UHGV virus genome: UHGV-0022223 | DNA: 36,010 bases | Strand: one strand, 5' to 3' | Source: a virus | Shown here: positions 1-36,010 of the stretch, piece after piece | How the letters are laid out: every line of letters starts with the position of its first letter | Position numbering within the stretch: the first letter of the stretch is position 1 | The notes under the pieces: model-generated | The model's database searches: none | Told to the model about the DNA's origin: nothing | What the model saw: the letters and a program-made list of their open reading frames with translations, nothing else | Position numbers and translations under genes: made by a program

Positions 1-2678
1 CGTTCAATAATTTCCCGGTGTAGCCTGGCGCGCAGGCTTTCCTGCTTAACATTCCACATGCTGATGGTTTTCAGGTCAGCACCGATACGCACGCCGTCTA
101 GGTCGATCTCAAGGTCAGGGCGCACACGAACTTCCAGTCCCGTCTCCTCGTCAAAGCCAAAGTAGCTCACCTCAACGGCGCGGCTCGGGTGGGTTAGCAG
201 CATGCCTGCGGTCGGGTGCGAGAGCAGTGCTGACTGAATTGCCTGCGCGGTGGCAAGTTGCTGGTGGGTAACCAGCACTTTCCCTTCCGGGTTGTTGCGC
301 CACGCATCGAGCAGCTCGTCGGCGAACACTGCATCTGGTTTGACTGCCTTCACGGCCTGAATCAGATCGGCCTTCGTGCCAGAGACTTTCAGCGGTTGCA
401 GCTTCTGAGCTTCCTGCGCGACCAGGTCAGGATTGATAATCGCAAGTTGTTCGAGTAGTGCGTCGCGGCTGCCGCTGGTTTTAATCTGCGCTGGCAGGGT
501 GGCGTTGTACTCTTTGATGCACGCCTTCATTGCTGTTGCTGTCTTCTTCTGATCTGCATCGATACGTTGGAATTCAGCTGGCAGCGCCATATAGTTCTGC
601 GCCGTTTCATCCAGGCTAGCGCCCAGCGGCACCAGCGCTGGCAGGGTGGCGTTGTATTCATCCAGCAAAGCTTTGATATCGTCTGCGCTCAGTTGCGCTG
701 GCAGGCTGGCGTTGTACTCATCAATAAACGCGCGGATCGTTGCCGTGGTGGTAAATGCACCTTCCGGAATTACGGGTTCAACGCTAAATTCTTCATCGAG
801 CTGTTCTGGCTGCAACGCCAGCGCATGTACCAGGTTTCCCATGTCCAGCACTGAGGAGCGCTCTTTGACGATGGTTTTCTCAACGTGGCGCGCATTGAAG
901 TACATCAGCGAAACGCGCGCATCTTTTACCTGGGTGGAACTGATGCCGTTGGCAGCGTGGTAAACCTCGTTCGGCAGACCTTCATAGCGGCCCGGTTCGA
1001 AATAGGCAGGGTATTCCGGCGTGCTGGCGATTTCCTCCGGTGCTTCGGTGGTCATTTCCGGCTGTGAGTCGTTCGCCAGCTCCGGCGCCACGGCAGCCAG
1101 AACCTCAGCCGGGGTCAGGGAAGCTGTTTGCGGATCAGCTGCATCAGAGCTTTCGCCTGGTGGAACCGTGTTACCAGTTTCTCCTTCCGCCGGGTCAGTC
1201 TCTTCCATCTGCACATCGCTGGTGGTCTCCTCTGTAACCGGTGAACGGTCATCTGTTTGTGGTTGTTTTTCGCTCATCAGGCCATCAATGGAGAACATGC
1301 CGCCGCCGAGGTTAGCGACCTGAGGCTGGCTATCAGTGGAGGTTGCTTCAATGTTTGCTGGGTGAAGCCTTTCATCAGCAGCGCGCTGGCGCATCAGATC
1401 CACAACAGAAAGCGCAGGTTCAGGTCGTTTTTGTTCACCGGCGTTCAACTCGCCATGAAACTCTTCCAACACTTCATCAACCTTCTGCCATGCCGCATCT
1501 ACCATTTCCTGGGTAACTACTTCCTGCTTATGCTCGCTATTGCCATAAATAGGCAGCAACTCAGTCGCAGCATTAAATTCAGCCGTCATCGTCTGGTTTA
1601 CGAACTCCAGATGAGCAACCGGCGTTAGGTGGATATTCTCAGGCGCGATGCGCACCAGGTTGAAGATGGCCGCGCGGTTAACAGCCAGAACGCCGGGCTG
1701 GTTGCGCAGGATTTTGCTCCATGATTTCCATGGTTCTTCTTTGTTCGCGACAATCTCCTTGGCGCGGCGGTGGATGCTGCCCGGGATTTCCAGATGGTTG
1801 AAGTCCATAGGCAGAAGGGCACATGCAATCTCTAAATCGAGAGTGTCAAGGGTATGGTATGCATCAGGTCCACGGTCAGTGACGTAACCGCCGTTGGCAT
1901 TGGTTCCGGAATCAGTACGCTGAACACTACTGATGTGATTACCGGCAGCCCATTCACGCGCCAGGATGCCACGGTCAATGTAATCAGTCGCCGCCCACAT
2001 TCTGGTGAAACGGAGTACCAGCGCGAGTTCGTGACGCTTGTCCTGGCTGAACACTTTGCGAATGGCATCGGTGTAGCGCCACAGGTCTTTGGTGTCGTAA
2101 CCCTTCACTTCCGGGCAGTTCTCAGCAGCTAACAGCAAGTTCTGGACGTAACTGTTATCAGTGTCCATCTCCAGCGCGCCGATAGCTTCGTACTCTTCGC
2201 GGGTTACGTGGTGGCGCAGTTCGTCGGCGGTGAACTGGGAAAGCAGTTGCTTACGAAACGGCATCTGCACTACCGGGTAGAGGGTTGAGTCGTCGTCGTG
2301 TTCGTCCAGCGTGATGCCAGCGGTTTCTGGCAGCGTTGACTCAGTAGTTATGTGACTATCAACGGTCTGAGCCGTTTTCTCGTCAGAGTTTTCAGCTGTG
2401 ACTTTTGGCAGCCAGGTGCGGTCATCGTTCTGCAGTTCGTAGCGTTTGCACCAGGTGTAATCCACTGCGCCTTCTTCCGGCAGGTCGTCATATACCGGGA
2501 AATCGGTGCGGATTGGTTTGGCATAATCTTTACCGCGGCCAGTTTCTTCAATTCCGGCTTCTTCCAGTGCCACATCGAGTTGGAGATTGGCGCGCGCTAC
2601 ACTTTTCGCAGTGAACCAAATCACTGCATCTTTCTTGCCAGACTTCTGACTGGCTTTTATCAGATGGAAAAATTCCAT
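1..2678 (-). CDS. recE: RecE-like exodeoxyribonuclease VIII (partial; C-terminal part lies beyond window start)
   Basis: Uninterrupted minus-strand frame from ATG at 2678 (RBS AAGAGGA upstream) to the window edge; absent from the ORF track because truncated. N-terminal DFPVYDDLPEEGAVDYTW and TDYIDRG...RTDSGTNANGGYVTDRG blocks resemble Rac RecE from memory. Confidence 0.7.
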   Translation of the reverse strand, partial: MEFFHLIKASQKSGKKDAVIWFTAKSVARANLQLDVALEEAGIEETGRGKDYAKPIRTDFPVYDDLPEEGAVDYTWCKRYELQNDDRTWLPKVTAENSDEKTAQTVDSHITTESTLPETAGITLDEHDDDSTLYPVVQMPFRKQLLSQFTADELRHHVTREEYEAIGALEMDTDNSYVQNLLLAAENCPEVKGYDTKDLWRYTDAIRKVFSQDKRHELALVLRFTRMWAATDYIDRGILAREWAAGNHISSVQRTDSGTNANGGYVTDRGPDAYHTLDTLDLEIACALLPMDFNHLEIPGSIHRRAKEIVANKEEPWKSWSKILRNQPGVLAVNRAAIFNLVRIAPENIHLTPVAHLEFVNQTMTAEFNAATELLPIYGNSEHKQEVVTQEMVDAAWQKVDEVLEEFHGELNAGEQKRPEPALSVVDLMRQRAADERLHPANIEATSTDSQPQVANLGGGMFSIDGLMSEKQPQTDDRSPVTEETTSDVQMEETDPAEGETGNTVPPGESSDAADPQTASLTPAEVLAAVAPELANDSQPEMTTEAPEEIASTPEYPAYFEPGRYEGLPNEVYHAANGISSTQVKDARVSLMYFNARHVEKTIVKERSSVLDMGNLVHALALQPEQLDEEFSVEPVIPEGAFTTTATIRAFIDEYNASLPAQLSADDIKALLDEYNATLPALVPLGASLDETAQNYMALPAEFQRIDADQKKTATAMKACIKEYNATLPAQIKTSGSRDALLEQLAIINPDLVAQEAQKLQPLKVSGTKADLIQAVKAVKPDAVFADELLDAWRNNPEGKVLVTHQQLATAQAIQSALLSHPTAGMLLTHPSRAVEVSYFGFDEETGLEVRVRPDLEIDLDGVRIGADLKTISMWNVKQESLRARLHREIIE
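488..719 (-). repeat. Three near-identical 25-bp intragenic direct repeats (488-512, 635-659, 695-719) inside recE-like gene
   Basis: GCGCTGGCAGG(G/C)TGGCGTTGTA(C/T)TC occurs three times; encodes a repeated EYNA(S/T)LPA peptide in the minus-strand frame. Confidence 0.8.
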
Positions 2679-2816
2679 GTGAGATCCTCTTTTTTGAGTG
2701 TTAGAATCCCCGGGCCAGAGATAGCGCCCATTGGATGTTTTTTGGTTTGGTATAAATTCCGGTGTAACTTTGGTCGGTGGCACCGGACGTAGACCCCGCC
2801 TTGCGCGGGTTTTACG

Positions 2817-2981
2817 TTAGGCTTCGTGGGCCATCTGGTCGTACGAAGCGCAACGCACAGAACAGTAATCACGTTGTTCGCGCGCCAGCTGGGCGCCGCT
2901 GATGAAGAGCAGTACGTTTTTAACTTCTTTCCCTGACTCGATAGGTTTGCGGCAGTACGCGCATTTCTTTGAGTTACACAT
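2817..2981 (-). CDS. Small zinc-ribbon protein (CxxC...C..C), YdaE-like
   Basis: Track ORF 2817..3026; internal ATG at 2981 has RBS AAGGGGA and overlaps the upstream stop (ATGTGTAA). Four Cys in about 54 aa; position between kil-like ORF and recE matches Rac ydaE. Confidence 0.45.
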   Translation of the reverse strand: MCNSKKCAYCRKPIESGKEVKNVLLFISGAQLAREQRDYCSVRCASYDQMAHEA

Positions 2982-3090
2982 CAGGATTCCCCTTCTGTGC
3001 CAGCAGATAACAGAGGCGGCGAACAAACACTTCTGCCCAGTTCAGTTTTACGGCCTGCTGCCGGGTTGGTCTTCTGGCAAAATCAATCAT
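2974..3090 (-). CDS. Small early protein (possible Kil-like), hypothetical
   Basis: Track ORF 2974..3156 begins at GTG without RBS; internal ATG at 3090 (MIDFARRP...) has a strong RBS AAGGAGA. Confidence 0.35.
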   Translation of the reverse strand: MIDFARRPTRQQAVKLNWAEVFVRRLCYLLAQKGNPDV

Positions 3091-3176
3091 ATTGATCTCC
3101 TTGTTATGCCTGTCTTTTATCCACTTCAGGCTCGGTGGTATGCTGGTAGTTCTCACACAGCCAGCAAGGAATAACT

Positions 3177-3470
3177 ATGAAATCAGTAACTAAGCCATGT
3201 CCTATTTGTGGTGAAGGCGCTTTGTCTTTTAACCAGACAAATCAGTTGGTTAACATCAAAGTAAATCCACCAACTATTCGTGAAGTTCCATCAGTGGTTT
3301 ATGTTTGCGATACACACGGATGGTTTTCACTTTCAGAACAGATAAACAGCCTCGTTACATCAACAGACGACCCTGTGGCTAAACAAAAATTGGCAGTTAT
3401 CGTCAAAGAGCGATATGTGCCGGAACATGATCAGCCGTTAGCTCTGAAACCTATTGAGTCGCTCGCATAA
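3177..3470 (+). CDS. Hypothetical zinc-ribbon protein (CPICG...C..H), AT-rich, opposite orientation inside leftward early operon
   Basis: 97-aa ORF with RBS AAGGA; visibly lower GC than flanks; converges on and overlaps the 3451..3720 gene by 20 bp. Confidence 0.5.
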   Translation: MKSVTKPCPICGEGALSFNQTNQLVNIKVNPPTIREVPSVVYVCDTHGWFSLSEQINSLVTSTDDPVAKQKLAVIVKERYVPEHDQPLALKPIESLA

Positions 3471-3720
3471 GGTCTTTTCGGCTCTCACTGCGATATCCCA
3501 GGCGGTACATTTTCACGTAGGCTTTGCCACGAGGAATGCCGCCTGTTTTGTTGAATCTCTGCTGGGCGCGACGATGGTGTTTTGCTTCAGGGCTGTTTGA
3601 TCCTTTCCCGCCATCCGACCGCGAACTCGGGAGTTGCATTGGCTTTTGGCGTGAATCGAATTTACGTGCCCAGCACGCTCCAAAGCCGATCATTCCTGTT
3701 TTCTTCGTATTACCTTTCAT
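3451..3720 (-). CDS. Small basic protein, first gene downstream of PL-like promoter (function unknown; possible N-like regulator)
   Basis: Track ORF 3451..3765 starts at TTG; internal ATG at 3720 has RBS AAGGAG 7 nt upstream. K/R-rich 89-aa product. Confidence 0.5.
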   Translation of the reverse strand: MKGNTKKTGMIGFGACWARKFDSRQKPMQLPSSRSDGGKGSNSPEAKHHRRAQQRFNKTGGIPRGKAYVKMYRLGYRSESRKDLMRATQ

Positions 3721-3869
3721 CTCAATCTCCTTTGCCCTTGTCGCCAGGCTGGCGGAACGTTTCAAACCTACTGCGCGTTAATCTCACCACCTCATTCCGG
3801 TCTTCGTATGCCCCGGACGGCTACTTCGTGGGCTCCATGCCTGGGTGGTTCGTGGTGCGTCTTGGTGAT

Positions 3870-3945
3870 TGCATATTAAGCCTGAGACTTAAATCATGTC
3901 AAGCTCCAGGCGAAATGTGATTGTAAGTTTCAGGCTTAATCGTGA
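3870..3945 (-). promoter_or_regulatory. OL/PL-like region: leftward promoter with repressor operator sites
   Basis: Minus strand reads TTGACA (plus 3897-3902), 18-bp spacer, TAATAT; operator-like 17-mers TTAAGCCTGAGACTTAA (3876-3892) and TAAGTTTCAGGCTTAAT (3924-3940) match those beside the repressor gene. Confidence 0.55.
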
Positions 3946-3964
3946 TGTTCACCGAATTGCAGGC

Positions 3965-3998
3965 AAAAAAAATCCCGACGCTAAGGTCGAGATCGGGG
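3965..3998 (-). terminator. Rho-independent terminator (minus strand) upstream of PL
   Basis: Stem TCCCGA (3973-3978) / TCGGGG (3993-3998), followed on the minus strand by an 8-nt U tract (plus A8 at 3965-3972). Confidence 0.5.
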
Positions 3999-4043
3999 AC
4001 TTCGTGGCTGGGTGTTGGCGGCTGAGATGGTGGGTGAGGGTGT

Positions 4044-4073
4044 AAAAAACCCGGCGCTGTGGCCGGGTTTTTT
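4044..4073. terminator. Bidirectional rho-independent terminator ending the moron operon
   Basis: A6, then CCCGGC-gctgtg-GCCGGG, then T6; sits just after the stop of the 34-aa ORF on the minus strand. Confidence 0.7.
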
Positions 4074-4075
4074 CA

Positions 4076-4180
4076 TTACTGCTGGTTAAATCCTTTCGGC
4101 GAGTGCTGCTGTTCTTTATTACCAAATTTTTGATTTACAATGATTTTATAAGCGTTATTGAGAGCTTGCTTTATAGACAT
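4076..4180 (-). CDS. Small 34-aa basic peptide (MSIKQALNNAYKIIVNQKFGNKEQQHSPKGFNQQ), coupled to upstream 434-aa gene
   Basis: ATG at 4180 with RBS AAGGAG 6 nt upstream, 17 nt after the 434-aa gene stop; stop followed directly by the terminator. Below the track length cutoff. Confidence 0.45.
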   Translation of the reverse strand: MSIKQALNNAYKIIVNQKFGNKEQQHSPKGFNQQ

Positions 4181-4197
4181 TAATATCTCCTTATGTG

Positions 4198-5502
4198 TTA
4201 TTGACGATTAAAGTAGTTAGAGTTTAGCTCTTTAGGGAAGTAGTGTTTACGATTTACCCAAACAAATCCATCAACTTTTGATATCACAGCGACATCAACA
4301 GGCCCACCGACAGTTTCATAATCATGTGATACTTTTCTTTTGAATGCAGTGATGTTCACTAATGATTCGGCCATATACGCAAGATCTGCCTTCCCAAGTG
4401 ATTGCAACATCGATATCATTTTATTTGTATGGTTATTAACAATATAGCTTTCAAGTTTAGTATCGTGATCTTGTAAAAGTACGTTTTTGAGTTCCTCAAT
4501 TTCACTGGAGAAGTGATTGGCTAGTACTCCATTGTTCATTGCAGGGAAAATATTGCTAGAAACATAATGATTAAGCCGATCAAAAACTTCCTCTGTAAGA
4601 GTTCTGTTAAAATTAATGATGTTAGGGTTGCACCCATCAATGAAAGTTACTACTTCATCTTCTTGAGCAAATGGTATAACAAACCCCATATTGGTTACCT
4701 CATTATGGGATTTCTCATCAATATTATGGATCATCAATTTGTTTTTAAAAATGCCGTAGATATGAAGAGTGCAAATGGAAGGGTAATATTCTTCCTCTCC
4801 ATAACCTGTTATAACAATCCCTGAATATGTACGACTAGCATGGACTTTGAAAATTAAACAAGTGGAATATAATATGACTTTTTCCATAAGCTCTTGCTGT
4901 ATATTTTCACAGTTATCAAGAACAATAATTGATGAAATGTATGGCGATATTAAATCTTGTATATATGCTAAAGCATCATTAAACTCTTCTGTATCAAACC
5001 CTTCGAAAAAGAGATTATTCCTTAAGATTCCTATCTCTAAATCAAAGGCTTGCTTAACTATGTTTTGAAAAATAACATTGTCGAGTTCAACGGCGGGGTT
5101 CATTGTTAAATAGTTTACTACATTATTATCATTAATGTATCTCATCAAACCTTTGAGGTTATCAACAACAAGGTTTATAACGCAAGCCTCTCTCATTTCA
5201 TTTGTTATAAGGTCTGAGTTACCATTGATGAATTTTACAAAGTCATTAACATATTCTTTAATGGTAGGGAAACTAGTTTTCCCCAATTGTTTTCTATAGG
5301 ATTTAATTATAAGTTCCCACGGTGCGCCACCCAGTGTCGCATTATTATAAATCATGATCCCCACGGGATGGTGTTTAGATAGTTCGAATAGTTTTTCCGC
5401 ACTATTATTTATTTTTACTAATCTATTATGCTCTGTGGTGACTGCAGAGTCAGCAGCAAGGGCGATTCCAGTATTATTTATTACAACAATCTCAGCTGTC
5501 AT
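4198..5502 (-). CDS. 434-aa protein with proteasome-beta/HslV-like Ntn-hydrolase sequence blocks and a large internal insertion; AT-rich moron
   Basis: Long ORF in strongly AT-rich DNA. Starts MTAEIVVINNTGIALAADSAVT...KLF (Thr after Met, Asp about 16 residues later, Lys before LF), has a TGYGEEE block, and ends GGPVDVAVISKVDGFV, which closely resembles the proteasome beta C-terminal strand recalled from memory. Confidence 0.8.
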   Translation of the reverse strand: MTAEIVVINNTGIALAADSAVTTEHNRLVKINNSAEKLFELSKHHPVGIMIYNNATLGGAPWELIIKSYRKQLGKTSFPTIKEYVNDFVKFINGNSDLITNEMREACVINLVVDNLKGLMRYINDNNVVNYLTMNPAVELDNVIFQNIVKQAFDLEIGILRNNLFFEGFDTEEFNDALAYIQDLISPYISSIIVLDNCENIQQELMEKVILYSTCLIFKVHASRTYSGIVITGYGEEEYYPSICTLHIYGIFKNKLMIHNIDEKSHNEVTNMGFVIPFAQEDEVVTFIDGCNPNIINFNRTLTEEVFDRLNHYVSSNIFPAMNNGVLANHFSSEIEELKNVLLQDHDTKLESYIVNNHTNKMISMLQSLGKADLAYMAESLVNITAFKRKVSHDYETVGGPVDVAVISKVDGFVWVNRKHYFPKELNSNYFNRQ

Positions 5503-5526
5503 TGCAAAACATCCCGTGTAGTAGTG

Positions 5527-5560
5527 ATAAATATTAATTAAATTGATAGTTTTTCAATCT
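5527..5560 (-). promoter_or_regulatory. Candidate promoter for the moron operon
   Basis: Minus strand reads TTGAAA (plus 5552-5557) followed 15-18 nt later by an AT-rich -10 candidate (TAATAT/TATTTA); weak RBS. Alternatively read through from the repressor gene. Confidence 0.25.
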
Positions 5561-5641
5561 AACATAAATGGCGGAATCACCCCCCAGTAAAGACATCATT
5601 GTCTCATGGGAACTAAAAATTCAGGACAAACCTAAAGCGAT

Positions 5642-6028
5642 TCAGTCCCCCTGCGAGCGAATCCGCCCCTTCATGTACTTCTCATACAGCTCATCCAGTT
5701 CCTTAAGACGTATCGAAAAGATGCGGAGCATGTTCTGTTGCTCTTCTTCTGGCAGCTGGCGGTAGAGCTCAAGCAGGCGCTGTTCGTCCGGCTTAAGTCC
5801 GTCCTTCTCGCCGACATCCTCACCGAGTAACCAAGGCACAGACACGCCAGCTGCGTCAGCGACAGCGAGAGCTGATTTCTTGCTGATCACGCCTTTTTTA
5901 AACCAGCCGTTCACAGACTGCGGGGTTACCCCAGCAACCCTGGCCATATCGGATTTGGTCATACCGCGCCCGTTCAGCTCTGAAAGGCGTTCGACAAGTA
6001 TCGGATTAAGTACGGTTTTCTCTTTCAT
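5642..6028 (-). CDS. Prophage repressor, HTH XRE family, DicA/RacR-like (no S24 peptidase domain)
   Basis: 128 aa; N-terminal HTH (MTKSDMARVAGVTPQSVNGWF) and a C-terminal LLELYRQLPEEEQ segment resembling DicA from memory; divergent from a Cro-like gene with operators between them. Confidence 0.75.
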   Translation of the reverse strand: MKEKTVLNPILVERLSELNGRGMTKSDMARVAGVTPQSVNGWFKKGVISKKSALAVADAAGVSVPWLLGEDVGEKDGLKPDEQRLLELYRQLPEEEQQNMLRIFSIRLKELDELYEKYMKGRIRSQGD

Positions 6029-6132
6029 GGTTAGAAGAATAAGCCTTTTGCTTAAATTTGAAAATTCGCCTCAGGCTTGACAATAAATTAAGTCTCAGGC
6101 TTAATTTGATTGTATTCAAATCGGAGACAACG
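6029..6132. promoter_or_regulatory. OR-like region: divergent PR/PRM-type promoters with three operator sites
   Basis: Operator-like sites at 6040-6055 (TAAGCCTTTTGCTTAA), 6068-6080 (GCCTCAGGCTTGA) and 6088-6104 (TTAAGTCTCAGGCTTAA); TTGACA at 6077-6082 gives a rightward promoter. Confidence 0.6.
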
Positions 6133-6351
6133 ATGAACGGGTTAACGAAAGCCATTAAGTCCGCTGGCACTGCAACAAATCTCGCAACCATGCTGGGCAT
6201 CAAGCCGATGTCGGTCAGCCGCTGGAAAAACCGGTACCAGGGCGTGGTGCCTGCTGATCGGGTCCTTCAAATCTACGCGGCTACCGGCGTAACTCCACAC
6301 GAGCTGCGCCCTGATCTCTATCCAAACCCAAGTGACGGTTTACCAAAGTAA
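6133..6351 (+). CDS. Cro-like / YdaS-family HTH regulator
   Basis: Internal ATG of track ORF 6058..6351 with RBS GGAGA; 73 aa with HTH (TATNLATMLGIKPMSVSRW); divergent from the repressor. Confidence 0.7.
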   Translation: MNGLTKAIKSAGTATNLATMLGIKPMSVSRWKNRYQGVVPADRVLQIYAATGVTPHELRPDLYPNPSDGLPK

Positions 6352-6362
6352 GGAATGTAACT

Positions 6363-6902
6363 ATGCAATCACTTACGTATCAACAGAGTAACGGGTTCAT
6401 TTCAGCAGCGCTGATAAATCGCGCTCAACCAAAACCGGGCGTCAGTTGTGGTGCCCTCCGTGATGCTGTTCGCGCCTGGTCAGCAGTAGCCGGGCAGGAC
6501 GTTGTAACGGCCCTGATCGTTGAAGAGTGGCACCGGATAGGTGGCGAAGGTATCGACTTTCCGGCAGATCACAGCCGTGCCCGGCAGAAGCTGTTCCGCT
6601 TCTTGGATAACCATTTCAACAGCGAACGGTACCGCGAGAACGTCCGCCAGCTGACGCCGGCAATCCTCGCTGTCCTGCCGATTGAATACCGCAATCGTCT
6701 GCTACCAGAAGACAACGTAATGGCTCGTCTGGCAAGGCTGGAGAAGGAAACCAGCGAAGCGAAGATTGCTGTCGCAATGGATGCGCCACGTCATCAGAAG
6801 CTGAAAGAGTTGAGCGAGGGGATCGTGGAGATGTATCGCGTTGACCCTGGGTTAACCGGTCCGTTGATGGAAATGGTGCAGATTATGCTGGGGGCTATAT
6901 GA
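6363..6902 (+). CDS. YdaT-like / CII-position regulator (hypothetical)
   Basis: 179-aa ORF with RBS AAGGAA directly after the cro-like gene; position matches Rac ydaT. Confidence 0.5.
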   Translation: MQSLTYQQSNGFISAALINRAQPKPGVSCGALRDAVRAWSAVAGQDVVTALIVEEWHRIGGEGIDFPADHSRARQKLFRFLDNHFNSERYRENVRQLTPAILAVLPIEYRNRLLPEDNVMARLARLEKETSEAKIAVAMDAPRHQKLKELSEGIVEMYRVDPGLTGPLMEMVQIMLGAI

Positions 6903-6986
6903 CCGGTTCAAAAATGGCGAAAGCCGCGGTGCTCGAACACCAACGGCTTTCAGGTGCAAAAACAGTGCGTAATTGCGGAGAACAGT

Positions 6987-7895
6987 ATGTCAAACACCGC
7001 TGAAATAATCAATTTCCCAAATAAAACCGAACAACCGGGAGGTCGTATGGCCGACCTGTCGAACGGGTATACCAAGGTCGCTAACGAGATCCAACAGCTT
7101 AAGCCTCGCCTGAGACTGTCAGGCCGGGAATGGCAATGTTTTGAGGCGGTGATCTGGCTTACCTACGGCTGGAACAAGAAACAGGACCGCGTGACAAATA
7201 CGGTTATTGCCGAGCTTACGGGCCTGAGCGATACGCATGTATCGGACGCGCTTAAGTCTCTCGCAGAACGCAAAATCATCTTTTCACAGAAGCAGGGCAT
7301 GATGAAAATCGTCGGTGTAAACACTGACCTTTCAGCATGGATTTTAGACAAACCGGAAACGGGAAGAAAATTCCCGAAAACAGGAAAATCCTTCCCGAAA
7401 TCAGGAATAACCTTCCCGAAAACGGTAGACACCCAATACAAGAACAAGAACAGTATTAAAAGATCTTCGTCCGAGAATTCTGACGAATCCTCTGACGCAC
7501 GTCTGAAGAAATTTTTATCAACTCATCCTGAAGCTGCGGTCTACACACCATCCGGTGCGAAGTGGGGCTCTGCTGAAGACCTCGAGACAGCTAAGTGGAT
7601 TTCCTCCAGGGTGAAGCTGATTAACCCAACCTGCAAAGCCCCGGACATGACCTCCTGGTCTAACACTGTTCGCCTGATGCGCCAGATAGACGACCGGTCG
7701 CACCAGGACATCTGCGCGCTGTATGACTGGGCTAGCAAACACCACTTCTGGCAGACCAACATCCTGAGTCCCGAAAGCCTGCGTAAGCAGTGGGACAAGC
7801 TGACAATGCAGCGTAACGCCGGAGGTGAGCAGCGCGCTGTCAAGCCAGATCTGGACTTCAACAACACTGACTGGGCCTATGGGGTGATCCGATGA
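6987..7895 (+). CDS. O: Replication initiator, lambda O-like
   Basis: Start at internal ATG (MSNTAEIINFP...) with RBS GGAGAA; N-terminus and RMADLSNGY resemble lambda O from memory; iterons inside the gene; stop overlaps the P start. Confidence 0.75.
   Translation: MSNTAEIINFPNKTEQPGGRMADLSNGYTKVANEIQQLKPRLRLSGREWQCFEAVIWLTYGWNKKQDRVTNTVIAELTGLSDTHVSDALKSLAERKIIFSQKQGMMKIVGVNTDLSAWILDKPETGRKFPKTGKSFPKSGITFPKTVDTQYKNKNSIKRSSSENSDESSDARLKKFLSTHPEAAVYTPSGAKWGSAEDLETAKWISSRVKLINPTCKAPDMTSWSNTVRLMRQIDDRSHQDICALYDWASKHHFWQTNILSPESLRKQWDKLTMQRNAGGEQRAVKPDLDFNNTDWAYGVIR
7353..7432 (+). repeat. Origin iterons inside the O gene (about four direct repeats) followed by an AT-rich stretch
   Basis: CCGGAAACGGGAAGAA, TTCCCGAAAACAGGAAAA, TTCCCGAAATCAGGAATA, TTCCCGAAAACGGTAGAC; each encodes part of the FPKTGK-like peptide repeat. 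Confidence 0.7.
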
Positions 7896-8581
7896 AATCT
7901 CTTGCAGAGCAGATGCGTAACCACGACCGCGAGCAGATGAGCCGCATGGCCCATAACCTGCCAGAGCAGTACCAGGAGTGCGCGCCGGTCGAGCAGGTGG
8001 CGCAGGTATTCAACAAGCTGTTCAACGAGCTGCGCGCCGCGTTCCCGGCCAGCATGGCGAACTTCCGCACCCAGGAAGACCTGAACGAATTCCGCCGTCA
8101 GTGGCTGCTGGCGTTTCAGGAGAACGGGATCCACACCATGGCTCAGGTCGATGCCGGCATGCGCATTGCCCGCCGCCAGGAGCGCCCATTCCTGCCGTCG
8201 CCGGGCCAGTTCGTCGCCTGGTGCAAGCAGAGCGGCGGCGCGCTGGGCGTCAACGTTGACCAGGTGATCGCCGAATACTGGGACTGGCGTAACCGCTCGT
8301 TCGAATTCATCTCCAGCGAGCAATTTCCATGGTCGCAGCCGGTCATGTACCACATTTGCGTAGAATTGCGCCACCGCAGCACCGAGCGCCAGTTAACGCA
8401 TGGTGAACTGGCACGCGAGGCAGGCGATCTGCTGGACATGTGGGAAAGGCGCGTCACCGAGGGTAAGCCAGTGCCGCCGGTACGCCGGGCTATTGCCGCA
8501 CCAGCTGCCGAGCAAGGGCCGACGCCGATCCAGCTGCTGCTGGCCAAGTACAACCGCAACAAGTCGAACGGGATGGTGTGA
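7892..8581 (+). CDS. P: Replication protein P-like helicase loader
   Basis: 229 aa with long matches to lambda P recalled from memory (DREQM, MPEQY, FPAS, RQW, ENGI, RPFLPSPGQFVAWC); ATGA overlap with O. Confidence 0.85.
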   Translation: MKSLAEQMRNHDREQMSRMAHNLPEQYQECAPVEQVAQVFNKLFNELRAAFPASMANFRTQEDLNEFRRQWLLAFQENGIHTMAQVDAGMRIARRQERPFLPSPGQFVAWCKQSGGALGVNVDQVIAEYWDWRNRSFEFISSEQFPWSQPVMYHICVELRHRSTERQLTHGELAREAGDLLDMWERRVTEGKPVPPVRRAIAAPAAEQGPTPIQLLLAKYNRNKSNGMV

Positions 8582-8582
8582 C

Positions 8583-8822
8583 ATGAACATAACAATCCGT
8601 GAGCAGGTGCTGGCAGCCCTGCGCAACAACCCAGGGTTGAACAACGCCAAACTGGCAGGGCTTCCCGGAGTGGTACATCATCGATCAGGACTATCGGGGG
8701 CAGAAGTACGCGAAGGACAAGCAGGTTGCGCGTTGTGGCAACGCAGTTCCGCCGCCATTCGCCGAGGCACTGGTGAGGGCTAATTTACCGGAGCTTTGTC
8801 AGCAGAAAGAGATCGCAGCTTA
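8583..8822 (+). pseudogene. Degraded gene: 28-codon N-terminal frame joined out of frame to a DNA methyltransferase C-terminal fragment
   Basis: ATG at 8583 runs into a frame change; from about 8602 a second frame encodes ...CGNAVPPPFAEALVRANLPELCQQKEIAA, resembling the C-terminal motif of DNA methyltransferases; no upstream catalytic motifs. Confidence 0.35.
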
Positions 8823-8922
8823 ATGTCCGAGTTTCAGAACATGGTGTAACAAATCCTGCTACTTCAATGACGTAGATTCAAACCTGATATAATTAGGCTC
8901 TTCACAACACGAGGAGCCTAAA

Positions 8923-9159
8923 ATGCACCATTACATGATCCCTATCAACGGAACTGTTCACCTGATCAAGACTGACTCTCTAATCCCTGAAGGGACTGAG
9001 TATAGCTTTGAAGGAGAAAGTCTAATCTGCGCTCATGCCACTTTTAAATCTGGGACGTATGGCTTCCTGATACCAAAGGGAAATCAGTTGAATAGAGAGC
9101 ATGCGTTCTGGCATGTAAGTGGAATTCACCCTAATCCCCTGGGAATGGATAAATCGTAA
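8923..9159 (+). CDS. Hypothetical 78-aa protein in AT-rich insert
   Basis: RBS GAGGAG before the ATG; perfect TATAAT at 8887-8892 upstream; lower GC than flanks. Confidence 0.5.
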   Translation: MHHYMIPINGTVHLIKTDSLIPEGTEYSFEGESLICAHATFKSGTYGFLIPKGNQLNREHAFWHVSGIHPNPLGMDKS

Positions 9160-9168
9160 TCCATAATA

Positions 9169-9205
9169 TGCATGCCATCGTCCTGAACATACGGTGGCAT
9201 GCATC
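9169..9205. repeat. Perfect 10-bp inverted repeat ATGCATGCCA / TGGCATGCAT with 17-nt spacer
   Basis: Arms at 9169-9178 and 9196-9205 are exact reverse complements; no U tract follows. Confidence 0.7.
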
Positions 9206-9270
9206 CGGCACTACAACAGAAACGTTAAAGTGCAAACAATACAATTCGAGCAATATTCAACCTGTCACAG

Positions 9271-9412
9271 ATGGCGAATACCACCGCCATTTCGTGCATT
9301 CTGTGGTTTCTATTACCCATTGCGTTAATGCTGTCCAATCATCAGCTCGCTGAGGCGCTGGTTAGGGCTAACCTACAGGAGCTTTGTCAGCAGAAACAAA
9401 TAGCAGCGTAAT
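9271..9412 (+). other. Small ORF fusing a hydrophobic N-terminus to a second diverged copy of the methyltransferase 3' end
   Basis: MANTTAISCILWFLLPIALMLSNHQ then LAEALVRANLQELCQQKQIAA; 9335-9412 is about 80 percent identical to 8745-8822. Confidence 0.25.
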
Positions 9413-9428
9413 AAAACATCGCTAATTC

Positions 9429-9457
9429 AACCCGCTACGGCGGGTTTTCTTTTTTTA
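9429..9457 (+). terminator. Rho-independent terminator
   Basis: AACCCGC-tacg-GCGGGTT followed by a T-rich tract. Confidence 0.7.
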
Positions 9458-9495
9458 CTACTGACAGAAAATTAACAATTTGTGCTCTTAAAGCG

Positions 9496-9538
9496 TTGAT
9501 CATTTCCGCGCATAGGTATACTGTATAAAAACACAGTA
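9496..9538 (+). promoter_or_regulatory. Promoter with overlapping LexA (SOS) box for the dinI-like gene
   Basis: TTGATC, about 15-bp spacer, TATACT; TACTGTATAAAAACACAGTA at 9519-9538 fits the LexA consensus CTGT-N8-ACAG. Confidence 0.75.
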
Positions 9539-9556
9539 AATGCAATGGGGGCCATT

Positions 9557-9790
9557 ATGAAAGTTGAATTAACCATTGATCGCATGAAAGAACTTCCTAA
9601 AGGCGCAGTACCAGCACTGGAGAAAGAACTGCTTAAGCGCCTGAATGATCACTATGACAATTGCAGGCTCACAATCCGCCGTGCCGGGGCCGATGGGTTA
9701 AGTGTTTTTGGTGGTGACAAGGACGATAAAAAGAAAATTGAATCAATCCTCCAGGATACCTGGGAAAGCGCTGACGACTGGTTTTATTAG
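9557..9790 (+). CDS. dinI: DinI-family DNA-damage-inducible protein
   Basis: MKVELTIDR... with C-terminal ILQDTWESADDWFY resembling E. coli DinI from memory; second ATG of the track ORF; LexA box upstream. Confidence 0.8.
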   Translation: MKVELTIDRMKELPKGAVPALEKELLKRLNDHYDNCRLTIRRAGADGLSVFGGDKDDKKKIESILQDTWESADDWFY

Positions 9791-9907
9791 AATTGCGCTT
9801 AAGGCTGGCGCGCATTTTTCAGAATACCGCAATTTGCGTAACCCTCTGATGCTGCTGCCGACAATCTTTAATCGCGTCTGTTAGTCGCTCGAAGGGAGAA
9901 CATAAAT

Positions 9908-10156
9908 GTGAGTGATTCAGCTTTGCAAACGTCAGAAGACAACTGGTATGACATTGTAAGAAGGTCTGACGGCTGCGTGGTGTTTAGCTTTCCTTCATCG
10001 GGCAGGCATCTAATTTATCGCGTCAATGGCATGGTTTCTATGCGGCCTTTGCTGGATGATGAAGAGGTCTTTACTCCTAATGGTTTTATGCAGTTTATTC
10101 ACCGTCTCGGCTACCGGGTAACCCCACCTTCTGATAATATGAAATCAACGGTCTGA
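9908..10156 (+). CDS. Hypothetical protein (GTG start)
   Basis: 82-aa ORF with RBS AAGGGAGA before the GTG. Confidence 0.45.
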   Translation: MSDSALQTSEDNWYDIVRRSDGCVVFSFPSSGRHLIYRVNGMVSMRPLLDDEEVFTPNGFMQFIHRLGYRVTPPSDNMKSTV

Positions 10157-10190
10157 ACAACCGTAACCTACTGCGCCACGGAGAGAAACC

Positions 10191-10793
10191 ATGGCGCACG
10201 AACTACAACTCATCAAGCATTCCTCAGGAATCCTGATCCCCGCTACGCCGGAGACCAGTGATTTACTGCAATCAAAAATCAAACTCGGCTCCGTACTGGT
10301 GGCTGAGTTCCGGCAGGTACGCAACCCGGCCTTTCACCGTCGTTTCTTCGCGTTACTCAATCTCGGTTTCGAATACTGGGAACCCACCGGCGGGGCAATC
10401 TCCTCCAACGAACGCAAACTCGTTAATGGTTATGCCAGATTCCTTGCATCATACGGCGGCAATGAAAGCGCTCTGCTGGATGCTGCTGAGCAGTATCTGG
10501 AGCAGATCGCCAGTCGGCGTATCACGAACGGCATAAGTCTGTGTAAATCCTTCGACGCTTACCGCGCATGGGTGACCGTCGAAGCCGGGCACTATGACGC
10601 AATCCAGTTACCAGATGGAACTCTCCGCAAACATCCCCGCAGTATCTCATTCGCAAATATGGATGAAACTGAGTTCCAGCAGCTGTACAAAGCCGCGCTC
10701 GATGTTCTGTGGCGATGGATACTCTCCCGATCATTTCGCAGTTGTGAAGAGGCAGAAAACGCCGCCGCCCAGCTGATGAGCTTTGCGGGGTGA
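10191..10793 (+). CDS. Nin-region protein, YbcN/DUF1367-like
   Basis: 200-aa ORF with RBS GGAGAGA; RNPAFHRRFFALLNLGFEYWEP motif recalled as typical of the YbcN family; precedes YbcO-like and RusA as in DLP12. Confidence 0.55.
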   Translation: MAHELQLIKHSSGILIPATPETSDLLQSKIKLGSVLVAEFRQVRNPAFHRRFFALLNLGFEYWEPTGGAISSNERKLVNGYARFLASYGGNESALLDAAEQYLEQIASRRITNGISLCKSFDAYRAWVTVEAGHYDAIQLPDGTLRKHPRSISFANMDETEFQQLYKAALDVLWRWILSRSFRSCEEAENAAAQLMSFAG

Positions 10794-10999
10794 TGGCGAT
10801 GAAATTTTCCTGGTTCCACCATCACGAATGCACCACCGAACAGGCCGACGAGCTGGTGGAGAAATACCGGGCGCGCGGTGTAAAGACAGAGCGCAGCCTG
10901 AATCGCGACAACATCACCTGGACCGTCAGCGCGCAATTGCCGGAAGGCGATAACGCGCCTCGCCCGAGCCGGGTATGGCAAAGCAAGGCGTGGGGGTGA
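10790..10999 (+). CDS. Hypothetical small protein
   Basis: 69-aa ORF overlapping neighbours at both ends; no recognisable motif. Confidence 0.35.
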   Translation: MMAMKFSWFHHHECTTEQADELVEKYRARGVKTERSLNRDNITWTVSAQLPEGDNAPRPSRVWQSKAWG

Positions 11000-11001
11000 G
11001 C

Positions 11002-11292
11002 ATGGCAAATTTACGCAAAGAGGCTCGTGGTCGTGATTGTCAGGTTCGAATTCCCGGCGTCTGCAACGGTAACCCGGAAACGTCTGTACTGGCGCACATT
11101 CGCCTGGCCGGGTTATGTGGCACCGGAATCAAACCGCCTGATCTGATTGCCACCATTGCATGCTCTGCCTGTCACGACGAGATCGACCGCCGTACACATT
11201 TTGTCGATGCTGAGTATGCTAAAGAATGCGCGCTGGAAGGTATGGCGAGAACGCAGGTTATCTGGCTGAAAGAGGGGGTAATCAAGGCGTGA
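11002..11292 (+). CDS. ybcO: YbcO-like (DUF1364) putative nuclease
   Basis: Internal ATG start ([34 protein letters not shown]...) matches E. coli DLP12 YbcO from memory. Confidence 0.7.
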
Positions 11293-11651
11293 ATACTTAC
11301 AACATCACATTGCCCTGGCCGCCGAGCAATAACCGCTACTACCGCCATAATCGCGGGCGCACGCACATCAGCGCAGAAGGGCAGGCATACCGCGATAACG
11401 TCGCCCGAATCATTAAAAACGCAATGCTGGATATCGGTCTGGCTATGCCTGTGAAAATCCGCATTGAGTGCCACATGCCGGATCGCCGTCGCCGTGACCT
11501 GGATAATCTGCAAAAGGCCGCTTTTGACGCACTCACCAAAGCAGGTTTCTGGCTGGACGATGCTCAGGTCGTTGATTATCGCGTTGTGAAGATGCCCGTT
11601 ACCAAAGGTGGAAAGCTGGAACTGACAATCACCGGGCTGGAGGCCGTATGA
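11289..11651 (+). CDS. rusA: RusA Holliday-junction resolvase
   Basis: GTG start overlapping the ybcO stop; [25 protein letters not shown]...[19 protein letters not shown] matches E. coli RusA from memory; 120 aa. Confidence 0.85.
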
Positions 11652-11784
11652 CATTTGAATCCTGTTTTTCCGATCACCTCCGCGTTCGCTGGCAGCGGCT
11701 TCGCTTATACCACTTTCCCGGCTCTGTGCTAACGGACTACCGGATACTGAAGAATTACGTGAAAACTTATGCTGGAGAAGCGCT

Positions 11785-12567
11785 ATGAACCTTGAAAACA
11801 CAGTGAAATACCACTTCGCTAAATCCACACTGATTAGCGATTCTCCGCGCGCTACCGCCTCCGATTCACTGACCGGTACCGACATAATGGCTGCCATGGG
11901 CATGACGCAGGAACGCGCCGCAATGGGTTACAGCGCCTTCCTCGGCAAGATGGGCATAAGCAATAACGACCGGGATCGGGCGATCGGTCTGCTGGCTGAG
12001 TACGCGATGACAAAATGCGACAAGGTTGCCGCACTGCGTAAGCTCGGTGCCGCGGTTAAACCTCAGGTGATTCACCAGTTGGCCACCTTCGCTTTTGAGG
12101 ACTATTCCCGCAGCGCTGCCAGCGTGAAGCAGTGCGATTGTTGTGACGGTCAGGGCTTCATTGAGGCTGACGTGTTTACCAATAAATTCCGTAAGCCAGA
12201 AGGGAAAATGACCGTGTCCGGGATGGTGAAGGTCAAAGAATCCATCAAAGTGCTATGCAAAAAGTGTAATGGCTCTGGTGTGGTTAGTGCTTCTTGCAGT
12301 GATTGCCATGGGCGCGGCAAGGCAGTGAACCAGGCTCTTACTGAGAAACAGGGCGTTCCTGTTCTGGCTGACTGTAAGCGCTGCGGAGGGCGTGGGTATG
12401 AACGACTTCCGTCGACTGAAGCCTATGCTGCTGTATGCCAGATTACTGACGCCATTAGCCTGGACACCTGGAAAAAGTCTGTTAAGCCATTCTACGACCT
12501 GCTGATCACGAAATTTGATATCGAAGAGTCCTGGGCCGAAAAACAGCTTAAGCAGATAACGCGGTAA
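11785..12567 (+). CDS. Q: Late-gene antiterminator Q family
   Basis: 260 aa with paired CxxC zinc-finger motifs; last regulatory gene before the late promoter and terminator region and the lysis genes; RBS GGAGAAG. Confidence 0.65.
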   Translation: MNLENTVKYHFAKSTLISDSPRATASDSLTGTDIMAAMGMTQERAAMGYSAFLGKMGISNNDRDRAIGLLAEYAMTKCDKVAALRKLGAAVKPQVIHQLATFAFEDYSRSAASVKQCDCCDGQGFIEADVFTNKFRKPEGKMTVSGMVKVKESIKVLCKKCNGSGVVSASCSDCHGRGKAVNQALTEKQGVPVLADCKRCGGRGYERLPSTEAYAAVCQITDAISLDTWKKSVKPFYDLLITKFDIEESWAEKQLKQITR

Positions 12568-12666
12568 CGCCTATAGCGATAGCCTATGATTTTGTCTTGG
12601 GCTATTTACTTTTCCCGAATCTGTGTTAATTTTGTCCCAACGATGGGTTAATGCCTTCGTTTCAAG

Positions 12667-12696
12667 CCCTGCGGATAACACCGTGGGGTTTTTTGC
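12667..12696 (+). terminator. tR'-like terminator of the short late leader transcript
   Basis: CCCUGCGG-auaaca-CCGUGGGG (two G-U pairs) followed by U6, about 100 bp downstream of Q. Confidence 0.5.
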
Positions 12697-12778
12697 GTTT
12701 CTGGATACTGATATGCCAAGAAGAGTGGTAATCAGGTAGTATTCATTCAATAAGTAGGATGCAGAAGGTAATAGCATT

Positions 12779-13348
12779 ATGGAAAATATTACTGGCGAAT
12801 ACTTTTTGGATGCTGACGACGAGCTTGTCGATTACCTTGAAAAGCAGGGTGAAGAATGCATCAAAGAGGCTTACCACTCGAACACTGTCAATATTGAGAA
12901 TGGCTATAAGCTGCTCAATATTCAGATCGTCGGTATTGGCTCTTCGTTTTTACTCCTTACTCAAAAAACGAACTGGGACTACCTTGCTGTTGGTATCGCT
13001 GCATTTACTTTCTTGTGGACATGGTGCGCAATATATCTTGTCCACTCAGGGTTGTCGGTTAATGTCAGGGCGTTGATTTCTGCACCGCCAGATAGTCTTT
13101 ACACTAAGAGCTTTAAAAGTATCGATAGCGACGATCACCAGTGGTTTCGAGGAAATGGCTACACCGGGACTGAGAAGACCCTTCCCATTATCCGGCGTTA
13201 CCGCTTGGCTGATCTGTGTAAGACGTCAAAAGAGATGCTGGTATTAAACAAAAGAATTAGAACGCATCTTGATAGAGCAAGGATCATGACAATCCTTGCT
13301 CCGGTAGTGTCTATAATGGCATCAGCTATTGCTTTTTGTTATCTCTGA
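12779..13348 (+). CDS. Hypothetical membrane protein (AT-rich moron between Q and the lysis cassette)
   Basis: 189 aa with two central hydrophobic segments and a C-terminal hydrophobic anchor; lower GC than neighbours. Confidence 0.6.
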   Translation: MENITGEYFLDADDELVDYLEKQGEECIKEAYHSNTVNIENGYKLLNIQIVGIGSSFLLLTQKTNWDYLAVGIAAFTFLWTWCAIYLVHSGLSVNVRALISAPPDSLYTKSFKSIDSDDHQWFRGNGYTGTEKTLPIIRRYRLADLCKTSKEMLVLNKRIRTHLDRARIMTILAPVVSIMASAIAFCYL

Positions 13349-13481
13349 CAAAGTCAGCAGAATCGCCGACAAATACACGTCTCGTGGCAAATTCTTTTGC
13401 TGGCTGGGGTTGAGGCGCGGGTTTTGGAGCTTCAGTCGATTGTGATTTATTTTCGTTTTGTGGCTGCTTTTGTTCAGACAT
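13326..13481 (-). CDS. Small Pro/Gln-rich ORF, convergent with and overlapping the membrane-protein gene
   Basis: ATG at 13481 with RBS GAAGAGG; 51 aa (MSEQKQPQNENKSQSTEAPKPAPQPQPAKEF...); below the track cutoff. Confidence 0.2.
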   Translation of the reverse strand: MSEQKQPQNENKSQSTEAPKPAPQPQPAKEFATRRVFVGDSADFVRDNKKQ

Positions 13482-13716
13482 AAAAACCTCTTCGTTTGAG
13501 TTGTTACTTTTGGCGATTTAACGATATCAAACGCGAGGTTATACCGCCAGACACATGATCTGGCCCTTCACTTTGCCCTGGCGTTTGCCGGGGCTTTTTC
13601 ATTTCCGGCTCACGGTAATCATCCGCTACGTGCTTTGTTGATAAATCCAACCCGTGAAGCCTGAGCCTATTTCCCCTCATACCTGAGAGGACTCACAGCA
13701 ATTAAGAGGGGGCTAA

Positions 13717-14103
13717 ATGTCCGATCCAATTTCCGGTACTGGGCTGGCTGGTGGTGCCCTGACGGGTGCCAGTGTTTATGGACTGCTGACCGGAACTGAT
13801 TACGGCGTTGTATTTGGCGCATTTGCAGGGGCTGTATTCTACATAGCAACAGCAGCAGATCTGAGTGCATCGCGCCGACTGGCATATTTTATCGTGTCAT
13901 ATATTGCCGGGATTCTTTGCTCTGGGTTGGTTGGCTCCAAGCTGGCGAACTTGACCGGATACAGTGATAAACCTCTGGATGCTATTGGTGCCGTAATCGT
14001 CTCTGCTTTAGCCGTTAAAATCCTGACGTTCCTGAATAATCAGGATATCGGCTCGCTGGTGGCGCTCATAACGCGCCGGGGAGGTTCAGGTGGAGCTAAA
14101 TGA
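13717..14103 (+). CDS. Holin-like membrane protein
   Basis: 128 aa, Gly-rich with several hydrophobic helices; RBS AAGAGGGGG; first gene of the lysis cassette. Confidence 0.55.
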   Translation: MSDPISGTGLAGGALTGASVYGLLTGTDYGVVFGAFAGAVFYIATAADLSASRRLAYFIVSYIAGILCSGLVGSKLANLTGYSDKPLDAIGAVIVSALAVKILTFLNNQDIGSLVALITRRGGSGGAK

Positions 14104-14371
14104 CCCGACAGCAACTATAAATGCGCTGTTATGTGCTTGTGTTGTTATTACTCTGATGTTTTATCGTCGTGGTGATTCGCGGCATCGTCCTTGGGTTTCA
14201 CGTTTAGCCTGGCTGATTACTGTTACATACAGTGCTGTTCCGTTGGCCTATCTCTGTGGGATTTATCCTCATTCCTCATGGCCCATTATCGTGGCGAACA
14301 CTATTTTTCTTTCCGTGCTGGTGGCCGTCAGAGGCAACGTTGCACGTCTGGTTGATCATCTGAGGCACTAA
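14090..14371 (+). CDS. Holin / antiholin-like small membrane protein
   Basis: 93 aa with 2-3 hydrophobic segments; stop overlaps the endolysin start. Confidence 0.5.
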
Positions 14372-14985
14372 TGAACCAACAATTATTTCAAAAGGCGGCT
14401 GGTATTAGCGCCGGGCTGGCTGCGCGCTGGTTTCCGCACATTGATGCGGCGATGAAGGAATTCGGCATTACAGCACTAGCGGATCAGGCGATGTTTATCG
14501 CGCAGGTAGGCCATGAGTCGATGGGGTTTAGCGCCGTAGTTGAAAATTTTAATTACACGCCATCTGCGCTGGTGGCGACGTTCGGAAAGAGGATCACACA
14601 GCAGCAGGCTGATGCCCTTGGCAGAACATCCGGACATGCAGCTCGTCAGGATGCTATTGCCAATCTGGTGTATAGCAACCGGCTGGGTAACAAAGCACCC
14701 GGTGATGGCTGGAAATATCGCGGTAGAGGATTAATTCAAATCACTGGCCTCCATAATTATCGCATCTGTGGCGCGGCGCTGAAGTTAGATCTGGTGACTT
14801 CACCTGAACAACTGGAACAGGAACTACAGGCTGCGCGCTCAGCTGCATGGTTCTATACCTCTAAAGGTTGCATGATCTACGGTGCCGATATTAACCGTGT
14901 TACGCGCATCATTAACGGCGGTTTGAACGGTATTGAGGATCGTAAGGTCCGATACAACAAGGCGCTGGCGGCGCTGCTGGTATGA
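14371..14985 (+). CDS. Endolysin, glycoside hydrolase family 19 (chitinase-like)
   Basis: 204 aa; FIAQVGHES and [13 protein letters not shown] motifs typical of GH19 phage lysins (recalled). Confidence 0.75.
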
Positions 14986-15374
14986 AGATGAGTTATTGGG
15001 CGCTCATTTTCACGTTTATTGCTTGTGTCGCTGGTGGTCTTGTCTGGTCAGCGAATCACTATCATGGAAAGTTTCTGGAGGAGCAGAAGCGTGCTGATGC
15101 TGCGGAACAGCGAGCTGATTCTACTGAGGCTATCACCGCGAATGTTCTGCGTACTATGGCAATAACGAACATCATTCAGGAGGCGAATCAACATGCAAAA
15201 CAGCAGATCGCACTGGAGTCACAGAGAACCCAGGAAGATATCAAAGTGGCTGTTGCGGATGATGATTGTGCTTCACGTCCTGTGCCTGCTGCCGCTGCTG
15301 ACCGGTTGCGGAAGTACGCGGACAGTTTACGTACCGGTTCCGGCGGTACCGTTGCCAGCAAACCTGACGGCTGA
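14982..15374 (+). CDS. Rz-like i-spanin
   Basis: N-terminal hydrophobic anchor then a charged coiled-coil-like region; ATGA overlap with the endolysin. Confidence 0.65.
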
Positions 15375-15537
15375 AACACCCCAGCCAGATTTACCCGATC
15401 CGTTTACGTGGGGAGCAAGCCTTAACCTGAATGTTGCGTTGTTGTCAGCGTTAGCACAGTGCAACAGGGATAAGGCTGATATCAGGACTTTCGAGAACAA
15501 CAGGGCAGGACAAACCGATGGCACGATTAAACGTTGA
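15259..15537 (+). CDS. Rz1-like o-spanin lipoprotein, overlapping Rz in +1 frame
   Basis: Internal Met of track ORF 15193..15537 gives [17 protein letters not shown] with lipobox LTGC, then a Pro-rich mature region; extends past the Rz stop. Confidence 0.6.
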   Translation: MMIVLHVLCLLPLLTGCGSTRTVYVPVPAVPLPANLTAETPQPDLPDPFTWGASLNLNVALLSALAQCNRDKADIRTFENNRAGQTDGTIKR

Positions 15538-15703
15538 AGTTATCCCACCAAGCAGCGAGGCGCTGAACGGGATTTTTGCAGAGATTGAGCGTAAATATGC
15601 GCATCAACCACTGACGCCAAAAGTAATTGATGAAATGCAACGCGAAGCGGCGCGCCTTGTACGGCGAGCGACAAACACGAAGGTTACGTTCGTTCGGGAC
15701 TGA
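15518..15703 (+). CDS. Hypothetical small protein
   Basis: 61-aa ORF between the lysis and packaging genes; weak RBS. Confidence 0.35.
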   Translation: MARLNVEVIPPSSEALNGIFAEIERKYAHQPLTPKVIDEMQREAARLVRRATNTKVTFVRD

Positions 15704-15752
15704 CATTACAGAAGCCCTTCACACTGAGGGACTTCGATAATGTTAACAACTT

Positions 15753-16382
15753 ATGGAAACCATCATGGCATCGAAAAAGCTAACGGCGGAACAGCAGCGC
15801 CTTTTCGATGTGCTGACTCCGCTCCAGAAAAGATTCAGCTTAGCCATTATCAAGGGCAAGAATCAGACCGAGGCTTACCGCAAAGCAGGAGGGAAAGCGA
15901 AAGGGGACAACCTCCGCAAAGCTGCGCACGTAATTGCGACAAATTGCGACGTTCAGGCGTTCATTAAGTCTGTTCAAGGTGAAATCATCGACGAGGCCAT
16001 TATGACCCGCGAAGAAGCTCTTAAGCGTTTGTCTAAAATGGGCCGTGCTTCTATCGCCGATATCGCCGAGTTTAGTAACAGCATCGTGGGGGAGGATGAA
16101 GAAGGAAATCCTGTCTATCAAGCCGTCTGGAGCTTCAAGGATTCTTCCCTTCAGGACCCTGACGCGATGAGCGCAGTATCAGAGCTGATCTCAGGGAAAG
16201 ATGGTATCAAACTGAAGATGCACGACCCGAAGGCAGCAATAAAGCAGTTGGCTGAGTTGCAGGGGTGGGAAGCACCTAAGAAAACCGAACTGACTGGTGC
16301 GGAGGGCGGCCCGATCAAGACCGAGACGACCAACCTCACCGCAGATCAGGCCGCAGAGATTTACCGCAAGATGATGGGGTGA
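15753..16382 (+). CDS. Terminase small subunit (putative)
   Basis: 209 aa with N-terminal HTH-like region; directly precedes and overlaps the large terminase. Confidence 0.55.
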
Positions 16383-18007
16383 TCATGCCTCTCCCGTTTG
16401 AATTCGATTTCAGAAACCCTGATTACCAGATGGTTTTTGAATGGCGGATGGAGCGCTTACAGCGCATTCGCCAGAACCCTGAAATGCTGCCAGCGCTAAA
16501 GCAGTTTTATCGCACCAACCCGGCACAGTTCATCATCGACTGGGGTATGACTACTGACCCGCGTAACATCGATTATGGCCTGCCGGTCACCATCCCTTTT
16601 CTGCTGTTCCCGAAACAGGAAGAGTGGATTCACTGGATCATGGAGCGGCGCGAACGACTGGAGAACGGCATCACCGAAAAGAGCCGCGAAATGGGGCTCA
16701 GTTGGACCGCGATCGGGCTGGCCTGCTCGCTTTGTCTCTTCAACAAAGAAATGGTTATCGGTTTCGGCTCCCGTAAAGAGGAATACGTCGACAGCACCGG
16801 TGACCCGAAGGCGCTGTTCTGGAAGGCGCGAAAGTTCGTGGAAACACTGCCCATCGAGTTTCGTGGTTCGTGGGACGAGAAGAAGCATGCGCCGTATATG
16901 CGCGTTGAGTTTCCAGATACTGGCGCGGTTATCAAAGGCGAGGCTGGCGACAATATCGGACGTGGTGACCGTACCACGCTCTACCTGGTGGATGAAGCTG
17001 CATTCCTCCAGCGTCCTCTGTTGATTGATGCGGCGCTGTCGCAAACCACCCGTTGCCGTATTGACCTGAGCTCGGTTAATGGCATGGCGAACCCGTTCGC
17101 GCAGAAGCGCCACGGCGGAAAAATACCAGTATTCACGTTCCACTGGCGAGATGACCCGCGCAAGGATGAAGAGTGGTATCGCAGGGAGTGCGAGAAAATC
17201 GACAATCCGGTGGTGGTGGCGCAGGAACTTGACCTGAACTACAGCGCATCAGCGGAAGGCGTCCTGATCCCGTCCGACTGGGTACAGGCTGCCGTCGACG
17301 CGCATATCAAACTTGGTATTCAGCCAACGGGCAAGCGACTGGGCGCGATGGACGTCGCCGACGAAGGCCGGGACAAAAATGCCTTTTCGACCCGTCACGG
17401 CTTCCTTCTGGAGAACGTGCGTGAATGGTCCGGCGTTGGCAGCGACATTTACCAGTCTGTTGAGAAGGTCTTCGGCTTTTGCGAACAGGACAACCTCGAA
17501 GAGTTTCGCTTCGACGAGGACGGTCTGGGTGCTGGCGTTCGCGGCGATGCGCGCGCCATCAACGAACTGCGTAACGCTGCGCGACGACCGTCAATACTCG
17601 CCACACCGTTTCGTGGTAGCGGCGCGGTATTTGATCCGGACGATGAAGCGGTGCGCGGGGACAACGGACAGGCCGCACGCCTGAACAAGGACTTCTTCGC
17701 CAACGCCAAGGCCCAAAGCTGGTGGTGGCTACGCAAGCTTTTCCAGAACACCTATCGCGCCGTGGTTGAGGGCATGGCCTACAACCCGGACGAAATCATC
17801 TCAATCAGCAGCGCCATGGCGAGCAAAGACAAACTCATCATTGAGCTGTCGCAGCCGACCTACTCCATTAATGGCGTGGGGAAAATCGTTGTTGATAAAC
17901 AGCCTGATGGCACCAAGTCGCCGAACCTCGCCGACTCGGTGATGATCAGCTACGCGCCAATGAATTCAGCCCTGAACATCTGGGAGCTGCTAGGGAGACA
18001 GGCCTGA
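16379..18007 (+). CDS. Terminase large subunit
   Basis: 542 aa; deviant Walker A-like KSREMGLS and Walker [10 protein letters not shown]; ATGA overlap with the preceding gene. Confidence 0.8.
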
Positions 18008-19476
18008 TGGCACGAAACAAGCAATCCTCTCAGCGAACGGCACAGGCCACCGCTGACGGCTACGAGAACTTCGTCGCCCGCGTTGGGATGCAGACGCCTA
18101 ACCAGCATTCAGCATCGACCTACCGGGCGAACTTCACCAGCCGCAACCGCATGCTGGTGGAATGGTCATATCGCGGTTCGTGGGTTATCGGTGAAGCGGT
18201 CGACGCTATCCCGGACGATATGACCAGAAAGGGCATTCGCATCACTTCGGAGATTGACGCCAAAGACCGTGGCACCCTCGAAGCGCAACTGGATGAGTTG
18301 CAGATCTGGGATGCGCTGAACGACGTGCTGAAATGGTCGCGCCTCTACGGCGGCGCGGTCGGCTTCATCATGATCGAGGGGCAAGCACCAATGACCCCGC
18401 TGCGACTCGAAACCATTGGCGAGGGCAAGTTTAAGGGCATTCTCCCGCTCGACCGCTGGATGATTAACCCGGTGCTGACACGCCGCATTAAAGAGATGGG
18501 GCCGGACCTCGGCAAGCCTGAGTTTTACGACGTGGTGACCACCGCAACGGGCATTCCGGCCTGGCGCATCCATCACAGCCGCCTGATCCGCTTTGATGGC
18601 GTCACGCTGCCATTCCAGCAGAAGATGACCGAAAACGAATGGGGAATGTCGGTTGTAGAGCGTATCTGGGATCGGCTTACTGCGTTCGATAGCGCTACTG
18701 TCGGCGCGGCGCAGCTGGTCTATAAAGCGCATCTGCGTACCTATAGCGTGGAGAAGTTGCGCGAGCTTATCGCGCTTGGAGGCCCGGCGTTCGAAGCGTT
18801 GCTGAAGAACATCGACCTGATCCGCCAGTTCCAGAGCAATGAAGGTATGACGCTCATGGACTCGCGGGATAAGTTCGAAACCCACCAGTACAGCTTTAGT
18901 GGTCTGGATGACATTCTTTCGCAGTTTGCTGAGCAGATCAGCGGTGCCGTTGGTATCCCGCTGGTACGCCTGTTCGGTCAATCCCCGAAAGGCTTCTCTA
19001 CTGGTGATGCGGACCTCGCCAACTATTACGACCGGGTGAGCTCATTGCAGGAGCGCCGCTTACGGCTGCCGATGCGCCGGATACTGGACATTATGCACCG
19101 CTCGGAACTCGGAAAGCCGCTGCCGGACGATTTCACGTTTGAGTTTAACCCGCTATGGCAAATGTCAGACGTTGACCGATCAACGGTGGCCGTAAACACC
19201 ACCAACGCGATCAGTACCGCGCTGGGCGACGGATTGATGACGCGTAAGGCGGCGATGACCGACCTGCGCGAAAACTCTGACGTCACCGGCATCGGGGCAT
19301 CCATTACCGACGAGGATATCGAGAATGCCGAAGACGAAGCGCCGCCAGGCATCGGCGAACTTGGCGACAAACCGCCAGAGTCGCCAGGCGGAGATCCGAT
19401 ATCGAACGAGCCTACGGCAGATAGCGCGGGCGGTCGGGGATATCGTAAATGGTCGCTACGATGGTTCAAACGATAG
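18007..19476 (+). CDS. Portal protein
   Basis: 489 aa directly after the large terminase, with an acidic low-complexity C-terminal tail. Confidence 0.7.
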   Translation: MARNKQSSQRTAQATADGYENFVARVGMQTPNQHSASTYRANFTSRNRMLVEWSYRGSWVIGEAVDAIPDDMTRKGIRITSEIDAKDRGTLEAQLDELQIWDALNDVLKWSRLYGGAVGFIMIEGQAPMTPLRLETIGEGKFKGILPLDRWMINPVLTRRIKEMGPDLGKPEFYDVVTTATGIPAWRIHHSRLIRFDGVTLPFQQKMTENEWGMSVVERIWDRLTAFDSATVGAAQLVYKAHLRTYSVEKLRELIALGGPAFEALLKNIDLIRQFQSNEGMTLMDSRDKFETHQYSFSGLDDILSQFAEQISGAVGIPLVRLFGQSPKGFSTGDADLANYYDRVSSLQERRLRLPMRRILDIMHRSELGKPLPDDFTFEFNPLWQMSDVDRSTVAVNTTNAISTALGDGLMTRKAAMTDLRENSDVTGIGASITDEDIENAEDEAPPGIGELGDKPPESPGGDPISNEPTADSAGGRGYRKWSLRWFKR

Positions 19477-20098
19477 TGTCACCGAAATAATGGATGCGCT
19501 GGAGCGCTACAGCGAAATCATCACCCCCTGGGCGACGAAGGTTGCTGAGAACTTTACCGCCGACATTGCACGCCAGAATGAAAAGCAGTGGCGTCAGCAC
19601 AGCCGGAACATCAGCGCAGAGCTGCGCAACATGGTCGACCGCGCCCCGGTAGGCCAGGTGATGAAATCCATCGTCGCCGAGCAAATTAAGTACATCAAAT
19701 CGCTGCCTCTTGAGGCCGCCGATCGGGTGTATGACATTCAGAACAAAGCCATCGAGGCCGTTGTGACTGGTGGCCGCGCTGAGCCATTCGCGAAAGAGAT
19801 AGCTGCGTCCGGTGACGTGTCACGCTCACGAGCGAACCTTATCGCCCGTACCGAGCTTGGACGCGCAACCGGCGCGCTGGATCAGGCGCGTGCGCTGTCA
19901 ATCGGCTCGAATGGTTATATCTGGCGTACAGCCGAAGATGGCGACGTCCGGCACTCTCATCGTGAGATGGAGGGCAAGTTTGTCGAATGGGGCCGACCCC
20001 CTACGCTTGACGGCATGACCGGTCATGCTGGCGAGCTCCCGAACTGTCGCTGTTACAAAGAGATCGTCTTCCCCAACCCTCATTCTTATCTCGCCTGA
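19325..20098 (+). CDS. Head morphogenesis protein, Mu F / SPP1 gp7 family
   Basis: ATG with RBS GAGGA overlaps the portal 3' end by about 150 nt; protein family assigned from memory; true start could be the internal ATG near 19490. Confidence 0.65.
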   Translation: MPKTKRRQASANLATNRQSRQAEIRYRTSLRQIARAVGDIVNGRYDGSNDSVTEIMDALERYSEIITPWATKVAENFTADIARQNEKQWRQHSRNISAELRNMVDRAPVGQVMKSIVAEQIKYIKSLPLEAADRVYDIQNKAIEAVVTGGRAEPFAKEIAASGDVSRSRANLIARTELGRATGALDQARALSIGSNGYIWRTAEDGDVRHSHREMEGKFVEWGRPPTLDGMTGHAGELPNCRCYKEIVFPNPHSYLA

Positions 20099-20112
20099 AT
20101 CGCAGGTAAACC

Positions 20113-21333
20113 ATGAAATATTTTTTCAATACCCGGCTGGGGGAAACCCGCTATCAGCTGGCTGACGGCTCTCTGTTGTGCAAAGACGTGCCGATAGGAC
20201 GAACAGGTAAGCAGCTCTATGGTGCTGATGACCTGCCAAAACTGAAACCCGATAAGTTTGGTGAAATAGTCGTCACGCGTTCTCCTGAGCAGGTATTCCA
20301 TCCCGCCACGCTTGCCTCATTCGAAGGGATGAGCATCACGGTGTTGCATCCCGAGGATGAAAACGGGGATGTGCGGCTGGTGAATCCAGAGAACTGGAAA
20401 GAGCTCGCGGTCGGGCATCTTCAGAATGTCCGGCGCGGGGCGGGTGTGCAGTCTGATTTGATGCTGGCTGACCTTATCGTCAAAGACGAAAACGCCATTC
20501 AGCTGATCGAAGATGGCCTGCGCGAAGTGTCGTGTGGCTATGACGCGGAATATAAACAGGCTGAGCCGGGTAAGGCTCAGCAGGTCGATATTACCGGAAA
20601 CCATGTGGCTCTTGTCCCTAAAGGCAGAGCCGGAAATCGTTGTGCAATTGGAGACAGAGACACAATGGCAAATCAAAAGAAAAGCTGGTGGACCCGCATG
20701 CGCACGGCCATCAAAACGGGTGACGCTGACACCATGAACGAACTGGTGGAGTCGGCTCCCGCATCGGTTACAGGAGATGAGGGGGATTTGCCGCAGGGCG
20801 TTAATCTCAACATCAACCTGTCCCCGCAGCAACCACTACCGGACAAAGCACCAGAGATGGGTGGAGGTCCAACCGGCGACAGTGATGATGACCTCAAAAC
20901 ATTACTCAAAGCCCTGCTGGCTAAGCTGGAAGGAAATGCGACGGGCGATAACGACAATAAGCCTGACGATAATCCGACCGGTGACGGCGAGGACGATGAA
21001 GAGGAAACCACGATTACTGGTGACTCAGCCTGGCGTGCCGAGGTTATCGTTCCGGGTATCGATCTGAGCCGTAAGGTGAAACCGACCGCGTTCAAACGTG
21101 ATGTGCTGTCCGCCGCTGACAAAACACTGGTTCGCCAGGTTGTCGGTGATGCGGATATACGCAAATTGCCCAAGCAATCGGTCGATATGGCGTTTAACGC
21201 CGTGTCTGAGATTGCCAAAGGGCGAAACACCCGCAGCACCACGGGCGATGCACAACGTCCAAATATGGGCATGACCAGCATCGCTTCCCTGAACAAACAA
21301 AACGCCGACTTCTGGTCTAACCGCAAAGGATAA
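20113..21333 (+). CDS. Putative head scaffold / maturation protein
   Basis: 406 aa with an acidic low-complexity central region (DSDDD, GDGEDDEEE); sits between the F-like and capsid genes. Confidence 0.5.
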   Translation: MKYFFNTRLGETRYQLADGSLLCKDVPIGRTGKQLYGADDLPKLKPDKFGEIVVTRSPEQVFHPATLASFEGMSITVLHPEDENGDVRLVNPENWKELAVGHLQNVRRGAGVQSDLMLADLIVKDENAIQLIEDGLREVSCGYDAEYKQAEPGKAQQVDITGNHVALVPKGRAGNRCAIGDRDTMANQKKSWWTRMRTAIKTGDADTMNELVESAPASVTGDEGDLPQGVNLNINLSPQQPLPDKAPEMGGGPTGDSDDDLKTLLKALLAKLEGNATGDNDNKPDDNPTGDGEDDEEETTITGDSAWRAEVIVPGIDLSRKVKPTAFKRDVLSAADKTLVRQVVGDADIRKLPKQSVDMAFNAVSEIAKGRNTRSTTGDAQRPNMGMTSIASLNKQNADFWSNRKG

Positions 21334-21337
21334 TCCA

Positions 21338-21841
21338 ATGACTGCATATCTGTACCGGATGCCTGTTGGCATTGCCGGGGCTATCTCTCGCCCGCAGGAC
21401 TTAACCGTCGAACCGGTGATCCTTAAATCCGCTAACGCCTTCGCTGCCTATGGTCTGGCTGGCAAATATGACGCTGACGGCTTTTTCGTGCCGCTGGCGG
21501 ACGGTGACACCGCCGACAAGGTGAAGGGGATCTACGTTCGTCCGTATCCGACCACATCGCAGCCAGACATGGTTCGCCAGGTGGGGACGGATAAGAACTT
21601 CCCGGGTGACGCCATGAAGCGTGGCTACATGACCGTTAGTCTCGGTTCTGATTTTGATGCCAGCACCATCAAAAAAGGCGACCCGGTATACGTTGTCGTC
21701 TCCACTGATGAATCCATCAAAGTGCCGCTGGGCGGTTTCATGTCCACGTCCGTCAGTGGCAAAAACGTGGCGCTGACCAACGCCGAATTCACAGGGGCCG
21801 GTGACGCTAACGGCAATGCAGAAATTTCCTGGAAGATTTAA
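21338..21841 (+). CDS. Head structural / decoration-like protein
   Basis: 167-aa ORF immediately upstream of the major capsid gene. Confidence 0.45.
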   Translation: MTAYLYRMPVGIAGAISRPQDLTVEPVILKSANAFAAYGLAGKYDADGFFVPLADGDTADKVKGIYVRPYPTTSQPDMVRQVGTDKNFPGDAMKRGYMTVSLGSDFDASTIKKGDPVYVVVSTDESIKVPLGGFMSTSVSGKNVALTNAEFTGAGDANGNAEISWKI

Positions 21842-21852
21842 GGAACAGACGA

Positions 21853-22794
21853 ATGATTACTTTTGATCAGGCAACCGTTGACAGCTCTGGTGCCTTTCTC
21901 ATCGGAGAGCTGGAGCGACTCGACCAGACTCTGAACCTGCCACTGGTGGGGTACACATGGACCCGCGATATTCAGTTGCGTGAAGATGTCTCTATCGCAG
22001 ATGACATTTCCAGCTGGACGAATACCAGCTTCGCCGCTGCGGGTACTGGTGCAAATCCGAATGGCAAAAACTGGGTAGGCAAAGACTCAACCGCTATTGC
22101 TGGCGTAAACGTGGATATCGGCAAATCCGGTAACCCGCTGAATCTCTGGGGCATGGAACTGGGCTGGACCGTTGTAGAGCTGGCAGCAGCTCAGCAGGTA
22201 GGTCGCCCGATTGACACCCAGAAGTACGACGGGATGCAGCTCAAATGGCAGATGGACAACGACGAGCAGGTGTATGTTGGCGATTCCGCATTAAACCTGA
22301 AAGGCCTTGTTACCCTGAACGGTGTTCCTGTCAACAACGCTGCCAAAACGTGGGCAACCTCAACACCGGACGAAATCCGCGCAAGCATTAACCAGGTGCT
22401 GTCTGATGCGTGGGCCGCTTCCGGTTACTCTGTGGTTCCGCGTGATTTGCTGATCCCGCCAGAGCAGTTTGCTCTGTTGTCCAGCATCATCGTTTCATCT
22501 GCGGGTAACCAGTCCCTGTTGACGTACCTTCAGACCAACACCATCAGCTATCACCAGAACGGTGTTCCGCTGAATATCCGCGCGGTTAAATGGCTGAAAG
22601 GCCGTGGTGTGGGGAATAAGGATCGCATGGTTGCGTACACCAACGATAAAAAATACGTCCGCTATCCGCTGGTGCCGTTGCAGAGCGTTCCTATCCAGTA
22701 TCGCGGTCTGTATCAGATTGCGACCTACTACGGCAAGCTGGGTGCGGTTGAGCCAGTGTACAAAGAAACCATTTCGTACGTTGATGGCATTTAA
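21853..22794 (+). CDS. Major capsid protein
   Basis: 313-aa ORF with strong RBS (AAGGAACAGACGAATG), in the expected position and size range. Confidence 0.65.
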   Translation: MITFDQATVDSSGAFLIGELERLDQTLNLPLVGYTWTRDIQLREDVSIADDISSWTNTSFAAAGTGANPNGKNWVGKDSTAIAGVNVDIGKSGNPLNLWGMELGWTVVELAAAQQVGRPIDTQKYDGMQLKWQMDNDEQVYVGDSALNLKGLVTLNGVPVNNAAKTWATSTPDEIRASINQVLSDAWAASGYSVVPRDLLIPPEQFALLSSIIVSSAGNQSLLTYLQTNTISYHQNGVPLNIRAVKWLKGRGVGNKDRMVAYTNDKKYVRYPLVPLQSVPIQYRGLYQIATYYGKLGAVEPVYKETISYVDGI

Positions 22795-22835
22795 CAGCCA
22801 CATGGCCCCCTGGCGGGGCCATTAAGGATGACCAG

Positions 22836-23057
22836 ATGGCAAAAAATAATGCAGTAATACACGTATATACCCCGTTTGTGCTCACGCTTCCCGACGGTTC
22901 GCGGCGCGAGTTTGTTAAAGGCCGTCATGCAGTGGAGGAAGACGTTGCCACGCACTGGTTCACTCGTGCGCACGCGGAAGTATCCGTTGGCAAAGCCACA
23001 GACGCGCGTAACGAGGTAAAAAATGCCAAAGAATCAAAGTCTGCCAGCGGTAAGTGA
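22836..23057 (+). CDS. Small head-associated protein
   Basis: 73-aa ORF after the capsid gene. Confidence 0.4.
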
Positions 23058-23430
23058 TTTTCGCCGCGACTTCCCGCAGTTTGCTGACCCTGCCAAATAT
23101 CCCGAAGCGCAAATCCAGTTTCGTCTGAATCTGGCCGATGAACTGCTGAGCGAAAACGTCACCGGCAAAGATTTGTTTCCGTACTTTGCCGGGTTGTTCG
23201 TGGCTCACTACATGACGCTATGGGCGGCAGATAGTCGGGCAATGCTGGTTGGCGGCCCGGGCGGTTCAACCAATGGTGTTCAATCCTCCAAGTCTGTTGA
23301 CAAGGTAAGCGTCAGCTATGACACCAGCGCGACGCTAAACCCTGACGCAGGCTTCTGGAATAACACCCGATATGGCGCTGAATTTTATCAGCTGATCACG
23401 ATGTTCGGTGCGGGCGGTCGCCAGCTATGA
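23023..23430 (+). CDS. Head-tail connector-like protein
   Basis: 135-aa ORF in the head-tail joining block; overlaps its neighbours. Confidence 0.45.
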
Positions 23431-23981
23431 GCTTCAAAAGCGGTGTAACAACGAGGGTGGATAACGCTCAGGCCATTCTGGATGCGCTCAAATCCATCAG
23501 TAAAAAAGAAGTGCTGGTGGGTATCCCGGAAGCAGACAGCGAGCGGGATGATGTTCCGTTTGGTAATGCCGGGATCGGTTACGTCAACGAATACGGCTCA
23601 CCAGCGCAAAACATACCCCCACGCCCGCACCTGATCCCCGGCGTTAAATCCGTAGAGGAACAGACGGTGCCGCAACTCAAAGCAGCGGCGCAGGCTGCGC
23701 TTGATGGAAATGCGGCGGGTGCGGAAAGAGCCCTCAACCAGGCTGGCACGCTGGCCGCTAATGGTGTCAGGCGGTACATGACCATTACCGGCTTTACGCC
23801 GCTTGCTGACAGCACCGTTGAAGCCCGCGCGCGTCGAGGGCGTAAAGGGGCGAAAGCGGAGCTTGCCCGACGCGCTGCTGGCGAGTCCCCCGGAACCGAT
23901 CTGGTGAAACCGCTAATCGACACCGGGCAATATCGCAGAGCCATTACCCATGTTGTGAGGGATAAAGATGCCTACTCTTGA
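23427..23981 (+). CDS. Head-tail adaptor / tail completion protein
   Basis: 184-aa ORF, translationally coupled to its neighbours. Confidence 0.45.
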
Positions 23982-24357
23982 TGTAACAGACGTGCTTTTT
24001 GACCCCGATTTTTGCGACTTCAACCTGTGGGTAACGCGTCGCGCGCAAACGGTGGACGAGGACGGGATCGGCAGCGACAGCGAAGTTAAAACGCAGTTTT
24101 CCGGGGTTGTTACCGTTGACCGCTCTCTGGAAAACCGCCGCATGCAGGCCGGGCAGGTTATCAGCGGCGCGATTCTTATCGTGACAACTGAGCGGCTGAC
24201 ACAGGGGCAGGCTGGCCGTGATGCCGATATCGTGACGTATCAGAACCGTGATTATCGTGTGACGTTCGTCGACCCGTATACCGCTTACGGTGCTGGCTTC
24301 GTCCAGGCGCATTGCGAACTGTTGCCGTTTGATGGGGGAACTCCCATTGAGCAATAA
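23968..24357 (+). CDS. Neck / tail terminator-like protein
   Basis: 129-aa ORF overlapping the previous gene. Confidence 0.45.
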   Translation: MPTLDVTDVLFDPDFCDFNLWVTRRAQTVDEDGIGSDSEVKTQFSGVVTVDRSLENRRMQAGQVISGAILIVTTERLTQGQAGRDADIVTYQNRDYRVTFVDPYTAYGAGFVQAHCELLPFDGGTPIEQ

Positions 24358-24895
24358 CACCAGCACAGAGCGCGGCTGGCTGGCACCCACCAGCGGCGAT
24401 CCGGCTTATGACGAAGCGCTCGACAGGCTGCTAAGCCAGTGGATGCGCAATGTTTCCGGCTTGCCGTCTGGAATGGTTCGTCCGCGCTGGCAGAAAAATC
24501 AGCCGCCACTGCCACCCGTTGAAACGAACTGGTGCGCGTTTGGCGTTACCGGGTTGCTCATTGATAACAACCCTGCATTCACCGGGCAGACTGAAGAGGG
24601 CGCTCAGCTCTGGAGGCATGAAACGTTCGAGTGCATGGCGTCGTTCTATGGTCCGGCTGGTATGTCTTATGCGTCCCGTTTTCGCGATGGTATATCTGTC
24701 CCGCAAAACAATGCTGAGCTGAACGCGCTCGGTTTATCCCTTGGCGACTATACCGCTCTGACCCCTTTCCCCGAACTTATCAACCAGCAATGGGTTCGCC
24801 GTTACGACATGACGGTGCGACTGCGCCGGAAGGTTGTCCGCGAGTATGGCATCAAATCGCTGGCGGAAGTGCCAGTCACCTTTTTTGGAGAATAA
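24332..24895 (+). CDS. Tail-associated protein (start uncertain)
   Basis: Track ORF 24290..24895; first plausible ATG at 24332, still overlapping the upstream gene. Confidence 0.45.
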   Translation: MGELPLSNNTSTERGWLAPTSGDPAYDEALDRLLSQWMRNVSGLPSGMVRPRWQKNQPPLPPVETNWCAFGVTGLLIDNNPAFTGQTEEGAQLWRHETFECMASFYGPAGMSYASRFRDGISVPQNNAELNALGLSLGDYTALTPFPELINQQWVRRYDMTVRLRRKVVREYGIKSLAEVPVTFFGE

Positions 24896-24898
24896 ACT

Positions 24899-26059
24899 AT
24901 GACGCAGGGCTTACCTGTATCCAACGTTGTAAACGTTGATGTGATCATCTCGCCGAAAGCGGCTACTGGTCGTAACTTCGGCGCGCTGCTGATCCTTGGT
25001 TCTTCCACTGTCATTCCGGTGCAGGAGCGCGTTCGCCTTTATGCGTCCGTTGAGGGCATTGGCGAGGACTTCGGAGTCGACAGCCCGGAATATGAAGCGG
25101 CGCAGGTTTTCTTCAGCCAGTCGCCGAAGCCGACGCAGGTTTATGTTGGCCGCTGGGCGAAGACGCTGACCTCTTCCGAAGGTGGAAGCGTGGAAACCAT
25201 TGTGCAAGCTGTTAATGCCTGCCTGCAATATACCAACTGGTATGGGCTGGTTGTCGCTGATGATGTTGCTGATGGCGGTGATGTGCTTGATGCTGACGAC
25301 GTGATTGAGGTTGCTAAACTCATCGAAGCGTCCAGTCTGAGCCGCATTTTCGGGGTAACATCTGCCGACGCCGAGATTATCAGCACGACTTCGACGACCG
25401 ATGTTGCGTCGAAATTAAAGGCTGGCAAGTATTCCCGTACCTTTATTCAATATTCCACCAGCAGCCCTTATGCGGCGGTTTCAGCTTTCGGTCGCGCGTT
25501 TACTGTCAATTTCAACGGCAGCAATACTACCATTACCCTGAAATTCAAACAGGAACCGAGCGTAACCTACGAAACACTGACGGTAGGCCAGGCTGCGGCT
25601 GTGGATGCGAAGAATGCGAACGTGTTCGTGTACTACGCCAACGACACGGCGATCCTGCAACAGGGCGTCATGGCGAACGGTGACTTCTTCGACGAGCGCC
25701 ACGGGCTCGACTGGTTGCAGAACTACGTTCAGACCAACCTCTATAACCTGCTTTACACCAGCACCACCAAAATTCCGCAGACTGATGCCGGTGTTACCCG
25801 TCTGCTTTCCAACGTTGAACAGTCCATGGATCAGTCCGTCACGAACGGTCTGATAGCTGCTGGCGTGTGGAATGGTGGCCCTATCGGACAGCTGAATTCC
25901 GGCGATACGCTGACCAAAGGCTATTACGTGTATGCGCAACCGCTGTCCGAACAGGCGCAGGCCGACCGCGAAGGGCGCAAAGCACCGTTAATCCAGGTGG
26001 CCTGTAAGCTGGCTGGCGCAGTTCATTATGCCGATGTGCAGATCAACGTGGTTCGCTAA
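24899..26059 (+). CDS. Tail sheath protein
   Basis: 386 aa immediately upstream of the tube, chaperone and tape-measure genes, as in contractile tails. Confidence 0.65.
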
Positions 26060-26069
26060 GGAGCGATAA

Positions 26070-26510
26070 ATGGCAACTTATTCTTTTCTCGATGTAACCG
26101 CGTCGCTCACCGGGCCGACCGGCGTTATCGATCTTGGTCAGGGTTCTGCGAACTCTGAGGAAGGTATCACCCAGACCATGGGCGGCAACAAAAACACCAT
26201 GACCATCGGTGCCGATGGCGAGGTGATGCACAGCCTGCACGCCGATAAGTCAGGCACCATTACGGTGACGCTACTCAAAACCTCTCCGGTGAATAAAAAG
26301 CTGTCTCTGGCGTATAACGCGCAAAGCCAGTCCTCTGCCACCTGGGGCAATAACGTGATCGTCATTCGCAACACGGCATCGGGTGATATTTCTACTGCAC
26401 GTTCGTGTGCATTCCAGAAACAGCCTGATTTCAATAACGCTAAAGAGGGCGGAACCGTCGCATGGGTATTCGACTGCGGCAAGATTGACCAGCTTCTCGG
26501 GGAGTTTTAA
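26070..26510 (+). CDS. Tail tube protein
   Basis: 146 aa between the sheath and chaperone genes; RBS AAGGAG. Confidence 0.65.
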   Translation: MATYSFLDVTASLTGPTGVIDLGQGSANSEEGITQTMGGNKNTMTIGADGEVMHSLHADKSGTITVTLLKTSPVNKKLSLAYNAQSQSSATWGNNVIVIRNTASGDISTARSCAFQKQPDFNNAKEGGTVAWVFDCGKIDQLLGEF

Positions 26511-26513
26511 CGC

Positions 26514-26939
26514 ATGGAATTCGAAATTAAAGGCGTGAAATATCGCACCGCAAAGCTCAGCGTTTTCGAACAGCTGAAGGTGTCCCGCAAGCTGTTGCCG
26601 GTTCTGGCCGGGATGGTTTCTGACTTCCGGAGCGTTCAGGAGAAGATCAGCAGCAAAGACACCGAAGGCGCGATGGCTACCATCCTGCCAAAGATTGCCA
26701 ATGCTGTGTCCGATCTGAGTGATGGCGACGTGGACGCTATCCTGTTCCCCTGTCTTTCCGTTGTTTCACGCGAGCACATGAAAGGCTGGGTGCCGGTCTG
26801 CCAGCATGGCGAAATGGCGTTTGACGATATCGACCTGCTGACCATGCTGCAACTGGTGGCGCGGGTGGTCGCCGACTCTCTGGGAAATTTTTTGCAAGGA
26901 CTCCCTACCAGCGAGACGCCCACCCCGCCAGCGGAATAA
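26514..26939 (+). CDS. Tail assembly chaperone (G-like, unshifted product)
   Basis: 141-aa ORF directly upstream of the tape measure; slippery heptamer near its 3' end. Confidence 0.6.
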   Translation: MEFEIKGVKYRTAKLSVFEQLKVSRKLLPVLAGMVSDFRSVQEKISSKDTEGAMATILPKIANAVSDLSDGDVDAILFPCLSVVSREHMKGWVPVCQHGEMAFDDIDLLTMLQLVARVVADSLGNFLQGLPTSETPTPPAE

Positions 26940-27127
26940 CCTTCAATAGCCTGCCGGGCGGTGAAGATTTTATTCTTCGTCCGGCGCTTGCCTTCCATAT
27001 TGACCAGAAAGACCTTAACAGCGGTGCGGTAGATCTTTGCCGCATCGCGCTTCTCAATGACTACCTCGACATGCGCGAGGATAACGACGCCCGGGTAGAT
27101 AAATGGAGAGCGGCCAATGAGCGGTAA
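26514..27127 (+). CDS. Tail assembly chaperone -1 frameshift fusion product (GT-like)
   Basis: Heptamer A_AAT_TTT at 26885-26891; the -1 frame is open from there to TAA at 27125-27127, encoding about 79 more residues and overlapping the tape-measure start. Confidence 0.45.
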
Positions 27128-29129
27128 CGCAGATACGATTAAAGATTTCCTTGTTTCGCTGGGATTCGATATCGATCAGGCTGGCGCTAATAAGTTTGAA
27201 GCCGTGCTGAAAGGTGTTACCGCGAACGTTCTGAAGGTCGGCGCGGTGGTGGAAGGCGCAGCGCTGAGCATTGTCGGATTTACCACCCAGATCGCGAATG
27301 GTCTGGATAAAATTTACTGGGCATCCCAGCGGACGGGGGCCAGCGTCCAGGGCATCAAAGCGCTGGGCTATGCCGCATCGCAAACCGGTGCCAGCGCCGA
27401 GTCGGCTATGTCCTCCCTCGAAGGGCTGGCGGGGTTCATGCGTAGCAATCCGGGGGCGGAAGGCTTCCTGAACCGCCTGGGTGTCCAGACCCGTGATGCC
27501 AGCGGAAAGATGCGTGATACTGCGGCCATCTTTACTGGCGTTGGGCAAAAGCTCAACAACATGCCGTATTACCGCGCGAAGCAATACGCGCAGATGCTTG
27601 GCATCGATGAAAACACGCTGATGGCGATGCGGCGCGGCATGAATGGCTTTACCGCCGATTACCAGTCGATGCTGCAAAAGACAGGGTTCAACGCTGATAA
27701 AGCGGCTGTTCAGTCCAACAAATTCATGACGTCCATGCGCGGGCTTACGTCGCTGTTCGGCATCATGCGGGACAAGATCGGCTCAAACCTCGCTGGTGGC
27801 CTGGCTGGTTCGCTGGACAGCCTGCGGCGGCGCATCCTCGACAATTTCCCGAAGATTGAAGAGACGCTTACCAGAGTTATTAACGGCGTGATCTGGCTTG
27901 CGAACGCATTCACGAGAATGGCGTGGCGGCTGATACAGGGCGCTGGCTCTGTCATCGACTGGTGGAAGCGTCTTGACGATGGCAGTAAAAATCTGCTGAA
28001 AATATTCGGTGCTCTACTTGTCGCATGGCGTCTGCTTAATTCTGCGTTCCTGAAATCCCCGATTGGAATTATCACCACGCTGATTCTGGCGATCGGATTA
28101 CTCTATGACGATTACCAGACGTGGAAAGAGGGCGGAAAAAGCCTGATTGACTGGAGCAAGTGGGAACCAGCAATAGAAAAGGCGAAAAAGGCAATTATCT
28201 GGCTGCGAGATAAGCTGTTGGAGCTAAAAGATTCTGTCGGTGGGTGGCAGAACTCACTGGAAATTTTGGCTACCTTCATTGCAGGGGTATGGTTAAGCAA
28301 AATAACCTCTGCATTTGCTAAGTTAGCCGGAATACCTATGCCGCCATGGCTGAAGCTGTGGGCTATTTATGCCGGGTATCTGGTGGACGACAGGCATAAT
28401 ATTAAAGAAAGCGCTAAATCATCATGGGACTACACCAAAGGAAACATCGGAGATGCGCTCCGCTGGATGGGGTTTAATACCGATTTTGGCCGCAATCCCA
28501 ATACCGTGTATGGCGCGAATATTCAGTCAGATATTCCAGGCGCTGAACCGGAGCAATACGCCCAGTCAGTGAAGCGCCCACAAGCCACAGCCCAGGGTAA
28601 GGTATTGCTCGACTGGATGGGGCCAATGTTCAATAAACTGGAGTCGCTTTATCAGCTGCCAGCTGGCCTGTTGAAAAGCGTGGCGATCACCGAGTCGGGT
28701 GGTAACCAGTTCGCCATATCCGGCGCAGGCGCGAAAGGACTGTTTCAGTTTATGGATGGCACGGCGCGCGACATGGGCCTGCGTGGGAATGATGTATTCG
28801 ACCCGGAAAAGTCAGCTCAGGCAGCCGCTAAGTACCTCAGCCAGCTGTTGCGGCAGAACGGCGGAGACCTTAGCAAAGCACTGGCATCATATAACTGGGG
28901 GATCGGGAATGTTAAGCGTTATGGAATGGGGCTAATGCCGCAGGAAACGCGCAATTACATTCCGAAAGTAATGAGCAATATGCCCACCAGCGCCCCGGTG
29001 ATTCAGCAGGAAACGAACATTAACATCCACGGCGTTTCCGATCCTCGCGAAGCTGCCCGTTTGACTGTTGACCGTCAAAAGGGCGTGAATTCACAGTTAA
29101 CCCAGCAACTCCCCGCAGGACCGAGATAA
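27117..29129 (+). CDS. Tail tape measure protein with C-terminal lytic transglycosylase (SLT-like) domain
   Basis: 670 aa; central hydrophobic segments; C-terminal AITESGGNQ...GLFQFMDGTARDMGL...YNWGIGNV resembles lytic transglycosylase motifs. Confidence 0.75.
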   Translation: MSGNADTIKDFLVSLGFDIDQAGANKFEAVLKGVTANVLKVGAVVEGAALSIVGFTTQIANGLDKIYWASQRTGASVQGIKALGYAASQTGASAESAMSSLEGLAGFMRSNPGAEGFLNRLGVQTRDASGKMRDTAAIFTGVGQKLNNMPYYRAKQYAQMLGIDENTLMAMRRGMNGFTADYQSMLQKTGFNADKAAVQSNKFMTSMRGLTSLFGIMRDKIGSNLAGGLAGSLDSLRRRILDNFPKIEETLTRVINGVIWLANAFTRMAWRLIQGAGSVIDWWKRLDDGSKNLLKIFGALLVAWRLLNSAFLKSPIGIITTLILAIGLLYDDYQTWKEGGKSLIDWSKWEPAIEKAKKAIIWLRDKLLELKDSVGGWQNSLEILATFIAGVWLSKITSAFAKLAGIPMPPWLKLWAIYAGYLVDDRHNIKESAKSSWDYTKGNIGDALRWMGFNTDFGRNPNTVYGANIQSDIPGAEPEQYAQSVKRPQATAQGKVLLDWMGPMFNKLESLYQLPAGLLKSVAITESGGNQFAISGAGAKGLFQFMDGTARDMGLRGNDVFDPEKSAQAAAKYLSQLLRQNGGDLSKALASYNWGIGNVKRYGMGLMPQETRNYIPKVMSNMPTSAPVIQQETNINIHGVSDPREAARLTVDRQKGVNSQLTQQLPAGPR

Positions 29130-29755
29130 TGGATATTTTATCAGCGATTTTTCGCCAGCAATCCCGGCGAATTGGCATATTAATTCCCAGCGTGGTCGTC
29201 TCCGAAAAGCATTCTGATGCGCTCGAAATTACTGAGCACCCGGTGGAGAAGCCAACAACGAATAGTGCCTCGGGTTTCATCGCCGATCATGCGTACAAGC
29301 GCCCCAGTGAAGTCACAATGGAATGCGGCTTCGCTGGTGGCGGTTCGTTGCTGGATTTCATTGATACATCTTCAATCGGTCTTAGCGCTGGGCTTTGCCC
29401 AAAGGAGACATACCAAAAGCTGCTGGATATGCAGCTTGAGCGCGTGCCATTCGATGTGGTGACCGGAAAGAGGGTGTACAGCAATATGCTGGTGCGAGCC
29501 ATCGAGGTGACAACGGATAAAACCAGCGAGAACGTGCTGAACTGCACGCTTACCCTGCGTGAAGTGATCATGTCGCAAACGCAGAGCGTTAGCGTTGCAG
29601 ATAAATCAGATATGCAGGATGGCGTCAGCACATCGGCGGTGCAGAATTCCGGGACTAAATCCACCACCCCAGTAAATGAATCGGTAATTAAGTCAACAGG
29701 GTGGTTTGATGGACTAAAAGGAACCAGTCTTGGTAACTCTATAGGTATCCAATGA
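29129..29755 (+). CDS. Tail / baseplate assembly protein
   Basis: 208-aa ORF with ATGA overlap to the tape measure. Confidence 0.4.
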   Translation: MDILSAIFRQQSRRIGILIPSVVVSEKHSDALEITEHPVEKPTTNSASGFIADHAYKRPSEVTMECGFAGGGSLLDFIDTSSIGLSAGLCPKETYQKLLDMQLERVPFDVVTGKRVYSNMLVRAIEVTTDKTSENVLNCTLTLREVIMSQTQSVSVADKSDMQDGVSTSAVQNSGTKSTTPVNESVIKSTGWFDGLKGTSLGNSIGIQ

Positions 29756-30057
29756 ATGTAACTGAAATCCCTTTATCGCCGGATAACCAGCTATTTCGCA
29801 TTCAGTTAGCAGAGACAACATACACGCTGAGAGTCATTTGGCGTGATTCTGCTGGCTGGATTCTGGATGTACAAGATAGCAGTGGCGAACCGCTTCTTTC
29901 TGGCGTGCCGCTGGTAACCGGTGTAAATCTTCTTGAGCAATATCCTCAACTAGGTATTAACGGGGCGCTGCTCGTTGGCTGCGATGTAGGCGCACCGGAC
30001 GAGCCCACCAAAACCAACCTCGGCACATACAGCCACCTCATTTTCGTGCAGGAGTAG
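29752..30057 (+). CDS. Small tail protein
   Basis: 101-aa ORF coupled between two tail genes. Confidence 0.4.
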   Translation: MNVTEIPLSPDNQLFRIQLAETTYTLRVIWRDSAGWILDVQDSSGEPLLSGVPLVTGVNLLEQYPQLGINGALLVGCDVGAPDEPTKTNLGTYSHLIFVQE

Positions 30058-30059
30058 AA

Positions 30060-31124
30060 ATGTCTCTTAACTGGATGCGCCATTTTGAGCTGCAACTGTT
30101 GGACCAGAACGGGCAGGGCGTTTCCCTGTCTGACTTTAAGGTCACGTTCCAGATCGAGTGGGCAGACACACGCTGGCCGCGCGTGGCGAACGTGAAAATT
30201 TACAACCTTTCGACCGATACCACGAACAAGATACTGGGGCAGGAGTTTGCCAAAATTCGCATCATTGCCGGGTATGACGGTATAGCGCCGGATGTTGATG
30301 CGAGCCAGGTCGGCGTCGCCCGAGAGATTTCACCAGACCAGATAGGGCAGGTGAACGGTCAGAACTACGGCCTGATTTTTGACGGTGATATTCGCTTTAC
30401 CGTAACCGGGAAGGACAACATTACCGATTCCTGGGTGTTGATTCAGGCTATTGGAGATCATGAAGCGTTCCTCTACGCGACTACCATCACTACGCTTGCC
30501 GCTGGCTATACCGTTGCGGATCTGCACCGGGCGACGATGCAGGATTTCAACGTGTTCGGCGTGACACAGGGCATTACCGGCGATTTTCCTGATACCGTGT
30601 TTCCTCGTGGCCGCGCGATTTACTCATCCACTCGTAACGTGATGGATAATATTGCAGCGCAGTGCAAAGCGACATGGCAGCTGGTGGATGGTCAGGTCCA
30701 GATGGTGCCGGAGGATAAATATATTCACGAAGCCATTGTGTTGAATGCCAATACTGGCCTGATTGGTATGCCGCAACAGACGATGGGCGGCGGCGTAAAC
30801 GTGCGGTGCCTGATAAACCCAAACATCCGCATTAATGGTCTTATCCAGCTCGATCAGGCTTCGGTGTACCGCGCGTCGCTCGGTAATAGCGAAATCGCAC
30901 AGTCGCCCGGGCGTATCACCGAAACTGAAGAGAATGGCAACCGTGTGCTGACCGGTACGACGTCACAGGCTGCCAGCATTGCGACGGATGGCGTTTATAT
31001 CGTCAAAGCTATCGACTATACTGGCGACACCAGAGGTCAGGCGTGGTACATGGATTTGATGTGTTTTGCGCGTGGCAGTCGTGATTTAGTTAATGCTGGT
31101 GCTATGCAAAAAACAAACTACTGA
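30060..31124 (+). CDS. Baseplate hub-like protein (Mu gp44-like position)
   Basis: 354-aa ORF upstream of the spike gene. Confidence 0.45.
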   Translation: MSLNWMRHFELQLLDQNGQGVSLSDFKVTFQIEWADTRWPRVANVKIYNLSTDTTNKILGQEFAKIRIIAGYDGIAPDVDASQVGVAREISPDQIGQVNGQNYGLIFDGDIRFTVTGKDNITDSWVLIQAIGDHEAFLYATTITTLAAGYTVADLHRATMQDFNVFGVTQGITGDFPDTVFPRGRAIYSSTRNVMDNIAAQCKATWQLVDGQVQMVPEDKYIHEAIVLNANTGLIGMPQQTMGGGVNVRCLINPNIRINGLIQLDQASVYRASLGNSEIAQSPGRITETEENGNRVLTGTTSQAASIATDGVYIVKAIDYTGDTRGQAWYMDLMCFARGSRDLVNAGAMQKTNY

Positions 31125-31134
31125 GGTACGGGAC

Positions 31135-31470
31135 GTGAAACTCGTAATTTTTATCATTGCAGCATTATTTTCTTTCCAAGCTATTGCTGATTCTCAGTGT
31201 GGTGATTTCAAAATCCATTGGGCTGATGATGGTTTCGCTCGCGTAAACGGAGCTAAACCTGAATCGCAAAAAGTGACATTTCTTAAAAATGACGGTGATT
31301 ATAACAACGTCAAAATTGAATGGCGCTTAGCGACCAATCAACCAGGGCGATGGGTAGGAATGGAGTTTATTGGCCGTAATGGTAAAGCAATCCTGAATGC
31401 TCAGTGGCTGCAAGCCAGCATGGATTCGCCGCGTCAGTACGCAACATACGACTGCCGAAAAGTAAAATAG
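31135..31470 (+). CDS. Small secreted protein (signal peptide, two Cys), AT-rich moron
   Basis: GTG at 31135 after GAGG; KLVIFIIAALFSFQAIA then DSQ looks like a cleavable signal peptide; AT-rich; a terminator follows. Confidence 0.5.
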   Translation: MKLVIFIIAALFSFQAIADSQCGDFKIHWADDGFARVNGAKPESQKVTFLKNDGDYNNVKIEWRLATNQPGRWVGMEFIGRNGKAILNAQWLQASMDSPRQYATYDCRKVK

Positions 31471-31471
31471 C

Positions 31472-31490
31472 CCGCCAGATAGGCGGGCAT
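31472..31490. terminator. Hairpin between convergent moron genes
   Basis: CCCGCC-agata-GGCGGGC sits between the stop codons of the two moron genes; no clear U tract. Confidence 0.4.
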
Positions 31491-31493
31491 GCG

Positions 31494-31784
31494 TCAAAAA
31501 TATTGAGCTTTAATTATAATAAACACAATAATTACGAACAGGATGTTTCTAATTATTTTTTGCTTATGAGTAAGTTGTTTTTTTTCTGTCGATTTCCCGG
31601 GAGAGTAAAGGTTAGTGGTATGCGACAGCCCCGTGCCGGGAAGGCCATTTGTCATCTTTACGCCTTTTTTTCCGATGTTAATGGTGGAACCTTTACCACC
31701 AATTGAAGTGCTTACTCCGCTTTTACTAATGTTGATCGCGAGTCCGGGCGCAATCCGGATTCTTTTACGAAATCTAAATCCCAT
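31494..31784 (-). CDS. Membrane-anchored protein, N-terminus reminiscent of DUF4236-type proteins (MGFRFRKRIRIAPG...), AT-rich moron
   Basis: 96-aa ORF with strong RBS AGGAG; Gly/Lys-rich region then C-terminal hydrophobic anchor FVIIVFIII; AT-rich. Confidence 0.55.
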   Translation of the reverse strand: MGFRFRKRIRIAPGLAINISKSGVSTSIGGKGSTINIGKKGVKMTNGLPGTGLSHTTNLYSPGKSTEKKQLTHKQKIIRNILFVIIVFIIIKAQYF

Positions 31785-31972
31785 TTGTTACTCCTGTAGT
31801 CAATAATGCGATGGTGCAGGTCCACTCTATGGCGGCTTCATGGCTGAAATTGATTTTCAATGCTTACTTGTTGCAAATATATCCTAATACACCTTGTGAA
31901 TGTGTGCCATTGCAGCGGAAAAGCCTTACTTCACACTGATGTAGCTTAGTTACTAAGAGATAATTGATACCA

Positions 31973-31996
31973 AACCAGCTTCGGCTGGTTTTTTTA
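31973..31996 (+). terminator. Rho-independent terminator upstream of the spike gene
   Basis: AACCAGC-ttcg-GCTGGTT followed by T7. Confidence 0.6.
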
Positions 31997-32006
31997 TGGG
32001 GGTTTT

Positions 32007-32747
32007 ATGCCAATTCCAACTCAATCACAGATCGGGGGTGAGCAGCAGACCGCGCAGGCCATTGCCGATTCGGTGTCTACCCAGATGCGCGTAGCGATGC
32101 CCGGCATCATTCAGTCGTTCGATCCTGACACTGTTACCTGCACAGTAGAGGTAGCGCTTCGCGGTATTGTTGGCGATGGCTCCACCGAATTAAAACCGCT
32201 GGTGGATGTGCCGGTTATCTTCCCGCGCGGCGGCGGTTGCACGCTGACCTTTCCGGTAAAAGAAGGCGACGAGTGCCTGCTGATCTTTGCCGACCGTTGC
32301 ATCGATTTCTGGTGGCAGAGCGGCGGCGTTCAGGAGACCGTCGATCCGCGACAGCATGACTTATCTGATGCGCTCGCCATCGTTGGCCCGCAGTCGCAAG
32401 CACAGAAAATCAGCGGTATCAGTACCAGCGCCGCGCAGCTGCGAACCGATGATGGTGCGGCGTTCGTAGAGGTTGCCGCAGGACATAACATCACCGTTCA
32501 AACACCGGGCCAGCTCACGGCTACGGCTGAAGGTGGAACGACAATCACATCCCCGACTATCACGCTGAACGGCAACGTAACGATTAATGGCAATCTGTCT
32601 CAGGGAATGGGCGAAAGTGGCGGTACTGCGACGATGCTTGGGCCGGTGACGGTGACTAACGATGTGAAGGCTGGAGGTAAGAGCCTCATCCAGCATACCC
32701 ATGGCGGTGTGCAGAATGGCAGCGGGAATACTACCGCGCCTAATTAA
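32007..32747 (+). CDS. Baseplate central spike protein (gpV / Mu gp45-like)
   Basis: 246 aa with a Gly/Thr-rich repetitive C-terminal region (TITSPTITLNGNVTINGN...HTHGG); position before the gp46/J/I-like genes. Confidence 0.6.
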   Translation: MPIPTQSQIGGEQQTAQAIADSVSTQMRVAMPGIIQSFDPDTVTCTVEVALRGIVGDGSTELKPLVDVPVIFPRGGGCTLTFPVKEGDECLLIFADRCIDFWWQSGGVQETVDPRQHDLSDALAIVGPQSQAQKISGISTSAAQLRTDDGAAFVEVAAGHNITVQTPGQLTATAEGGTTITSPTITLNGNVTINGNLSQGMGESGGTATMLGPVTVTNDVKAGGKSLIQHTHGGVQNGSGNTTAPN

Positions 32748-32764
32748 AAACTACCAAACAGACA

Positions 32765-32800
32765 AAAGCCCCGGGTGCGCTAACACTTCGGGGCTTTTTA
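32765..32800 (+). terminator. Rho-independent terminator
   Basis: AAAGCCCCG ... CGGGGCTTT followed by a T tract. Confidence 0.6.
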
Positions 32801-32873
32801 CTTTCTGCACCTTGAGGATAGCAAGGGAGAATATGTGATTAATTTTAGCAAACTGATACGGGAGTTGCGAGTC

Positions 32874-32972
32874 ATGGGCGAAAAACTACCCAACTGGAAA
32901 TTCTTCCTCATCTGGGCCGTGTTCTTTTTATTCGGTCTGTCAAGCGTTATTAGCGCTATACGCTGGTGGTGA
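32874..32972 (+). CDS. Small hydrophobic peptide (MGEKLPNWKFFLIWAVFFLFGLSSVISAIRWW)
   Basis: ATG at 32874 with RBS GGGAG 9 nt upstream (or GTG at 32835); stop lies 3 nt before the next gene; below the track cutoff. Confidence 0.35.
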   Translation: MGEKLPNWKFFLIWAVFFLFGLSSVISAIRWW

Positions 32973-32975
32973 TTT

Positions 32976-33329
32976 ATGCGATACAGACGTGAAGACGCCG
33001 ACGGTGATTACACTTTCGGGCAGGGTGACGATACTTTCCTTATCGACAGTCCGGAATGTGTCGCCCAGGCAGTAAAAACCCGCTTCGAGCTGTGGCGCGG
33101 TCAGTGGTTTCTCGATCTGACGGAAGGCACGCCGTATGTTCAGTCGGTGCTTGGTAAACAGCGATCTGACGTCTACATCCTGGCTATACGTGAACGCATA
33201 CAGGACACACCGGGCGTTCTGTCGATTCTTTCCTTCGATACCAATTATGACGGCACCAGCCGTCGCGTCACCTTCACTTCCTCCATTGACACAATCTACG
33301 GCCAGACGACTGTAACAAGCGAGGCATAA
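32976..33329 (+). CDS. Baseplate protein (gpW / Mu gp46-like)
   Basis: 117-aa ORF between the spike and J-like genes. Confidence 0.5.
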   Translation: MRYRREDADGDYTFGQGDDTFLIDSPECVAQAVKTRFELWRGQWFLDLTEGTPYVQSVLGKQRSDVYILAIRERIQDTPGVLSILSFDTNYDGTSRRVTFTSSIDTIYGQTTVTSEA

Positions 33330-34529
33330 ATGGCTTTGAACCTCGACACGCTGGGGCTATCGGCAACGGTAACCGCCCAGGGGATTAGTGCGCCTGATTA
33401 CCAGACAATCCTAGATACACTGACCAGCTATTTCAGGCAGATTTACGGTAGTGATGCCTACCTCGAACCAGACAGCAAAGACGGGCAGATGGTCGCGCTG
33501 GTGGCTCTTGCCGTGCATGACGCTAACAACACCGCTATCGGGATCTACAACTCTTTTTCACCGACGACAGCGCAGGCCGCAGCGCTTAGCAGCAATGTGA
33601 AAATTAACGGGATCACGCGAAAAGTAGCGACAAACTCTACTGCTGACCTTCTGTTAACCGGTACGGCAGGCACGACTATCACGAATGGCTCCGCACGGGA
33701 TAAAAACGGCATTATCTGGAATTTTCCCGCAAGTGTAGCGATCGGCGTTGATGGTACTGTGCTGGTGACGGCCACATGTGCGAATAGCGGTTCGGTTGCT
33801 GCGATGGCCGGGACTATTACCACCATTAACACACCGACTCGCGGCTGGGTGTCGGTAACCAACCCAGCTTCGGCTACTGTCGGTTCACCAGCCGAAACCG
33901 ACGCAGAGCTGCGCATTCGGCAGGGGCAAAGCGTCGCGCTACCATCGATCACACCGTTTGAAGGTGTCGACGGTGCAATAGCTAACGTTGCTGGCGTGAC
34001 ACGTCACAAGTTGTATGAGAACGACACAGGAACAACAGACAGCAACGGGCTGCCGCCGCACTCAATTTCCGCCATCGTCGATGGTGGGGATGTTACCGAA
34101 ATAGCCCAGACCATCAGGGGGAATAAAGGACAGGGAACGGCAACCTACGGGACAACTTCTGTCACGGTGCCGGATACTTACGGTAATCCTCACGTCATCA
34201 GTTTTTCACGCTCTACCGATGTGCCAATTTTCGTAGCCATTACCCTGAAAGTTTTTACCGGGTATACCTCTCAAATCGGCGAGCAGATCAAACAGGCTGT
34301 TGCCGGCTATATTAATGGCCTGACAATTGGCGACGACGTTCTGCTGAGCCGTATTTATTCCCCGGCAAATCTTGGCGTTGTGAGCGGCGGTAATGCCCGA
34401 TATTACGACATTACCGAACTGCTGATCGGTAAGTCGTCTGGCAGCGTATCGGCATCAAACATTGATATTGCCTATGATGCTTCAGCGTCCTGTAGCACCG
34501 CGAATATCAGTATCACGGTGACCTCATGA
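33330..34529 (+). CDS. Baseplate J-like protein
   Basis: 399-aa ORF abutting gpW-like and overlapping the I-like gene. Confidence 0.6.
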   Translation: MALNLDTLGLSATVTAQGISAPDYQTILDTLTSYFRQIYGSDAYLEPDSKDGQMVALVALAVHDANNTAIGIYNSFSPTTAQAAALSSNVKINGITRKVATNSTADLLLTGTAGTTITNGSARDKNGIIWNFPASVAIGVDGTVLVTATCANSGSVAAMAGTITTINTPTRGWVSVTNPASATVGSPAETDAELRIRQGQSVALPSITPFEGVDGAIANVAGVTRHKLYENDTGTTDSNGLPPHSISAIVDGGDVTEIAQTIRGNKGQGTATYGTTSVTVPDTYGNPHVISFSRSTDVPIFVAITLKVFTGYTSQIGEQIKQAVAGYINGLTIGDDVLLSRIYSPANLGVVSGGNARYYDITELLIGKSSGSVSASNIDIAYDASASCSTANISITVTS

Positions 34530-35206
34530 GCAAATACACCGAACTTATCACGAACTACCACGCTACCAAGCCACTCTTTTTTGACCATATAGATCTGAGT
34601 ACTCGCCCGCTGATTGATGTGTCCAGCACTATGTCAGGGCTTGTAACAGCCTTCGATATCGATACGGCGGTCGGCGTGCAGCTCGACACGCTCGGTCTGT
34701 GGATTGGTCGTAGTCGCATAGTCAGCGAGCCAATTAGCGGCGTTTATTTTAGTTGGGACACTGACGGGCTTGGATATGACCAGGGTGTATGGCAGGGGCC
34801 GTATGACCCGGATTCGGGCTATACGTCACTGAGCGATGACACCTACCGCATCATTCTGAAAGCGAAAATTGCGATTAACAATTGGGACGGCCGGAACGAC
34901 TCGCTGCCACCCATTCTGGACGCTGCAACTGCTGGCTCTGGCCTGAAGATGCAGATCGTCGACAACCAGGACATGACGATATCGGTCTGGGTATTCCCGG
35001 AAACCGATATTGCTGATGTCTCTCTCGAACTGATCGCCGCTATCAAACAGGGCTATCTCACCGTTAAAGCAGCTGGTGTATGGGCCGGTGACGTTGAAAC
35101 GCCTTCGGTTGAAACACCTTCCGAGGGTTCTAAATTCTTTGGGTTTGATATTGATAACGAATACATCAGTGGTTTTGATGTAGGGGCATGGGGAGTATTA
35201 CTCTGA
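34526..35206 (+). CDS. Baseplate / tail protein (gpI / Mu gp48-like)
   Basis: 226-aa ORF coupled between the J-like and tail fibre genes. Confidence 0.5.
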   Translation: MSKYTELITNYHATKPLFFDHIDLSTRPLIDVSSTMSGLVTAFDIDTAVGVQLDTLGLWIGRSRIVSEPISGVYFSWDTDGLGYDQGVWQGPYDPDSGYTSLSDDTYRIILKAKIAINNWDGRNDSLPPILDAATAGSGLKMQIVDNQDMTISVWVFPETDIADVSLELIAAIKQGYLTVKAAGVWAGDVETPSVETPSEGSKFFGFDIDNEYISGFDVGAWGVLL

Positions 35207-36010
35207 TGGCGAAAAATGACTTTAAAGCGTTTGCAACTGATCGGAATGCCAATGTTATGTCGCAGGAGGAATGGGAAGCGTTGCCTGCGCTTTTATCCGG
35301 ATTTACAGCAGGGAAAGCATCCAGTGCGCAAGTCAATAAGGTTATTCGACAGGCCAGCTTTATTGCGGCAGCGCTTGCGCAGTACACAGCCAACAAAAGT
35401 GGGCTGGACGTGCTTGATGATGGTGACCTGAACGGGTTTATCTACAAAATGGGAACCGCTTTTGGGAAGGATTTCCAGGCCCTTGATGCCACGCTGACGG
35501 CATTAGCTGGGCTGGAAACCGGTGCAAATAAACTCCCGTATTTCACTGGAAATGATACAGCTGCGCAGACTGATTTGACTTCTGTTGGCCGTGACATTAT
35601 CGGGAAAAATACTATTGCTGACATTCTCACATACCTTGGTTTGGGAGAAGGTGCTCCAGCTATTGGCGTTCCGTTCTTCTGGCCGTCCGCTGCAATGCCA
35701 AATACTGTAATCGACAGCTGGTCCAGTATGGTGTTTTTGAAGTTCAACGGGGCGAAATTTTCTGCCACTGATTACCCTGTGCTGGCGAAAGTGTTTCCGG
35801 CGCTGGCATTACCTGACGCACGCGGTGATTTCATTCGTGTCTGGGATGACGGGCGAGGTGTAGACGGTGGTCGCGAATTATTAAGCTGGCAGAACGCTAC
35901 AAACTTTTCTCAGTTTGCCGGGAATATAGGCGAAGGTGCGGGACACGCAATTAACTTTCATGATGGCATCGCCGGAAATCAGCCAGGATTTTCACGATTT
36001 AATTTCACCA
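35206..36010 (+). CDS. Tail fibre protein (partial; continues beyond window end)
   Basis: Open to the window edge; LTALAGLETGANKLPYFTGNDTAAQTDLTSVGRDIIGK resembles a conserved block of P2 gpH-type tail fibres (recalled); NGAKFSATDYPVLAKVFP looks like a tail-collar motif. Confidence 0.7.
   Translation, partial: MAKNDFKAFATDRNANVMSQEEWEALPALLSGFTAGKASSAQVNKVIRQASFIAAALAQYTANKSGLDVLDDGDLNGFIYKMGTAFGKDFQALDATLTALAGLETGANKLPYFTGNDTAAQTDLTSVGRDIIGKNTIADILTYLGLGEGAPAIGVPFFWPSAAMPNTVIDSWSSMVFLKFNGAKFSATDYPVLAKVFPALALPDARGDFIRVWDDGRGVDGGRELLSWQNATNFSQFAGNIGEGAGHAINFHDGIAGNQPGFSRFNFT

Follow-up and report, generated by a model that had tools for sequence, protein, structure and literature searches.

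Within the leftward early operon of a lambdoid prophage of Rac/Gifsy/e14 type a single small gene points the other way, and the question raised by this locus is whether the inverted frame, ORF97, is an accessory gene with its own expression and function, a device for antisense control of the operon, or a combination of the two. The stretch of DNA analysed here, referred to as the window, is the 36,010-nucleotide virus genome UHGV-0022223. To the left of ORF97 the minus strand carries a RecE-like open frame of at least 938 codons that runs off the window end, a YdaE-like gene and a 38-codon gene; to its right, again on the minus strand, are P1, a 434-aa gene and the repressor gene (cI). From the repressor, the Cro/YdaS-like, YdaT-like, O and P genes read rightward. 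The 434-aa gene, which is situated between the repressor and pL, has a GC content of 34% and occupies the place of rexAB in lambda. [quoted passage not shown] The description itself stands: the frame has an ATG start, a ribosome-binding site and the cysteine pair C8/C11, the genes on either side of it are on the minus strand, and the minus-strand frame that it meets, P1, ends at 3451, which places the shared stretch at 3451-3470. The AT-richness is correct but moderate, with a GC content of 41.5% (GC3 33.7%) as against 52.1% in the window; the corresponding values for P1 are 51.5% and 51%. The rank given to the overlapped gene likewise follows from its position: P1 is the first ORF downstream of the promoter at 3902-3873, and we therefore regard it as the gene that opens an early-left operon under operator control. 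The coordinates of all these features are collected in Table 1.

Table 1. Coordinates of ORF97, its convergent partner and the surrounding control elements in the window
Feature	Position	Strand	Remarks
Conserved 64-nt upstream element	3108-3171	+	GCCTGTCTTTTATCCACTTCAGGCTCGGTGGTATGCTGGTAGTTCTCACACAGCCAGCAAGGAA; comprises inverted repeat, extended -10, short leader and ribosome-binding site
Inverted repeat GCCTG-N14-CAGGC	3108..3131	+	left part of the 64-nt element; kept in nearly all ORF97 modules
Second repeat CCAC-N10-GTGG	3121-3138	+	overlaps the GCCTG-N14-CAGGC repeat
Predicted extended -10, TGgTATGCT	3136..3144	+	found by inspection; TATACT in many relatives
Shine-Dalgarno AAGGA of ORF97	3166..3170	+	six nt 5' of the ATG; kept in all modules
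ORF97	3177..3470	+	ATG start, 97 aa; predicted soluble C3H zinc ribbon with two C-terminal helices and an IESL tail
ORF97/P1 tail-to-tail overlap	3451..3470	both	20 bp, coding on each strand
P1	3451..3720	-	89 aa, highly basic, starts MKGNTKK; first gene 3' of pL
Conserved pL leader segment	3731..3854	-	right-hand boundary of the ORF97+P1 cassette
pL-like promoter TTGACA-18-TAATAT	3873..3902	-	from promoter scan; operator palindrome in the spacer
Operator palindrome, 18 bp	3875-3892		recurs between the pR-like promoter hexamers at 6088-6105
Bidirectional intrinsic terminator	4043..4072		-24.4 kcal/mol (+), -18.9 kcal/mol (-), a T run after each
DicA-like repressor	5642..6028	-	128 aa, without cleavage domain
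LexA box	9521-9536		followed by DinI-like ORF 9545..9790 and small ORF 9908..10156

The length of ORF97 taken by itself is not above chance expectation, and it is because of its conservation that we judge the frame to be real. Its homologues form 22 clusters (57-100% identity), nearly all of 97 aa, which are distributed across the Enterobacteriaceae (Escherichia, Klebsiella, Raoultella, Kosakonia, Atlantibacter, Phytobacter and relatives); a few entries of 109 aa start further upstream, within the region that is leader in the window. Pairwise dN/dS values against the window copy range from 0.04 to 0.29, and the protein matches phrog_31519 from end to end (E 1.8e-57, PHROG), so that conservation in related prophages, which the first-pass annotation had named as a check, is indeed found. 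Judged by these comparisons of sequence, ORF97 is a genuine protein-coding gene under purifying selection. Among the Pfam, NCBIfam and PHROG families the match to phrog_31519, which has no assigned function, is the sole strong one, and RefSeq annotates the gene as hypothetical. A profile search against 1.8 billion representative proteins recovered only 4 true clusters at 50% identity, from which we conclude that the family is small, and fused domains are absent from the matches in that set. Neither ORF97 nor P1 matches a family of defence, toxin-antitoxin or other function in Pfam, NCBIfam, PHROG or PADLOC, and Rfam gives zero matches within the window.

The protein is predicted to belong to the zinc ribbon structural class, with putative Cys3-His metal ligands. 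In its sequence a first knuckle, C8-P-I-C11, is followed by a second, C44-D-T-H47, and in the AlphaFold2 model (pLDDT 91.6, pTM 0.81) a long β-hairpin (strands 14-26 and 33-44) lies between the knuckles, followed by one more strand and two helices. Thus, the two knuckles flanking a β-hairpin by which zinc ribbons are recognized are present. The residues C8, C11, C44 and H47 are invariant across the 22 homologue clusters, as are G48-W49-F50 and the C-terminal I-E-S-L, and the protein has a pI of 6.05 and a GRAVY value of -0.11. Foldseek with the model found no neighbour at E <0.1 in PDB or BFVD, and a PDB profile search gave no credible match. The CPxCG...CxxC spacing suggested a zinc-ribbon antitoxin of MqsA type; this candidate was rejected, there being neither a Pfam match at E up to 1 nor a PDB fold match.

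A second candidate of known class is Lar/RalR (PF14354, TIGR03655), kinship with which would make ORF97 an agent of restriction alleviation or a small DNase toxin. Both are small phage-borne zinc ribbons with an N-terminal (K)PCPxCG knuckle; weak matches to Lar_restr_allev (PF14354) occur in 12 of the 22 members (best E 8.8e-4), TIGR03655 is matched at E 0.046, the BFVD fold matches, of probability <=0.51, include a 'restriction alleviation protein', and the unrelated restriction-alleviation gene ral of lambda adjoins the genomic slot described below. All of these matches, however, are under the curated cut-offs (15.6 vs 28.6 bits for PF14354) and restricted to residues 5-23, such that only the first knuckle aligns, whereas the second is CxxH/D instead of CxxC, the C-terminal half of ORF97 has no counterpart in Lar, and the genomic position is a different one. 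We consider a Lar/RalR-like function to be quite improbable.

The conservation of the locus extends beyond the reading frame. The 64-nt element upstream of ORF97 is 83-100% identical between loci where the ORF97 DNA falls to 54-72% identity and synonymous sites are saturated. Two variant loci (L029 and L030) retain the GCCTG/CAGGC arms of the inverted repeat and replace CCAC/GTGG by AACCCG/CGGGTT. Folding of the element as RNA, on either strand, is no better than that of shuffled sequences (z -1.2). Its TGgTATGCT motif is a likely candidate for the ORF97 promoter, i.e. an extended -10 with a weak -35; the consensus promoter scanner missed it because the -35 is poor. The element is also widespread: its core 25-mer is found in at least 120 IMG/VR contigs, and in 116 of 120 loci among the matches listed an ORF of 40-163 codons begins 30-34 nt after it. 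These ORFs belong to at least 17 unrelated families of small genes, none of known function, including ymfI of e14. Of 5426 complete E. coli genomes, 1707 match the element in some part and 438 match at least 80% of it.

A link to a classical phage locus is provided by the left half of the element: about 30 nt of it, containing the inverted repeat (CCTGTCTTTTAACCACNTCAGGCTCGGTGG), are conserved 5' of sieB in both lambda and P22. By this shared sequence the slot occupied by ORF97 is the counterpart of the sieB position of these phages. In lambda the plus-strand sieB abuts the minus-strand N, and in P22 sieB (+) faces gene 24 (-). Like ORF97, sieB is inverted in the early-left operon and meets the first pL gene tail-to-tail, it is served by its own promoter (which for ORF97 is predicted), and it is optional among relatives; phage L, for instance, is without sieB at the slot position (PMC8022706). 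The P22 prophage expresses its sieB, which the antisense RNA sas modulates (PMC7067206, PMC12197685); for ORF97, expression from the prophage is proposed. The arrangement in which a prophage-expressed gene is inverted and converges on the first pL gene is thus a known one.

The products and the fine structure of the two loci differ. SieB is a protein of approximately 190 aa (184-192) without sequence similarity to the 97-aa soluble zinc ribbon, and ORF97 has no match to SieB in Pfam, NCBIfam or PHROG. The sieB and N genes of lambda do not overlap, whereas ORF97 and P1 do. The promoters are also placed differently: the mapped or annotated sieB promoters of P22 and lambda are located downstream of the shared repeat and not at its 3' end (approximately 7-37 nt downstream in P22, whose record annotates the promoter at 29690-29720 and the RNA start site at 29727), whereas the predicted -10 of ORF97 abuts the repeat. 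Since in the window the ATG follows the repeat at a distance of only 36 nt, a placement like that of P22 cannot fit there. Accordingly, homology with the sieB region supports the slot as such rather than TGgTATGCT as the -10 in particular.

The slot is shared, optional, hypervariable and inverted, and ORF97 very probably is an independently expressed accessory gene in it. The suggestion of a moron in the first-pass annotation can therefore be retained in part: the deviant composition, the likely promoter and the optional slot agree with it, whereas a terminator directly after the gene is lacking. Opposite most other cargos of the slot, too, a gene on the minus strand converges tail-to-tail, and the two generally share 4-72 bp. 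Outside the ORF97 family the partners of different cargos have a common N-terminal domain (HVIALLLED...), so specificity between cargo and partner is no general rule of the slot. One of these cargo families, C5 (91-92 aa; CPLC...YTCPEHGKF), is preceded by the same upstream element and has an N-terminal zinc ribbon that is homologous to residues 4-55 of ORF97 (hhalign probability 90%, E 1.4e-6); it differs in its C-terminal half and in its convergent partner. A match of C5 to the HMPTM zinc ribbon PF23545 reached 24.4 bits, which is below the cut-off. Further occupants are ymfI/ymfJ of e14 in E. coli K-12 and rac10/rac11 of Rac-SA53, which have the same 64-nt element (93.8% identical in K-12) at an equal distance from the start and form a convergent overlapping pair beside the repressor gene. 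Neither pair encodes proteins related to ORF97 or P1, and the overlaps are of 63 and 39 bp as against 20 bp. In RNA-seq data of E. coli K-12, both ymfI-ymfJ and the sieB-ydaF pair of Rac were identified as convergent excludons by ExcludonFinder (PMC12288877), and late in the SOS response ymfJ is strongly and ymfI weakly induced (PMC11002266).

The gene on the opposite side of the overlap, P1, likely starts at the ATG at 3720. It matches phrog_29236 (PHROG), has homologues in 36 clusters (63-97% identity) with dN/dS of 0.04-0.21, and has no match in Pfam or NCBIfam. Its product has a pI of 11.3, and because its AlphaFold2 model reaches a pLDDT of only 61.6, i.e. low confidence, we read it as mostly unstructured. 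The traits it has in common with the N protein of lambda are limited to position, basic charge and disorder. As an N-type antiterminator P1 was rejected, there being no family match and no N-terminal arginine-rich motif; its sole Arg-rich stretch, AKHHRRAQQR, is in the middle of the protein. Since no boxA-like sequence was seen in the pL leader when this was read by eye either, and since phage mEp237 has the leader without such a gene, we refrain from designating P1 as an N protein. The leader, of 120 nt, is 96% identical in mEp237, where it leads straight into kil with neither P1 nor ORF97 in between, and numerous E. coli genomes likewise lacking both genes have it at 99-100% identity; it showed no RNA structure beyond that of shuffled sequences (z +1.26).

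The repressor that would act on this operon brings up another possible role, namely that of ORF97 as an antirepressor of the short DicA/Gifsy-type protein. For repressors of Gifsy type, inactivation by small antirepressors is known (PMC3121763), and the repressor in the window has no cleavage domain. However, ORF97 occurs together with unrelated repressors, including one of the LexA family (in locus L001), no LexA box is present within 1 kb of it, and a separate module of the window with a LexA box and a DinI-like gene (9521-10156) fits the published Gifsy arrangement. This role is disfavoured, and we regard it as highly improbable.

The association between ORF97 and P1 is strict. Starting from ORF97, P1 was found in convergent orientation in 17 of the 17 loci fetched, and starting from P1, a relative of ORF97 was present in 25 of 25 IMG/VR loci. 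When the loci fetched from both sides were combined and duplicates removed, 25 distinct modules resulted, in every one of which the overlap is exactly 20 bp. These include the modules of a subfamily of 95 aa that is 35-39% identical to ORF97 and has His47 replaced by Asp. Even two remote relatives (P0059 and P0061) face an MKGNTK... gene, here overlapping by 56 and 6 bp; as the IESL tail is kept even with the 6-bp overlap, it is evidently constrained at the protein level. Among the loci compared, P1 was not found with any other cargo, and the flanking genes and repressors vary from one ORF97-P1 locus to another. The two proteins have correlated pairwise identities (Mantel r 0.68, p ~2e-4), and a reading of P1 by eye gave no clear signal of residues varying along with the two ORF97 subfamilies. 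One locus is discordant (L025, P1 88% and ORF97 37% identical), so that the divergence of the two has at times been out of step. In E. coli MSB1_9D a mosaic block corresponds exactly to the upstream element, ORF97 and P1 (window 3107-3765) between unrelated flanks. The module is present in only 2 of the 91 E. coli genomes that match the window at 2900-3900.

Two accounts of this pairing have to be weighed. Because the two genes are never found apart, we propose that their products act on each other. Alternatively, ORF97 is an independent moron, e.g. with an exclusion, anti-restriction or host-modulating function, and is paired with P1 by genetic linkage only; the strict co-occurrence could be a mere result of the physical overlap. 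That the slot admits so many unrelated cargo families is in keeping with such an independent gene, as are the MSB1_9D block, which moves element, ORF97 and P1 as one, the discordance at L025, and the partner domains that several cargos have in common elsewhere in the slot. Linkage alone accounts less readily for a pairing that persists below 40% identity and into the remote relatives with their altered overlaps, or that is strict in a region which otherwise recombines freely, P1 never having taken up another cargo. We deem an independent moron quite possible, though the less likely explanation. The reading that we favour, with slightly better than even confidence, is that ORF97 is a moron-type accessory gene in a hypervariable sieB-type slot, and that it converges with P1 so that each gene interferes with the other, the two possibly being antagonists.

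The interference would have its basis in the architecture of the transcripts. The coding regions of ORF97 and P1 overlap by 20 bp, which is the geometry of an excludon, and full-length mRNAs of the two would consequently be complementary if both strands are transcribed. Between 3177 and 4043 no plus-strand terminator is predicted, that at 4043-4072 being the first downstream of ORF97, and since none follows the gene, its transcript probably reads antisense through P1 to pL. These features can also be explained by the alternative that the functional product of the locus is an antisense RNA against P1 and pL, to which the ORF would be incidental, and the RNAs oop and, acting on sieB, sas of P22 (PMC7067206, PMC12197685) are precedents for it. 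Such an RNA would nevertheless leave unexplained the low dN/dS of ORF97, the invariance of its metal ligands, a length held at 95-97 codons, the conserved ribosome-binding site, the confidently predicted fold and the persistence of the IESL tail at an overlap of 6 bp, and we hold it to be improbable. The suggestion of convergent or antisense control in the first-pass annotation accordingly agrees with the fixed overlap and the lack of a near plus-strand terminator, but ORF97 is not merely an antisense device because it is protein-coding and under purifying selection.

Under the favoured reading of an interfering pair, pL would be repressed in the lysogen while a constitutive promoter with the extended -10 at 3136-3144 would transcribe ORF97, and the transcript, running antisense across P1, the leader and pL, would damp leaky early-left expression. 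Upon induction, strong transcription from pL would in turn run antisense through ORF97 and switch it off. This opposition between the transcription of lysogeny and that of induction leads to the proposal that ORF97 and P1 are a mutually exclusive convergent pair, an 'excludon'. At the protein level, the near-neutral ORF97 and the very basic, disordered P1 may act on each other in one of two ways: ORF97 might be an effector expressed from the prophage and P1 its early-expressed antidote, or P1 might be a toxic or regulatory early protein and ORF97 an inhibitor expressed in the lysogen. That the two form a functional antagonist pair of this kind we put at a little under an even chance. An exclusion or defence role for ORF97 appears rather unlikely. 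Gene-sized prophage slots with their own promoter tend to gather exclusion, defence and host-modulating functions. If the two proteins interact, they would constitute a compact model of how an accessory function is kept on in lysogeny and turned off at induction via convergent transcription, and the slot would supply about 17 further candidate families for interference between phages or between phage and host. If they do not, ORF97 is one more hypothetical moron.

A wider generalization is suggested by the comparison with the other occupants: the slot might be a general hot spot in lambdoid prophages, marked by the 64-nt cassette and holding interchangeable two-component antagonist modules in which a small effector of the lysogen is set against the first early product, either of the two neutralising the other. 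The SieB/Esc system of P22 follows the same logic. We advance this only as a speculative extension with the odds against it. Were it true, ORF97/P1, YmfI/YmfJ and about 15 other uncharacterised pairs would be novel systems of the exclusion/self-immunity or toxin/antidote type with the wiring of an excludon.

With respect to earlier work, the ORF97 protein family and its invariable, fixed-overlap pairing with P1 appear to be new. The same appears to hold for the presence of a single conserved upstream cassette before many unrelated small genes in lambdoid prophages, for which no description was found in the open-access literature. Purifying selection, the widely shared upstream cassette and the strict co-inheritance with the convergent P1 are also additions to what the first-pass annotation had recorded. 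An anonymous gene is now tied to the classical position of sieB, and the cassette before it, present at least in part in approximately one third of complete E. coli genomes, precedes uncharacterised genes that include ymfI of K-12.

The cassette of 64 nt that precedes ORF97, the inverted zinc-ribbon gene, carries diverse cargo: at least 17 unrelated small-gene families lie downstream of the same element in the IMG/VR loci L047-L166, and CxxC zinc ribbons occur in three of the cassette families listed (C0, C5 and C15). The 76-aa C0 is the commonest cargo among the matches listed (28 loci), and in 26 of these 28 no convergent partner of at least 45 aa lies opposite it. The YmfI family and C11 have phrog_8894 in common, and C11 weakly matches GhoS, below threshold (E 0.0018). 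In the related locus L042 (IMGVR_UViG_3300011722_000026) the counterparts of ORF97 and of P1, the convergent first pL gene, each fall into two BLAST pieces, a pattern which suggests that each gene carries a frameshift or, alternatively, that sequencing errors are to blame.

Two overlapping inverted repeats, GCCTG-N14-CAGGC and CCAC-N10-GTGG, have been conserved across heteroimmune lambdoid phages upstream of genes in the sieB slot, the inverted position tail-to-tail with the first early-left gene; they may serve to bind a protein or as a linker for recombination. How far they lie from the promoter depends on the type, P22/lambda or e14/Rac, and in loci L029 and L030 AACCCG/CGGGTT replaces the second repeat. 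The conserved pL leader segment is C-rich, and folding detected no RNA structure in it (z +1.26). Possibly Rho loads here, or the segment acts in cis as some other kind of leader element. Despite its conservation, operators and downstream genes differ among the genomes sharing it. The TTAAGTCTCAGGCTTAAT operator copies, near which extra partial copies occur (3875..3892, 3930..3940 and 6070..6105 taken together), set the prophage's immunity specificity.

The 434-aa gene is placed between pL and the repressor gene, a position equivalent to that of lambda rexAB, and belongs to a family with no assigned function. PADLOC returned no match for it; in the related locus L046 a BstA_C-domain gene occupies its position. 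It is likely a prophage-expressed defence or moron gene.

Features of the early region and of the LexA-box-like sites (window positions unless a phage is named)
Feature	Position	Strand	Remarks
Overlapping inverted repeats	3108..3138		upstream of ORF97
Same repeats	lambda 34397-34427; P22 29654-29683		upstream of sieB
pL leader, ~120 nt	3731..3854	-	96-100% identity in mEp237 and ~90 E. coli genomes
Operator palindrome TTAAGTCTCAGGCTTAAT	3875..3892		pL spacer
TTAAGTCTCAGGCTTAAT copy	within 6070..6105		pR spacer
Bidirectional terminator	4043-4072	both	after 434-aa gene, with 34-codon ORF
34-codon ORF	4076..4180	-	strong ribosome-binding site; after 434-aa gene
434-aa gene	4198..5502	-	phrog_5990; 34% GC
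LexA-box-like site, perfect, CTGTATATTTTCACAG	4897..4912		within 434-aa gene
LexA-box-like site, perfect, CTGTATAAAAACACAG	9521..9536		9 nt upstream of 81-aa ORF
81-aa ORF	9545..9790	+	DinI-like by eye
82-aa ORF	9908..10156	+	next after 81-aa ORF

LexA-box pattern matches number 19 in the window, against at most 17 in each of 100 shuffles. The perfect site CTGTATAAAAACACAG and the two ORFs following it, the first of which we take to be DinI-like, are arranged like the published LexA-controlled dinI-antirepressor unit of Gifsy, and the module fits with the short, 128-aa repressor.

Follow-up and report, generated by a model that had tools for sequence, protein, structure and literature searches.

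Two mirror-image triplets of putative operators in the DicA-type immunity region of a Rac-like E. coli prophage

In a 36,010-nucleotide stretch of the virus genome UHGV-0022223 (hereafter, the window), we identified six 17-bp pseudo-palindromes that very probably serve as operators in a lysis-lysogeny switch of the lambda type. They lie in a Rac-like E. coli prophage whose immunity region is an ordinary lambdoid one of the DicA type. Architecture, conservation and co-variation with the helix-turn-helix (HTH) segments of both the repressor and the Cro analogue argue for this reading. The sites form two mirror-image triplets, OL1-3 (3876-3939) and OR1-3 (6039-6104), between which lie two terminators, an AT-rich cargo gene and the gene for a 128-aa repressor. 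The repressor gene (5642-6028, minus strand) diverges from a Cro-like gene of the YdaS family (72 aa; 6133-6351, plus strand; Pfam YdaS_toxin, E 1.3e-14; P22_Cro, E 1.2e-6), beyond which lies a CII-like gene of the YdaT family (179 aa; 6363-6902, plus strand; Pfam YdaT_toxin, E 2.5e-23; phrog_163 'CII-like transcriptional activator', E 4.6e-54). Such a layout is textbook; what appears undescribed is the DNA-recognition specificity alone.

A preliminary description of this DNA had noted that positions 3876-3892 (TTAAGCCTGAGACTTAA) are the exact reverse complement of 6088-6104 (TTAAGTCTCAGGCTTAA), and direct reading bears this out. These two 17-mers are OL1, the strongest site, and OR1. The related copies described alongside them exist, but in other registers: OL3 (GTAAGTTTCAGGCTTAA, two mismatches to OR1) occupies 3923-3939 rather than 3924-3940, OR3 (ATAAGCCTTTTGCTTAA) 6039-6055 rather than 6040-6055, and OR2 (ATTCGCCTCAGGCTTGA) 6064-6080 rather than 6068-6080. 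The five sites named earlier thus stand, and a sixth, OL2 (TCAAGCTCCAGGCGAAA, 3899-3915), had been missed. None of the sites is assigned a strand. Their consensus is TTAAGYCTnAGRCTTAA, with two TTAAGYC half-sites one helical turn apart in each, an arrangement that a dimeric 128-aa HTH repressor would fit. Centres within a triplet are spaced 23-25 bp apart (OL2 lies 23 bp from OL1 and 24 bp from OL3), and along the promoter direction each cluster runs O3, then O2 over TTGACA, then O1 over the -10. OL2 mirrors OR2 with the overlapping TTGACA included (inverted pair of 18 nt, 83%). A further inverted repeat is present at 6104-6121.

We scored the window with a symmetric weight matrix built from its own six sites. 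OL1 and OR1 each scored 24.5, OL3 19.9, OR2 17.6, OR3 16.8 and OL2 14.7; no other position in the window exceeded 11.5. In leave-one-out scoring the weakest two, OL2 and OR3, dropped to background, so the case for these two comes from position, spacing and conservation, not from score. At up to three mismatches, the 17-mer occurred in the 36-kb window only at 3876, 3923 and 6088; shuffled sequences gave a mean of 0.04 matches, and none of 100 shuffles reached the five observed. A chance likeness of AT-rich near-palindromes in intergenic DNA would fit two observations. The loose skeleton TTAAG-N7-CTTAA, allowed two mismatches, is not enriched by itself in the window (12 found versus 11 expected), and unrelated viral contigs of low GC contain a few such palindromes, perfect but isolated. 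The unenriched skeleton means, however, that the signal lies in the full half-site TTAAGYCT together with clustering, and against chance stand the shuffles, the 3+3 clusters with their 23-25 bp period, conservation of the sites in more than 50 distinct relatives and the lack of any match in 325 kb around heteroimmune repressors. Given the shuffles, matrix scores, locus survey and heteroimmune loci, we regard the chance reading as effectively refuted.

Both triplets overlap predicted promoters containing TTGACA, as the preliminary description held; these point outward, with the hexamer at 6077-6082 on the plus strand and at 3902-3897 on the minus strand. PL was independently called by a promoter scan as TTGACA-18-TAATAT (10/12 matches, minus strand, 3902 to 3873), with its -35 at 3897-3902 overlapped by OL2, and its -10, TAATAT on the minus strand at 3873-3878, overlapped together with the spacer by OL1. 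The predicted PL start, near 3866-3867, falls at a mosaic boundary (3868/3869). We dropped a structured PL leader RNA as a candidate: the conserved 148-nt leader (3721-3868, minus strand) folds no more stably than shuffles (z = +1.4). An Rfam scan of the whole window returned no family at threshold. At PR (plus strand), the -35 read from the sequence lies within OR2, and the putative -10, CTTAAT (6100-6105), is weak (4/6 matches after a 17-nt spacer), lies in OR1 and went uncalled by the scan because its second position is not A; OR1 also covers the spacer. The candidate PRM, TTTTCA-17-TATTCT on the minus strand, has 8/12 consensus matches and falls under the scan threshold. Its -35 (6059-6064) adjoins OR2, and its -10 (6036-6041) overlaps OR3. 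No Shine-Dalgarno sequence could be read before the repressor ATG, and because the candidate PRM -10 is just 7 nt upstream of this ATG, the repressor mRNA would be leaderless or near-leaderless. The analogous paaR2 and lambda cI mRNAs are leaderless by experiment (PMC8630535).

We then surveyed 106 loci of the repressor family (72 of type A and 34 of other types), scanning them with the window's own matrix. Many of these loci are related prophages, and the counts are of non-independent events. The type-A motif gave 270 matches in the 72 type-A loci and none in the 34 loci (325 kb) of other repressor types. Both clusters were found in 70 of 72 type-A loci, with just 4 stray matches in 693 kb; the motif search of window and relatives, in which the six sites also rank highest in the window, agrees with the operator family proposed earlier. 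Retrieval by motif alone from 2.9 million IMG/VR viral contigs yielded 90 stretches, 73 of which carry a type-A repressor gene; in 68 of these 73 the motif lies 59-76 bp from that gene. The other stretches were truncated or held isolated single palindromes.

Phylogenetic footprints of 52 distinct OR and 54 distinct OL regions revealed conserved half-sites, with centres and spacers that vary. At OR, OR3 is almost invariant; OR2 keeps ATTCG and CTTGA around a variable centre, CTTGA being invariant; and TAAG and GGCTTAA of OR1 are invariant in the family. At OL, TTAAG and CTTAA of OL1 are conserved, TGTCAAG at the PL -35 is invariant, the left half of OL2 is invariant, with its GGCGAA half kept by at least 70% of family members, and OL3 is family-conserved. 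The full identity of OL1 and OR1 (17/17) is peculiar to this lineage, occurring in 2 of 39 distinct pairs in the family; the conserved part is the half-sites.

Heteroimmune relatives exchange both operator blocks along with the HTH parts of repressor and Cro and keep the flanks. The loci of ET881 (L003) and SZQ1 (L002) are identical to the window up to 3868, diverge only in an ~85-bp OL block and are shared again from ~3956, in ET881 including the same cassette gene. At the operator positions both carry a different palindrome, RTAAAYCnnnGRTTTAY, and their repressor differs in its HTH half, with a C-terminal half ~85-90% identical at the DNA level. Across the 106 loci, four recognition-helix variants each go with their own operator palindrome at OR and OL. 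Palindrome-picking alone was too noisy to locate the relatives' operators, and alignments and fixed offsets were used instead. Single-linkage clustering of Cro merged all types; direct tabulation of the Cro HTH segment, used in its place, showed that it co-varies with repressor/operator type. Mirror-image O3-O2-O1 triplets, footprints and co-variation with the repressor and Cro HTH segments together support the operator family.

Because Cro and repressor HTH segments co-vary equally tightly with operator type, the comparative data alone do not assign the reader of the sites. YdaS or YdaT might read them mainly or exclusively, with the 128-aa protein binding elsewhere or not being the immunity repressor, and YdaT-family proteins do bind DNA (PMC9986795). 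We consider this improbable. The repressor recognition helix varies exactly with operator type, the OL promoter needs silencing only by the lysogenic repressor, and every characterised switch of this layout (lambda, P22, DicA/DicC, PaaR2/YdaS) has its operators shared by the two regulators (PMC8630535; bioRxiv 10.1101/2023.04.14.536235). The published YdaT site, TTGATT-N6-AATCAA, is also unlike the window motif (PMC9986795).

The preliminary description had also proposed that an inserted cassette separates OL from OR, and the relatives agree: the same interval ranges from no cargo (641 bp from O1 to O1) up to ~2.5 kb and holds many unrelated genes, dozens of cargos in all. In the window, the cassette gene (4198-5502, minus strand) is AT-rich and encodes a 434-aa protein of proteasome-beta-like fold, for which PADLOC and Pfam returned nothing. 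A LexA-like box is found within this gene at 4897-4912. We view the interval between repressor and OL as a slot for cargo, known defence candidates and the proteasome-like protein among them, and what it carries is presumably expressed in the lysogen. Immediately downstream of the cassette gene, a perfect 12-bp inverted repeat (AAAAAACCCGGC/GCCGGGTTTTTT, 4044-4073, no strand assigned) could form a bidirectional terminator-like hairpin, which the window shares with ET881. A scan placed a predicted intrinsic terminator (9-pair stem and T-run) at 3971-3994 on the minus strand, where it would end the repressor-cassette transcript; SZQ1 has a perfect hairpin at the same place.

Alternatively, a mobile cassette with the inverted 17-mers as its terminal repeats could have brought in the repressor and the 434-aa gene; a 26-nt inverted repeat of 88% complementarity (3872-3897/6083-6108) does bracket 2.2 kb with an AT-rich, foreign-looking gene. 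Transposon ends would sit poorly with three spaced copies at each end that overlap promoters, and neither ORFs nor Pfam revealed a transposase or recombinase between the repeats. The inverted arrangement persists both without cargo (641 bp) and with dozens of unrelated cargos, ET881 keeps the cassette yet has other repeats, and the repeats co-vary with HTH sequences. We therefore hold mobile-element ends to be very improbable and retain the operator reading.

The repressor combines an N-terminal HTH_3 domain (Pfam, E 1e-6) with a C-terminal helical hairpin. Its AF2 model (pLDDT 86.5) has helices at 8-19, 24-31, 35-44, 49-59, 63-67, 79-89 and 93-125 (model numbering is full-length minus 1), the hairpin lying beyond residue 79. 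Pfam gave HTH_3 only, with no S24 peptidase or cleavage domain; this result, the 128-aa length and the helical-hairpin C terminus rule out a CI/LexA-type cleavable repressor. In a PDB sequence search the full-length protein matched only ubiquitin low-complexity entries, and the best match of its HTH domain was 434 repressor (E 0.03). The earlier label of a DicA-like repressor holds, as the protein aligns with DicA of E. coli K-12 in both domains (111 aa, 29% identity, pairwise E 4e-12); on this alignment the protein is a distant DicA homologue, a short prophage repressor of the DicA type.

The operator reading suggests how the switch might work. Repressor bound at O1 and O2 would cover the -10 and -35 of both PR and PL and keep the lytic genes silent; cro/ydaS, ydaT, O and P would be under PR, the leftward early operon under PL. 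OR2, adjoining the weak PRM -35, could permit positive autoregulation, and OR3, over the PRM -10, negative autoregulation both by abundant repressor and by YdaS, the Cro analogue. We infer the order of site occupancy, and OL and OR may be joined by looping. PRM would yield the leaderless or near-leaderless repressor mRNA, on which the cargo gene is probably carried as far as the terminators at 4073-3971.

Each side of the lambda switch carries three pseudo-palindromic 17-bp operators separated by 6-8 bp; O1 and O2 cover the outward-pointing promoters, and O3 covers PRM. The cI mRNA is leaderless, and OL and OR lie ~2.2-2.4 kb apart with the repressor gene and cargo (rexAB) between them. At the sequence level the window, with its putative PR and PRM elements, matches each of these points. 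It differs in that lambda CI is 237 aa long, whereas the 128-aa window repressor is without the LexA-like S24 autocleavage domain and has another C-terminal oligomerisation region; the Cro and CII analogues are of the YdaS and YdaT families, and the operator sequence is unrelated.

DicA/DicC of Qin in E. coli K-12 is similar in its short HTH repressor (135 aa versus 128 aa here), which lacks an Ala-Gly cleavage site and a peptidase domain, is homologous over both domains and diverges from a Cro-like gene. Palindromes mark both its PR analogue and its PL analogue, the latter downstream of the repressor gene; dicCp and dicBp each have three DicA operators (bioRxiv 10.1101/2023.04.14.536235). The Qin operator reads TGTTAGT...ACTAACA rather than TTAAGYCTnAGRCTTAA, the DicA HTH domain, unlike that of the window repressor, is close to P22 C2 repressor (E 8e-20), and Qin, unlike the window, has no cargo between dicA and OL, which are 546 bp apart.

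The PaaR2/YdaS/YdaT system of CP-933P/Sp12 (E. coli O157:H7) has the gene order of the window, with the repressor followed by cargo and OL1-3/PL in one direction and YdaS, YdaT and O in the other. It shares partners of the YdaS and YdaT families, and its intergenic region of 97 bp (104 bp here) holds PRM, PR and repeated palindromes. For CP-933P, EMSA, footprinting and reporter fusions with PaaR2/YdaS, a leaderless PRM transcript and OL1-3 have been reported (PMC8630535); the paaR2 mRNA is proven leaderless, and the window geometry fits the same. PaaR2 and the window repressor weakly share a C-terminal motif, L..LLE/Q.F..PE.EQ, and BLASTP alignment was confined to 43 C-terminal residues (21% identity, E 9e-4). 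[quoted passage not shown] The published PaaR2 half-site consensus (GTTTAGTAA) is unlike the window sites, YdaS of CP-933P has no pairwise similarity to the window YdaS (E 26), and the CP-933P cargo is the paaA2-parE2 toxin-antitoxin pair rather than a proteasome-like gene. RacR/YdaS/YdaT of Rac (E. coli K-12) shares the backbone of RecE, YdaE, YdaS, YdaT and O-like genes and the position of the repressor gene. We likewise rejected RacR family membership: only a 32-residue HTH stretch of RacR (158 aa) matches the window repressor (E 5e-6), with no full-length homology, which sets it in a separate repressor family with its own specificity.

A repressor with no autocleavage domain would be expected to be induced through an antirepressor; DicA is inactivated in this way and not by cleavage, and a similar route is inferred here. 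Induction may run through a LexA-controlled module of dinI and a small ORF (9519-10156), as in Gifsy and Qin. A LexA box (TACTGTATAAAAACACAGTA, 9519-9538, plus strand) with a perfect CTGT-N8-ACAG core lies upstream of a dinI homologue (9545-9790, plus strand; Pfam DinI, E 4.3e-26), the first gene of a putative SOS-controlled operon. ORF82 (82 aa; 9908-10156, plus strand), our candidate antirepressor, occupies the place of the Gifsy antirepressor (PMC3121763). Position and co-occurrence with the repressor point to this role: among 15 phage records with an ORF82 homologue, 13 belong to the 23 with a homologue of this repressor. The Gifsy modules (GfoR, GfhR and GtgR with GfoA, GfhA and GftA) also have short non-cleavable repressors and the same order, with a LexA box ~1 kb downstream of the replication genes, a terminator-like hairpin before it, then a dinI homologue, a small ORF and a conserved gene (PMC3121763). 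ORF82 has no sequence similarity to the Qin antirepressor Rem, and neither ORF82 nor the repressor is detectably similar to the Gifsy records of the phage collection, so the induction route is tentative.

The established picture of such switches is unchanged by these results, which precisely map the putative operators of an immunity type that is widespread in enterobacterial lambdoid prophages yet unstudied and has viable phage relatives (mEp237, SEN34, SW-37 and PHB10). The four repressor/operator/Cro specificity classes could serve studies of heteroimmunity evolution or supply orthogonal repressor-operator pairs. More speculatively, and with less than even confidence, the family might represent a natural minimal 'specificity series' in which few substitutions create a new immunity, with oligomerisation through the C-terminal hairpin, OL-OR looping across an exchangeable defence-cargo slot, and a proteasome-beta-like enzyme providing a new anti-phage or exclusion function from the lysogenic promoter. 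Repressors of types A and B have a near-identical scaffold; their recognition helices differ solely by Ser38 to Ala, and helix 2 by Ser26 to Ala and Val31 to Ile. The chief difference between their operators is G to A at half-site position 5, and with so few changes on either side, a new immunity may need no more than one or two substitutions.

This part of the window is an immunity region of the standard lambdoid DicA type, with predicted operators. It encodes a 128-amino-acid HTH_3 repressor with no peptidase domain on the minus strand (5642-6028) and, divergently, a YdaS/Cro-family protein (6133-6351, plus strand) and a YdaT/CII-like protein (6363-6902). The replication genes O and P come next. 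Prophages on several E. coli chromosomes match the region at 99.8% identity and carry RecE and YdaE on the left, the mark of a Rac-like lambdoid backbone. What is new is an apparently undescribed specificity, with an operator sequence that occurs in no paper of the literature searched, and a useful comparative series; the rest is known.

The preliminary description had proposed that a DicA-like repressor reads one family of 17-bp operators in two separate clusters. Direct reading confirmed its exact reverse-complement 17-mers at 3876-3892 and 6088-6104, and both the observation and its interpretation proved correct. A repeat finder recovered an additional pair (3897-3914 versus 6065-6082) that had been overlooked, and the corrected list supplies one missed site and mends small errors of register. 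The six predicted operators are OL1 (3876-3892), OL2 (3899-3915) and OL3 (3923-3939) on the left, and OR3 (6039-6055), OR2 (6064-6080) and OR1 (6088-6104) on the right. Once aligned by the direction of their promoters, the two clusters superimpose, with O3 first, then O2 over the TTGACA and O1 over the predicted -10; operator centres lie 23-25 bp apart, leaving 6-8 bp between adjacent 17-bp sites.

Allowing up to 3 mismatches, the 17-mer matched only at 3876, 3923 and 6088 in the 36 kb, while shuffled sequence gave a mean of 0.04 matches and none of 100 shuffles attained the observed five. The bare skeleton TTAAG-N7-CTTAA was not enriched in the window, so the signal resides in the longer half-site and in clustering. 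A symmetric matrix scored the six sites at 14.7-24.5, against 11.5 for the next best position in the window; with a leave-one-out matrix, the two weakest of the six fall to background.

Promoter sequences accompany both clusters. PL (TTGACA-18-TAATAT, 3902 to 3873) was called independently by a promoter scan, and PR combines a perfect -35 at 6077-6082 with a weak candidate -10 (CTTAAT). The strand of the repressor carries TTTTCA-17-TATTCT, whose end lies 7 nt upstream of the ATG at 6028, an ATG that has no Shine-Dalgarno sequence; this geometry suggests that PRM may be weak, activator-dependent and leaderless. Two predicted terminators, one from a terminator scan (3994-3971) and one an inverted-repeat pair from the repeat finder (4044-4073), stand between the repressor-cassette unit and OL. 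A perfect inverted repeat, ATTTGA-TTGTAT-TCAAAT (6104-6121), sits after the candidate PR -10 and before the ribosome-binding site of cro. It includes a single TTGATT half of YdaT's published site and is poorly conserved among 52 relatives.

Heteroimmune E. coli prophages carry a near-identical copy of the ~140-nt leader downstream of PL (3730-3868), and non-coding DNA of phage mEp237 matches it at 96% identity. The leader contains no ORF and no Rfam match, its predicted RNA stability is ordinary (z = +1.4), and it may possibly hold a nutL-type site. Left of 3730 the window departs from its closest E. coli relatives, marking another mosaic joint. The first PL-operon ORF (3451-3720, minus strand, 89 amino acids, phrog_29236) has a good Shine-Dalgarno sequence, and a zinc-ribbon-like ORF (3177-3470, plus strand, 97 amino acids, phrog_31519) converges on it; both are conserved phage proteins with no assigned function.

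A natural swap shows the operators varying with the repressor and Cro. Strains ET881 (L003) and SZQ1 (L002) share the backbone with the window and carry a different repressor. On the left, identity with the window extends to 3868, approximately the predicted PL start; divergence is limited to an ~85-bp block containing OL, and alignment returns from ~3956, with the ET881 locus holding the same cassette gene inside this shared part. To the right, divergence covers the HTH-coding half of the repressor gene, the OR region and most of cro, and the C-terminal half of that gene retains ~85-90% identity. Both strains present another palindrome, RTAAAYCnnnGRTTTAY, at the same six positions. OL and OR therefore vary in step with the DNA-reading segments of repressor and Cro, and the intervening cargo stays constant.

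We examined 106 loci encoding repressor relatives. Four recognition-helix variants occur (PQSVNGWFKKG, PQAVNGWFKKG, KQAVtGWFRTG and (A/S)QSVNNWFVRG), every one with its own palindrome at both OR and OL, and the Cro HTH segment also changes with type. In type A, the class of the window, half-site columns are conserved and centres and spacers vary across 54 distinct OL and 52 distinct OR regions; all 33 distinct O1 sequences agree at positions 3-5, 13 and 16, and their centre position is free. With counts inflated by prophage kinship and a matrix derived from the window's own sites, both clusters were found in 70 of 72 type-A loci, with four stray matches in 693 kb, and the type-A matrix had 270 matches in type-A loci. 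The concern that such a motif might be as frequent elsewhere is answered by the absence of any match in the 325 kb surrounding repressors of the other types and by a reverse search with the motif alone, which returned mostly type-A repressor loci. Out of 2.9 million viral contigs, this search drew 100 stretches; 73 of the 90 examined contained a type-A repressor gene, with the motif 59-76 bp from the gene in 68 of these 73. The remaining stretches were truncated or held isolated single palindromes in low-GC contigs.

A structure model of the repressor (pLDDT 86.5) has five helices in the HTH domain and, C-terminal to it, a helical hairpin. Alignment to 434 repressor, itself weak (E 0.03), puts the type-varying residues in the recognition helix. 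Within that helix, types A and B are distinguished by a single substitution, Ser38 to Ala in full-length numbering; the main difference between their operators, G to A at half-site position 5, goes with this substitution. Across at least four specificity classes, the scaffold of the family (5642-6028 and loci L002-L026) is conserved.

The closest characterised relative is DicA of Qin, with 29% identity across both domains; its operator layout is the same but its sequences differ, and its OL lies 546 bp from OR with no intervening cargo. For the arrangement as a whole, with its cargo between repressor and OL, the analogue studied in most depth is PaaR2/YdaS/YdaT of CP-933P (PMC8630535), whose PaaR2 we located as ECs_2279 in E. 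coli Sakai Sp12 (L110:48659-49522). The PaaR2 DNA-binding domain is unrelated to that of the window repressor, whereas a C-terminal motif is weakly shared; with RacR, only the HTH is held in common. The C-terminal motif, L..LLE/Q.(F/Y)..(L/F)PE.EQ, is present in PaaR2, DicA and the window repressor, whose N-terminal domains are unrelated or only distantly related, and suggests a common, exchangeable oligomerisation module of short prophage repressors.

Relatives vary in O1-O1 distance between 641 and 2548 bp, and the interval from repressor stop to OL3 (loci L004-L107) is a hypervariable cargo slot whose length runs from 0 to ~2.4 kb. Its occupants, in the orientation of the repressor, come from dozens of unrelated gene families and include the PADLOC candidates PDC-M66A/B (a HipA-like kinase with DUF3037) and PDC-M63A/B, as well as a PIN-domain protein; the same cargos occur beside different immunity types. 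The rexAB genes exemplify defence genes beside a prophage repressor. Such placement is a known theme (BstA, PMC8585504).

The analysis shows the architecture, the conservation and the co-variation; occupancy and regulation are modelled on lambda, DicA and PaaR2. Repressor dimers bound at O1 and O2 would block PR and PL. OR2, adjoining the PRM -35, would permit activation, and OR3, over the PRM -10, would allow shut-off by surplus repressor or YdaS. PRM would transcribe the repressor gene, with the cargo gene probably on the same transcript.

No S24 domain was found in the repressor. A perfect LexA box, TACTGTATAAAAACACAGTA (9519-9538), has a T-rich, terminator-like hairpin in front of it and, behind it, a dinI homologue, an 82-amino-acid ORF (ORF82; phrog_340, function not assigned; 9519-10156 from box to ORF82) and a DUF1367/NinB gene. 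This order matches the one described for the Gifsy antirepressor operon (PMC3121763). ORF82 homologues occur in 15 phage records, 13 of them among the 23 records with a repressor homologue, and in all 7 distinct phages with a repressor of 60% identity or more. Because ORF82 has no sequence similarity to Rem, we propose it as a candidate antirepressor only by way of hypothesis. A second perfect CTGT-N8-ACAG LexA-like box, CTGTATATTTTCACAG (4897-4912), lies within the coding sequence of the AT-rich cassette gene for a 434-amino-acid protein and may reflect chance in AT-rich DNA.

Follow-up and report, generated by a model that had tools for sequence, protein, structure and literature searches.

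The window analysed here, the whole stretch of 36,010 nt, is a lambdoid prophage of the Rac type. At its left end lies a RecE-like gene on the minus strand (3-2681, Pfam Exonuc_VIII), followed by small minus-strand ORFs and then by a plus-strand Zn-ribbon ORF. The leftward immunity operon begins with a repressor gene of the HTH_3 type (5642-6028, minus strand, 128 aa). To the right of the repressor come a YdaS/Cro-like gene and YdaT, along with O and P for replication, while the lysis, terminase and tail genes are found later in the window. Read along the minus strand, the order is the repressor, a 139-nt gap, a 434-aa cargo gene (ORF434), a 35-aa ORF, a first hairpin (hairpin 1), a 49-nt spacer, a second hairpin (hairpin 2), OL/PL, the PL leader, and the early-left genes. 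The lysogenic operon of phage lambda, cI-rexA-rexB-tIMM-OL/PL, follows the same plan. A megablast search of phage genomes with 3000-7000 returned short mosaic matches only.

The OL/PL region (3873-3940, minus strand) carries two operators, at 3876-3892 and 3924-3940, which form an inverted pair. The 17-bp palindrome TTAAGCCTGAGACTTAA at 3876-3892 recurs, identical and inverted, at 6088-6104 between the repressor and cro-like genes, and half-related operator copies are present at 3924-3940 and 6070-6080. On the minus strand, PL consists of TTGACA (3902-3897, -35) and TAATAT (3878-3873, -10), separated by 18 nt and overlapping the palindrome at 3876-3892. The identity of the operator with OR verifies OL/PL and, with the leftward promoter, bears out a first-pass annotation of this DNA, which had placed both hairpins between a moron cassette and an OL/PL-like region. 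The PL leader (3731-3866, also given to 3868; minus strand) is nearly invariant in Rac-like prophages of different immunities and operators, and a mosaic joint falls at 3730/3731, just ahead of the ribosome-binding site of ORF89. The core of the leader (3792-3843) also occurs in mEp237, SPN3UB, SfV, SfII, ST64B and others. No ORF is present in the leader, which is C-rich in its 5' part. The leader (3731-3868) was also considered as a put-like or otherwise structured antitermination RNA, but this was rejected, as the fold is no better than those of shuffled sequences (z +1.4).

The first gene of the PL operon is ORF89 (3451-3720, minus strand, 89 aa, PHROG 29236), which holds the position of kil in relatives. 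The Zn-ribbon ORF (ORF97; 3177-3470, plus strand, 97 aa) runs opposite to the PL operon and shares 20 nt with the end of ORF89. It has a CPICG motif, matches PHROG 31519, and lies in a low-GC patch. The first plus-strand terminator downstream of this ORF is hairpin 1, and, should the ORF be expressed, the RNA would run antisense to ORF89, the leader and PL.

On the other side of the hairpins, the intergenic region between repressor and cargo (5503-5641, minus strand) carries a promoter-like TTGAAA-16-AATATT at 5557-5530, which matches the consensus at just 9 of 12 positions. No canonical terminator stands between the stop codon of the repressor (5642) and the start of ORF434 (5502); the hairpins in this interval are weak and have poor U tracts. 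The strongest candidate among them (5667-5636, tail UUUAGGUU) overlaps the repressor stop codon and could attenuate read-through into the cassette. As no canonical terminator separates the two, co-transcription of the repressor and the cassette is plausible. It is possible that the cassette is transcribed from its own predicted promoter, together with the repressor, or both.

The cargo gene ORF434 (4198-5502, minus strand) is AT-rich, with a GC content of 0.31-0.36, and falls in a family of over 6000 unannotated proteins. A confident AlphaFold model, made with 40 homologues (pLDDT 86.9, pTM 0.81), predicts a proteasome beta-subunit-like Ntn fold. M1-T2, an AADS motif with D18, and K30/K37 are invariant; we take T2, D18 and K30/K37 to correspond to Thr1, Asp17 and Lys33 of the proteasome-type threonine proteases. 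ORF434 is followed by an unannotated ORF of 35 aa (4076-4183, minus strand; MSIKQALNNAYKIIVNQKFG...), which has an AAGGAG ribosome-binding site and is the last gene before hairpin 1. Homologous ORFs of 34-35 aa follow ORF434 homologues in the cI-to-PL slot of a Klebsiella prophage and in the Q-holin slot of a Serratia prophage (coordinates 3832-3939 in locus L243 and 3823-3927 in locus L247), and the cassette therefore comprises two genes. Each time, in three contexts, the ORF434 cassette ends in a CCCGGC/GCCGGG hairpin. Searches of Pfam, PADLOC and NCBIfam with ORF434, the 35-aa ORF, ORF89 and ORF97 gave nothing informative, and the PHROG matches were all to families of unknown function. Nothing relevant was found in the literature on proteasome-like defence genes in prophages. 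A predicted proteasome-like threonine protease with a micro-protein partner is a more unusual finding than the terminators that follow it.

Hairpin 1 (4044-4073) begins 2 nt past the stop codon of the 35-aa ORF. It is a perfect 12-nt inverted repeat, AAAAAACCCGGC / GCCGGGTTTTTT (4044-4055 and 4062-4073), with a 6-nt loop. The plus strand reads A6 (4044-4049), CCCGGC (4050-4055), the loop GCTGTG (4056-4061), GCCGGG (4062-4067) and T6 (4068-4073). The minus-strand RNA correspondingly reads A6 (4073-4068), CCCGGC (4067-4062), the loop CACAGC (4061-4056), GCCGGG (4055-4050) and U6 (4049-4044). The stem comprises 6 GC-only base pairs, or 8 when the flanking A-U pairs are included. The minus-strand RNA folds at -18.9 kcal/mol (z -4.1, with 0 of 200 shuffles as good) and the plus-strand RNA at -22.6 kcal/mol (z -4.6), and the 22-nt core has a dG of -14.0. 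From these features, hairpin 1 is predicted to be a strong terminator, and in this cassette type the plus strand, with its T6, can be read as a terminator too.

Hairpin 2 (3965-3994, minus strand) is a predicted unidirectional element, either a second intrinsic terminator or a pause site. Its best minus-strand stem (3994-3971), GAUCUCGAC/GUCGGGAUU, has 9 pairs including 2 G-U and the loop CUUAGC. In the core, UCUCGAC (3992-3986) pairs with GUCGGGA (3979-3973) around the loop at 3985-3980, and U8 follows at 3972-3965. The second minus-strand terminator of the first-pass annotation is thus retained as an element, with its strand and its U8 tract, but the stem proposed there (3973-3998) is in a slightly different register, less stable than the one given here. 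With a stem energy of -10.6 kcal/mol, hairpin 2 is weaker than hairpin 1. In its 48-nt context it folds no better than shuffled sequences (z -1.2), and it is hence unremarkable by folding energy alone. Because A8 precedes the stem on the plus strand, hairpin 2 is not predicted to terminate in that direction. The distance to the outer OL operator is about 25 nt.

A terminator scan of the whole window on both strands (stem dG <= -9, at least 6 T in 8) gave 20 sites, against 2-10 (mean 6.4) in 10 dinucleotide shuffles, and hairpins 1 and 2 are neighbouring minus-strand sites, about 75 nt apart. Another strong bidirectional hairpin is located at 32766-32796 (AAGCCCCGGG...CGGGGCTT; -18.0 kcal/mol on the plus strand and -17.2 on the minus strand), in the tail-gene region, where it adjoins a low-GC stretch.

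Between the two hairpins lies an extreme C-rich tract, which the inventory of the first-pass annotation had missed. On the minus strand, this spacer (4043-3995) has 27 C and 5 G in 49 nt, with 17 YC dinucleotides, and it is predicted to be unstructured (MFE 0.0). By C minus G, it ranks first among the 71,924 segments of 49 nt on both strands of all 36 kb. The spacer lies past the last stop codon and is consequently untranslated. In 49 relatives it is 33-50 nt long, with a mean C of 0.49 and a mean G of 0.10, and its middle diverges in sequence. Being C-rich, G-poor, unstructured and untranslated, it has the character of a rut (Rho loading) tract on the read-through RNA, for which it is a candidate, though 49 nt is short compared with classical rut regions. 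A direct repeat of 77-86% identity, ACTTCGTGG...CTGGGTG, is shared by the part of the spacer next to hairpin 2 (3994-4014) and the PL leader (3818-3847). This repeat suggests that the region upstream of OL arose partly by an old duplication of leader sequence.

Duplication is also suggested by the hairpins themselves. In most relatives, the stem of hairpin 2 is perfect (AUCCCGAC/GUCGGGAU); its mean dG is -12.3, and U7-8 always follows. The consensus of hairpin 2 (AUCCCGAC-CUUAGC-GUCGGGAU-U8) and hairpin 1 (AACCCGGC-CACAGC-GCCGGGUU-U6), compared by eye, are alike at 20 of 26 positions, and the stem differences fall at paired positions, with G-C versus A-U and A-U versus U-A. Hairpin 2 is probably a diverged duplicate of hairpin 1. 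One Atlantibacter locus (L020) has a single hybrid hairpin, its left arm from hairpin 2 and its right arm from hairpin 1, with the spacer deleted, which is the product expected from recombination between the two copies. In the L004 group of loci, among them E. coli SZQ1, hairpin 1 is missing and a perfect 8-bp hairpin 2 is retained.

The closest known counterpart of hairpin 1 is found in lambda. Within lambda 35300-38200, the stretch from OL3 to rexB was scanned for minus-strand terminators, and the sole strong one, AACCCGGCCUCAGCGCCGGGUU then UUUUCUUU at 35826-35805, overlaps the rexB stop. Hairpin 1 of the window, AACCCGGCCACAGCGCCGGGUU then UUUUUUAC, is identical to it at 20 of 22 core positions, with the same stems and a difference at one position of the loop. 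Judged by sequence, hairpin 1 is homologous to tIMM of lambda, which has been described as the intrinsic terminator where PRM and PLIT transcripts end, right after rexB (bioRxiv 10.1101/2021.04.19.439022). Both show AACCCGGC-N6-GCCGGGUU and a U tract on the repressor strand, and both are placed upstream of OL/PL, directly past the last cargo gene expressed in the lysogen. The ending of PRM/PLIT-type transcripts is the role proposed for both. In hairpin 1 the GC-rich stem is followed at once by the U tract on the repressor-sense strand, and the hairpin stands directly past the last repressor-sense gene, upstream of OL/PL, as it does in 48 related loci and in lambda. In 2.2 Mb of prophage loci, a tIMM-like hairpin is almost confined to this position before OL/PL. 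In lambda there is one hairpin, about 150 nt from OL3, whereas the window has a second hairpin with U8, probably a diverged copy, 25 nt from the operator. Furthermore, the cargo of the window is unrelated to lambda rexAB, and the short HTH_3 protein that serves as its repressor is of the Rac/YdaS-YdaT type. A G-poor stretch is also present past tIMM in lambda. In phage mEp237 (locus L005), an unannotated plus-strand ORF of about 75 aa lies at 3730-3980, between OL/PL and the tIMM-like hairpin, and converges on the immunity-side genes.

Tandem intrinsic terminators on the same strand, which lower read-through, are exemplified by T1-T2 of rrnB. Like these, the window has two hairpin and U-tract terminators in series on one strand. 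Unlike T1-T2, its copies look like diverged duplicates and an extreme C-rich tract lies between them.

A related case is the Rac prophage of K-12, where Rho/NusG-dependent termination of the PRM-racR transcript keeps kil silent and where failure is lethal (PMC4150792). Because read-through to kil is lethal there, this phage group has a real need for the proposed insulation. The window and K-12 Rac belong to the same group, with RecE, YdaS and YdaT as neighbours. The trac/timm element of K-12 Rac follows the same logic, as repressor-side transcription is kept from kil or the early-left operon, and in both a C-rich, unstructured and untranslated RNA is the proposed point of Rho entry. However, trac/timm acts inside racR, with its rut in the 5' UTR, whereas the window has two intrinsic terminators and a Rho role that we infer. 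No DNA homology was found between the element of the window and the K-12 Rac kilR-sieB-racR region, including trac and KilS. KilS is an sRNA of K-12 Rac that derives from the kilR 5' UTR (PMC8175672). Like the element of the window, KilS is short and non-coding, is located beside PL/kil in a Rac-type prophage, and ends at an intrinsic terminator. Its place is in the leader, downstream of the kil promoter, whereas the element of the window is found upstream of OL/PL, where the operon of the opposite side ends.

The block is widely distributed. In E. coli, 3731-6500 is present at 99.8% identity in about a dozen prophages, that of NCTC 13148 included, with the left breakpoint at 3730/3731. Other E. 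coli prophages have only the leader, the OL flank and the terminators in common, with differing operators and cassettes (e.g., HicAB). Pattern scans of genome, viral and metagenome collections, with a search pattern that fixed one arm of hairpin 2, gave 78 loci in which a Rac-type PL leader stands beside the hairpin 2 motif. These loci, together with five full-block loci from a leader-anchored scan, yielded 49 distinct sequences with both hairpins. Chance matches of the hairpin 2 motif in unrelated taxa, Burkholderia and Pseudidiomarina among them, lacked an adjoining Rac-type leader and were set aside. The unit of hairpin 2, C-tract and hairpin 1 is accordingly found in 49 distinct Rac-like prophage sequences with differing operators.

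Across the 49 distinct blocks, 96.3% of stem cells are paired, against 33-52% when the partners are slid by 1-3 columns, and the loops vary freely. The U run past hairpin 2 is U7-8 in all 49, and that past hairpin 1 is U6 in 34, U5 in 7 and U3-4 in 8. The non-Watson-Crick cells of the core stems comprise 22 G-U, which pair in the minus-strand RNA only, against 4 A-C, although these cells do not represent independent events and the search pattern kept one arm of hairpin 2 constant. With stems this close to invariant, covariation is thin. It amounts to two double-sided changes, G-C to A-U and C-G to U-A, both in hairpin 1, and is suggestive but not decisive as evidence for the structure. The terminator scan and the conservation of stems and minus-strand U tracts in the 49 relatives confirm the two hairpins of the first-pass annotation as more than chance. 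The conservation of the block could, in part, result from recent common descent or from recombination at module joints instead of functional selection.

In nearly all loci, a minus-strand ORF stops 0-46 nt from hairpin 1. The first 600 nt to the right of the block fall into 32 unrelated cassette clusters among the 48 loci with enough flank. Since the same block abuts 32 cassettes, its terminators are part of the phage backbone rather than of the moron. The cassette-terminal genes match the PADLOC models PD-T4-9_C, PDC-S42, PDC-M66B, PDC-M63B and others, and the Pfam families PIN, SecB, PP2C and ParA-like. None of the cassette-terminal genes of relatives matched a repressor family. The same slot in relatives thus houses known or candidate defence and toxin-antitoxin genes, contents that fit the earlier suggestion of an expression pattern typical of lysogen-expressed exclusion genes.

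The generality of the arrangement was assessed in 100 distinct prophages picked solely by 15 nt of the common PL leader. At least one minus-strand terminator-like site is present within 460 nt beyond PL in 82% of them. At dG <= -9 the proportion is 69%, against 15% of random stretches from the same loci, and about a quarter of the prophages have two or more terminator-like sites beyond PL. The hairpins differ by lineage; the full block is found in about five of the 100, and hairpin 1 alone in about ten more.

Taken as a whole, we consider it probable that 3965-4073 is the 3' end of the leftward lysogenic operon and that the tandem unit shields the PL region. Polymerases that start at the repressor promoter, and perhaps others from a cassette promoter, would meet hairpin 1 first, and most transcripts would stop there. 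A polymerase that reads through would make 49 nt of untranslated, unstructured, extremely C-rich RNA and would then meet hairpin 2 with its U8, some 25 bp short of the outer OL operator. In this way, the tandem unit would bar lysogenic transcription from the PL promoter and the early-left operon, which here comprises the leader, ORF89 and RecE and in relatives has kil first. Insulation of the PL operon from lysogenic transcription had already been proposed in the first-pass annotation, and orientation, position and the homology to tIMM speak for it. We infer that hairpins 1 and 2 terminate in vivo and that the cassette is co-transcribed with the repressor.

A layered unit of an intrinsic terminator, a rut tract, and a second terminator or pause is suggested by the rut-like spacer together with the Rho/NusG silencing of kil in K-12 Rac. 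The C-tract may recruit Rho as a back-up layer, a candidate role that we consider less likely than not, and hairpin 2 with U8, directly downstream, could serve as the Rho pause. A three-layer fail-safe of this kind, in which the C-tract and hairpin 2 are as important as hairpin 1, refines the terminator explanation and does not exclude it. The C-over-G skew of the tract, unequalled in the 36 kb, its 17 YC dinucleotides, its lack of structure and its place past the last stop codon are what such a design would show. Composition rather than sequence is kept in the 49 relatives, K-12 Rac depends on Rho and NusG for the silence of kil (PMC4150792), and lambda is likewise G-poor past tIMM. However, 49 nt is short for a rut site, few polymerases would reach the tract if hairpin 1 is efficient, and the trac element of K-12 is not homologous to this region, so that the full three-layer form is best regarded as tentative. 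The block might instead be conserved mainly as a recombination joint for cargo swaps, the tandem copy being a by-product of duplication and not a selected second terminator. Cassette breakpoints lie exactly at the right edge of hairpin 1 for 32 cassette types, and the operators to the left also differ while the block is constant. The ORF434 cassette carries the CCCGGC/GCCGGG hairpin into three contexts, the hybrid hairpin of L020 is the expected recombination product of two copies, and the two hairpins are alike at 20 of 26 positions. Recombination alone, however, leaves unexplained the strand-specific conservation of the U tracts and the bias to G-U over A-C. Moreover, the differences between hairpins 1 and 2 are compensatory, so that both stems have been kept, and loci of the L004 group without hairpin 1 retain an improved hairpin 2. 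We regard conservation mainly as a joint as rather unlikely, and return to insulation by tandem terminators as the preferred reading.

The direction of hairpin 1 and the fate of the RNA raise further alternatives. The first-pass annotation had described a bidirectional hairpin with A6/T6 tracts; the flanks are indeed perfect and both strands fold well, yet the plus-strand T tract is present in just 8 of the 49 related blocks, and the bidirectionality is probably incidental. No plus-strand gene ends at hairpin 1, the nearest plus-strand ORF ending at 3470, and the pattern of convergent units with both tracts selected is not seen. In this prophage, hairpin 1 might still act both ways and also stop rightward antisense transcripts, such as one from the Zn-ribbon ORF, before they enter the cassette. 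The perfect flanks, the plus-strand dG of -22.6, and the fact that it is the sole strong plus-strand terminator within 3100-4110 favour such a double action. Against it, the T tract goes with this cassette type, including in E. coli prophages that have no plus-strand ORF, and an A tract ahead of a terminator stem also aids termination in the minus direction. Double action is, on this evidence, unlikely. Much less probable still is the release of hairpin 1, C-tract and hairpin 2 as a stable sRNA, derived from the 3' UTR or from read-through, that acts in trans in lysogens by a C-rich seed. The layout of a 5' stem-loop, an unstructured tract and a U8 terminator resembles an Hfq-type sRNA, part of the spacer (CCCUCACCCACCAG) is fairly conserved, and Rac-type prophages make leader-derived sRNAs such as KilS. 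Nevertheless, the hairpins are too close together to fit a promoter between them, and in its middle the spacer is variable in both sequence and length (33-50 nt) with its composition kept, which fits a rut better than a seed. Of the features of Hfq-type sRNAs, the long-U terminator is present, and a promoter or processing site, a seed and a known family are not. Rfam gave nothing for the whole window at the gathering score and only generic terminator look-alikes at a permissive threshold (best AgrB, E 0.036), with no match above chance.

More broadly, the unit of about 110 nt might, beyond stopping transcription, be a functional RNA that Rac-like prophages conserve and make constitutively in lysogens or, in a milder form, a dedicated Rho-loading module, a candidate idea that we think improbable. 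As a functional RNA, it would be a C-rich, Hfq- or ProQ-bound, 3'-UTR-derived sRNA or sponge that ends at U8 and acts in trans; its targets would be G-rich, for example Shine-Dalgarno regions or G/U-rich sRNA seeds. As a Rho-loading module, it would make the silencing of the early-left operon Rho-dependent.

Insulation by tandem terminators, the reading preferred here, places this prophage within a familiar scheme. Taken alone, the terminator finding is textbook biology, the known kind of lambda tIMM present here in tandem, and the lysogenic operon fits the lambda plan of repressor, cargo, tIMM and OL/PL. The slot between repressor and terminator is a hot spot for cargo, like that of rexAB in lambda, with at least 32 cassettes, several of them carrying known or candidate defence or toxin-antitoxin genes. 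For Rac-like prophages this provides a simple rule, by which lysogen-expressed cargo is to be sought in the interval from the repressor gene to the tIMM-like hairpin. The tandem arrangement with its rut-like tract, in turn, suggests how toxic early genes such as kil stay silent, and ties this element to the Rho-dependent silencing of kil in Rac.

Follow-up and report, generated by a model that had tools for sequence, protein, structure and literature searches.

The stretch of DNA analysed here, the 36,010-nt virus genome UHGV-0022223 (hereafter the window), carries at positions 4044 to 5640 a minus-strand cassette that consists of a 434-aa gene and a 34-aa gene and ends in two terminators. The large protein was assigned to the proteasome-family threonine N-terminal-nucleophile (Ntn) hydrolases by the fold of its predicted structure together with its motifs, a relationship that lies below standard sequence thresholds. 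By sequence comparison, the 34-aa ORF is a real, conserved and almost obligatory partner gene with a basic, cytosolic and fast-evolving product. We propose, with a probability of about 0.45, that temperate phages and their satellites carry the pair as a mobile two-gene moron, which would encode a lysogen-expressed threonine-hydrolase effector controlled by the microprotein and acting in superinfection exclusion or abortive infection.

The first-pass annotation had claimed two minus-strand genes between the repressor gene and the PL/OL region, and both ORFs were found there (4198 to 5502 and 4076 to 4180). The elements of this region are listed in the order of transcription.

5642 to 6028, minus strand: prophage repressor gene (HTH_3, DicA-like), directly upstream of the cassette and on the same strand
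5530 to 5557, minus strand: putative sigma-70 promoter of the cassette from a consensus scan, with -35 TTGAAA at 5552 to 5557 and -10 AATATT at 5530 to 5535 or TAATAT at 5531 to 5536
4198 to 5502, minus strand: gene of the 434-aa proteasome-beta-like (T1-type) Ntn hydrolase, identical to WP_023281761.1, "hypothetical protein"
4076 to 4192, minus strand: ribosome-binding site AAGGAG (4187 to 4192), 7 nt upstream of the ATG, and gene of the 34-aa basic, hydrophilic microprotein, MSIKQALNNAYKIIVNQKFGNKEQQHSPKGFNQQ
4044 to 4073, minus strand: intrinsic terminator 1, which directly adjoins the stop codon of the microprotein gene and has an A-run and a T-run at its sides
3963 to 3994, minus strand: intrinsic terminator 2, a 9-bp stem (3971 to 3994) followed by T8
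3872 to 3940, minus strand: OL/PL-like region, with promoter TTGACA-18-TAATAT at 3873 to 3902 and operator palindromes on both sides

The host element, a lambdoid prophage of E. coli, is Rac-like and carries RecE/RecT, YdaE, YdaS, YdaT and O/P replication genes. The operator-like palindrome TTAAGCCTGAGACTTAA was repeated at 3875 to 3891 and 3924 to 3940 and recurred at 6061 to 6108 (OR). The positions of the repressor, the operator palindromes and the promoter therefore give the layout cI-rexA-rexB-OL/PL of lambda, in agreement with the slot named at first pass. No terminator was found between the repressor gene and the cassette, and an Rfam scan of the window found no RNA family. At the other end, both of the closing terminators that had been described were present; in terminator 1, the 12-bp inverted repeat (AAAAAACCCGGC/GCCGGGTTTTTT) is perfect, with a dG of -18.9 kcal/mol and a z of -4.7. 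The segment at 5530 to 5557 may act as the cassette promoter, judging from its match to the consensus. A homopolymeric A-tract at 5550 to 5554, at the -35/spacer junction, varied among 16 otherwise near-identical copies: the window has A5, two copies have A6 and 13 have A7. The A7 allele gives the predicted promoter the form TTGAAA-17-TAATAT. Database versions of 466/467 aa were considered as a propeptide form of the large protein and rejected; their start-codon calls track the length of this upstream A-tract.

The claim that the cassette is AT-rich relative to its surroundings was borne out by the composition comparison. The GC content was 0.338 in the cassette and 0.521 in the window as a whole, and no non-overlapping segment of the same length went lower than 0.446. 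The GC3 of the cassette was 0.31 against 0.59 to 0.62 in the adjoining repressor, ydaT and replication genes. Across the full-length loci, the GC content of the large gene was below that of the flanks in every case, with a tie at one low-GC locus (L085). In a near-identity DNA search of phage GenBank, only the flanks matched and the cassette was absent. Sister Rac-like prophages with the same flanks hold different, unrelated cargo in the slot, which supports a discrete accessory cassette in the rexAB-equivalent position. The cargo of two sister prophages (L002 and L003) has no known identity and matched no PADLOC model, so the slot is unproven as a defence hotspot. Because of its terminators, predicted promoter, deviant GC content and presence or absence among related phages, the identification of the cassette as a moron is supported. 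The cassette resembles lambda RexAB and Salmonella BTP1 BstA in lying downstream of the repressor and upstream of OL/PL, in being probably transcribed in the lysogen and in being accessory cargo that varies among related prophages. Unlike RexAB and BstA, it showed no PADLOC match and has no sequence or fold relation to them, and its predicted activity is proteolysis or amide hydrolysis instead of ion-channel formation or DNA binding. The cassette proteins contained neither a RexB-like transmembrane segment nor the KilA-N domain of BstA. A RexB-like or holin-like membrane mechanism was rejected, given microproteins without a hydrophobic segment and a large protein of Ntn fold.

In the predicted structure, the 434-aa protein showed the four-layer alpha-beta-beta-alpha Ntn fold of a proteasome beta subunit, to which the following features belong.

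5497 to 5499, 5449 to 5451 and 5392 to 5394, minus strand: putative triad Thr2, Asp18 and Lys37 of the 434-aa gene
4843 to 5205, minus strand: helical insertion 1, residues ~100 to 220, four long helices after core H1/H2 (DSSP of the predicted structure)
4399 to 4626, minus strand: helical insertion 2, residues ~293 to 368, a long helical hairpin between core H3 and H4 (DSSP of the predicted structure)

Thr2 directly follows the initiator Met and is invariant in A1. Out of 143 diverse representatives, 133 begin with MT[AST]E, and T2, D18 and K37 are each at least 95% conserved across this set; all 82 loci start with [ML]TAE. Plain removal of the initiator Met would expose the nucleophilic Thr. 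In a pair comparison by hhalign, a core-only profile aligned with the T. acidophilum beta subunit at E 1.7e-4, with D18 paired with Glu17 and K37 (KLFEL) with Lys33 (KLFQI); parts of the reference sequence used are confirmed by a PDB alignment. Canonical proteasomes have Gly47 and Ser129; in this family these residues are not conserved as such, the aligned places being taken by N53 and an AQEDEV motif. The predicted model places H1/H2 at residues 62 to 94 (62 to 73 and 81 to 94), the helices of the first insertion at 101 to 218, H3 at 281 to 289 and H4 at 371 to 392. Both insertions are hypervariable, with mean column conservation of 0.25 to 0.44 in insertion 1 and 0.27 to 0.28 in insertion 2, against 0.6 to 0.9 in the core.

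Searches by sequence remained below significance. The top three matches of a PDB profile search were proteasome beta subunits at E 0.67, phmmer found no match for the large protein in PDB, and Pfam including PF00227 (Proteasome) gave no match at E ≤ 1. The hhalign comparisons of the large protein with HslV and of its N-terminal segment alone were not significant. Foldseek against BFVD returned weak, partial matches to phage proteasome-like proteins and no full-length viral structure, and the sole PHROGs match was an unnamed family. The tie to proteasomes can therefore be seen in fold and motifs, while it escapes the usual sequence thresholds.

Proteasome homologues besides HslV and the 20S core have been puzzling for a long time: no function is assigned to Anbu, to BPH or to the 22 families that were listed in 2021 (PMC8665760). 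Among the types of Fuchs, Alva and Lupas is PMI, the "Proteasome homolog with Multiple Insertions", for which no function was given and no partner gene mentioned (PMC8665760). The large protein has the hallmarks of PMI-4, namely a long insertion that follows H1/H2 and a second one between H3 and H4, and both sites match those described for PMI-3/PMI-4 (PMC8665760). It also shares with PMI-4 the proteasome-beta core, the Thr1/Asp17/Lys33 triad, the lack of a propeptide and the lack of a known function (PMC8665760). PMI-4 is a large family found in many bacterial phyla and in phages (PMC8665760, Table 1), and the family of the large protein has the same spread, over Proteobacteria, Firmicutes, Bacteroidetes and phages. 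We therefore regard the large protein as probably PMI-4 (representative HDY66466.1), an assignment made by comparing the predicted model with the published architecture and spread of that family. The description of the cassette as undescribed accordingly holds in part: the large protein is a proteasome-family Ntn hydrolase whose architecture fits the catalogued PMI type, for which neither a function nor a partner gene was reported (PMC8665760). The microprotein partner, the preference for prophage cargo slots and the hypervariability of the insertions are features seen here beyond that paper (PMC8665760).

Compared with the self-compartmentalising T1 threonine peptidases (20S proteasome beta, HslV, BPH and Anbu), the cassette enzyme is about twice the size because helical insertions, which should be incompatible with rings, add ~200 residues; it has no PF00227 match and is found on mobile elements paired with a microprotein. 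HslV is a compact subunit of ~175 aa with the AAA+ partner HslU; the protein here has 434 aa, and no HslU or other AAA+ gene was found among the neighbours, which are phage regulatory or lysis genes instead. A precedent for the proposed non-ring, specific and non-degradative action is connectase, an archaeal monomeric proteasome homologue that is a sequence-specific protein ligase, acts on a short recognition motif and takes its substrate specificity from a helical lid. Unlike connectase, the large protein is predicted to keep H1/H2 and to have no two-helix S3/S4 insertion, the S3-S4 connection being only a short low-confidence loop at residues 25 to 32.

The microprotein gene starts 17 nt past the stop codon of the large gene. 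Of 82 loci, which range from Proteobacteria to Streptococcus satellites, 81 have a basic, hydrophilic ORF of 34 to 67 aa with a ribosome-binding site downstream of the large gene. In close pairs, the pN/pS values of the partner were 0.12/0.71 and 0.09/0.78, indicating purifying selection. All 35 dereplicated partners have a net positive charge and no hydrophobic segment, and the motifs differ wholly between microprotein groups, while the catalytic core of the enzyme is nearly invariant. These results uphold the inclusion of the 34-aa gene in the pair. PGAP leaves this ORF unannotated; equivalent ORFs were called by other annotators at some loci. Arbitrium-like signalling, with a receptor and a propeptide, was rejected because the microproteins have no signal or hydrophobic segment and the large protein has an Ntn fold and is not a TPR protein.

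At E ≤ 1e-3 the family counts 6090 cluster representatives, which puts it above 6000 clusters at 50% identity. It has members in Stenotrophomonas, Providencia, Porphyromonas and Streptococcus phages, and the gene pair recurs in cargo slots of phages from several bacterial phyla. The pair was also found in other prophages, where it moves as a unit between two cargo slots, one downstream of the repressor and one between Q and the lysis genes; in Klebsiella prophages, the same pair lies downstream of an unrelated S24 repressor. A census of upstream-side neighbours gave HTH_3 in 15 cases, Peptidase_S24 in 10 and CI_repr in 6. In the other slot, between antiterminator Q (14 cases) and the holin/lysozyme genes, the pair is often opposite to the late-gene strand. 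The pair either shares the strand of the repressor or runs against the late genes in the window and in phages of Klebsiella, Serratia and Stenotrophomonas. The copies of Providencia and Proteus phages are located between Q/Dam and holin and share the strand of the late genes, so that lytic-cycle expression is possible there. In a Streptococcus satellite, the pair is located in the accessory end, adjoining RelBE. Among non-prophage copies, one locus adjoins the PADLOC candidate PDC-S43 (E 2.6e-51) and a reverse transcriptase, and another places the pair beside a PLD/DrmC-like protein.

The statement that the pair belongs to no named system held in PADLOC 2023, Pfam and NCBIfam, where neither protein matched; for PADLOC-DB v2 this applies at E ≤ 1 and to systems named up to 2023. 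Full-text literature searches brought up no paper in which phage defence, or WP_023281761.1, is connected with a proteasome-like or Ntn protein, and no published account of a function was found. The protease effectors Lit, CHAT/caspase-like, Lon-like and trypsin-like (CBASS, type III CRISPR, gasdermin) are latent until infection and then cut a defined target, a logic shared with our proposal. To our knowledge, none of them has a proteasome/Ntn fold or a Thr nucleophile, and none is paired with a basic microprotein of 34 to 67 aa.

In the proposed mechanism, the lysogen would express the pair both from the predicted promoter of the cassette and from repressor transcripts that continue into it. 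The insertions would form a specificity or lid domain and probably block ring assembly, following the argument of Fuchs and co-workers that insertions at PMI sites clash with it (PMC8665760), which would make the enzyme a specific protease and not a bulk degradation chamber. The microprotein may bind the insertion domain and keep the enzyme silent or tune it. Infection by another phage would free active enzyme, through a phage protein or the loss of a labile microprotein, and the freed enzyme would halt phage development by cutting a defined protein of the phage or the host. A defence or exclusion role is suggested only by the position and mobility of the pair, its hypervariability and a few of its neighbours. 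This reading draws on the Ntn fold with conserved T2, D18 and K37, the insertion pattern with its ring-clash argument (PMC8665760), the near-obligate, basic, cytosolic partner under purifying selection, the AT-rich moron anatomy with presence or absence in the slot of sister prophages, and the recurrent lysogenic-conversion slots with neighbours that include PDC-S43 and a PLD/DrmC-like protein. In addition, an arms-race sensor would be expected to look like this pair, in which the core is conserved and both the insertions and the partner are hypervariable. Against it stand the lack of a PADLOC match and of any literature tie of the family to defence, the restriction of the non-prophage association to two loci, the loss of canonical Gly47/Ser129 and the late-gene strand placement in some phages. 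A stronger form, which we consider somewhat unlikely, is that the pair is the founding case of a phage and satellite immune module in which the insertions of a non-ring threonine protease sense the invader and a co-evolving microprotein holds it in check.

Other readings of the pair were weighed against superinfection exclusion. It is unlikely that the pair serves peptide processing or ligation, with the microprotein as a substrate that the enzyme cleaves or transfers, as connectase does, to yield a mature peptide, tag or toxin: the enzyme keeps H1/H2 and lacks the connectase insertion, the absence of a signal peptide or hydrophobic segment makes a secreted signal or membrane toxin unlikely, and a nearly invariant core faces completely different microprotein motifs. 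An operon of a large enzyme and a small fast-evolving partner, found on many kinds of mobile element and beside RelBE in the satellite, would also suit a toxin-antitoxin-like addiction module that stabilises prophages, satellites or islands and has no anti-phage role. We consider this quite improbable: the enzyme gene precedes that of the small partner, which has no DNA-binding domain, and a strong preference for two lambdoid lysogenic-conversion slots is what conversion or defence cargo more typically shows. Many toxin-antitoxin modules are themselves abortive-infection systems, and this alternative hence overlaps with exclusion.

A benefit to the phage itself in lytic growth or entry, such as proteolysis of a host immune or regulatory protein in counter-defence or takeover with the microprotein as adaptor, would agree with the late-gene strand of the Providencia and Proteus pairs and with the small proteasome homologues PPH and AAH, which are known phage genes (PMC8665760). 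However, the orientation of the pair in the window and in phages of Klebsiella, Serratia and Stenotrophomonas, its own terminators, its dispensability among sister prophages and its presence on satellites and non-phage islands argue against this role, which we judge to be distinctly unlikely. A catalytically inert scaffold of proteasome fold, alpha-subunit-like and limited to binding, could explain why Gly47 and Ser129 are not conserved and why Pfam Proteasome does not match; the strong conservation of the N-terminus and triad would not be expected without catalysis, which makes such a scaffold extremely improbable.

Altogether, the cassette offers a directly testable case for one of the largest such families, as a 1.6-kb genetic unit with a mutable predicted triad and an obligatory partner. 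The partner is a microprotein missed by annotation, and the cargo slots of temperate phages and satellites point to phage-phage conflict. If the exclusion role is true, it would add a new effector chemistry and another immune component that shares ancestry with a core eukaryotic machine, and if the pair is also the founding case of its class, this would be the first function for a large orphan branch of the proteasome superfamily and would bring threonine Ntn chemistry into bacterial immunity. If the exclusion role is false, the pair would still be a compact model of a microprotein that controls or feeds a proteasome-like enzyme.

The window comes from an E. coli prophage of the Rac-like lambdoid type; next to it, complete genomes have RecE/RecT, YdaE, a DicA-like repressor, YdaS, YdaT, and replication genes of the O/P type. 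The two-gene cassette (4044-5640) and its surrounding signals are arranged as follows.

Features of the cassette and its surroundings
6028-5642, minus strand: repressor gene
139 nt: spacer between the repressor gene and the large gene
5502-4198, minus strand: large ORF, 434 aa
17 nt, minus strand: intergenic gap between the 434-aa and 34-aa ORFs, with an AAGGAG ribosome-binding site
4180-4076, minus strand: small ORF, 34 aa
4073-4044, minus strand: terminator 1, a strong hairpin (dG -18.9 kcal/mol, z -4.7)
3994-3971, minus strand: terminator 2, followed by T8
3902-3873, minus strand: promoter TTGACA-18-TAATAT within operator-like palindromes

The palindromes around the last promoter (TTAAGCCTGAGACTTAA) have further copies at 6061-6108, and the order of genes and signals from the repressor to this promoter matches the lambda arrangement cI-rexA-rexB-OL/PL. 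The GC content of the cassette was 0.338 versus 0.521 for the window, and equal-length stretches elsewhere in the window never fell below 0.446; GC3 was 0.31 versus approximately 0.60 in flanking genes. The first-pass annotation had described an AT-rich pair of minus-strand ORFs of 434 and 34 aa, ended by two terminators, in the rexAB-equivalent position between the repressor and OL/PL. Gene order, signals, and composition showed this description to be right in every structural respect.

Elsewhere in the window, approximately 770 bp of low GC (0.42 to 0.45) at ~8784-9558, between replication-region genes and a DinI-like gene (9545-9790), held only short ORFs, such as one of 78 aa at 8923-9159; the matching RefSeq genome has no annotation there, and Rfam gave no match for this stretch. 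At 3177-3470 on the plus strand, opposite to the leftward early operon, a 97-aa zinc-ribbon-like ORF (phrog_31519) with a CPxC motif near its N terminus lies in DNA of locally lowered GC (0.43 to 0.46) and is possibly a further small moron. Near the equivalent position, sister prophages have a different plus-strand gene, of 64 to 68 aa.

The 434-aa protein matched no Pfam, NCBIfam, or PADLOC model, which agrees with the earlier remark that the pair was not recognized as any named system. PGAP names it a hypothetical protein (WP_023281761.1), and its sole match among phage families was the unnamed phrog_5990, over the full length. The standard sequence-model test for T1 peptidases also failed, with no match to PF00227. 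In an alignment of 56 homologues, the N-terminal M-T-A-E, D18, K37 (numbered from the initiator Met), and a GGPxDVAxxSK block were all invariant, as is characteristic of proteasome-type N-terminal-nucleophile hydrolases. The top three entries in a profile search of the PDB, for which hhalign was also run, were archaeal proteasome beta (E 0.67, via the motif SGGMIDVAVITRKDGYV). An insertion-free profile gave a full-length alignment with the beta subunit of Thermoplasma (E 1.7e-4 in a single comparison), pairing T2 with Thr1, D18 with Glu17, and K37-L-F with Lys33-L-F. The kinship to proteasome beta is only just visible at the sequence level. T2, D18, and K37 were conserved in at least 95% of 143 representatives, whose identity to the query was only 29 to 38%, and 133 of these began with MT[AST]E. 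Because the conserved threonine directly follows Met, the nucleophile is predicted to become free through routine cleavage of the initiator methionine, with no propeptide involved. By its modeled fold and putative active site, the protein belongs to the T1 threonine peptidase superfamily and is predicted to work like one of its members.

The predicted structure showed approximately 200 residues of helical additions to the proteasome core, comprising four long helices (~100-220) after helices H1/H2 and a long hairpin (~293-368) between H3 and H4. Column conservation was 0.25 to 0.33 in these hypervariable insertions versus 0.6 to 0.9 in the core. Fuchs, Alva, and Lupas (2021; PMC8665760) catalogued 22 new families of proteasome homologues and described PMI-3 and PMI-4 groups with insertions at the same two sites; PMI-4 is large, occurs in many phyla, and is marked as occurring in phages. 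According to these authors, insertions of this kind would clash with the assembly of rings and double rings and might bind interacting partners (PMC8665760). No PMI protein has a known function. Matched by the description of that group, the family of the 434-aa protein is probably PMI-4. Relatives numbered 6090 at E<=1e-3 among 1.84 billion cluster representatives. The protein is not HslV, since it lacks the HslU partner with which HslV is encoded and is twice its size, and it is not a connectase, since it keeps H1/H2 and has its insertion at another site.

The partner gene was surveyed in 82 loci with a large-gene homologue (the window, IMG/VR contigs, and Klebsiella and Serratia prophages). 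An ATG-started ORF of 34 to 67 aa, usually with a Shine-Dalgarno sequence, began at -22 to +30 nt from the large gene's stop in 79 loci; two further loci encode the same peptide family from GTG or TTG, and the sole exception is a truncated copy. A Streptococcus satellite phage has an unannotated 55-aa ORF with a GGAGG site after the large gene, and independent annotators called the small gene in Providencia, Proteus, Vibrio, Celerinatantimonas, and Serratia. The 34-aa ORF is a real partner gene. The microproteins diverge very fast, yet they are grouped by short conserved motifs: NAYKxLxxxKF in the window's group, ELREWQKKFNP...F[SC]W in the second, and QPKSVKDFF...NFFTKL in the third. Purifying selection was clear in close within-group pairs (e.g., pN/pS 0.12/0.71 and 0.09/0.78). 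All 35 dereplicated partners had a net positive charge (median, +4) and strongly hydrophilic, and none had a segment fit for a signal peptide or membrane helix. In Klebsiella prophages L004 to L006, an annotated 128- to 144-aa ORF without a family match (7292-7726) overlaps, on the opposite strand, the conserved 35-aa microprotein gene (7331-7438, plus strand) and is probably a spurious call masking the real small gene.

GC of the large gene was lower than that of its flanks in every full-length locus examined, with the low-GC locus L085 as a tie, and of 5426 complete E. coli genomes, only about a dozen have the cassette. Where other Rac-like prophages share almost the same flanks, this slot is occupied by two or three unrelated genes of unknown function; in the sister prophages L002 (3001-3947) and L003 (3014-4141), these encode either a 211-aa coiled-coil-like and a 101-aa protein or proteins of 141, 127, and 107 aa. 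This cargo gave no significant Pfam match (all below curated cut-offs) and no PADLOC match, and its genes are further candidates from the same hotspot. Other prophages also had the pair; in Klebsiella, for example, a version at 70% identity immediately follows the gene for an unrelated cI repressor of the S24 type. A census of Pfam domains around 50 dereplicated loci placed it downstream of a repressor (HTH_3, 15; Peptidase_S24, 10; CI_repr, 6) or, with antiterminator Q (14) on one side and holin/lysozyme genes on the other, in an orientation that was often opposite to that of the late genes. Lambdoid phages classically use these two positions as slots for lysogenic conversion. In the Streptococcus satellite, the pair adjoins RelBE in the accessory end. 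A non-prophage copy in Celerinatantimonas (L095) is followed, at 10120-11907, by a DUF3024 protein with a match to PDC-S43, a PADLOC candidate system (E 2.6e-51), and by a reverse transcriptase of 272 aa, a neighborhood that suggests a small defense island. Another, in Vibrio vulnificus, adjoins a PLD/DrmC-like protein beside a filamentous-phage remnant. The cassette is an autonomous, horizontally mobile transcription unit of cargo slots, with a predicted promoter.

That promoter (5530-5557, minus strand) contains a homopolymeric A-tract (5550-5554) approximately 50 nt upstream of the start codon. Among 16 otherwise near-identical copies, the tract was A5 in the window, A6 in 2, and A7 in 13. 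It sits at the -35/spacer junction, where A7 gives TTGAAA-17-TAATAT and A5 a spacer of 15 to 16 nt, and could be an expression-tuning site, a phase-variable site, or neutral slippage. Its length sets the frame of an upstream ATG, thereby producing PGAP annotations of 434, 466, or 467 aa; the 466- and 467-aa versions were rejected as a propeptide form because they are start-codon calls dependent on the tract. A conserved patch of ~25 nt lies upstream of the cassette at 5561-5580 in E. coli (GTGATTCCGCCATTTATGTTAGA) and at ~5925-5950 in Klebsiella L004/L005 (TTGATTCCGCAACAATGATTAGA), within non-coding DNA that is not alignable between the two. Its spacing does not fit a sigma-70 promoter, and it may be a regulatory site travelling with the cassette.

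Altogether, we read the cassette as encoding a lysogen-expressed specific protease that is controlled by the microprotein and released by superinfection so that infection fails, with a probability of about 0.45. Expression in lysogens would be expected because the interval between repressor and cassette has no terminator and a promoter of its own is predicted. The enzyme would be a specific, not a bulk, protease, and the microprotein would dock on the variable insertions and silence or tune it. Superinfection would then lift this control, a phage or host protein would be cut, and the infection would fail. We regard as established the predicted proteasome-family fold with its conserved Thr/Asp/Lys center and hypervariable helical additions, and a microprotein that, judged from sequence, appears to be an obligatory (81/82 loci), basic, cytosolic partner. 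In the main rival, which seems improbable to us, a connectase-like reaction would process or ligate the microprotein as its substrate. We also give lower odds to a pure addiction module, an inert scaffold, and a role that serves the phage in lytic growth. Secreted-peptide signaling and membrane-based exclusion are ruled out by the hydrophilic microprotein's lack of segments resembling a signal peptide or membrane helix.

In the literature searched, no function was assigned to the large-protein family and no proteasome homologue was tied to phage defense; the comparison with named systems covers those up to the 2023 PADLOC release. The cassette parallels RexAB and BstA in position but is unrelated to either. 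Proteasome-like hydrolases are known as a kind, and the cassette protein is a variant within them; that the cassette founds a new class of immune modules is possible but rather doubtful. Conserved across phyla, the pair occupies positions in which temperate phages carry their conflict genes, and we hypothesize that it has a role in defense. The cassette encodes a phage-borne proteasome homologue whose obligatory microprotein partner had previously gone unnoticed, and it is more than a generic "hypothetical moron."

Follow-up and report, generated by a model that had tools for sequence, protein, structure and literature searches.

A conserved 34-codon gene behind a prophage-borne proteasome-like enzyme gene probably encodes a dedicated partner of the enzyme

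The window analysed here is a stretch of 36,010 nucleotides from a virus (UHGV virus genome UHGV-0022223). On its minus strand a gene for a proteasome-beta-like hydrolase is closely followed by an ORF of 34 codons. Judged by the pattern of substitutions among its relatives, this ORF is a genuine protein-coding gene under purifying selection, and the co-occurrence of such a small gene with the large one is near-obligate across domains. We think it likely that synthesis of the small protein keeps pace with that of the enzyme, to which it would bind as a dedicated controlling subunit. The two genes form a self-contained cassette, in which a proteasome-family enzyme and its proposed accessory subunit are carried as prophage cargo. 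The features of the gene pair are as follows.

Positions 5502 to 4198, minus strand: large gene, encoding a 434-aa proteasome-beta-like Ntn hydrolase; stop codon TAA at 4200-4198.
Positions 4187 to 4192, minus strand: Shine-Dalgarno (SD) sequence AAGGAG, with a 6-nt spacer to the ATG of the small ORF.
Positions 4180 to 4076, minus strand: small ORF of 34 codons; ATG at 4180-4178, stop codon TAA at 4078-4076.
Positions 4044 to 4073, minus strand: intrinsic terminator, AAAAAACCCGGC-cacagc-GCCGGGTTTTTT, beginning 2 nt past the stop codon of the small ORF.

The first-pass annotation had described a 34-aa ORF lying 17 nt past the stop of the 434-aa gene, with a near-consensus ribosome-binding site and a terminator directly after its own stop codon, and all of these elements are present. 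The 17-nt gap between the large-gene stop and the ATG of the small ORF reads cacatAAGGAGatatta, and the 34-aa product is MSIKQALNNAYKIIVNQKFGNKEQQHSPKGFNQQ. The peptide sequence MSIKQALNNAYK is found within the small protein of the window. There is an SD-like motif 5-12 nt upstream of the small ORF in 22 of 24 distinct enterobacterial-type loci. Re-initiation coupling of the small ORF to the large gene is plausible; independent initiation is equally possible, because the ORF has a strong SD of its own and the RNA structure of its initiation region is insignificant (z = -0.35).

In the terminator an A-tract and a T-tract flank a 6-bp G+C stem with a 6-nt loop, and the predicted folding energy is -18.9 kcal/mol (z = -4.9), a value that none of 200 shuffles equalled. 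Pairing of the A and T tracts lengthens the stem, and for this reason a consensus terminator scanner missed this hairpin (4073-4044). Its symmetric form suggests that it may act in both directions. The presence of a single terminator, placed directly behind the small gene, implies that the large and small genes are co-transcribed. Klebsiella and other relatives have analogous hairpins 3' of the small ORF.

The substitutions within the small ORF are those expected of a translated gene. When the window copy is compared over codons 2-21 with that of a relative whose large protein is 80% identical (small protein MSVKQAMNNAYKIIVNQKFGNKEQPSSPKGYNQK), there are 11.5 synonymous differences at 11.3 synonymous sites and 2.5 non-synonymous differences at 48.7 sites, giving a pN/pS of 0.05. 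Three Citrobacter-type copies show 10-13 synonymous and 0 non-synonymous changes in the first 20 or so codons. Over this same part of the gene pN/pS is 0.00-0.05 in the closest informative enterobacterial pairs, where synonymous change is saturated; among close relatives the values are 0.00-0.19. Synonymous change that is saturated and non-synonymous change that is near zero make up a codon-periodic pattern, which points to translation. The tail of the protein (residues 20-34) is free to vary.

The small protein of a Klebsiella relative (70% large-protein identity) is MSVKQALDSAYKIIINQKFSSQPPQKTNAKNYNEQ, and Citrobacter, Rahnella and IMG/VR relatives (41-46%) have MS/TLQQVVDNAYKALAAAKFP... peptides of 34-37 aa. 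A terminator follows the small ORF in the 80%, Klebsiella and 41-46% relatives alike. Conservation had been named beforehand as the point on which the proposal would be judged, and the ORF is intact in the E. coli, Klebsiella, Citrobacter, Rahnella and IMG/VR relatives; its frame is open in all enterobacterial relatives examined, despite a 20-60% divergence of the neighbouring protein. The exact sequence of the ORF has been deposited as 'hypothetical protein' in at least 1000 contigs.

Our survey of gene order covered 167 loci with enough downstream sequence, taken from GTDB species genomes, GenBank phages and satellites, IMG/VR and assemblies. In 166 of the 167 loci, which come from bacteria, archaea and phages, a same-strand ORF of 34-80 aa overlaps the large-gene stop or lies closely behind it. 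Counted as a same-strand ORF of 30-95 aa with its start no more than 40 nt from the stop, the figure is 164 of 167; in L041 and L086 the small ORF is at -4, behind a longer spurious frame. The small ORF overlaps the end of the large gene in 70 loci (ATGA-type overlaps and longer ones) and starts 0-30 nt after it in 93. The sole locus with no small ORF is that of Vibrio sp. J1-1 (L027), in which the large gene is apparently intact and a terminator follows directly.

This arrangement exceeds chance. Among 83 homologous loci, 96% have an ORF of 30-90 aa starting no more than 40 nt from the large-gene stop, as against 37% with a 30-90 aa ORF behind other long-ORF stops in the same loci; shuffled downstream regions gave an ORF of at least 30 aa in 35%. 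A third conserved gene was sought in the flanks of 80 diverse loci and none was found, the small gene being the only recurrent neighbour. Reverse look-up of two small proteins placed both directly downstream of genes of the same length class as the large gene (428 and 430 aa), and the one large protein compared had 35% identity with that of the window (E 3e-78). Among all 68 matches of one search and the best 150 of 593 in another, there was no protein in which the small and large partners are naturally fused.

The large protein has the alpha-beta-beta-alpha Ntn sandwich of proteasome beta subunits. Residues M1-T2, D18, K30 and K37 are invariant in alignments of 36 and 22 homologues and Gly48 is largely conserved; the alignments also show A3 after M1-T2, plus S19. 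Once the initiator Met is removed, Thr2, Asp18 and Gly48 coincide exactly with proteasome positions 1, 17 and 47, which suggests that the enzyme is probably catalytically competent. Thr2, Asp18, Lys37 and Gly48 are the probable catalytic residues, with the equivalent of Lys33 inferred across a variable loop to be K37 or K30. The initiator Met is followed by a free Thr, a propeptide is absent, and a C-terminal block, ETVGGPxDVAxISKxDG, resembles Thermoplasma beta-subunit sequence. RefSeq places the start 96 nt upstream, giving a product of 466-467 aa. The large protein begins with MTAE in 139 of 168 loci, and this conserved N-terminus favours the ATG at 5502 as the true start.

Two helical insertions interrupt the core, at about residues 95-220 and 290-370. 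In the model, the first follows the first helix pair and contains helices 101-134, 142-161, 171-192 and 203-218; the second is a long hairpin (helices 293-322 and 325-368) between H3 (281-289) and H4 (371-392). The 'proteasome homologs with multiple insertions' PMI-3 and PMI-4 have insertions after H1/H2 and between H3/H4, and PMI-4 is an abundant subfamily in bacteria, Euryarchaeota and phages (Fuchs, Alva and Lupas, 2021; PMC8665760). The insertions of our model are at these same sites. Judged by the published description, the large protein therefore appears to be of the PMI-4 type (representative HDY66466.1); PMI-4 is preferred to PMI-3, which has the same insertion sites, because of its abundance and its distribution over phages, bacteria and archaea. 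Scans of the large protein against Pfam, NCBIfam and PADLOC gave no match, and its single match in PHROGs is phrog_5990, to which no function is assigned. It has more than 6000 homologous sequence clusters, in which every source name is 'hypothetical' or 'uncharacterised'.

The small proteins diverge much faster than the enzyme. Most non-enterobacterial loci, archaeal ones included, have a long form, a recognisable family of about 60 aa (52-80 aa) with the short motif ..EYEKKYFP..G..LA.. and the layout Lys-rich N-terminus, x-Y/F-x-S-x-x-E-F/Y-E-K-K-Y/F-F-P, linker, D-P-x-x-x-G-x-x-L-A-x-x-S-L. Its Pro is invariant and its Gly near-invariant. An exhaustive profile search with the long form found 593 representatives, of which those listed (the best 150 of the 593) are stand-alone, unnamed proteins of 48-113 aa; a Pfam scan of long-form sequences gave no family. 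The gammaproteobacterial and phage small proteins are shorter and divergent, and form three groups: A, which includes the window peptide; B, with the pattern MSLKQAYERTQPKS..DFF..NFFxKL; and C, the Vibrio/Providencia type, with ..ELREWQKKFNPS..FxW. A 404-aa member of one small-protein cluster proved to be an ABC permease with no relation to the family, placed there by an artefact of clustering.

HMM-HMM comparison gave weakly positive scores between groups A and B (E 0.003), between group C and the long form (E 0.0025) and between A and C (E 0.05). With hhalign, group A against the long form gave E = 0.43, and the long-form HMM did not pick out the window peptide among the ORFs of the window (E = 57, -0.5 bits). 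On the grounds of its position and these weak stepping-stone similarities, we regard the window peptide as the positional equivalent of the long form and possibly a truncated descendant of it, rather than as an established homologue.

The peptide is basic, as had been proposed (pI 10.0, net charge about +3.6), and very hydrophilic, with a GRAVY of -1.10. AF2 predicts that residues 3-18 form a helix (pLDDT 84-88) and that the tail, residues 19-34, is disordered, and this matches the selection pattern, in which the first 20 or so codons are conserved and the tail is free. Scans of the peptide against Pfam, NCBIfam, PADLOC and PHROGs gave no match, and no recognisable DNA-binding domain was found in the small protein. 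The C-terminus has neither an HbYX/GQYL docking motif nor the GGQ/GGE end of Pup: the window peptide ends ..PKGFNQQ and its close relatives ..GYNQK, ..NYNEQ and ..TKKK. A conserved C-terminal F-x-W is confined to the Vibrio/Providencia-type group.

The surroundings of the gene pair involve four further features.

Positions 4076 to 5560, minus strand: AT-rich cargo cassette ('moron'), consisting of a promoter-like site, the large gene and the small gene, up to the terminator.
Positions 5530 to 5557, minus strand: candidate sigma-70 promoter (TTGAAA, 16 nt, AATATT), a consensus match only.
Positions 5642 to 6028, minus strand: 128-aa HTH repressor-like gene (cI/RacR-type), matching Pfam HTH_3 and PHROG repressor families.
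From position 6058, plus strand: YdaS/cro-like gene, divergent from the repressor gene, as annotated by RefSeq in the identical region.

The window is 99.6-99.8% identical to E. coli chromosomes, and the genes are in the order of a Rac-like prophage: RecE, YdaE, a hypothetical gene, the cassette, the HTH repressor, YdaS, YdaT and the replication genes O and P. The repressor-like gene is directly upstream of the cassette on the same strand, and the candidate promoter falls between the repressor gene and the large gene, which are 139 nt apart. Lambdoid phages carry accessory genes that are expressed in the lysogen in this repressor-adjacent slot. The cassette is present in 13 of 5426 complete E. 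coli genomes and its GC content is 31-37%, compared with about 50% in the flanks. Another Rac-like prophage has a different cargo in the slot and shares only window positions 3954-4073, where the terminator lies, ending 2 nt from the peptide stop. Taken together, the dip in GC, the rarity in E. coli and the alternative cargo mark the cassette as mobile cargo, and the position of the homology edge, 2 nt below the peptide stop, places the peptide within it. The cargo unit thus spans the region from the promoter-like site near 5557-5530 to the stop codon of the small gene. A near-identity DNA search of the phage collection gave no match.

Elsewhere, homologues are found in similar accessory slots: downstream of cI in Klebsiella lambdoid prophages, between Q and the holin gene in a Providencia phage and, in Stenotrophomonas phages, beside the genes for lysis. 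In Streptococcus satellites they are placed at the end, adjoining RelBE. The chromosomal neighbourhoods in other phyla are mixed: P2 GPA, GmrSD, a methyltransferase with ParE and DUF4258, and Fic in some, and transporters and metabolic or housekeeping genes in others. Such neighbourhoods fit a mobile two-gene islet and are no proof of a defence role. Neither protein matched PADLOC-DB 2.0.0, which holds catalogued and candidate systems, at E values up to 1.

The first-pass annotation had seen in the ORF a genuine co-expressed partner of the large gene, and this suggestion is supported, at the level of sequence, by the purifying selection, by the small ORF in all but one of the loci surveyed and by its place inside the cargo cassette; of the roles offered there, that of a regulator or inhibitor may apply. 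As we propose it, the small protein would be produced together with the enzyme and would contact it through the conserved helix at its N-terminus (residues 3-18), while the variable basic tail would remain disordered in the bound state. The bound subunit would control the assembly of the enzyme, the access of substrates or the activity itself. There is precedent for this, in that proteasome-family proteases are generally under the control of partner proteins or docking peptides and their isolated subunits are inactive (general knowledge and PMC8665760). Within the bound-subunit reading we slightly prefer an obligate cofactor, or a subunit that confers specificity, to an antitoxin-like inhibitor. 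Three points agree with a role as cofactor or in assembly or specificity: the partner dependence of the family, the roughly stoichiometric synthesis expected of a downstream, coupled gene and the Vibrio enzyme (L027) that stands without a small gene. The habitat on mobile elements, the compact layout and the fast divergence of the small partner would suit an antitoxin-like inhibitor. In a bolder reading, the pair might be a hitherto unrecognised two-component system that mobile elements have spread across bacteria and archaea, with a stand-alone Thr-hydrolase that is gated or targeted by the 34-80 aa protein or processes it, possibly as a new class of protease-based abortive-infection or exclusion module expressed from prophages and satellites or as a Connectase-like enzyme with its own small-protein substrate; we put this forward tentatively, as possible but not the expected outcome.

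If the free Thr-hydrolase were toxic or competent for abortive infection, the small protein could be an antitoxin-like inhibitor that neutralises it until a phage-derived trigger or host shut-off removes the inhibitor; the cassette would in that case be a toxin-antitoxin or abortive-infection module borne by the prophage. The positions that the cassette occupies are classic ones for accessory genes (next to the repressor, between Q and holin, at lysis genes and at satellite ends by RelBE), the two-gene layout is compact and overlapping, the small partner evolves much faster than the enzyme, and ParE, DUF4258, Fic, GmrSD and a methyltransferase are among the neighbours. However, PADLOC-DB gave no match even among its candidate systems, many loci are set amid housekeeping genes and the small protein lacks a recognisable DNA-binding domain. 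The downstream position of its gene also disfavours an excess of antitoxin, and the Vibrio locus L027 retains an intact enzyme with no small gene, which is expected to be harmful if the enzyme is toxic alone. We consider this reading rather unlikely. The invariant Pro in the conserved long-form motif raises another idea, that the small protein is a substrate or tag, cleaved by the enzyme at the aromatic-Pro motif, or transferred or ligated as by Connectase, with a fragment as the active agent. The short form in the window has no such Pro, however (KFG, where Citrobacter has KFP), and no other modifying or target genes co-occur in the 80 diverse loci. The signature of Connectase is a two-helix insertion at S3/S4 (PMC8665760), whereas the insertions of our model are after H1/H2 and between H3/H4. 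These points make the substrate or tag reading improbable.

That the peptide acts on membranes had been one of the options of the first-pass annotation, and a lytic peptide (a type I toxin or holin-like protein) merely co-transcribed with the enzyme gene would be small and cationic, as this one is. It is disfavoured by the peptide itself, which has the low GRAVY given above and no hydrophobic segment. The predicted helix is not significantly amphipathic, since its hydrophobic moment of 0.32 was reached by 22% of shuffles (range 11-27%). Additionally, the peptides of the relatives are all hydrophilic, and the long-form relatives are highly charged and soluble-looking. We regard a membrane-acting peptide as very improbable. 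A chance ORF, or a non-coding 3' UTR or sRNA element kept for RNA reasons, might be argued from the extreme shortness of the ORF, from its being uncalled by RefSeq/PGAP in the one E. coli record inspected and from weak sub-threshold Rfam matches that overlap the terminator. Against this, the Rfam scan gave no match at the gathering score, there is no long ORF on the opposite strand of the window, and neither the codon-periodic substitutions nor a frame kept open in every enterobacterial relative examined, beside a protein that has diverged by 20-60%, is expected of such an element. This explanation is scarcely credible. The dedicated controlling subunit remains the reading that we prefer.

The enzyme family is already known, having been described bioinformatically, and some records already include the peptide, under the name 'hypothetical protein'. 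In our literature search we met with no mention of the conserved small partner gene, no functional study of the enzyme subfamily or of a partner, and no later work on the subfamily. Within the proteasome family, the multiple-insertion homologues rank with the largest branches that await characterisation, and a dedicated small partner would offer a defined binary complex and a genetic handle for this orphan enzyme family. With its occurrence in prophage accessory slots, lytic-cassette regions and satellites, the cassette may reasonably be considered as a candidate for a new module of phage-host conflict. It also illustrates how short genes are systematically dropped, this one going unannotated by RefSeq in the inspected record despite clear purifying selection.

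HslV with HslU, and the 20S proteasome with PAN/Mpa, Bpa/PafE or Ump1, are systems in which activity, gating or assembly needs a separately encoded partner. The pair described here would share with them a Thr protease and, as we propose, a separate partner. It differs in that the partner is a stand-alone protein of 34-80 aa with no AAA+ domain, and the peptide of the window, which ends NQQ, has no HbYX/GQYL motif. Short C-terminal partner peptides can suffice for control in the proteasome family (general knowledge; PMC8665760). A further difference is that the insertions of this enzyme type are predicted to hinder ring stacking (Fuchs et al., 2021; PMC8665760).

As a piece of prophage cargo, the cassette resembles rexAB of lambda and sieB of Rac and lambda: these too are repressor-adjacent, AT-rich two-gene cargo with a terminator of their own, variable between related prophages. 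RexA/RexB and SieB, however, have no sequence or fold relationship to the cassette proteins. The reversed-order type II toxin-antitoxin systems (HigBA, HicAB) likewise have two overlapping genes in a compact operon, are carried by mobile elements and encode as their second product a small protein that evolves fast. In contrast with these, no toxin or antitoxin family is recognised in the cassette, the small protein has no recognisable DNA-binding fold, and L027 keeps an intact enzyme in the absence of the small gene.

The closest likeness in the enzyme itself is to PMI-4, a subfamily abundant in many bacterial phyla, Euryarchaeota and phages, with which the window protein shares a proteasome-beta-like fold, a free Thr after Met, the lack of a propeptide and the same insertion sites. 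Fuchs et al. (2021; PMC8665760) saw no genomic context or co-occurrence pattern that hinted at a function, whereas in the loci surveyed here a small gene is located downstream of the enzyme gene in 166 of 167.

The start of the large gene, which encodes the proteasome-beta-like protein, is placed approximately 96 nt further upstream in RefSeq/PGAP and in the clustered protein database (window 5502-5598, minus strand), giving a product of 466-467 aa. The N-terminus Met-Thr-Ala-Glu is, however, universally conserved in the large protein and its Thr is the likely nucleophile. At the sequence level this indicates that the ATG at 5502 is the true start and that the protein is 434 aa long. Under the longer annotation the predicted catalytic Thr would be buried.

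There is a single exception to the pairing of the large gene with the small ORF among the 167 loci. In Vibrio sp. J1-1 (L027, NZ_JAKKCM010000006.1) a terminator lies directly after the large gene, from locus position 4284 onward, with no small ORF, and the large gene looks intact. This locus is relevant to the choice between an antitoxin and a cofactor role for the small protein. In four Klebsiella prophages (L087-L090) the small gene is hidden in the annotation by an antisense gene call:

Locus 5292-5678, opposite strand: 128-aa convergent gene call, from gene callers.

This call crosses the terminator, covers the entire small ORF and overlaps the large gene by its final 11 nt. The 3' portion of the call is probably artefactual, the result of a missing stop.

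Besides ELREWQKKFNP, small proteins of the Vibrio/Providencia type (L110, L111, L117, L140, L153-L159 and L168 (IMG/VR)) have in common a conserved aromatic motif at the C-terminus (F-x-W or FFSR). This could be a docking motif. There is no F-x-W or FFSR motif at the C-terminus of the 34-aa peptide in the window.

Just past the cassette terminator (region 3870-4045) the following features are found:

Window 3994-3971, minus strand: second terminator-like hairpin.
Window 3902-3873, minus strand: strong promoter-like site (10/12 matches).
Window 3896-4045, plus strand: 49-aa ORF.

On the same, downstream side of the cassette are two short phage ORFs without an assigned function, encoding a 97-aa zinc-ribbon protein (window 3177-3470, plus strand; phrog_31519) and a basic protein (104-aa ORF; window 3454-3765, minus strand; phrog_29236). 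Another Rac-like prophage, that of E. coli 1368KP (L172), carries unrelated cargo in the corresponding slot, between repressor and kil-like gene, namely two hypothetical proteins (211 and 101 aa) and an additional HTH gene. Behind this cargo comes the same terminator, which in the window lies within 3954-4073. This slot looks like a cargo hot spot.

The pair adjoins toxin-antitoxin or restriction-type genes in several loci (L173, 3316-6177; L175, 3871-5271; and L056, 1351-2481). These neighbours encode N6/N4 methyltransferase, ParE, DUF4258 and Fic-domain proteins, and Fic is found upstream of the pair in 4 of 80 loci. Such a neighbourhood is suggestive but not systematic.

Upstream of the cassette in the window is a repressor gene:

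Window 5642-6028, minus strand: 128-aa repressor-like protein, HTH, without a LexA/S24 peptidase domain.

In Klebsiella prophages with this cassette, the cI repressors are of the S24 type.

Follow-up and report, generated by a model that had tools for sequence, protein, structure and literature searches.

A prophage-borne two-gene unit of a divergent proteasome-like protein and a micro-protein as a possible conflict module

Results

A protease gene and a small ORF lie between a repressor gene and a terminator

The window analysed here is a 36,010-nucleotide stretch of DNA from the virus genome UHGV-0022223. On its minus strand, a 434-codon ATG ORF occupies positions 4198–5502 (start at 5502, stop at 4200–4198) and encodes a putative Thr hydrolase of the Ntn type that resembles proteasome beta subunits, with a GC content of about 35% compared to about 53% in the flanks. 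This ORF had been picked out, with its strand left unspecified, in a first-pass annotation made from the letters alone; the frame is real, and the translation quoted there is exact at the N-terminus (MTAEIVVINNTGIALAADSAVTTEHNRLVKINNSAEKLF), in a middle block (TYSGIVITGYGEEEYYP) and at the C-terminus (ETVGGPVDVAVISKVDGFV). A plus-strand reading of 4198–5502 was ruled out by its many stops. The 466-aa version of the protease predicted by PGAP (P0001) was rejected as an over-extension, because an in-frame TGA lies upstream of the MTAE start in the window; the MTAE start is family-wide.

Directly upstream on the same strand lies the gene for a 128-aa DicA/cI-type HTH repressor (5642–6028, minus strand; NCBIfam DicA subfamily, E = 1.7e-8; phrog_8, E = 6e-18), which places the protease gene and its downstream partner in a slot like that of rexAB. 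The 139-nt gap between the repressor and protease genes contains a candidate sigma-70 promoter, TTGAAA-16-AATATT (5530–5557, minus strand), recognised by its consensus match only (9/12). No terminator-like site separates the repressor gene from the module, and transcripts from the repressor promoter could therefore also read through. Downstream of the protease gene, which has a weak Shine-Dalgarno (SD) sequence, is an unannotated 34-codon ORF (MSIKQALNNAYKIIVNQKFGNKEQQHSPKGFNQQ; 4076–4180, minus strand) whose product is basic and hydrophilic; it is preceded by a strong SD, AAGGAG, 6 nt 5' of its ATG (4187–4192, minus strand). Directly after the small ORF, the two-gene unit is closed by an intrinsic terminator (4044–4073, minus strand) consisting of an A-tract, a CCCGGC stem, a 6-nt loop, a GCCGGG stem and T6, which was read directly from the sequence and is not listed by the consensus scan.

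The 434-aa protein has a proteasome-like core split by two insertions

Structure prediction, which the first-pass annotation had proposed as a check, gave the four-layer alpha-beta-beta-alpha sandwich of an Ntn hydrolase, with strands S1–S10 and flanking helices H1–H4, and we regard the proteasome-like fold as secure. The core is encoded in three parts, all on the minus strand. The first (residues 1–96 of the structure model; 5215–5502) comprises S1–S4 followed by H1 and H2, and carries the invariant residues Thr2 (the nucleophile), Asp18, Lys30 and Lys37, in the hhalign register to the Thermoplasma acidophilum beta subunit; a loop near the active site (residues 21–33) is modelled with low confidence. 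The second part (residues 222–292; 4627–4839) was delimited by the model, conservation and hhalign, and contains S5–S8 (SGIVITGYGEEEYYP), a PFAQEDEV motif and H3. The third (residues 369–434; 4201–4398), defined by the model and conservation, contains H4 (LAYMAESLVN), the ETVGGPVDVAVISKVDGFVWV hairpin and H5.

These parts are separated by two helical insertions of about 125 and 76 aa in the structure model, rather than by the single insertion of about 230 residues described in the first-pass annotation. Insertion 1 (residues ~97–221; 4840–5214, minus strand) consists of four helices (100–133, 141–160, 170–191 and 202–217) modelled with pLDDT >90, is poorly conserved and strongly acidic (net charge -12), and sits at the "pore-loop" site after H1/H2, as described for the PMI-3 and PMI-4 classes of proteasome homologs. 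Insertion 2 (residues ~293–368; 4399–4626, minus strand) is modelled as two long helices (292–320 and 324–367) in the interval between H3 and H4, the same site as in PMI-2 to PMI-6.

Standard searches with the protease gave little. Proteasome (PF00227) in Pfam-A had no match at E<10, NCBIfam returned nothing, 0 families of PADLOC-DB v2.0.0 matched at E<=1, the only PHROGs match was a family of "unknown function", PDB sequence searches found nothing significant (best E of about 1 with a profile), and a fold search of BFVD had no match. With full-length profiles, hhalign against single 20S beta references reached 70% and aligned the C-terminal strand only, so the insertions had to be excised. 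The resulting core-only profile, with the excised columns chosen by the structure model, matched the T. acidophilum beta subunit at 91% (E = 1e-6, 178 columns). Core part 3, whose resemblance to proteasome beta had been noticed by eye, is the sole 20S beta match with full-length profiles. The first-pass reading as a proteasome-type protein is supported, but where it named proteasome beta and HslV together, the protein is nearer to 20S beta; hhalign against Escherichia coli HslV gave 0.4% probability.

Catalytic residues are invariant across a large family

The family comprises 6067 clusters at 50% identity. Among 97 homologs with a mean identity of 37%, M1, T2, N9, A16, D18, S19, A20, K30 and K37 are invariant, as are G228, G233, G235, V398, D403 and V404. 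The start codon is followed by Thr in at least 245 of 263 family members, the remainder being apparently mis-called starts. The Thr1/Asp17/Lys33 layout that had been read from the translation is present well beyond chance, as invariant Thr2, Asp18 and Lys37 in Met-inclusive numbering; D18 and K37 align with Glu17 and Lys33 of the T. acidophilum beta subunit in hhalign. A Thr after Met is compatible with removal of the Met by methionine aminopeptidase, and from the specificity of that enzyme we infer that removal would leave Thr as residue 1.

Several supporting positions are less regular. The GSG/Ser129 support motif is not conserved, and its place in the alignment is taken by hydrophobic residues and then PFAQ; alignment of the Asp166/Ser169 region (166–169) requires a 4-residue gap ([ED][TS]VGG); and position 52, compared with Gly47 of the oxyanion hole, is Gly in most members and Asn in the window protein. 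Considering that supporting residues vary among divergent homologs, these departures weaken the description "canonical" and not "proteasome-like". Taken together, the sequence features point to a protease of the proteasome-beta Ntn branch that is likely to be enzymatically active.

A micro-protein gene follows the protease gene and diverges with it

An SD-preceded ORF of 30–67 codons follows the protease gene in 61 of 64 non-redundant loci, compared to control rates of 9.8% for randomly placed positions and 14.9% downstream of other long ORFs. Across loci, SD-like motifs lie 5' of the small ORFs, and the gap to the protease gene ranges from -20 to +29 nt, with overlap in 8/61. Streptococcus satellites likewise have the small ORF, in 4/4. 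Gene finders call it in Vibrio and Celerinatantimonas; it is unannotated in RefSeq and in most records, having been missed because it is too small for annotation. The peptides fall into families that track protease subtype and keep their motifs at the amino-acid level while the linkers vary. The more alike two proteases are, the more alike are their peptides (Spearman 0.43), whose identity goes from 44% at 60–80% protease identity to 73% at 80–95%. Protease and small ORF thus form a co-diverging two-gene unit. The partners also differ in charge: the peptides are positive in 60/61 loci (mean +4.4) and the proteases negative in 61/61 (mean -17.8).

It is extremely improbable that the small ORF is a chance, non-functional frame beside a stand-alone protease: it is indeed unannotated in most records, differs greatly in sequence between clades and includes four singleton "families", but chance would not explain its presence at 61/64 loci against 10–15% in controls, the amino-acid motifs kept within families while linkers vary, or the SD motifs, fixed spacing, overlaps and directly following terminator, in three phyla.

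When the 34-aa peptide of the window was modelled alone with AF2, it formed a helix over residues 3–18 ending at Phe19, followed by a disordered tail. An aromatic residue occurs at position 18/19 in 5/6 multi-member peptide families. This positional signal has p of about 0.11 over all 10 families (4 of them singletons), and the stronger value of 16/5000 comes from a post hoc restriction to multi-member families; the aromatic is absent at 18/19 in Firmicutes peptides. Being weak over all families and absent in Firmicutes, a "Phe19 ruler" was kept as a lead only. An amphipathic helix was considered for the peptides and dropped, as the hydrophobic moment was not consistent. With a maximum 15-aa hydropathy of 0.75, the peptides lack any transmembrane or hydrophobic segment; they also have no recognisable toxin motif and no export signal sequences. 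There were no natural protease-peptide fusions; the C-terminal tails of the proteases do not exceed 31 aa and bear no relation to the peptides.

The module is carried by mobile elements at accessory sites

In RefSeq, the context matching the window is int-recT-recE-ydaE-hyp-TARGET-HTH / ydaS-ydaT-O-P (TARGET being the protease gene), that of a Rac-like prophage. Sibling prophages have the same slot filled by other cargo, namely uncharacterised coiled-coil proteins, and the existence of siblings with the same flanks and no module indicates that the module is dispensable for the phage cycle. Other placements are diverse. About 20 lambdoid prophages have the module between Q and holin, antisense to the late genes; Klebsiella and Stenotrophomonas phages have it between their lysis genes and their virion genes; in Serratia it is found in int-AlpA-primase satellites, and in Streptococcus in 7 satellites, near RelBE. 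It also occurs in tail or head regions and outside prophages. The cassette was AT-rich relative to its flanks in 13/13 loci tested, and 242 IMG/VR viral contigs carry the protease family. The hosts of the carrier elements, which are temperate phages and phage satellites, belong to Proteobacteria, Bacteroidota and Firmicutes. The pair is thus found consistently as accessory cargo of these elements.

Such moron and satellite sites typically house exclusion, toxin or defence genes. Defence candidates adjoin the module in two loci only (PDC-S43 with RT; a PLD/DrmC-like gene). The module itself has the two-gene layout of TA/Abi systems, being co-directional, tightly spaced and carried on mobile elements.

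Discussion

We favour, at roughly even confidence, the reading that positions 5557–4044 (minus strand) of the window form a mobile prophage-cargo conflict module in which a protease is gated by its cognate micro-protein. The first gene would encode a catalytically competent Ntn hydrolase of the proteasome-beta branch, its Thr1 freed by Met removal. As the two acidic insertions fall at pore-lining and ring-ring contact sites of ring-forming proteasomes, this enzyme probably functions with neither a stacked-ring chamber nor an AAA+ unfoldase, and it could act as a specific protease or as a connectase-like transpeptidase. The second gene would encode a basic micro-protein of 30–67 aa with an N-terminal helix, a conserved aromatic and a disordered tail, which may bind the acidic insertion domain and offer its aromatic segment to the active site, either inhibiting the enzyme as an antitoxin-like pseudo-substrate or being a labile substrate or sensor. 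The lysogen would in this way keep proteolysis switched off, until infection by a phage or loss of the element upsets the balance and lets the protease attack host or phage targets, resulting in superinfection exclusion, abortive infection or addiction. Physical contact between the two proteins, the way in which regulation runs and a role in defence are all proposals; prophage morons can alternatively serve lysogenic conversion or regulation. A broader extension, in which the family as a whole is a hitherto unrecognised and very widespread mobile conflict system for phage exclusion or self-maintenance, with a ring-less Thr protease gated by a rapidly co-evolving micro-protein, is more doubtful and is put forward tentatively; here the helix and aromatic of the micro-protein would together dock as a pseudo-substrate on the acidic insertion domain.

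The polarity of the pair could also be reversed, which we consider rather unlikely. The basic micro-protein would then be the toxin and the protease the antitoxin that continuously degrades it, with infection blocking or saturating the protease so that the peptide builds up and the cell arrests. Such a guard would suit the strong SD of the small ORF compared to the weak one of the protease gene, the disordered and seemingly degradable peptide tail, the conserved aromatic, which could be a P1 cleavage site, and the tight operon linkage with co-divergence. Against it, the peptides show neither a transmembrane or hydrophobic segment nor a recognisable toxin motif, and divergence as fast as theirs is commoner among antitoxins or adaptors than among effectors.

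About as unlikely, in our view, is a non-defence function in the phage's own cycle, with the protease processing the micro-protein or else a regulator of phage or host origin, for instance as an ImmA-like anti-repressor protease controlling induction or in the maturation of a regulatory peptide. The position of the protease gene directly downstream of the repressor gene in the window first suggests this, connectase offers a precedent for a highly sequence-specific monomeric proteasome homolog, and the short conserved peptide motifs resemble recognition sites. Yet adjacency to a repressor is not conserved, given the Q-holin, tail/head, satellite and non-prophage placements, and we rejected the ImmA-like idea as a general explanation for this reason. 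Moreover, the module frequently runs antisense to phage operons, it shares its AT-richness with foreign cargo, sibling prophages do without it, and the peptides have no export signals.

We consider it very unlikely that the 434-aa protein is a catalytically inert scaffold, a binding platform like alpha subunits in which conservation of Thr, Asp and Lys is structural. The missing Ser129/GSG motif, the unmatched Pfam Proteasome model and the low-confidence active-site loop (21–33) would fit such a role, but Thr after the start, Asp18 and Lys37 are invariant in a family of >6000 clusters at 50% identity, and these are precisely the residues that alpha subunits lose, carrying N-terminal extensions instead; a Thr after Met, by comparison, allows methionine aminopeptidase to expose it.

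These results supply a genomic clue for what is probably the largest class of divergent proteasome homologs, and turn an orphan family of >6000 clusters into a testable two-component system. A literature search found no functional study tying the protease family to a phenotype. If the broader extension above is true, it would provide the first biological role for any insertion-bearing proteasome homolog and the first proteasome-fold defence system. A defence or addiction module of this kind would represent a new enzymatic principle in bacterial immunity and yield, as a tool, a Thr protease or ligase that is compact and potentially sequence-specific. If its function is neither defence nor addiction, the locus still clearly illustrates a mis-annotated start combined with a systematically missed small gene.

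Comparison with known systems

Proteasome-fold enzymes are textbook self-compartmentalising proteases. In every protease neighbourhood examined here, hslU or any other ATPase gene was absent, which agrees with the lack of a partner ATPase remarked on in the first-pass annotation; that this is unusual holds less well, as ATPase-less proteasome homologs with insertions were already catalogued from sequences and models by Fuchs, Alva and Lupas in 2021 (PMC8665760). Function and gene context were found for none of the new classes in that catalogue, among which PMI stands for "Proteasome homolog with Multiple Insertions" (PMC8665760). The window protein probably belongs to PMI-4, assigned by descriptions of architecture and distribution, with PMI-3 as the alternative; the class representatives are HDY66466.1 for PMI-4 and OGZ26396.1 for PMI-3. 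It shares with PMI homologs the proteasome-beta-like core, Thr1/Asp17/Lys33, the absence of a propeptide and the absence of an AAA+ partner, and with PMI-3 and PMI-4 the long insertion after H1/H2 and the second insertion between H3 and H4. Like the window family, PMI-4 is abundant and spans many bacterial phyla, phages included (Table 1, PMC8665760). The micro-protein partner, the moron and satellite sites and the charge complementarity of the window family are not described for PMI in PMC8665760, and the SD-preceded partner ORF linked to the protease appears to be new relative to that catalogue.

Compared to 20S beta (T. acidophilum PsmB, PDB 1PMA/3C91), the window protein is twice as large, with about 200 inserted helical residues, has no propeptide, alpha-subunit partner or Ser129 GSG motif, and is 10–19% identical. 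With insertions at ring and pore contact sites, a 4x7 barrel is unlikely. HslV (ClpQ) is a compact 175-aa housekeeping protein that forms double hexameric rings, whereas the window protein is a 434-aa cargo of mobile elements. Connectase (PDB 6ZW0), an archaeal monomeric peptide ligase, has a helical lid inserted between S3 and S4 and no H1/H2; it is found in methanogens only, and the gene for its substrate MtrA does not adjoin its own. The window protein does not match this connectase profile (S3/S4 helical lid, no H1/H2, methanogen archaea), and its module differs in the adjacency of the partner gene.

Neither in sequence nor in structure is the module related to RexA/RexB or to known toxin or antitoxin families, and its likeness to them is one of genomic logic only. 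That logic, common to lambda rexAB and toxin-first type II TA systems, is an AT-rich, independently terminated two-gene unit with tight spacing, located downstream of a repressor or at a Q-lysis moron site, dispensable for the phage, and encoding a small, fast-evolving second product with a strong SD.

Protease gene and its start

The protease ORF comprises 434 codons on the minus strand (4198–5502; ATG at 5502, TAA at 4200–4198), and its translation is identical to the one quoted in the first-pass annotation, which was made from the sequence alone. A plus-strand reading of the same interval was ruled out, as it contains many stops. The GC content of this region is 35%, versus 52–58% in most of the window. 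For a near-identical E. coli prophage (NZ_CP151050.1; 9001–10404 of the fetched locus; WP_225104017.1), RefSeq/PGAP sets the start 32 codons upstream, giving 466 aa. We ruled out this start and consider the 434-aa reading correct, because the extension is closed in the window (5503–5641) by an in-frame TGA, arising from a difference in A-run length, and because all homologs begin MTAE. The mis-called start conceals the family's defining N-terminal Thr.

A proteasome-beta-type fold with two insertions

None of the Pfam, NCBIfam or PADLOC models matched the protease; among PHROGs, the full-length protein falls in phrog_5990 (function unknown). A word-indexed search returned more than 6121 matches, all named "hypothetical", and an exhaustive profile search yielded 6067 clusters at 50% identity, nearly all about 430 aa long and matching from residue 1. 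Across 97 members (mean identity 37%), Thr2, Asp18, Lys30 and Lys37 (numbered with the initiator Met) are invariant, as are N9, S19, G228/G233/G235, E379 and the VGGPxDVA strand, and Thr directly follows the start codon in at least 245 of the 263 retrieved members.

Evidence from sequence only is weaker, because the insertions break alignments: the family profile reached archaeal beta subunits at E~1, and full-length hhalign reached 70%, over the C-terminal strand alone. When the two inserted segments were excised from the family profile before hhalign, the resulting core profile and Thermoplasma acidophilum beta (reference sequence checked against 3C91) aligned from end to end, with 91% probability and an E value of 1e-6 over 178 columns. 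In mature numbering (one lower), the register places Thr1 on Thr1, Asp17 on Glu17, Lys36 on Lys33 (KLF on KLF) and GGPIDVAVISKGDGFV on GGMIDVAVITRKDGYV of T. acidophilum beta. In this alignment the family does not conserve the canonical Ser129 "GSG" motif, and E. coli HslV (sequence also verified) gave no hhalign match to either the full-length or the core profile. No solved structure of the family was found in the PDB. In the predicted model, the core is divided into residues 1–96 (S1–S4 and H1/H2), 222–292 (S5–S8 and H3) and 369–434 (H4, the last hairpin and H5), separated by insertions of four helices (residues ~97–221) and two long helices (~293–368).

The protease has a proteasome-beta-type Ntn fold with a strictly conserved nucleophile and triad, and its two acidic helical insertions sit where they would interfere with ring contacts. 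The fold and the Thr/Asp/Lys layout proposed in the first-pass annotation are borne out by the core alignment, the model and the invariant residues; its proteasome-beta/HslV likeness holds for 20S beta and not for HslV, and its single insertion of ~230 residues is replaced by two.

The sole low-confidence segment of the model (residues 21–33, pLDDT <50; window ~5401–5439, minus strand) is the S2–S3 loop beside the active site. Its length differs by 3–5 residues between clades, with the flanking T22 and K30 conserved; it may determine specificity or act as a gate.

A micro-protein encoded directly downstream

Starting 17 nt past the protease stop, a partner ORF of 34 codons, MSIKQALNNAYKIIVNQKFGNKEQQHSPKGFNQQ, lies on the minus strand (4180..4076), preceded by an AAGGAG Shine-Dalgarno and followed by an intrinsic terminator read from the sequence (stem 4067–4050, T-run 4049–4044, minus strand). 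It is not annotated in the RefSeq record of the near-identical E. coli prophage; gene finders predict its counterparts in Vibrio and Celerinatantimonas. A second terminator-like hairpin (3971–3994, minus strand) lies ~50 nt further downstream, within a stretch of ~420 nt that holds no annotated gene; the nearby ORFs 3582–3920 (+) and 3451–3765 (−) had no family matches.

We fetched 80 of the 242 viral contigs encoding relatives, plus phage records, and saw a small ORF at every fetched locus. Before any filter was applied, these ORFs ran to 20–81 codons and began between −20 and +43 nt relative to the protease stop codon. Of 64 non-redundant loci, 61 have an ORF that is preceded by an SD-like motif and encodes 30–70 aa; random positions pass the same test in 9.8% of cases, and positions following other long ORFs of these loci in 14.9%. 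The gap between the two genes is at most 29 nt, with overlap in 8 of the 61 pairs, and the arrangement is also present in Porphyromonas and Streptococcus elements.

Peptide families follow protease subtype and keep short motifs around aromatic residues (such as NAYK.LA..KF, LKQ.Y...QPK..DFF...NFF..L and ELREWQKKFNP...F.W), with variable linkers. Peptide identity climbs with protease identity, from 18% (at 35–45% protease identity) to 44% (60–80%) and 73% (80–95%). The peptides are hydrophilic, lack a transmembrane segment and are basic in 60/61 cases (mean charge +4.4), whereas the proteases are acidic in 61/61 (mean −17.8), with the acidic charge of the window protease concentrated in insertion 1 (−12). 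No natural protease–peptide fusions were found. Overall, the micro-protein is an obligatory, co-evolving and basic partner.

For the window peptide alone, AlphaFold predicts a confident helix (residues 3–18) that ends at Phe19-Gly20 and is followed by disorder. An aromatic at residue 18/19 is conserved in 5/6 peptide families with more than one member (16/5000 under a rotation null); once singleton families are added, significance is lost (p~0.11), and Firmicutes peptides do not follow the pattern. We treat this aromatic as a lead only.

The cassette as cargo of temperate phages and satellites

The window and 13 complete E. coli genomes share one setting: the two-gene cassette resides in a Rac-like lambdoid prophage adjoining kch, in the order int-recT-recE-ydaE-hyp-[peptide-protease]-HTH repressor, followed by divergent ydaS-ydaT-O-P. 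Lambda carries rexAB in this slot. As sibling prophages with the same flanks hold unrelated two-gene cargo there, and phage relatives match the flanks only, we consider the slot a variable cargo hotspot. It lies between the repressor and the kil/ydaE genes (window ~3622–5641; 1392–2720 and 1392–3251 in two fetched sibling loci, L096 and L097). Sibling cargo pairs encode 84 + 173 aa, or 101 + 211 aa with an additional HTH gene in the latter case; the proteins are coiled-coil-like and belong to no Pfam or PADLOC family.

Elsewhere, the cassette is found between antiterminator Q and the holin-endolysin genes in ~20 lambdoid prophages (antisense to the late operon) and at the same site in a Providencia phage (sense), between the lysis cassette and virion genes in Stenotrophomonas and Klebsiella phages (opposite strand), within the head-neck genes of a Porphyromonas phage, after the primase in Serratia int-AlpA-primase satellites, and in seven phage satellites of Streptococcus, at their accessory end, with RelBE nearby in the one examined. 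Outside prophages, defence-type genes lie beside the module. In Vibrio vulnificus (2646–3823 of the fetched locus), a PLD/DrmC-like gene and an uncharacterised 107-aa ORF adjoin it, next to a filamentous prophage that encodes Zot; in Celerinatantimonas (10120–11907), its neighbours are a reverse transcriptase and PDC-S43, a PADLOC candidate (E 3e-51). In 13/13 loci checked, the module is richer in AT than its flanks, and no AAA+ gene adjoins it at any locus examined. Temperate phages and satellites carry the cassette as cargo that they can dispense with.

In satellites Javan103, 468, 160 and 421, the same two genes always precede the module. One encodes a hypothetical protein of ~121 aa; the other, for a "putative transcription regulator" of ~98 aa, ends ~20 nt before the protease start, and its product may be a dedicated cassette regulator in Firmicutes. 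Further AT-rich patches of the window may be additional morons: 9001–10000, with a DinI homolog (phrog_189, 9545–9790); 12001–14000, with an unknown 189-aa ORF (phrog_11870, 12779–13348) just upstream of the holin (13717–14103); and 31001–32000, with an unknown 125-aa ORF (phrog_3443, 31093–31470) among tail genes.

Discussion

We put at about even the chance that the pair is a conflict switch built from a ring-less protease and a micro-protein, and give far less weight to any particular polarity. Methionine aminopeptidase would expose Thr1, by analogy with HslV, yielding a specific protease that works without rings, or else a transpeptidase resembling connectase. The micro-protein would dock on the acidic insertion domain, its conserved aromatic segment engaging the active site, and the pair might act as a toxin-antitoxin-like or abortive-infection switch by which the carrier element excludes competitors or enforces its own maintenance. 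Rival readings include a "guard" arrangement of opposite polarity, in which the peptide is the effector and the protease counteracts it, a processing or regulatory function intrinsic to the phage, and an inactive scaffold. That the small ORF is spurious is very unlikely on the data.

The two-gene unit and its consistent ecology open a very large orphan family to experiment, and the significance of the pair would rise if a defence or addiction phenotype were shown. The fold class is not new: 22 new families of proteasome homologs without ATPase partners were catalogued in 2021 (Fuchs, Alva and Lupas, Bioinformatics 2021, PMC8665760). No functional work after that catalogue was found in the literature, and two defence-discovery papers from 2026 make no mention of proteins resembling the proteasome. 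The apparent novelty lies in the pairing of the protease with a micro-protein that has been missed systematically, and in where the pair consistently occurs: at moron sites, in satellites and in defence neighbourhoods. In the catalogued PMI families, insertions occur after H1/H2 (PMI-3 and PMI-4) and between H3 and H4 (PMI-2 to PMI-6), and the authors argued that such insertions should block ring or double-ring assembly (PMC8665760). PMI-4, with 501 nr90 sequences, is an abundant class that extends across many bacterial phyla and into phages (PMC8665760); compared by this published description rather than by sequence, it agrees with the window protease in topology, abundance and distribution.

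Follow-up and report, generated by a model that had tools for sequence, protein, structure and literature searches.

Gene content and genome context

The window, i.e., the whole 36,010-nucleotide stretch of viral DNA analyzed here (UHGV-0022223), carries two adjacent and intact replication genes (Table 1). The upstream one corresponds to gene 15 of phi80 and to lambda O, and displays a GGAG motif 8–11 nt upstream of its ATG; a program-made ORF list places the start mechanically at GTG 6954, which yields a 313-aa version. The predicted initiator matched Pfam Phage_rep_O (PF04492; E 6e-25, aa 31–129 of the 313-aa version), TIGR01610 phage_O_Nterm (E 2e-40, aa 22–118), and PHROG 277, "replication initiation O-like" (E 4e-122). 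At the DNA level the gene shared 99.6% identity with gene 15 of phi80 and 99.7% with mEp237 O, and the protein was 39% identical to lambda O over its full length. A PDB sequence search with the initiator returned only a marginal match, to the helix-turn-helix of a metal-dependent regulator (E 0.009). The next ORF matched PF06992 Phage_lambda_P (E 2e-49) and PHROG 109, "P-like helicase loader," and its product was 47% identical to lambda P. A preliminary description of this DNA had named the upstream ORF an O gene, an assignment borne out by the two initiator domain matches and by the lambda-P-family ORF that follows.

The best complete-genome matches covered 88% of the first 25 kb of the window at 96.6% identity. 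Early genes resembled those of mEp237 and HK225, and the late (head) genes at 16300–25000 were closest to Citrobacter phage Omnitron (95%) and Salmonella phage SEN34 (86%), and not to phi80; the replication module is thus combined with a different morphogenesis module. Judged from these matches, the window is an E. coli-type lambdoid prophage with a mosaic genome.

The immunity region also departs from phi80: the window encodes a 128-aa helix-turn-helix repressor, a YdaS/P22-Cro-like protein in the place of cro, and a YdaT-family protein of 179 aa, classified in PHROGs as "CII-like transcriptional activator," whereas phi80 carries cI/30/cII. A 434-aa ORF, a candidate moron or exclusion gene, sits in a low-GC island (31–36% vs 52%) flanked by the recombination genes and the repressor, in the slot held by rex in lambda and 40A in phi80. 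It matched PHROG 5990, a function-unassigned family, over its full length (E 4e-178); searches against Pfam, NCBIfam, PADLOC, and PDB returned no match for this ORF.

A candidate antisense RNA of the oop/M3 kind lies between the cII-like and initiator genes. A minus-strand TTGACA (6993–6988) overlaps the initiator ATG, and a strong hairpin GAAAGCCG...CGGCUUUC followed by UUUUU (−23 kcal/mol, z −3.3) would end it near 6912. Its position is that of the phi80 M3 RNA and lambda oop; it is not homologous in sequence to M3 and matched no Rfam family.

Table 1 Features of the replication region and neighboring loci, with the counterparts of the iterons in the phi80 genome
Feature	Position in window	Strand	Sequence or description	phi80 gp15 site (JX871397, locus L001)
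Initiator gene (phi80 gene 15 / lambda O analog)	6987–7895	+	302 aa from ATG 6987	
Helicase-loader gene (phi80 gene 14 / lambda P analog)	7892–8581	+	start overlaps initiator stop	
Repeat unit 1	7350–7370		AAACCGGAAACGGGAAGAAAA	
Repeat unit 2	7371–7391		TTCCCGAAAACAGGAAAATCC	
Repeat unit 3	7392–7412		TTCCCGAAATCAGGAATAACC	
Repeat unit 4	7413–7433		TTCCCGAAAACGGTAGACACC	
Iteron 1	7351–7365		AACCGGAAACGGGAA; right arm CGGGAA perfect, left arm degenerate	site 1, 2874–2888
Iteron 2	7371–7386		TTCCCGAAAACAGGAA; A at 7382, phi80 counterpart a perfect palindrome (TTCCCGAAAACGGGAA)	site 2, 2894–2909
Iteron 3	7392–7407		TTCCCGAAATCAGGAA; AAAT center variant	site 3, 2915–2930
Iteron 4	7413–7427		TTCCCGAAAACGGTA; left arm perfect, right arm degenerate	site 4, 2936–2950
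A-rich low-stability spacer (presumed DNA-unwinding element)	7428–7465			
Right-hand block	7466–7496		imperfect palindrome TTCGTCCGA/TCTGACGAA with GAATTC center; palindrome itself 7466–7487	
Immunity region (not phi80-like)	6058–6902 / 5642–6028	+ / −	repressor, cro-like and cII-like genes	
434-aa ORF	4198–5502	−	candidate moron or exclusion gene	
Candidate oop/M3-like antisense RNA	about 6912–6993	−		

A four-unit repeat array inside the initiator gene

Read directly from the sequence, 7350–7433 consists of four head-to-tail 21-bp units, each composed of a site with the consensus TTCCCGAAAACGGGAA and a 5-bp spacer. Tandem Repeats Finder reported part of this array (7353–7423) with a period of 21, 3.4 copies, 80% matches, and a score of 86, and a separate repeat search recovered three copies at spacings of 21 and 21, along with inverted repeats between adjacent units. 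The 16-bp core TTCCCGAAAACRGGAA, with ≤3 mismatches allowed, occurred six times in the 36-kb window, three of these matches adjoining in the array; shuffled sequences yielded a mean of 0.63 matches, and none of 100 shuffles attained six. Similarly, the 10-bp core CCGRAAHCRG was found four times in the array at exact 21-bp spacing, compared to a mean of 1.02 per whole 36 kb in shuffles. These shuffle tests rule out a chance origin of the array.

The overall pattern is one of four 16-bp sites with the consensus TTCCCG-AAAA-CGGGAA, placed exactly 21 bp apart, in which the two inner and two outer units differ in quality. Dyad symmetry between the arms TTCCCG and CrGGAA reached 5/6 in units 2 and 3, and each outer unit retains a single good arm (right only in unit 1, left only in unit 4). 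The origin-type repeats proposed in the preliminary description are thus real. The sequence said to be common to the units, TTCCCGAAA(A/T)C, holds for three of them and fails in unit 1, where the left arm is degenerate, and the internal dyad symmetry ascribed to the repeats applies to units 2 and 3, the outer units having one good arm each.

The array is in frame with the O-like ORF and encodes KPETGRK/FPKTGKS/FPKSGIT/FPKTVDT (codons 122–149 of the 302-aa protein); the FPKTGK-type peptide repeats noted earlier are indeed specified by the last three units. The array starts four codons after the N-terminal DNA-binding domain model stops (aa 118), a linker position between the domains that lambda shares, and homology between the C-terminal region and other O proteins starts at about aa 147–181.

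Immediately to the right, 7428–7462 has a GC content of 34%, compared to 52% over the entire window; its top strand holds 19 A and 4 T, and the AT skew reaches 0.6. The least stable 36-mer of the whole O–P gene pair (7433–7468) abuts the array, and only 1.4% of the 36-mers in the window are less stable. The AT-rich stretch noted after the repeats is therefore present, yet the 7428–7465 segment is only moderately AT-rich. It is followed by a block that the initial span of 7353–7460 left out: the palindrome, formed by an inverted repeat (7466–7474 / 7479–7487) complementary at 8/9 positions, and a conserved stretch reaching about 7496, so that the origin region was drawn about 35 bp too short at this end. 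The 31 nt of the right-hand block match several lambda-like phages exactly.

Near-identity with the phi80 origin

The phi80 genome record JX871397 annotates four "protein_bind gp15" features inside gene 15, and these match the four units of the window one for one (Table 1; offset of +4477 fixed by alignment, the sites being known here from the GenBank annotation). The phi80 module (GenBank X13065, JX871397/NC_021190), which is the same in mEp237 and HK225, shares 76 of 77 iteron-array bases with the window; the AT-rich and right-hand blocks are identical, and the gene position, reading frame, and downstream gene 14 all agree. Based on these four near-identical sites and flanks, with a single mismatch across 7320–7540, and on a gene 99.6% identical, the locus belongs with phi80-type origins. 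By this sequence comparison, the feature is the already known phi80-family replication origin, located inside the phage's own initiator gene. The identity with gene 15 and the four annotated gp15 sites also lend support to the earlier reading of a lambda-type origin within O.

Across 7320–7540, the window differed from phi80 and mEp237 at one base only, an A in place of G at 7382. This change affects position 12 of iteron 2 and is synonymous (ACG>ACA). It converts TTCCCGAAAACGGGAA into TTCCCGAAAACAGGAA and weakens the one perfectly palindromic site of the array, and the resulting arm, CAGGAA, is the natural arm of iteron 3, wild-type in phi80. None of 85 relatives carried the exact 7382-A array, which was also missing from IMG/VR and from the GTDB species representatives; among complete E. 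coli genomes, the best matches listed were all one mismatch away from the window array. Of 5426 complete E. coli genomes, 126 had the canonical phi80 array, and phi80dlacZ laboratory strains (DH5alpha- and DH10B-type included) accounted for many of these; the array was also detected in one genome among GTDB representatives, Enterobacter vonholyi.

Variation among relatives

A scan of IMG/VR for the N-terminal domain retained 80 loci of 399 relatives, and these loci, combined with GenBank phages and the window, provided 86 arrays, 26 of which were distinct. Four units were present in 84 of the 86. One array had five (L051, an in-frame gain in which unit 3 is duplicated), and one had two (L063, in which a 42-bp in-frame deletion left the two half-degenerate outer units).

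We evaluated per-column variation over the 24 distinct arrays of four units. Measured as minor-allele load per column, it was 0.46 in the right arm and 0.75 in the left arm, compared to 2.69 in the 4-bp center and 3.45 in the 5-bp spacer, so that variability in the inverted arms was about one-fifth of that in the spacers. Unit position 15, the fourfold-degenerate third base of the Gly codon GGA, was invariant, and the third base of the Pro codon CCG (unit position 6) was G in 44 of 48 units. Unit 4 was nearly invariant, with 19 of 21 columns constant in this set.

Third-codon positions told a similar story at larger scale. In the comparison with Hafnia phage Meifeng, third-codon divergence was 45% in the N-terminal domain vs 6/43 in the origin (Fisher p = 3e-4), and a similar depletion in the origin was observed for four other relatives. 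In the A-rich spacer, five of nine relatives showed no third-codon difference at 11 positions, and the remaining four, all of the PHB10 clade, showed 1–2. For this PHB10-type clade, there was no overall third-position depletion across the whole iteron zone (Fisher p = 0.4–0.8), because changes are concentrated in the spacers, and the constraint becomes visible only when arms and spacers are considered separately. In the same clade, the peptide FPKTGKS has become FPKSGKV with the arms kept. Taken together, these patterns point to the DNA, and not the peptide, as the target of selection.

Comparison with lambda and other origin types

In lambda, the origin occupies the middle of O and combines four 18-bp iterons with an adjoining AT-rich sequence of 38 bp (PMC3349717). 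O binds to the iterons; unwinding requires the AT-rich tract, and O-some formation does not (PMC7466680). According to work cited in PMC7466680, the two iterons nearest the AT-rich region suffice in vitro. Lambda also provides genetic information on the peptide encoded by the origin: O alleles ti12 (a point mutation in iteron 4) and r95 and r96 (small in-frame AT-rich deletions) complement O amber mutants, whereas ori:98, from which iteron 4 is removed, does not (PMC6022878). Since r95 and r96 complement and ori:98 fails, lambda demonstrates only that the peptide encoded by the AT-rich tract is dispensable, and not that all origin-encoded peptide is.

The comparison with lambda-type origins, suggested earlier as a check, gave a clear correspondence: iterons 1–4 of lambda (39034–39118), the AT-rich tract, and the GAATTC palindrome aligned unit for unit with the window, at 57% identity for the iterons, 55% for the AT-rich segment, and 88% (29/33) for the right-hand block. 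The AAAT center of the third unit is common to both, which suggests that the arrays are homologous as wholes. Like the window, the lambda ori (ITN1–4 and the 38-bp AT-rich tract, 39034–39160 in O) has four dyad sites with an AAAAC center in the O linker, followed by an A-rich strand-asymmetric spacer and a GAATTC-centered palindrome, with O and P homologs flanking or following the origin. The two differ in site sequence (TTCCCGAAAACGGGAA in the window vs TCCCTCAAAACGAGGGA in lambda), site length (16 vs 18 bp), and spacing (21, 21, and 21 bp vs 20, 24, and 23 bp), and the window further differs in its degenerate outer half-sites and less extreme AT-rich tract. Initiator–origin specificity is not expected to cross between the lambda and phi80 types; Furth and Yates reportedly found in 1978, with lambda–phi80 hybrids, that it does not.

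More generally, the locus displays the features of a lambdoid origin: it sits within the initiator gene, where it separates the coding regions of the N-terminal DNA-binding and the C-terminal P-binding domains, with about four dyad-symmetric direct repeats roughly two helical turns apart, an AT-rich strand-asymmetric segment directly to their right, and a right-hand palindrome conserved among lambdoid phages; the initiator, a Phage_rep_O family member, precedes a P-type helicase loader, and the iteron type co-varies with the initiator N-terminal domain. Shiga-toxin phages 933W and P27 are of this same lambdoid type with a variable iteron number (PMC7466680), and differ from the window in having six lambda-type iterons vs four phi80-type sites.

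Iteron plasmids (F, P1, pSC101, R6K) also combine direct repeats for their own initiator with an adjacent AT-rich unwinding element (see also PMC5043065). Plasmid iterons are generally not dyad-symmetric, are located outside of the rep gene, and act along with DnaA boxes. In contrast, the sites in the window are dyad-symmetric and lie inside the gene, and the helicase loader is phage-encoded. No DnaA box (TTWTNCACA) was found in the whole 36-kb window, which places the origin outside the DnaA-box type, and the locus did not qualify as a Rep/DnaA-dependent iteron-plasmid origin. An Rfam scan of the whole window returned no family at gathering score.

Natural exchange of initiator domains

Several phages share only one half of the initiator gene with the window. 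PHB10 and Meifeng have the same N-terminal domain and iterons as the window and a different C-terminal half, with similarity ending at 7490 and 7496, respectively. Conversely, similarity to Klebsiella phages starts at 7435 and includes the C-terminal half only. For instance, from KNKN-IKRSSSENS on, O of Klebsiella phage ST16-OXA48phi5.2 shares 79% identity with the window protein, and this phage and its relatives (Mulock, Kp4856-1, and others) carry an AT-rich and palindrome block nearly identical to that of the window, whereas the N-terminal domain of the ST16-OXA48phi5.2 protein is unrelated. Where the window has its phi80-type units, ST16-OXA48phi5.2 (L087, 1061–1185) has about seven CCGCACATGAAG-type 12-bp repeats, which are putative iterons and lie immediately upstream of the shared AT-rich and palindrome block. 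The repeat type hence goes with the N-terminal domain in these recombinants, as expected for recognition sites.

As read from these alignments, the conserved block 7435–7496 is the exchange junction between N-terminal modules, which travel with the iterons, and C-terminal modules, which travel with P. At the matching place, the lambda record annotates two misc_recomb features without labels (39157/8 and 39165/6).

Alternative explanations

Given this evidence, the array is almost certainly the vegetative (theta-mode) origin of a phi80-type replication module in a mosaic lambdoid E. coli prophage or phage. Other readings were weighed against this one. That the repeats might be maintained at the protein level alone, through a heptad-like linker repeat, FPK(T/S)G, with no cis-acting DNA role, is suggested by units that are exactly in frame and encode a recognizable peptide repeat, and by unit gains and losses that always come in multiples of 21 bp. 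Yet the fourfold-degenerate sites of the arms are nearly invariant while amino-acid changes gather in the spacers, third-position divergence is lower in the origin than in the folded N-terminal domain, and the repeat type switches with the N-terminal domain and not with the rest of the linker. In addition, dyad symmetry is meaningless at the peptide level, and in lambda the small AT-rich in-frame deletions leave O able to complement, unlike the removal of iteron 4 (PMC6022878). We consider protein-level selection alone highly improbable, and conclude that a tolerant inter-domain linker accommodates in-frame binding sites, with the FPKTGK-type peptide repeats as a by-product. Still less probable, to the point of being negligible, is that the dyad and A-tract units serve as intrinsic terminators of leftward (antisense) transcription. 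A consensus scan did flag two minus-strand sites with hairpins and T-rich tails (7407–7392 and 7386–7371), but the stems are only 6 bp long with three G–C pairs, such sites number four in the region vs 3.8 expected from shuffles, and no minus-strand promoter-like site was found downstream of the units within the gene. A palindrome with an A-rich center and spacer takes on this appearance automatically, and iterons as minus-strand terminators were thus rejected, the count not being above shuffles and the resemblance being a by-product of dyad symmetry.

A separate question is whether the origin is functional in this particular genome. It could be a dead origin in a decaying prophage, inactivated by the 7382 G-to-A change or by other lesions, a scenario to which the rarity of the change lends some weight: the 7382-A array occurs in none of the 85 relatives, IMG/VR, or GTDB representatives, and the E. 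coli matches listed are one mismatch off. Against it, both the initiator gene and the loader gene remain intact and share 99.6% identity with their counterparts in a viable phage, the base change is synonymous and reproduces an arm that iteron 3 naturally carries, only the two AT-rich-proximal iterons are needed by lambda in vitro (as cited in PMC7466680), and the window holds a complete early and late gene set. Inactivation is thus very improbable. A slightly less improbable, albeit still quite unlikely, proposal is one of finer adjustment: the A at 7382 removes the only perfect palindrome, so initiator occupancy or filling order might be retuned, and, on a wider scale, differences in unit number (2, 4, or 5 among relatives) and the strict 21-bp phasing might give phi80-type phages an evolvable means of setting origin strength. 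Separately, the FPKxG heptads encoded by the origin might have a role in the protein.

Proposed mechanism and significance

By extension from lambda and phi80, we infer that the initiator binds this array and that the phi80-type origin fires in the following manner. Initiator dimers would use the N-terminal winged-helix-type domain to contact each of the dyad-symmetric sites. With 21 bp corresponding to about two helical turns, in-phase A-tracts would place the sites on one face of the helix and favor DNA wrapping into an "O-some," and this wrapping would destabilize the adjacent A-rich segment on supercoiled DNA, leading to melting. The C-terminal domain would then recruit the P-like protein bound to host DnaB, and host chaperones would free DnaB, allowing bidirectional replication.

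Overall, the array would mark the expected start of theta replication for this prophage, and its value lies mainly in correct annotation. The association of phi80-type replication with non-phi80 immunity and late genes represents textbook lambdoid mosaicism. Within the initiator gene, N-terminal modules with their iterons meet C-terminal modules with P in the conserved block just right of the AT-rich segment. Beyond this genome, the comparative data illustrate how the arms of binding sites may remain fixed at synonymous sites while the peptide they encode drifts.

Follow-up and report, generated by a model that had tools for sequence, protein, structure and literature searches.

Methyltransferase gene tails around an accessory cassette in a lambda-like Escherichia coli prophage: a probable multi-layer recombination scar

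Gene fragments and features of the interval

The window, a stretch of viral DNA of 36,010 nucleotides (UHGV-0022223), contains between positions 8583 and 9457 a series of gene fragments and small elements that are assigned, by sequence comparison, to the left end of the nin region of a lambda-like, mEp237/phi80-like E. coli prophage. All features described here lie on the plus strand unless stated otherwise. An earlier note, made from the sequence alone, read the interval from its start as a DNA methyltransferase (MTase). This holds for positions 8656–8823, which are an MTase remnant, but 8583–8663 are codons of a Ren-like (winged-helix) exclusion gene: the first 27 codons, here termed ren', are 100% identical to ren of phage mEp237 (L001 1684–1764) and are truncated by a 718-bp deletion. 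Full-length mEp237 Ren matches phrog_142 at 1.8e-28. While a Ren-like protein has a full length of ~114 aa and a winged-helix domain, the window has the 27 authentic codons followed by a frameshifted tail.

The MTase remnant comprises the last 55 codons and the stop of a C5 cytosine MTase gene (QGFPEWYII...CGNAVPPPFAEALVRANLPELCQQKEIAA), as delineated by alignment with the intact MTases of Klebsiella phage 5 LV-2017, E. coli H6 and the prophage L033, and it is 91% identical to MTase residues 661–715 (tblastn). Like phage C5 MTases of ~650–715 aa (PF00145-related; phrog_23072, phrog_116), it ends in their last 55 residues, including the CGNAVPP motif; unlike them, it is devoid of the target-recognition and catalytic parts. 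A C5 MTase contains a complete PF00145 catalytic domain in one open frame, with the AdoMet-binding motif I FxGxG, the catalytic Cys of motif IV and the ENV motif; FAGGGG and ENV are present in the intact L033 enzyme, whereas the window retains the last 55 codons only, and even the longer mEp237 fragment (134 aa) covers just profile positions 270–320 of 324. With these parts absent, no start codon and a frame different from that of ren', the remnant cannot encode an enzyme, in accordance with the degraded, frame-disrupted gene described earlier. Both the MTase and the ren remnants are probably dead.

Through the deletion, ren codons 1–27 run directly, but out of frame, into the final 55 codons of the MTase. 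The result is a 66-aa chimeric ORF (8583–8783) consisting of 27 Ren residues and 39 out-of-frame residues encoded by MTase DNA, which is found in RefSeq as a hypothetical protein (PGAP CDS WP_001299077.1, at the same place in strain AR_0118). The chimera has no PHROG match and only a sub-threshold HTH_24 match at residues 5–25; this "hypothetical protein" is a junction artefact.

A repeat search revealed the end of the remnant twice, as a direct repeat of 8759–8824 (copy A) and 9347–9412 (copy B) with a length of 66 nt, 85% identity and no gaps. The copies differ by 10 mismatches in 66 positions, share a longest identical run of 19 nt and match each other in blastn at E = 1.8e-12. The two diverged MTase 3' copies claimed previously are real, but clear homology starts ~12–14 nt to the right of 8745 and 9335, where they had been placed. 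Both translations end in ...AEALVRANL(P/Q)ELCQQK(E/Q)IAA, with stops at 8821–8823 and 9409–9411, and the repeat is identified by its similarity to intact genes as the 3' end of a phage C5 cytosine MTase gene. Copy A is an MTase tail with an A-type allele. Copy B, a tail remnant with a B-type allele, has a sharp left boundary, as matches to other tail-plus-dinI prophages start at 9345–9347; it is 97% identical to the tail remnant of E. coli MSB1_9D and 97–98% identical to the tails of other prophages. These comparisons support the view that the two tails are homologous remnants of different alleles. A crossover within copy B near 9361, suggested by matches to L015 over the first 15 nt and to ECCWS199 over the remainder, was considered and rejected because MSB1_9D has the whole B-type tail as a single variant. 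The second tail is unannotated in window-type and mEp237 records.

The bracketed segment (8825–9346) measures 522 bp with 43.5% GC, compared with 56% in the ren/MTase remnant and the O/P genes, and thus corresponds to the ~520-bp AT-rich segment noted before. The perfect -10 element reported within it, TATAAT at 8888–8893, belongs to a TG-extended -10, TGATATAAT, at 8885–8893 (TGnTATAAT), which is conserved ahead of 40%-identical homologues of the downstream gene. Read from the sequence, a putative promoter spans 8867–8893 (ATGACG, 15-nt spacer, TATAAT, TG extension), and the mEp237 record also annotates a promoter there. A strict sigma-70 scan found no promoter at this site, owing to the poor -35. 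An inverted repeat search located a leader stem-loop of 11 bp at 8893–8921, folding at -16.4 kcal/mol, the 3' arm of which holds the Shine-Dalgarno sequence GAGGAG of orf78; the stem is kept via different sequences in divergent lineages.

The 78-aa ORF of the earlier note, orf78, occupies 8923–9159, and the homology search proposed for it led to phrog_30079 (6.9e-49), a PHROG family that carries no functional label; no Pfam match was obtained. Homologues of ~40% identity and the same length share 18 invariant residues among six sequences from four lineages, and orf78 conforms to this family in its length (~75–78 aa) and in the invariant M1, Y4, P7, L14, K16, P22, G24, G31 and C36, together with H38, Y46-G47, L49, G53 and P70-N-P-L73. 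The family is rare: an exhaustive HMMER search of 1.84 billion representative proteins gave 4–5 credible clusters, a word-indexed protein search gave two close clusters only, and no relative was found in GTDB representative genomes. The AF2 model (pLDDT 80.5) displays five strands and one helix, with no significant neighbor in PDB or BFVD (best E = 0.11 and 0.016, TM <0.55). Close alleles have dN/dS of 0.6–1.1 from just 5–14 substitutions, which are too few to demonstrate selection on orf78 in the window lineage.

Nine nucleotides past the orf78 stop lies a stable hairpin (9168–9204; inverted repeat with 14-nt arms; -22.2 kcal/mol, z = -3.65 in RNA folding), which lacks a T-run and is present in all cassette variants. 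Its perfect 10-nt core, ATGCATGCCA / TGGCATGCAT, accounts for the 10-bp perfect palindrome of the earlier note; it is part of a 14-bp interrupted inverted repeat, and no contiguous palindrome of at least 8 bp exists in 8500–9500. A covariance-model search of 8400–10200 on both strands found no Rfam 15 match at E <= 1. The other ORFs of at least 60 aa in the insert, on either strand, are one of 61 aa at 9168–9353 (+) and one of 60 aa, antisense, at 9022–9204.

The remainder of the cassette is a spacer (9205–9346), collinear at ~92% identity with L015 and L016, which holds the start of a small hydrophobic ORF (9271–9411) that is open in all six cassette sequence variants found. The spacer is not similar to MTase genes (shuffle p = 0.15–0.64 by local alignment with five MTase 3' regions and 500 shuffles). 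An in-register resemblance of TAATGCTGT / 'CVNAV' in the spacer to MTase is anecdotal.

Beyond copy B, a terminator scan placed an intrinsic terminator (AACCCGCTACGGCGGGTT plus T-run) at 9429–9457, the first one 3' of orf78. A homologous hairpin lies directly 3' of the MTase stop in Klebsiella phage 5 LV-2017. A dinI-family gene (9557–9790; PF06183 at 3.8e-26, phrog_189) forms the module right of the joint, and its promoter contains TACTGTATAAAAACACAGTA at 9519–9538, read as a LexA box, for which the consensus is CTGT-N8-ACAG; the box is conserved in all aligned dinI modules. Tail B, terminator and LexA-controlled dinI reproduce the same junction as is found after intact MTases.

Related prophages and the succession of states

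Enterobacteria phage mEp237 (NC_019704 / JQ182730) is 99.7% identical to the window over 8655–10000, and the whole region is matched in two pieces. The two blastn pieces overlap by 9 nt at 8655–8663, where the microhomology GCAGGGCTT marks the deletion junction; the same sequence is found at both L001 1756–1764 and 2474–2482, and 718 bp are absent from the window relative to mEp237. The phage keeps a full ren, a 65-aa gene and 370 nt of MTase (a 134-codon fragment). Its depositors annotated a C-terminal MTase fragment, a promoter, a 78-aa hypothetical protein and DinI; a literature search on mEp237 returned irrelevant matches only.

In the IMG/VR prophages L033 and L044, the MTase is intact (652 aa), with orf78, tail B and dinI coming after it; from L001 2273 onward, both are 99.87% identical to mEp237. 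L015 and L016 encode an intact 712-aa MTase, and window positions 8655–9401 are collinear with them at 91.6%. Tail A, cassette and tail B follow an intact MTase of 652–712 aa in L033, L044, L035, L036, L015 and L042. The earlier note had implied that the insertion was linked to the loss of the MTase body; these relatives contradict that link, and the same arrangement with an intact gene in relatives is the observation it had itself named beforehand as contrary. Since near-identical relatives have the arrangement with an intact MTase, the duplication predates the decay of the gene and is independent of it. The alignment with intact MTase relatives, as suggested in advance, yielded the breakpoints: a 5' truncation at L001 2272/2273 and then the microhomology deletion of 718 bp. 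MTase degradation is therefore the sum of these two later, unrelated events.

In Klebsiella phage 5 LV-2017, the intact MTase is followed immediately by the same terminator and a LexA-box dinI. H6-type and L017-type loci contain an intact MTase, promoter and orf78 homologue and no second tail; as these lineages have orf78 homologues after MTase without the duplication, the order MTase then orf78 is older than tail B. Tail B accompanies every orf78 allele of at least 88% identity for which downstream sequence is available, and no allele of 40–43%. To its right, three different modules are found, namely dinI, an 86-aa gene, or a 60-aa gene plus theta; likewise, the left joint is identical in KL53 and MSB1_9D, as is a 99-nt tail, yet one leads to dinI and the other to orf78'-theta. 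E. coli AR_0119 has the ren'-MTase junction of the window and a single tail adjoining dinI, with no cassette. Of the informative sites in this tail, the first six have the A-type state and the last four the B-type state, with the switch in the 19-nt identical run, and one of the bases of this tail is absent from copy B of the window.

Among 5,426 complete E. coli genomes, the cassette occurs in 32 (31 in the window form and one in the mEp237 form), with orf78 unannotated in all of them, and the AR_0119 form in ~4. An assembly artefact is rejected, as the arrangement is present in 32 complete genomes, one sequenced phage and >20 IMG/VR contigs. The near-identical relatives form a reductive series from intact MTase through 5' truncation and 718-bp deletion to cassette loss.

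Origin of the second tail

We consider it highly probable (roughly 85%) that the interval is a multi-layer recombination scar with the following stepwise history. The most likely source of the duplication is an out-of-register junction formed by two phages, one with a C5-MTase, promoter, orf78, hairpin and spacer, the other with a C5-MTase, terminator and dinI. Illegitimate recombination would have joined them out of register, 65 nt before the stop of the second MTase, to give MTase (tail A), orf78 cassette, tail B, terminator and dinI; the 15% divergence of the tails would then reflect their origin from different alleles. No parent with orf78 and the spacer 9205–9346 but without tail B was found. 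As relatives show, this arrangement exists with an intact MTase and has spread to at least three downstream and several upstream contexts, with tail sequences serving as homology patches for exchange. The mEp237 lineage lost the 5' 1.6 kb of the MTase (left breakpoint L001 2272/2273), and comparison with mEp237 shows that, in the lineage of the window, deletion between the GCAGGGCTT copies then removed most of ren, the 65-aa gene and, from the MTase fragment, 202 nt, leaving an out-of-frame ren'-'MTase fusion. The sister lineage AR_0119 indicates that recombination between the two tails may remove the cassette again; its sequence could equally be explained by an intermolecular cross with another dinI-type tail.

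Exchange between the tails has to be viewed against known recombinases. Phage recombinases recombine sequences that are 12–22% diverged (PMC2327257, PMC3945230), and published minimal pairing lengths are 23–27 bp for Red-beta and 31–34 bp for RecA. The 19-nt identical run is below these lengths, so that tail-by-tail exchange should be inefficient.

A further reading, which we regard as possible but doubtful, is that the MTase tail has been kept as a portable homology arm, making the orf78 cassette and the dinI module exchangeable in the manner of the 'linker' sequences that the modular theory of phage evolution (Susskind-Botstein) reportedly proposed. If the last ~66 nt of the MTase gene were selected in this way, which is equally doubtful, they would let phage recombinases move modules between MTase-carrying phages. 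Tail remnants of ~60–100 nt precede dinI, and the left contexts in which they do so number at least five that are independent (window, ECCWS199, KL53, ES7 and Salmonella phage SEN34), the MTase has been 5'-truncated many separate times with the tail kept (fragments start at residues 594, 622, 637, 645, 655, 661, 674 and 688), the tail variants are themselves mosaic on a scale of tens of nucleotides, and tail B has three different right-hand neighbors. However, the same pattern is expected if selection removes joins that damage either the terminator and the dinI promoter or the orf78 promoter while repeated trimming shortens the remnants; joints with zero-length remnants are left out of the count, an ascertainment bias; and stretches of full identity are short, reaching 19 nt in the window. 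It is less likely still that tail B has been kept as a functional part of the cassette, as the C-terminus of a small membrane peptide (9271–9411, MANTTAISCILWFLLPIALMLSNH...) or as the 3' UTR and terminator of the orf78 transcript. In three of the six variants in which the hydrophobic ORF is open (window type, L037, L041), it shares the frame of the tail, and the sole T-run terminator downstream of orf78 lies just past tail B. The open frame of 31–46 codons is weak evidence, though, because the variants are only ~10% diverged; a 1-nt indel shifts the frame in L015, L039, L040, L042, L011 and L035, where the peptide stops early in the tail (at HRSLRRW) or reads the tail in another frame; the ATG is missing in L011 and L041; copy B of L015 has an in-frame TGA in the MTase frame; and no Shine-Dalgarno sequence precedes 9271.

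Two explanations that dispense with a join between phages fare worse. Tandem duplication in one phage genome, with the orf78 segment gained later between copies that diverged in place, is very improbable; it would suit collinear copies in the same orientation and might apply to the deepest event, but orf78 homologues directly follow the MTase without duplication in the divergent H6 and L017 lineages, 15% in-place divergence predicts a comparable divergence of the neighboring DNA among relatives, which is not seen, and copy B is nearly identical (97–98%) to tails in other prophages. Insertion by a mobile element or site-specific system, with the tails as target-site duplication, is scarcely credible. 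A direct repeat around a segment of foreign base composition would fit such an event; against this, 10 of the 66 positions are different between the copies, in contrast to the 99.7–100% identity of the surrounding DNA among relatives, and copy B with its right flank is the MTase-terminator-dinI junction of a different allele. To our knowledge, no IS element or transposon makes a 66-bp target duplication. Within the insert of the window, the search for signs of a mobile element gave copies that are 15% diverged, no terminal inverted repeats at either end, and no transposase or integrase in the 522 bp (ORF list; the Pfam search covered orf78). The out-of-register join thus remains preferred, and of the cassette insertion or module exchange invoked earlier, the separable cassette and the tail as a repeated place of joining and exchange in relatives are retained, while the link to loss of the MTase body is not.

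Comparison with known systems and meaning

In lambdoid phages, a moron is an added gene, equipped with a promoter and a terminator of its own, that separates two genes which adjoin each other in relatives, as recognized in HK97/HK022 comparative genomics. The orf78 segment is supported as a separable accessory cassette, and orf78, its presumed cargo, appears to behave as a moron: it lies between MTase and dinI, two genes that follow each other directly in Klebsiella phage 5 LV-2017, with tail and dinI adjoining in AR_0119 in the absence of the cassette; and the GC content of the cassette is lower (43.5% vs 56%). A promoter of its own is putative, with a consensus extended -10 but a poor -35. 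Unlike lambdoid morons, orf78 does not have its own T-run terminator, as the hairpin lacks a U-tract, and the right edge of the cassette is a 66-nt copy of the end of the upstream gene. Transcription of orf78 would start from its own extended -10 promoter and, in the absence of a T-run terminator belonging to orf78 itself, should continue across tail B as far as the terminator of the MTase-dinI junction, while dinI would be under separate LexA control. In four of five lineages orf78 is directly behind the MTase, and the two may also be functionally coupled.

The joints also resemble the mosaic 'novel joints' and homeologous-recombination 'shoulders' described in lambdoid genomes by Martinsohn et al. 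2008 (PMC2327257) and De Paepe et al. 2014 (PMC3945230). Blocks of ~92–100% identity are bounded by tails at 78–88%, with unrelated sequence beyond, and one crossover has been mapped inside a homology patch (AR_0119). In contrast to these, the present shoulder is very short, at 66 nt with 19 nt of identical core, and its occurrence in two copies within one genome means that it can also cause the cassette to be lost intramolecularly.

The locus is genuine but unexceptional as an outcome of mosaic phage evolution; features of this kind are known, and nothing points to a new type of system. Its main value lies in the four successive states that can be read from it and its near-identical relatives, i.e., intact gene with cassette, 5' truncation, microhomology deletion and repeat-mediated cassette loss, which show that both illegitimate and short-homology recombination have shaped one prophage. 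If the tail is truly a favored exchange point, it would offer an experimentally tractable linker for studying module exchange, and if it has been kept as a homology arm, it would provide a concrete, testable case of the 'linker' sequences of the modular theory of phage evolution.

The locus and the repeated methyltransferase tail

The interval lies in an E. coli lambdoid prophage between the CII-like (6363-6902), O-like (6954-7895) and P-like (7892-8581) genes on its left and DinI (9557-9790), an 82-aa gene, NinB/Orf (10191-10793), a DUF1364 gene, RusA and Q, in that order, on its right. By megablast, the surrounding 1.5 kb is matched at 99.8-99.9% identity by 31 of 5,426 complete E. coli genomes and at 99.7% by phage mEp237, where two matching pieces span 2,219 bp vs 1,501 bp. 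The immunity region includes a large uncharacterised gene, a 434-aa ORF (4198-5502, minus strand) that adjoins a repressor-like gene (5642-6028) and has phrog_5990, of unknown function, as its sole match (E = 4e-178).

The two diverged 3' ends of a methyltransferase (MTase) gene described in the earlier note are real. They form an ungapped direct repeat of 66 nt at 8759-8824 (tail A) and 9347-9412 (tail B) with 85% identity, 10 mismatches and an identical 19-nt core at 8790-8808 and 9378-9396 (blastn between copies, E = 1.8e-12), and each encodes a C5 cytosine methyltransferase C-terminus, ...AEALVRANL(P/Q)ELCQQK(E/Q)IAA*. The homology begins about 12 nt to the right of the starts originally assigned (copies at 8745-8822 and 9335-9412), and no MTase homology is detectable upstream of 9347, beyond the left edge of copy B. 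The bracketed segment was correctly described as AT-rich, about 520 bp long and equipped with a -10 element and a 78-aa ORF: it measures 522 bp with 43.5% GC, vs 56% to the left, and contains a TGATATAAT box (8885-8893), a GAGGAG ribosome-binding site serving the ORF (orf78, 8923-9159) and a hairpin with 14-bp arms (9168-9204; -22.2 kcal/mol, z = -3.65). The supposed 10-bp perfect palindrome is the perfect core of these arms; no contiguous palindrome of at least 8 bp is present. As for the interval being a degraded methyltransferase, the remnant is genuine, but the first 81 nt are the start of a Ren-like gene.

Order of duplication and decay

Downstream of P, mEp237 has a ren gene of 114 aa, then a 65-aa gene and a 134-codon C-terminal fragment of the MTase; a promoter that its depositors annotated comes next, ahead of the 78-aa gene and DinI. 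Aligned with mEp237, the window gives two blocks sharing 9 nt: mEp237 has GCAGGGCTT once within ren, at codons 25-27, and again 168 nt ahead of the MTase stop, and the window lacks the 718 bp in between. The product of this deletion is an out-of-frame 66-aa chimera of ren' (the first 27 ren codons) and MTase at 8583-8783, annotated in RefSeq as a hypothetical protein (WP_001299077.1, PGAP), followed by 55 orphan MTase codons; the MTase body is missing and its frame disrupted, as had been noted. In membership tests, the feature qualified neither as a functional MTase nor as a functional Ren.

The mEp237 fragment is in turn a truncated gene. The IMG/VR prophages L033 and L044, 99.87% identical to mEp237 from its position 2273 onward, carry an intact 652-aa MTase ORF with FAGGGG and ENV motifs. 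Since these near relatives retain the MTase and the mEp237 fragment is already truncated, the decay comprised two steps, each later than the duplication.

Intact MTases are followed by orf78, the hairpin, the spacer (9205-9346 in the window) and tail B in two groups of related loci, leading into dinI in L033, L044, L035 and L036 and into an 86-aa gene in L015, L016 and L042; window 8655-9401 is collinear with L015 at 91.6% identity. This arrangement contradicts the idea that loss of the MTase body was part of an insertion scar. Among 30 IMG/VR loci and other relatives, tail B occurs, always with the same spacer-tail joint, in every orf78 allele of at least 88% identity whose downstream sequence is available, and no second tail was found in the 40-43% alleles (H6, L017 and L050 types), which points to a single founding event. 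The duplication is therefore older than the MTase decay and belongs to the cassette. Beyond its right edge, tail B gives way to unrelated sequence in the different lineages: dinI, the 86-aa gene, or a theta homologue together with a 60-aa gene.

The module after the MTase/orf78 region in related prophages is in some cases dinI and in others a DNA polymerase III theta (HolE-like) gene (L005 3428-3685; L011 4747-5172; L045, which has both). In L041 (IMG/VR 2563366847_000002, 1671-2370), orf78 has no MTase tail on its left and keeps tail B on its right; upstream lie 82-aa and 154-aa genes that, on a reading of their sequence, resemble a HicA/HicB toxin-antitoxin pair, then another 154-aa gene.

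The cassette and its cargo

In the homology search proposed for the 78-aa ORF, the sole match was phrog_30079, a family of unknown function, with no Pfam hit; exhaustive searching across 1.84 billion representative proteins gave just four to five credible clusters. Length and 18 invariant residues are kept across four lineages at about 40% identity, and orf78 stands directly behind this MTase in four of five lineages. The AlphaFold model (pLDDT 80.5) has five strands and a C-terminal helix, with no significant structural neighbours; close alleles hold too few differences for dN/dS to inform. PGAP leaves orf78 unannotated in all 32 E. coli genomes carrying it (e.g., L006). We regard it as a genuine moron gene whose transcription probably starts at an extended -10 promoter of its own and stops at 9429-9457, and a functional tie to the MTase is a possibility.

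The TGATATAAT box is immediately followed by an 11-bp stem-loop, within 8885-8925, that has the orf78 Shine-Dalgarno sequence in its 3' arm. It recurs in L005 (about 3060-3100), L045 and L050, the stem being kept through different sequences in 40%-identical lineages, and in L045 it also precedes a different gene (GAGACTCC...GGAGTCTC). Transcription beginning ~7 nt downstream of the -10 element would leave out most of the 5' arm, so translation might be blocked by the stem solely on transcripts reading through from upstream. A small ORF (9271-9411) overlapping tail B encodes a hydrophobic peptide (MANTTAISCILWFLLPIALMLSNH...) and is open in all six cassette sequence variants found; its C-terminus varies: three variants read into the MTase tail in frame, two are frameshifted and end in HRSLRRW*, and L035 has a frameshifted form of 44 aa. 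The ORF lacks an obvious upstream ribosome-binding site, and could encode a small membrane peptide or be due to chance.

The tail as a point of exchange

Both single-tail arrangements exist. In Klebsiella phage 5 LV-2017, an intact 715-aa MTase directly abuts a GC hairpin terminator, beyond which lie a LexA box and dinI, the same junction as tail B, the terminator (9429-9457), the LexA box (9519-9538) and dinI in the window. In E. coli H6 and L017, what follows the intact MTase is the same putative TGATATAAT promoter with an orf78 homologue, and there is no second tail. The simplest history would have an MTase-orf78 phage joined, out of register and without homology, to an MTase-dinI phage at a point 65 nt short of the second MTase's stop; tails from two different alleles would account for 15% divergence within DNA that relatives otherwise share at 99.7-100% identity. 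We only infer this founding join, since the sequences searched yielded no parent that has the spacer and lacks tail B. The LexA box, TACTGTATAAAAACACAGTA, is near-consensus and conserved ahead of dinI in E. coli, in Salmonella phage SEN34 and in the Klebsiella phage.

Exchange at the MTase tail is a part of the proposed insertion or module-exchange scar that stands, separated from the loss of the MTase body. MTase tail remnants precede dinI modules in at least five contexts that differ in left partner and breakpoint; the breakpoints lie at about -65 in the window, -72 in ECCWS199, -99 in KL53, and about -60 in both ES7 and Salmonella phage SEN34. KL53 and MSB1_9D share a left joint and a 99-nt tail, followed by dinI in KL53 and orf78'-theta in MSB1_9D, and eight different lengths of C-terminal MTase fragment were seen. 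The 66-nt tail may be a selected linker, favoured for exchange; alternatively, it may be a mere survivor, as joins further right would harm neighbouring promoters and the terminator. The conserved tail also contains a Chi-like octamer (8770-8777 and 9358-9365; also in the L004, L015 and L009 tails), which as GCTGGTGA or GCTGGTGC in several alleles matches GCTGGTGG at 7/8 positions, the window's two copies matching at 6/8.

Strain AR_0119 has the ren'-MTase junction exactly as in the window, without the cassette. Its single tail is like copy A at the first six informative positions and like copy B at the last four; the switch therefore lies inside the 19-nt identical run. This form occurs in about four genomes. 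Lambda Red and phi80 RecT recombine sequences diverged by 12-22% (PMC2327257, PMC3945230), with quoted minimal pairing lengths of 23-27 bp for Red-beta and 31-34 bp for RecA; the 19 nt of the window fall below both, which fits cassette retention in most carriers.

The feature did not qualify as a transposon insertion or as a member of any Rfam family, and the mEp237 record already annotates most of its parts. It fits known lambdoid mosaicism, combining a moron with novel joints that carry gene remnants, a deletion at a microhomology and short homeologous shoulders, and is a new, well-resolved instance of an established process; the remaining novelty, if true, would be the selected 66-nt linker, the functional tie between orf78 and the MTase, and the expression of the small hydrophobic ORF.
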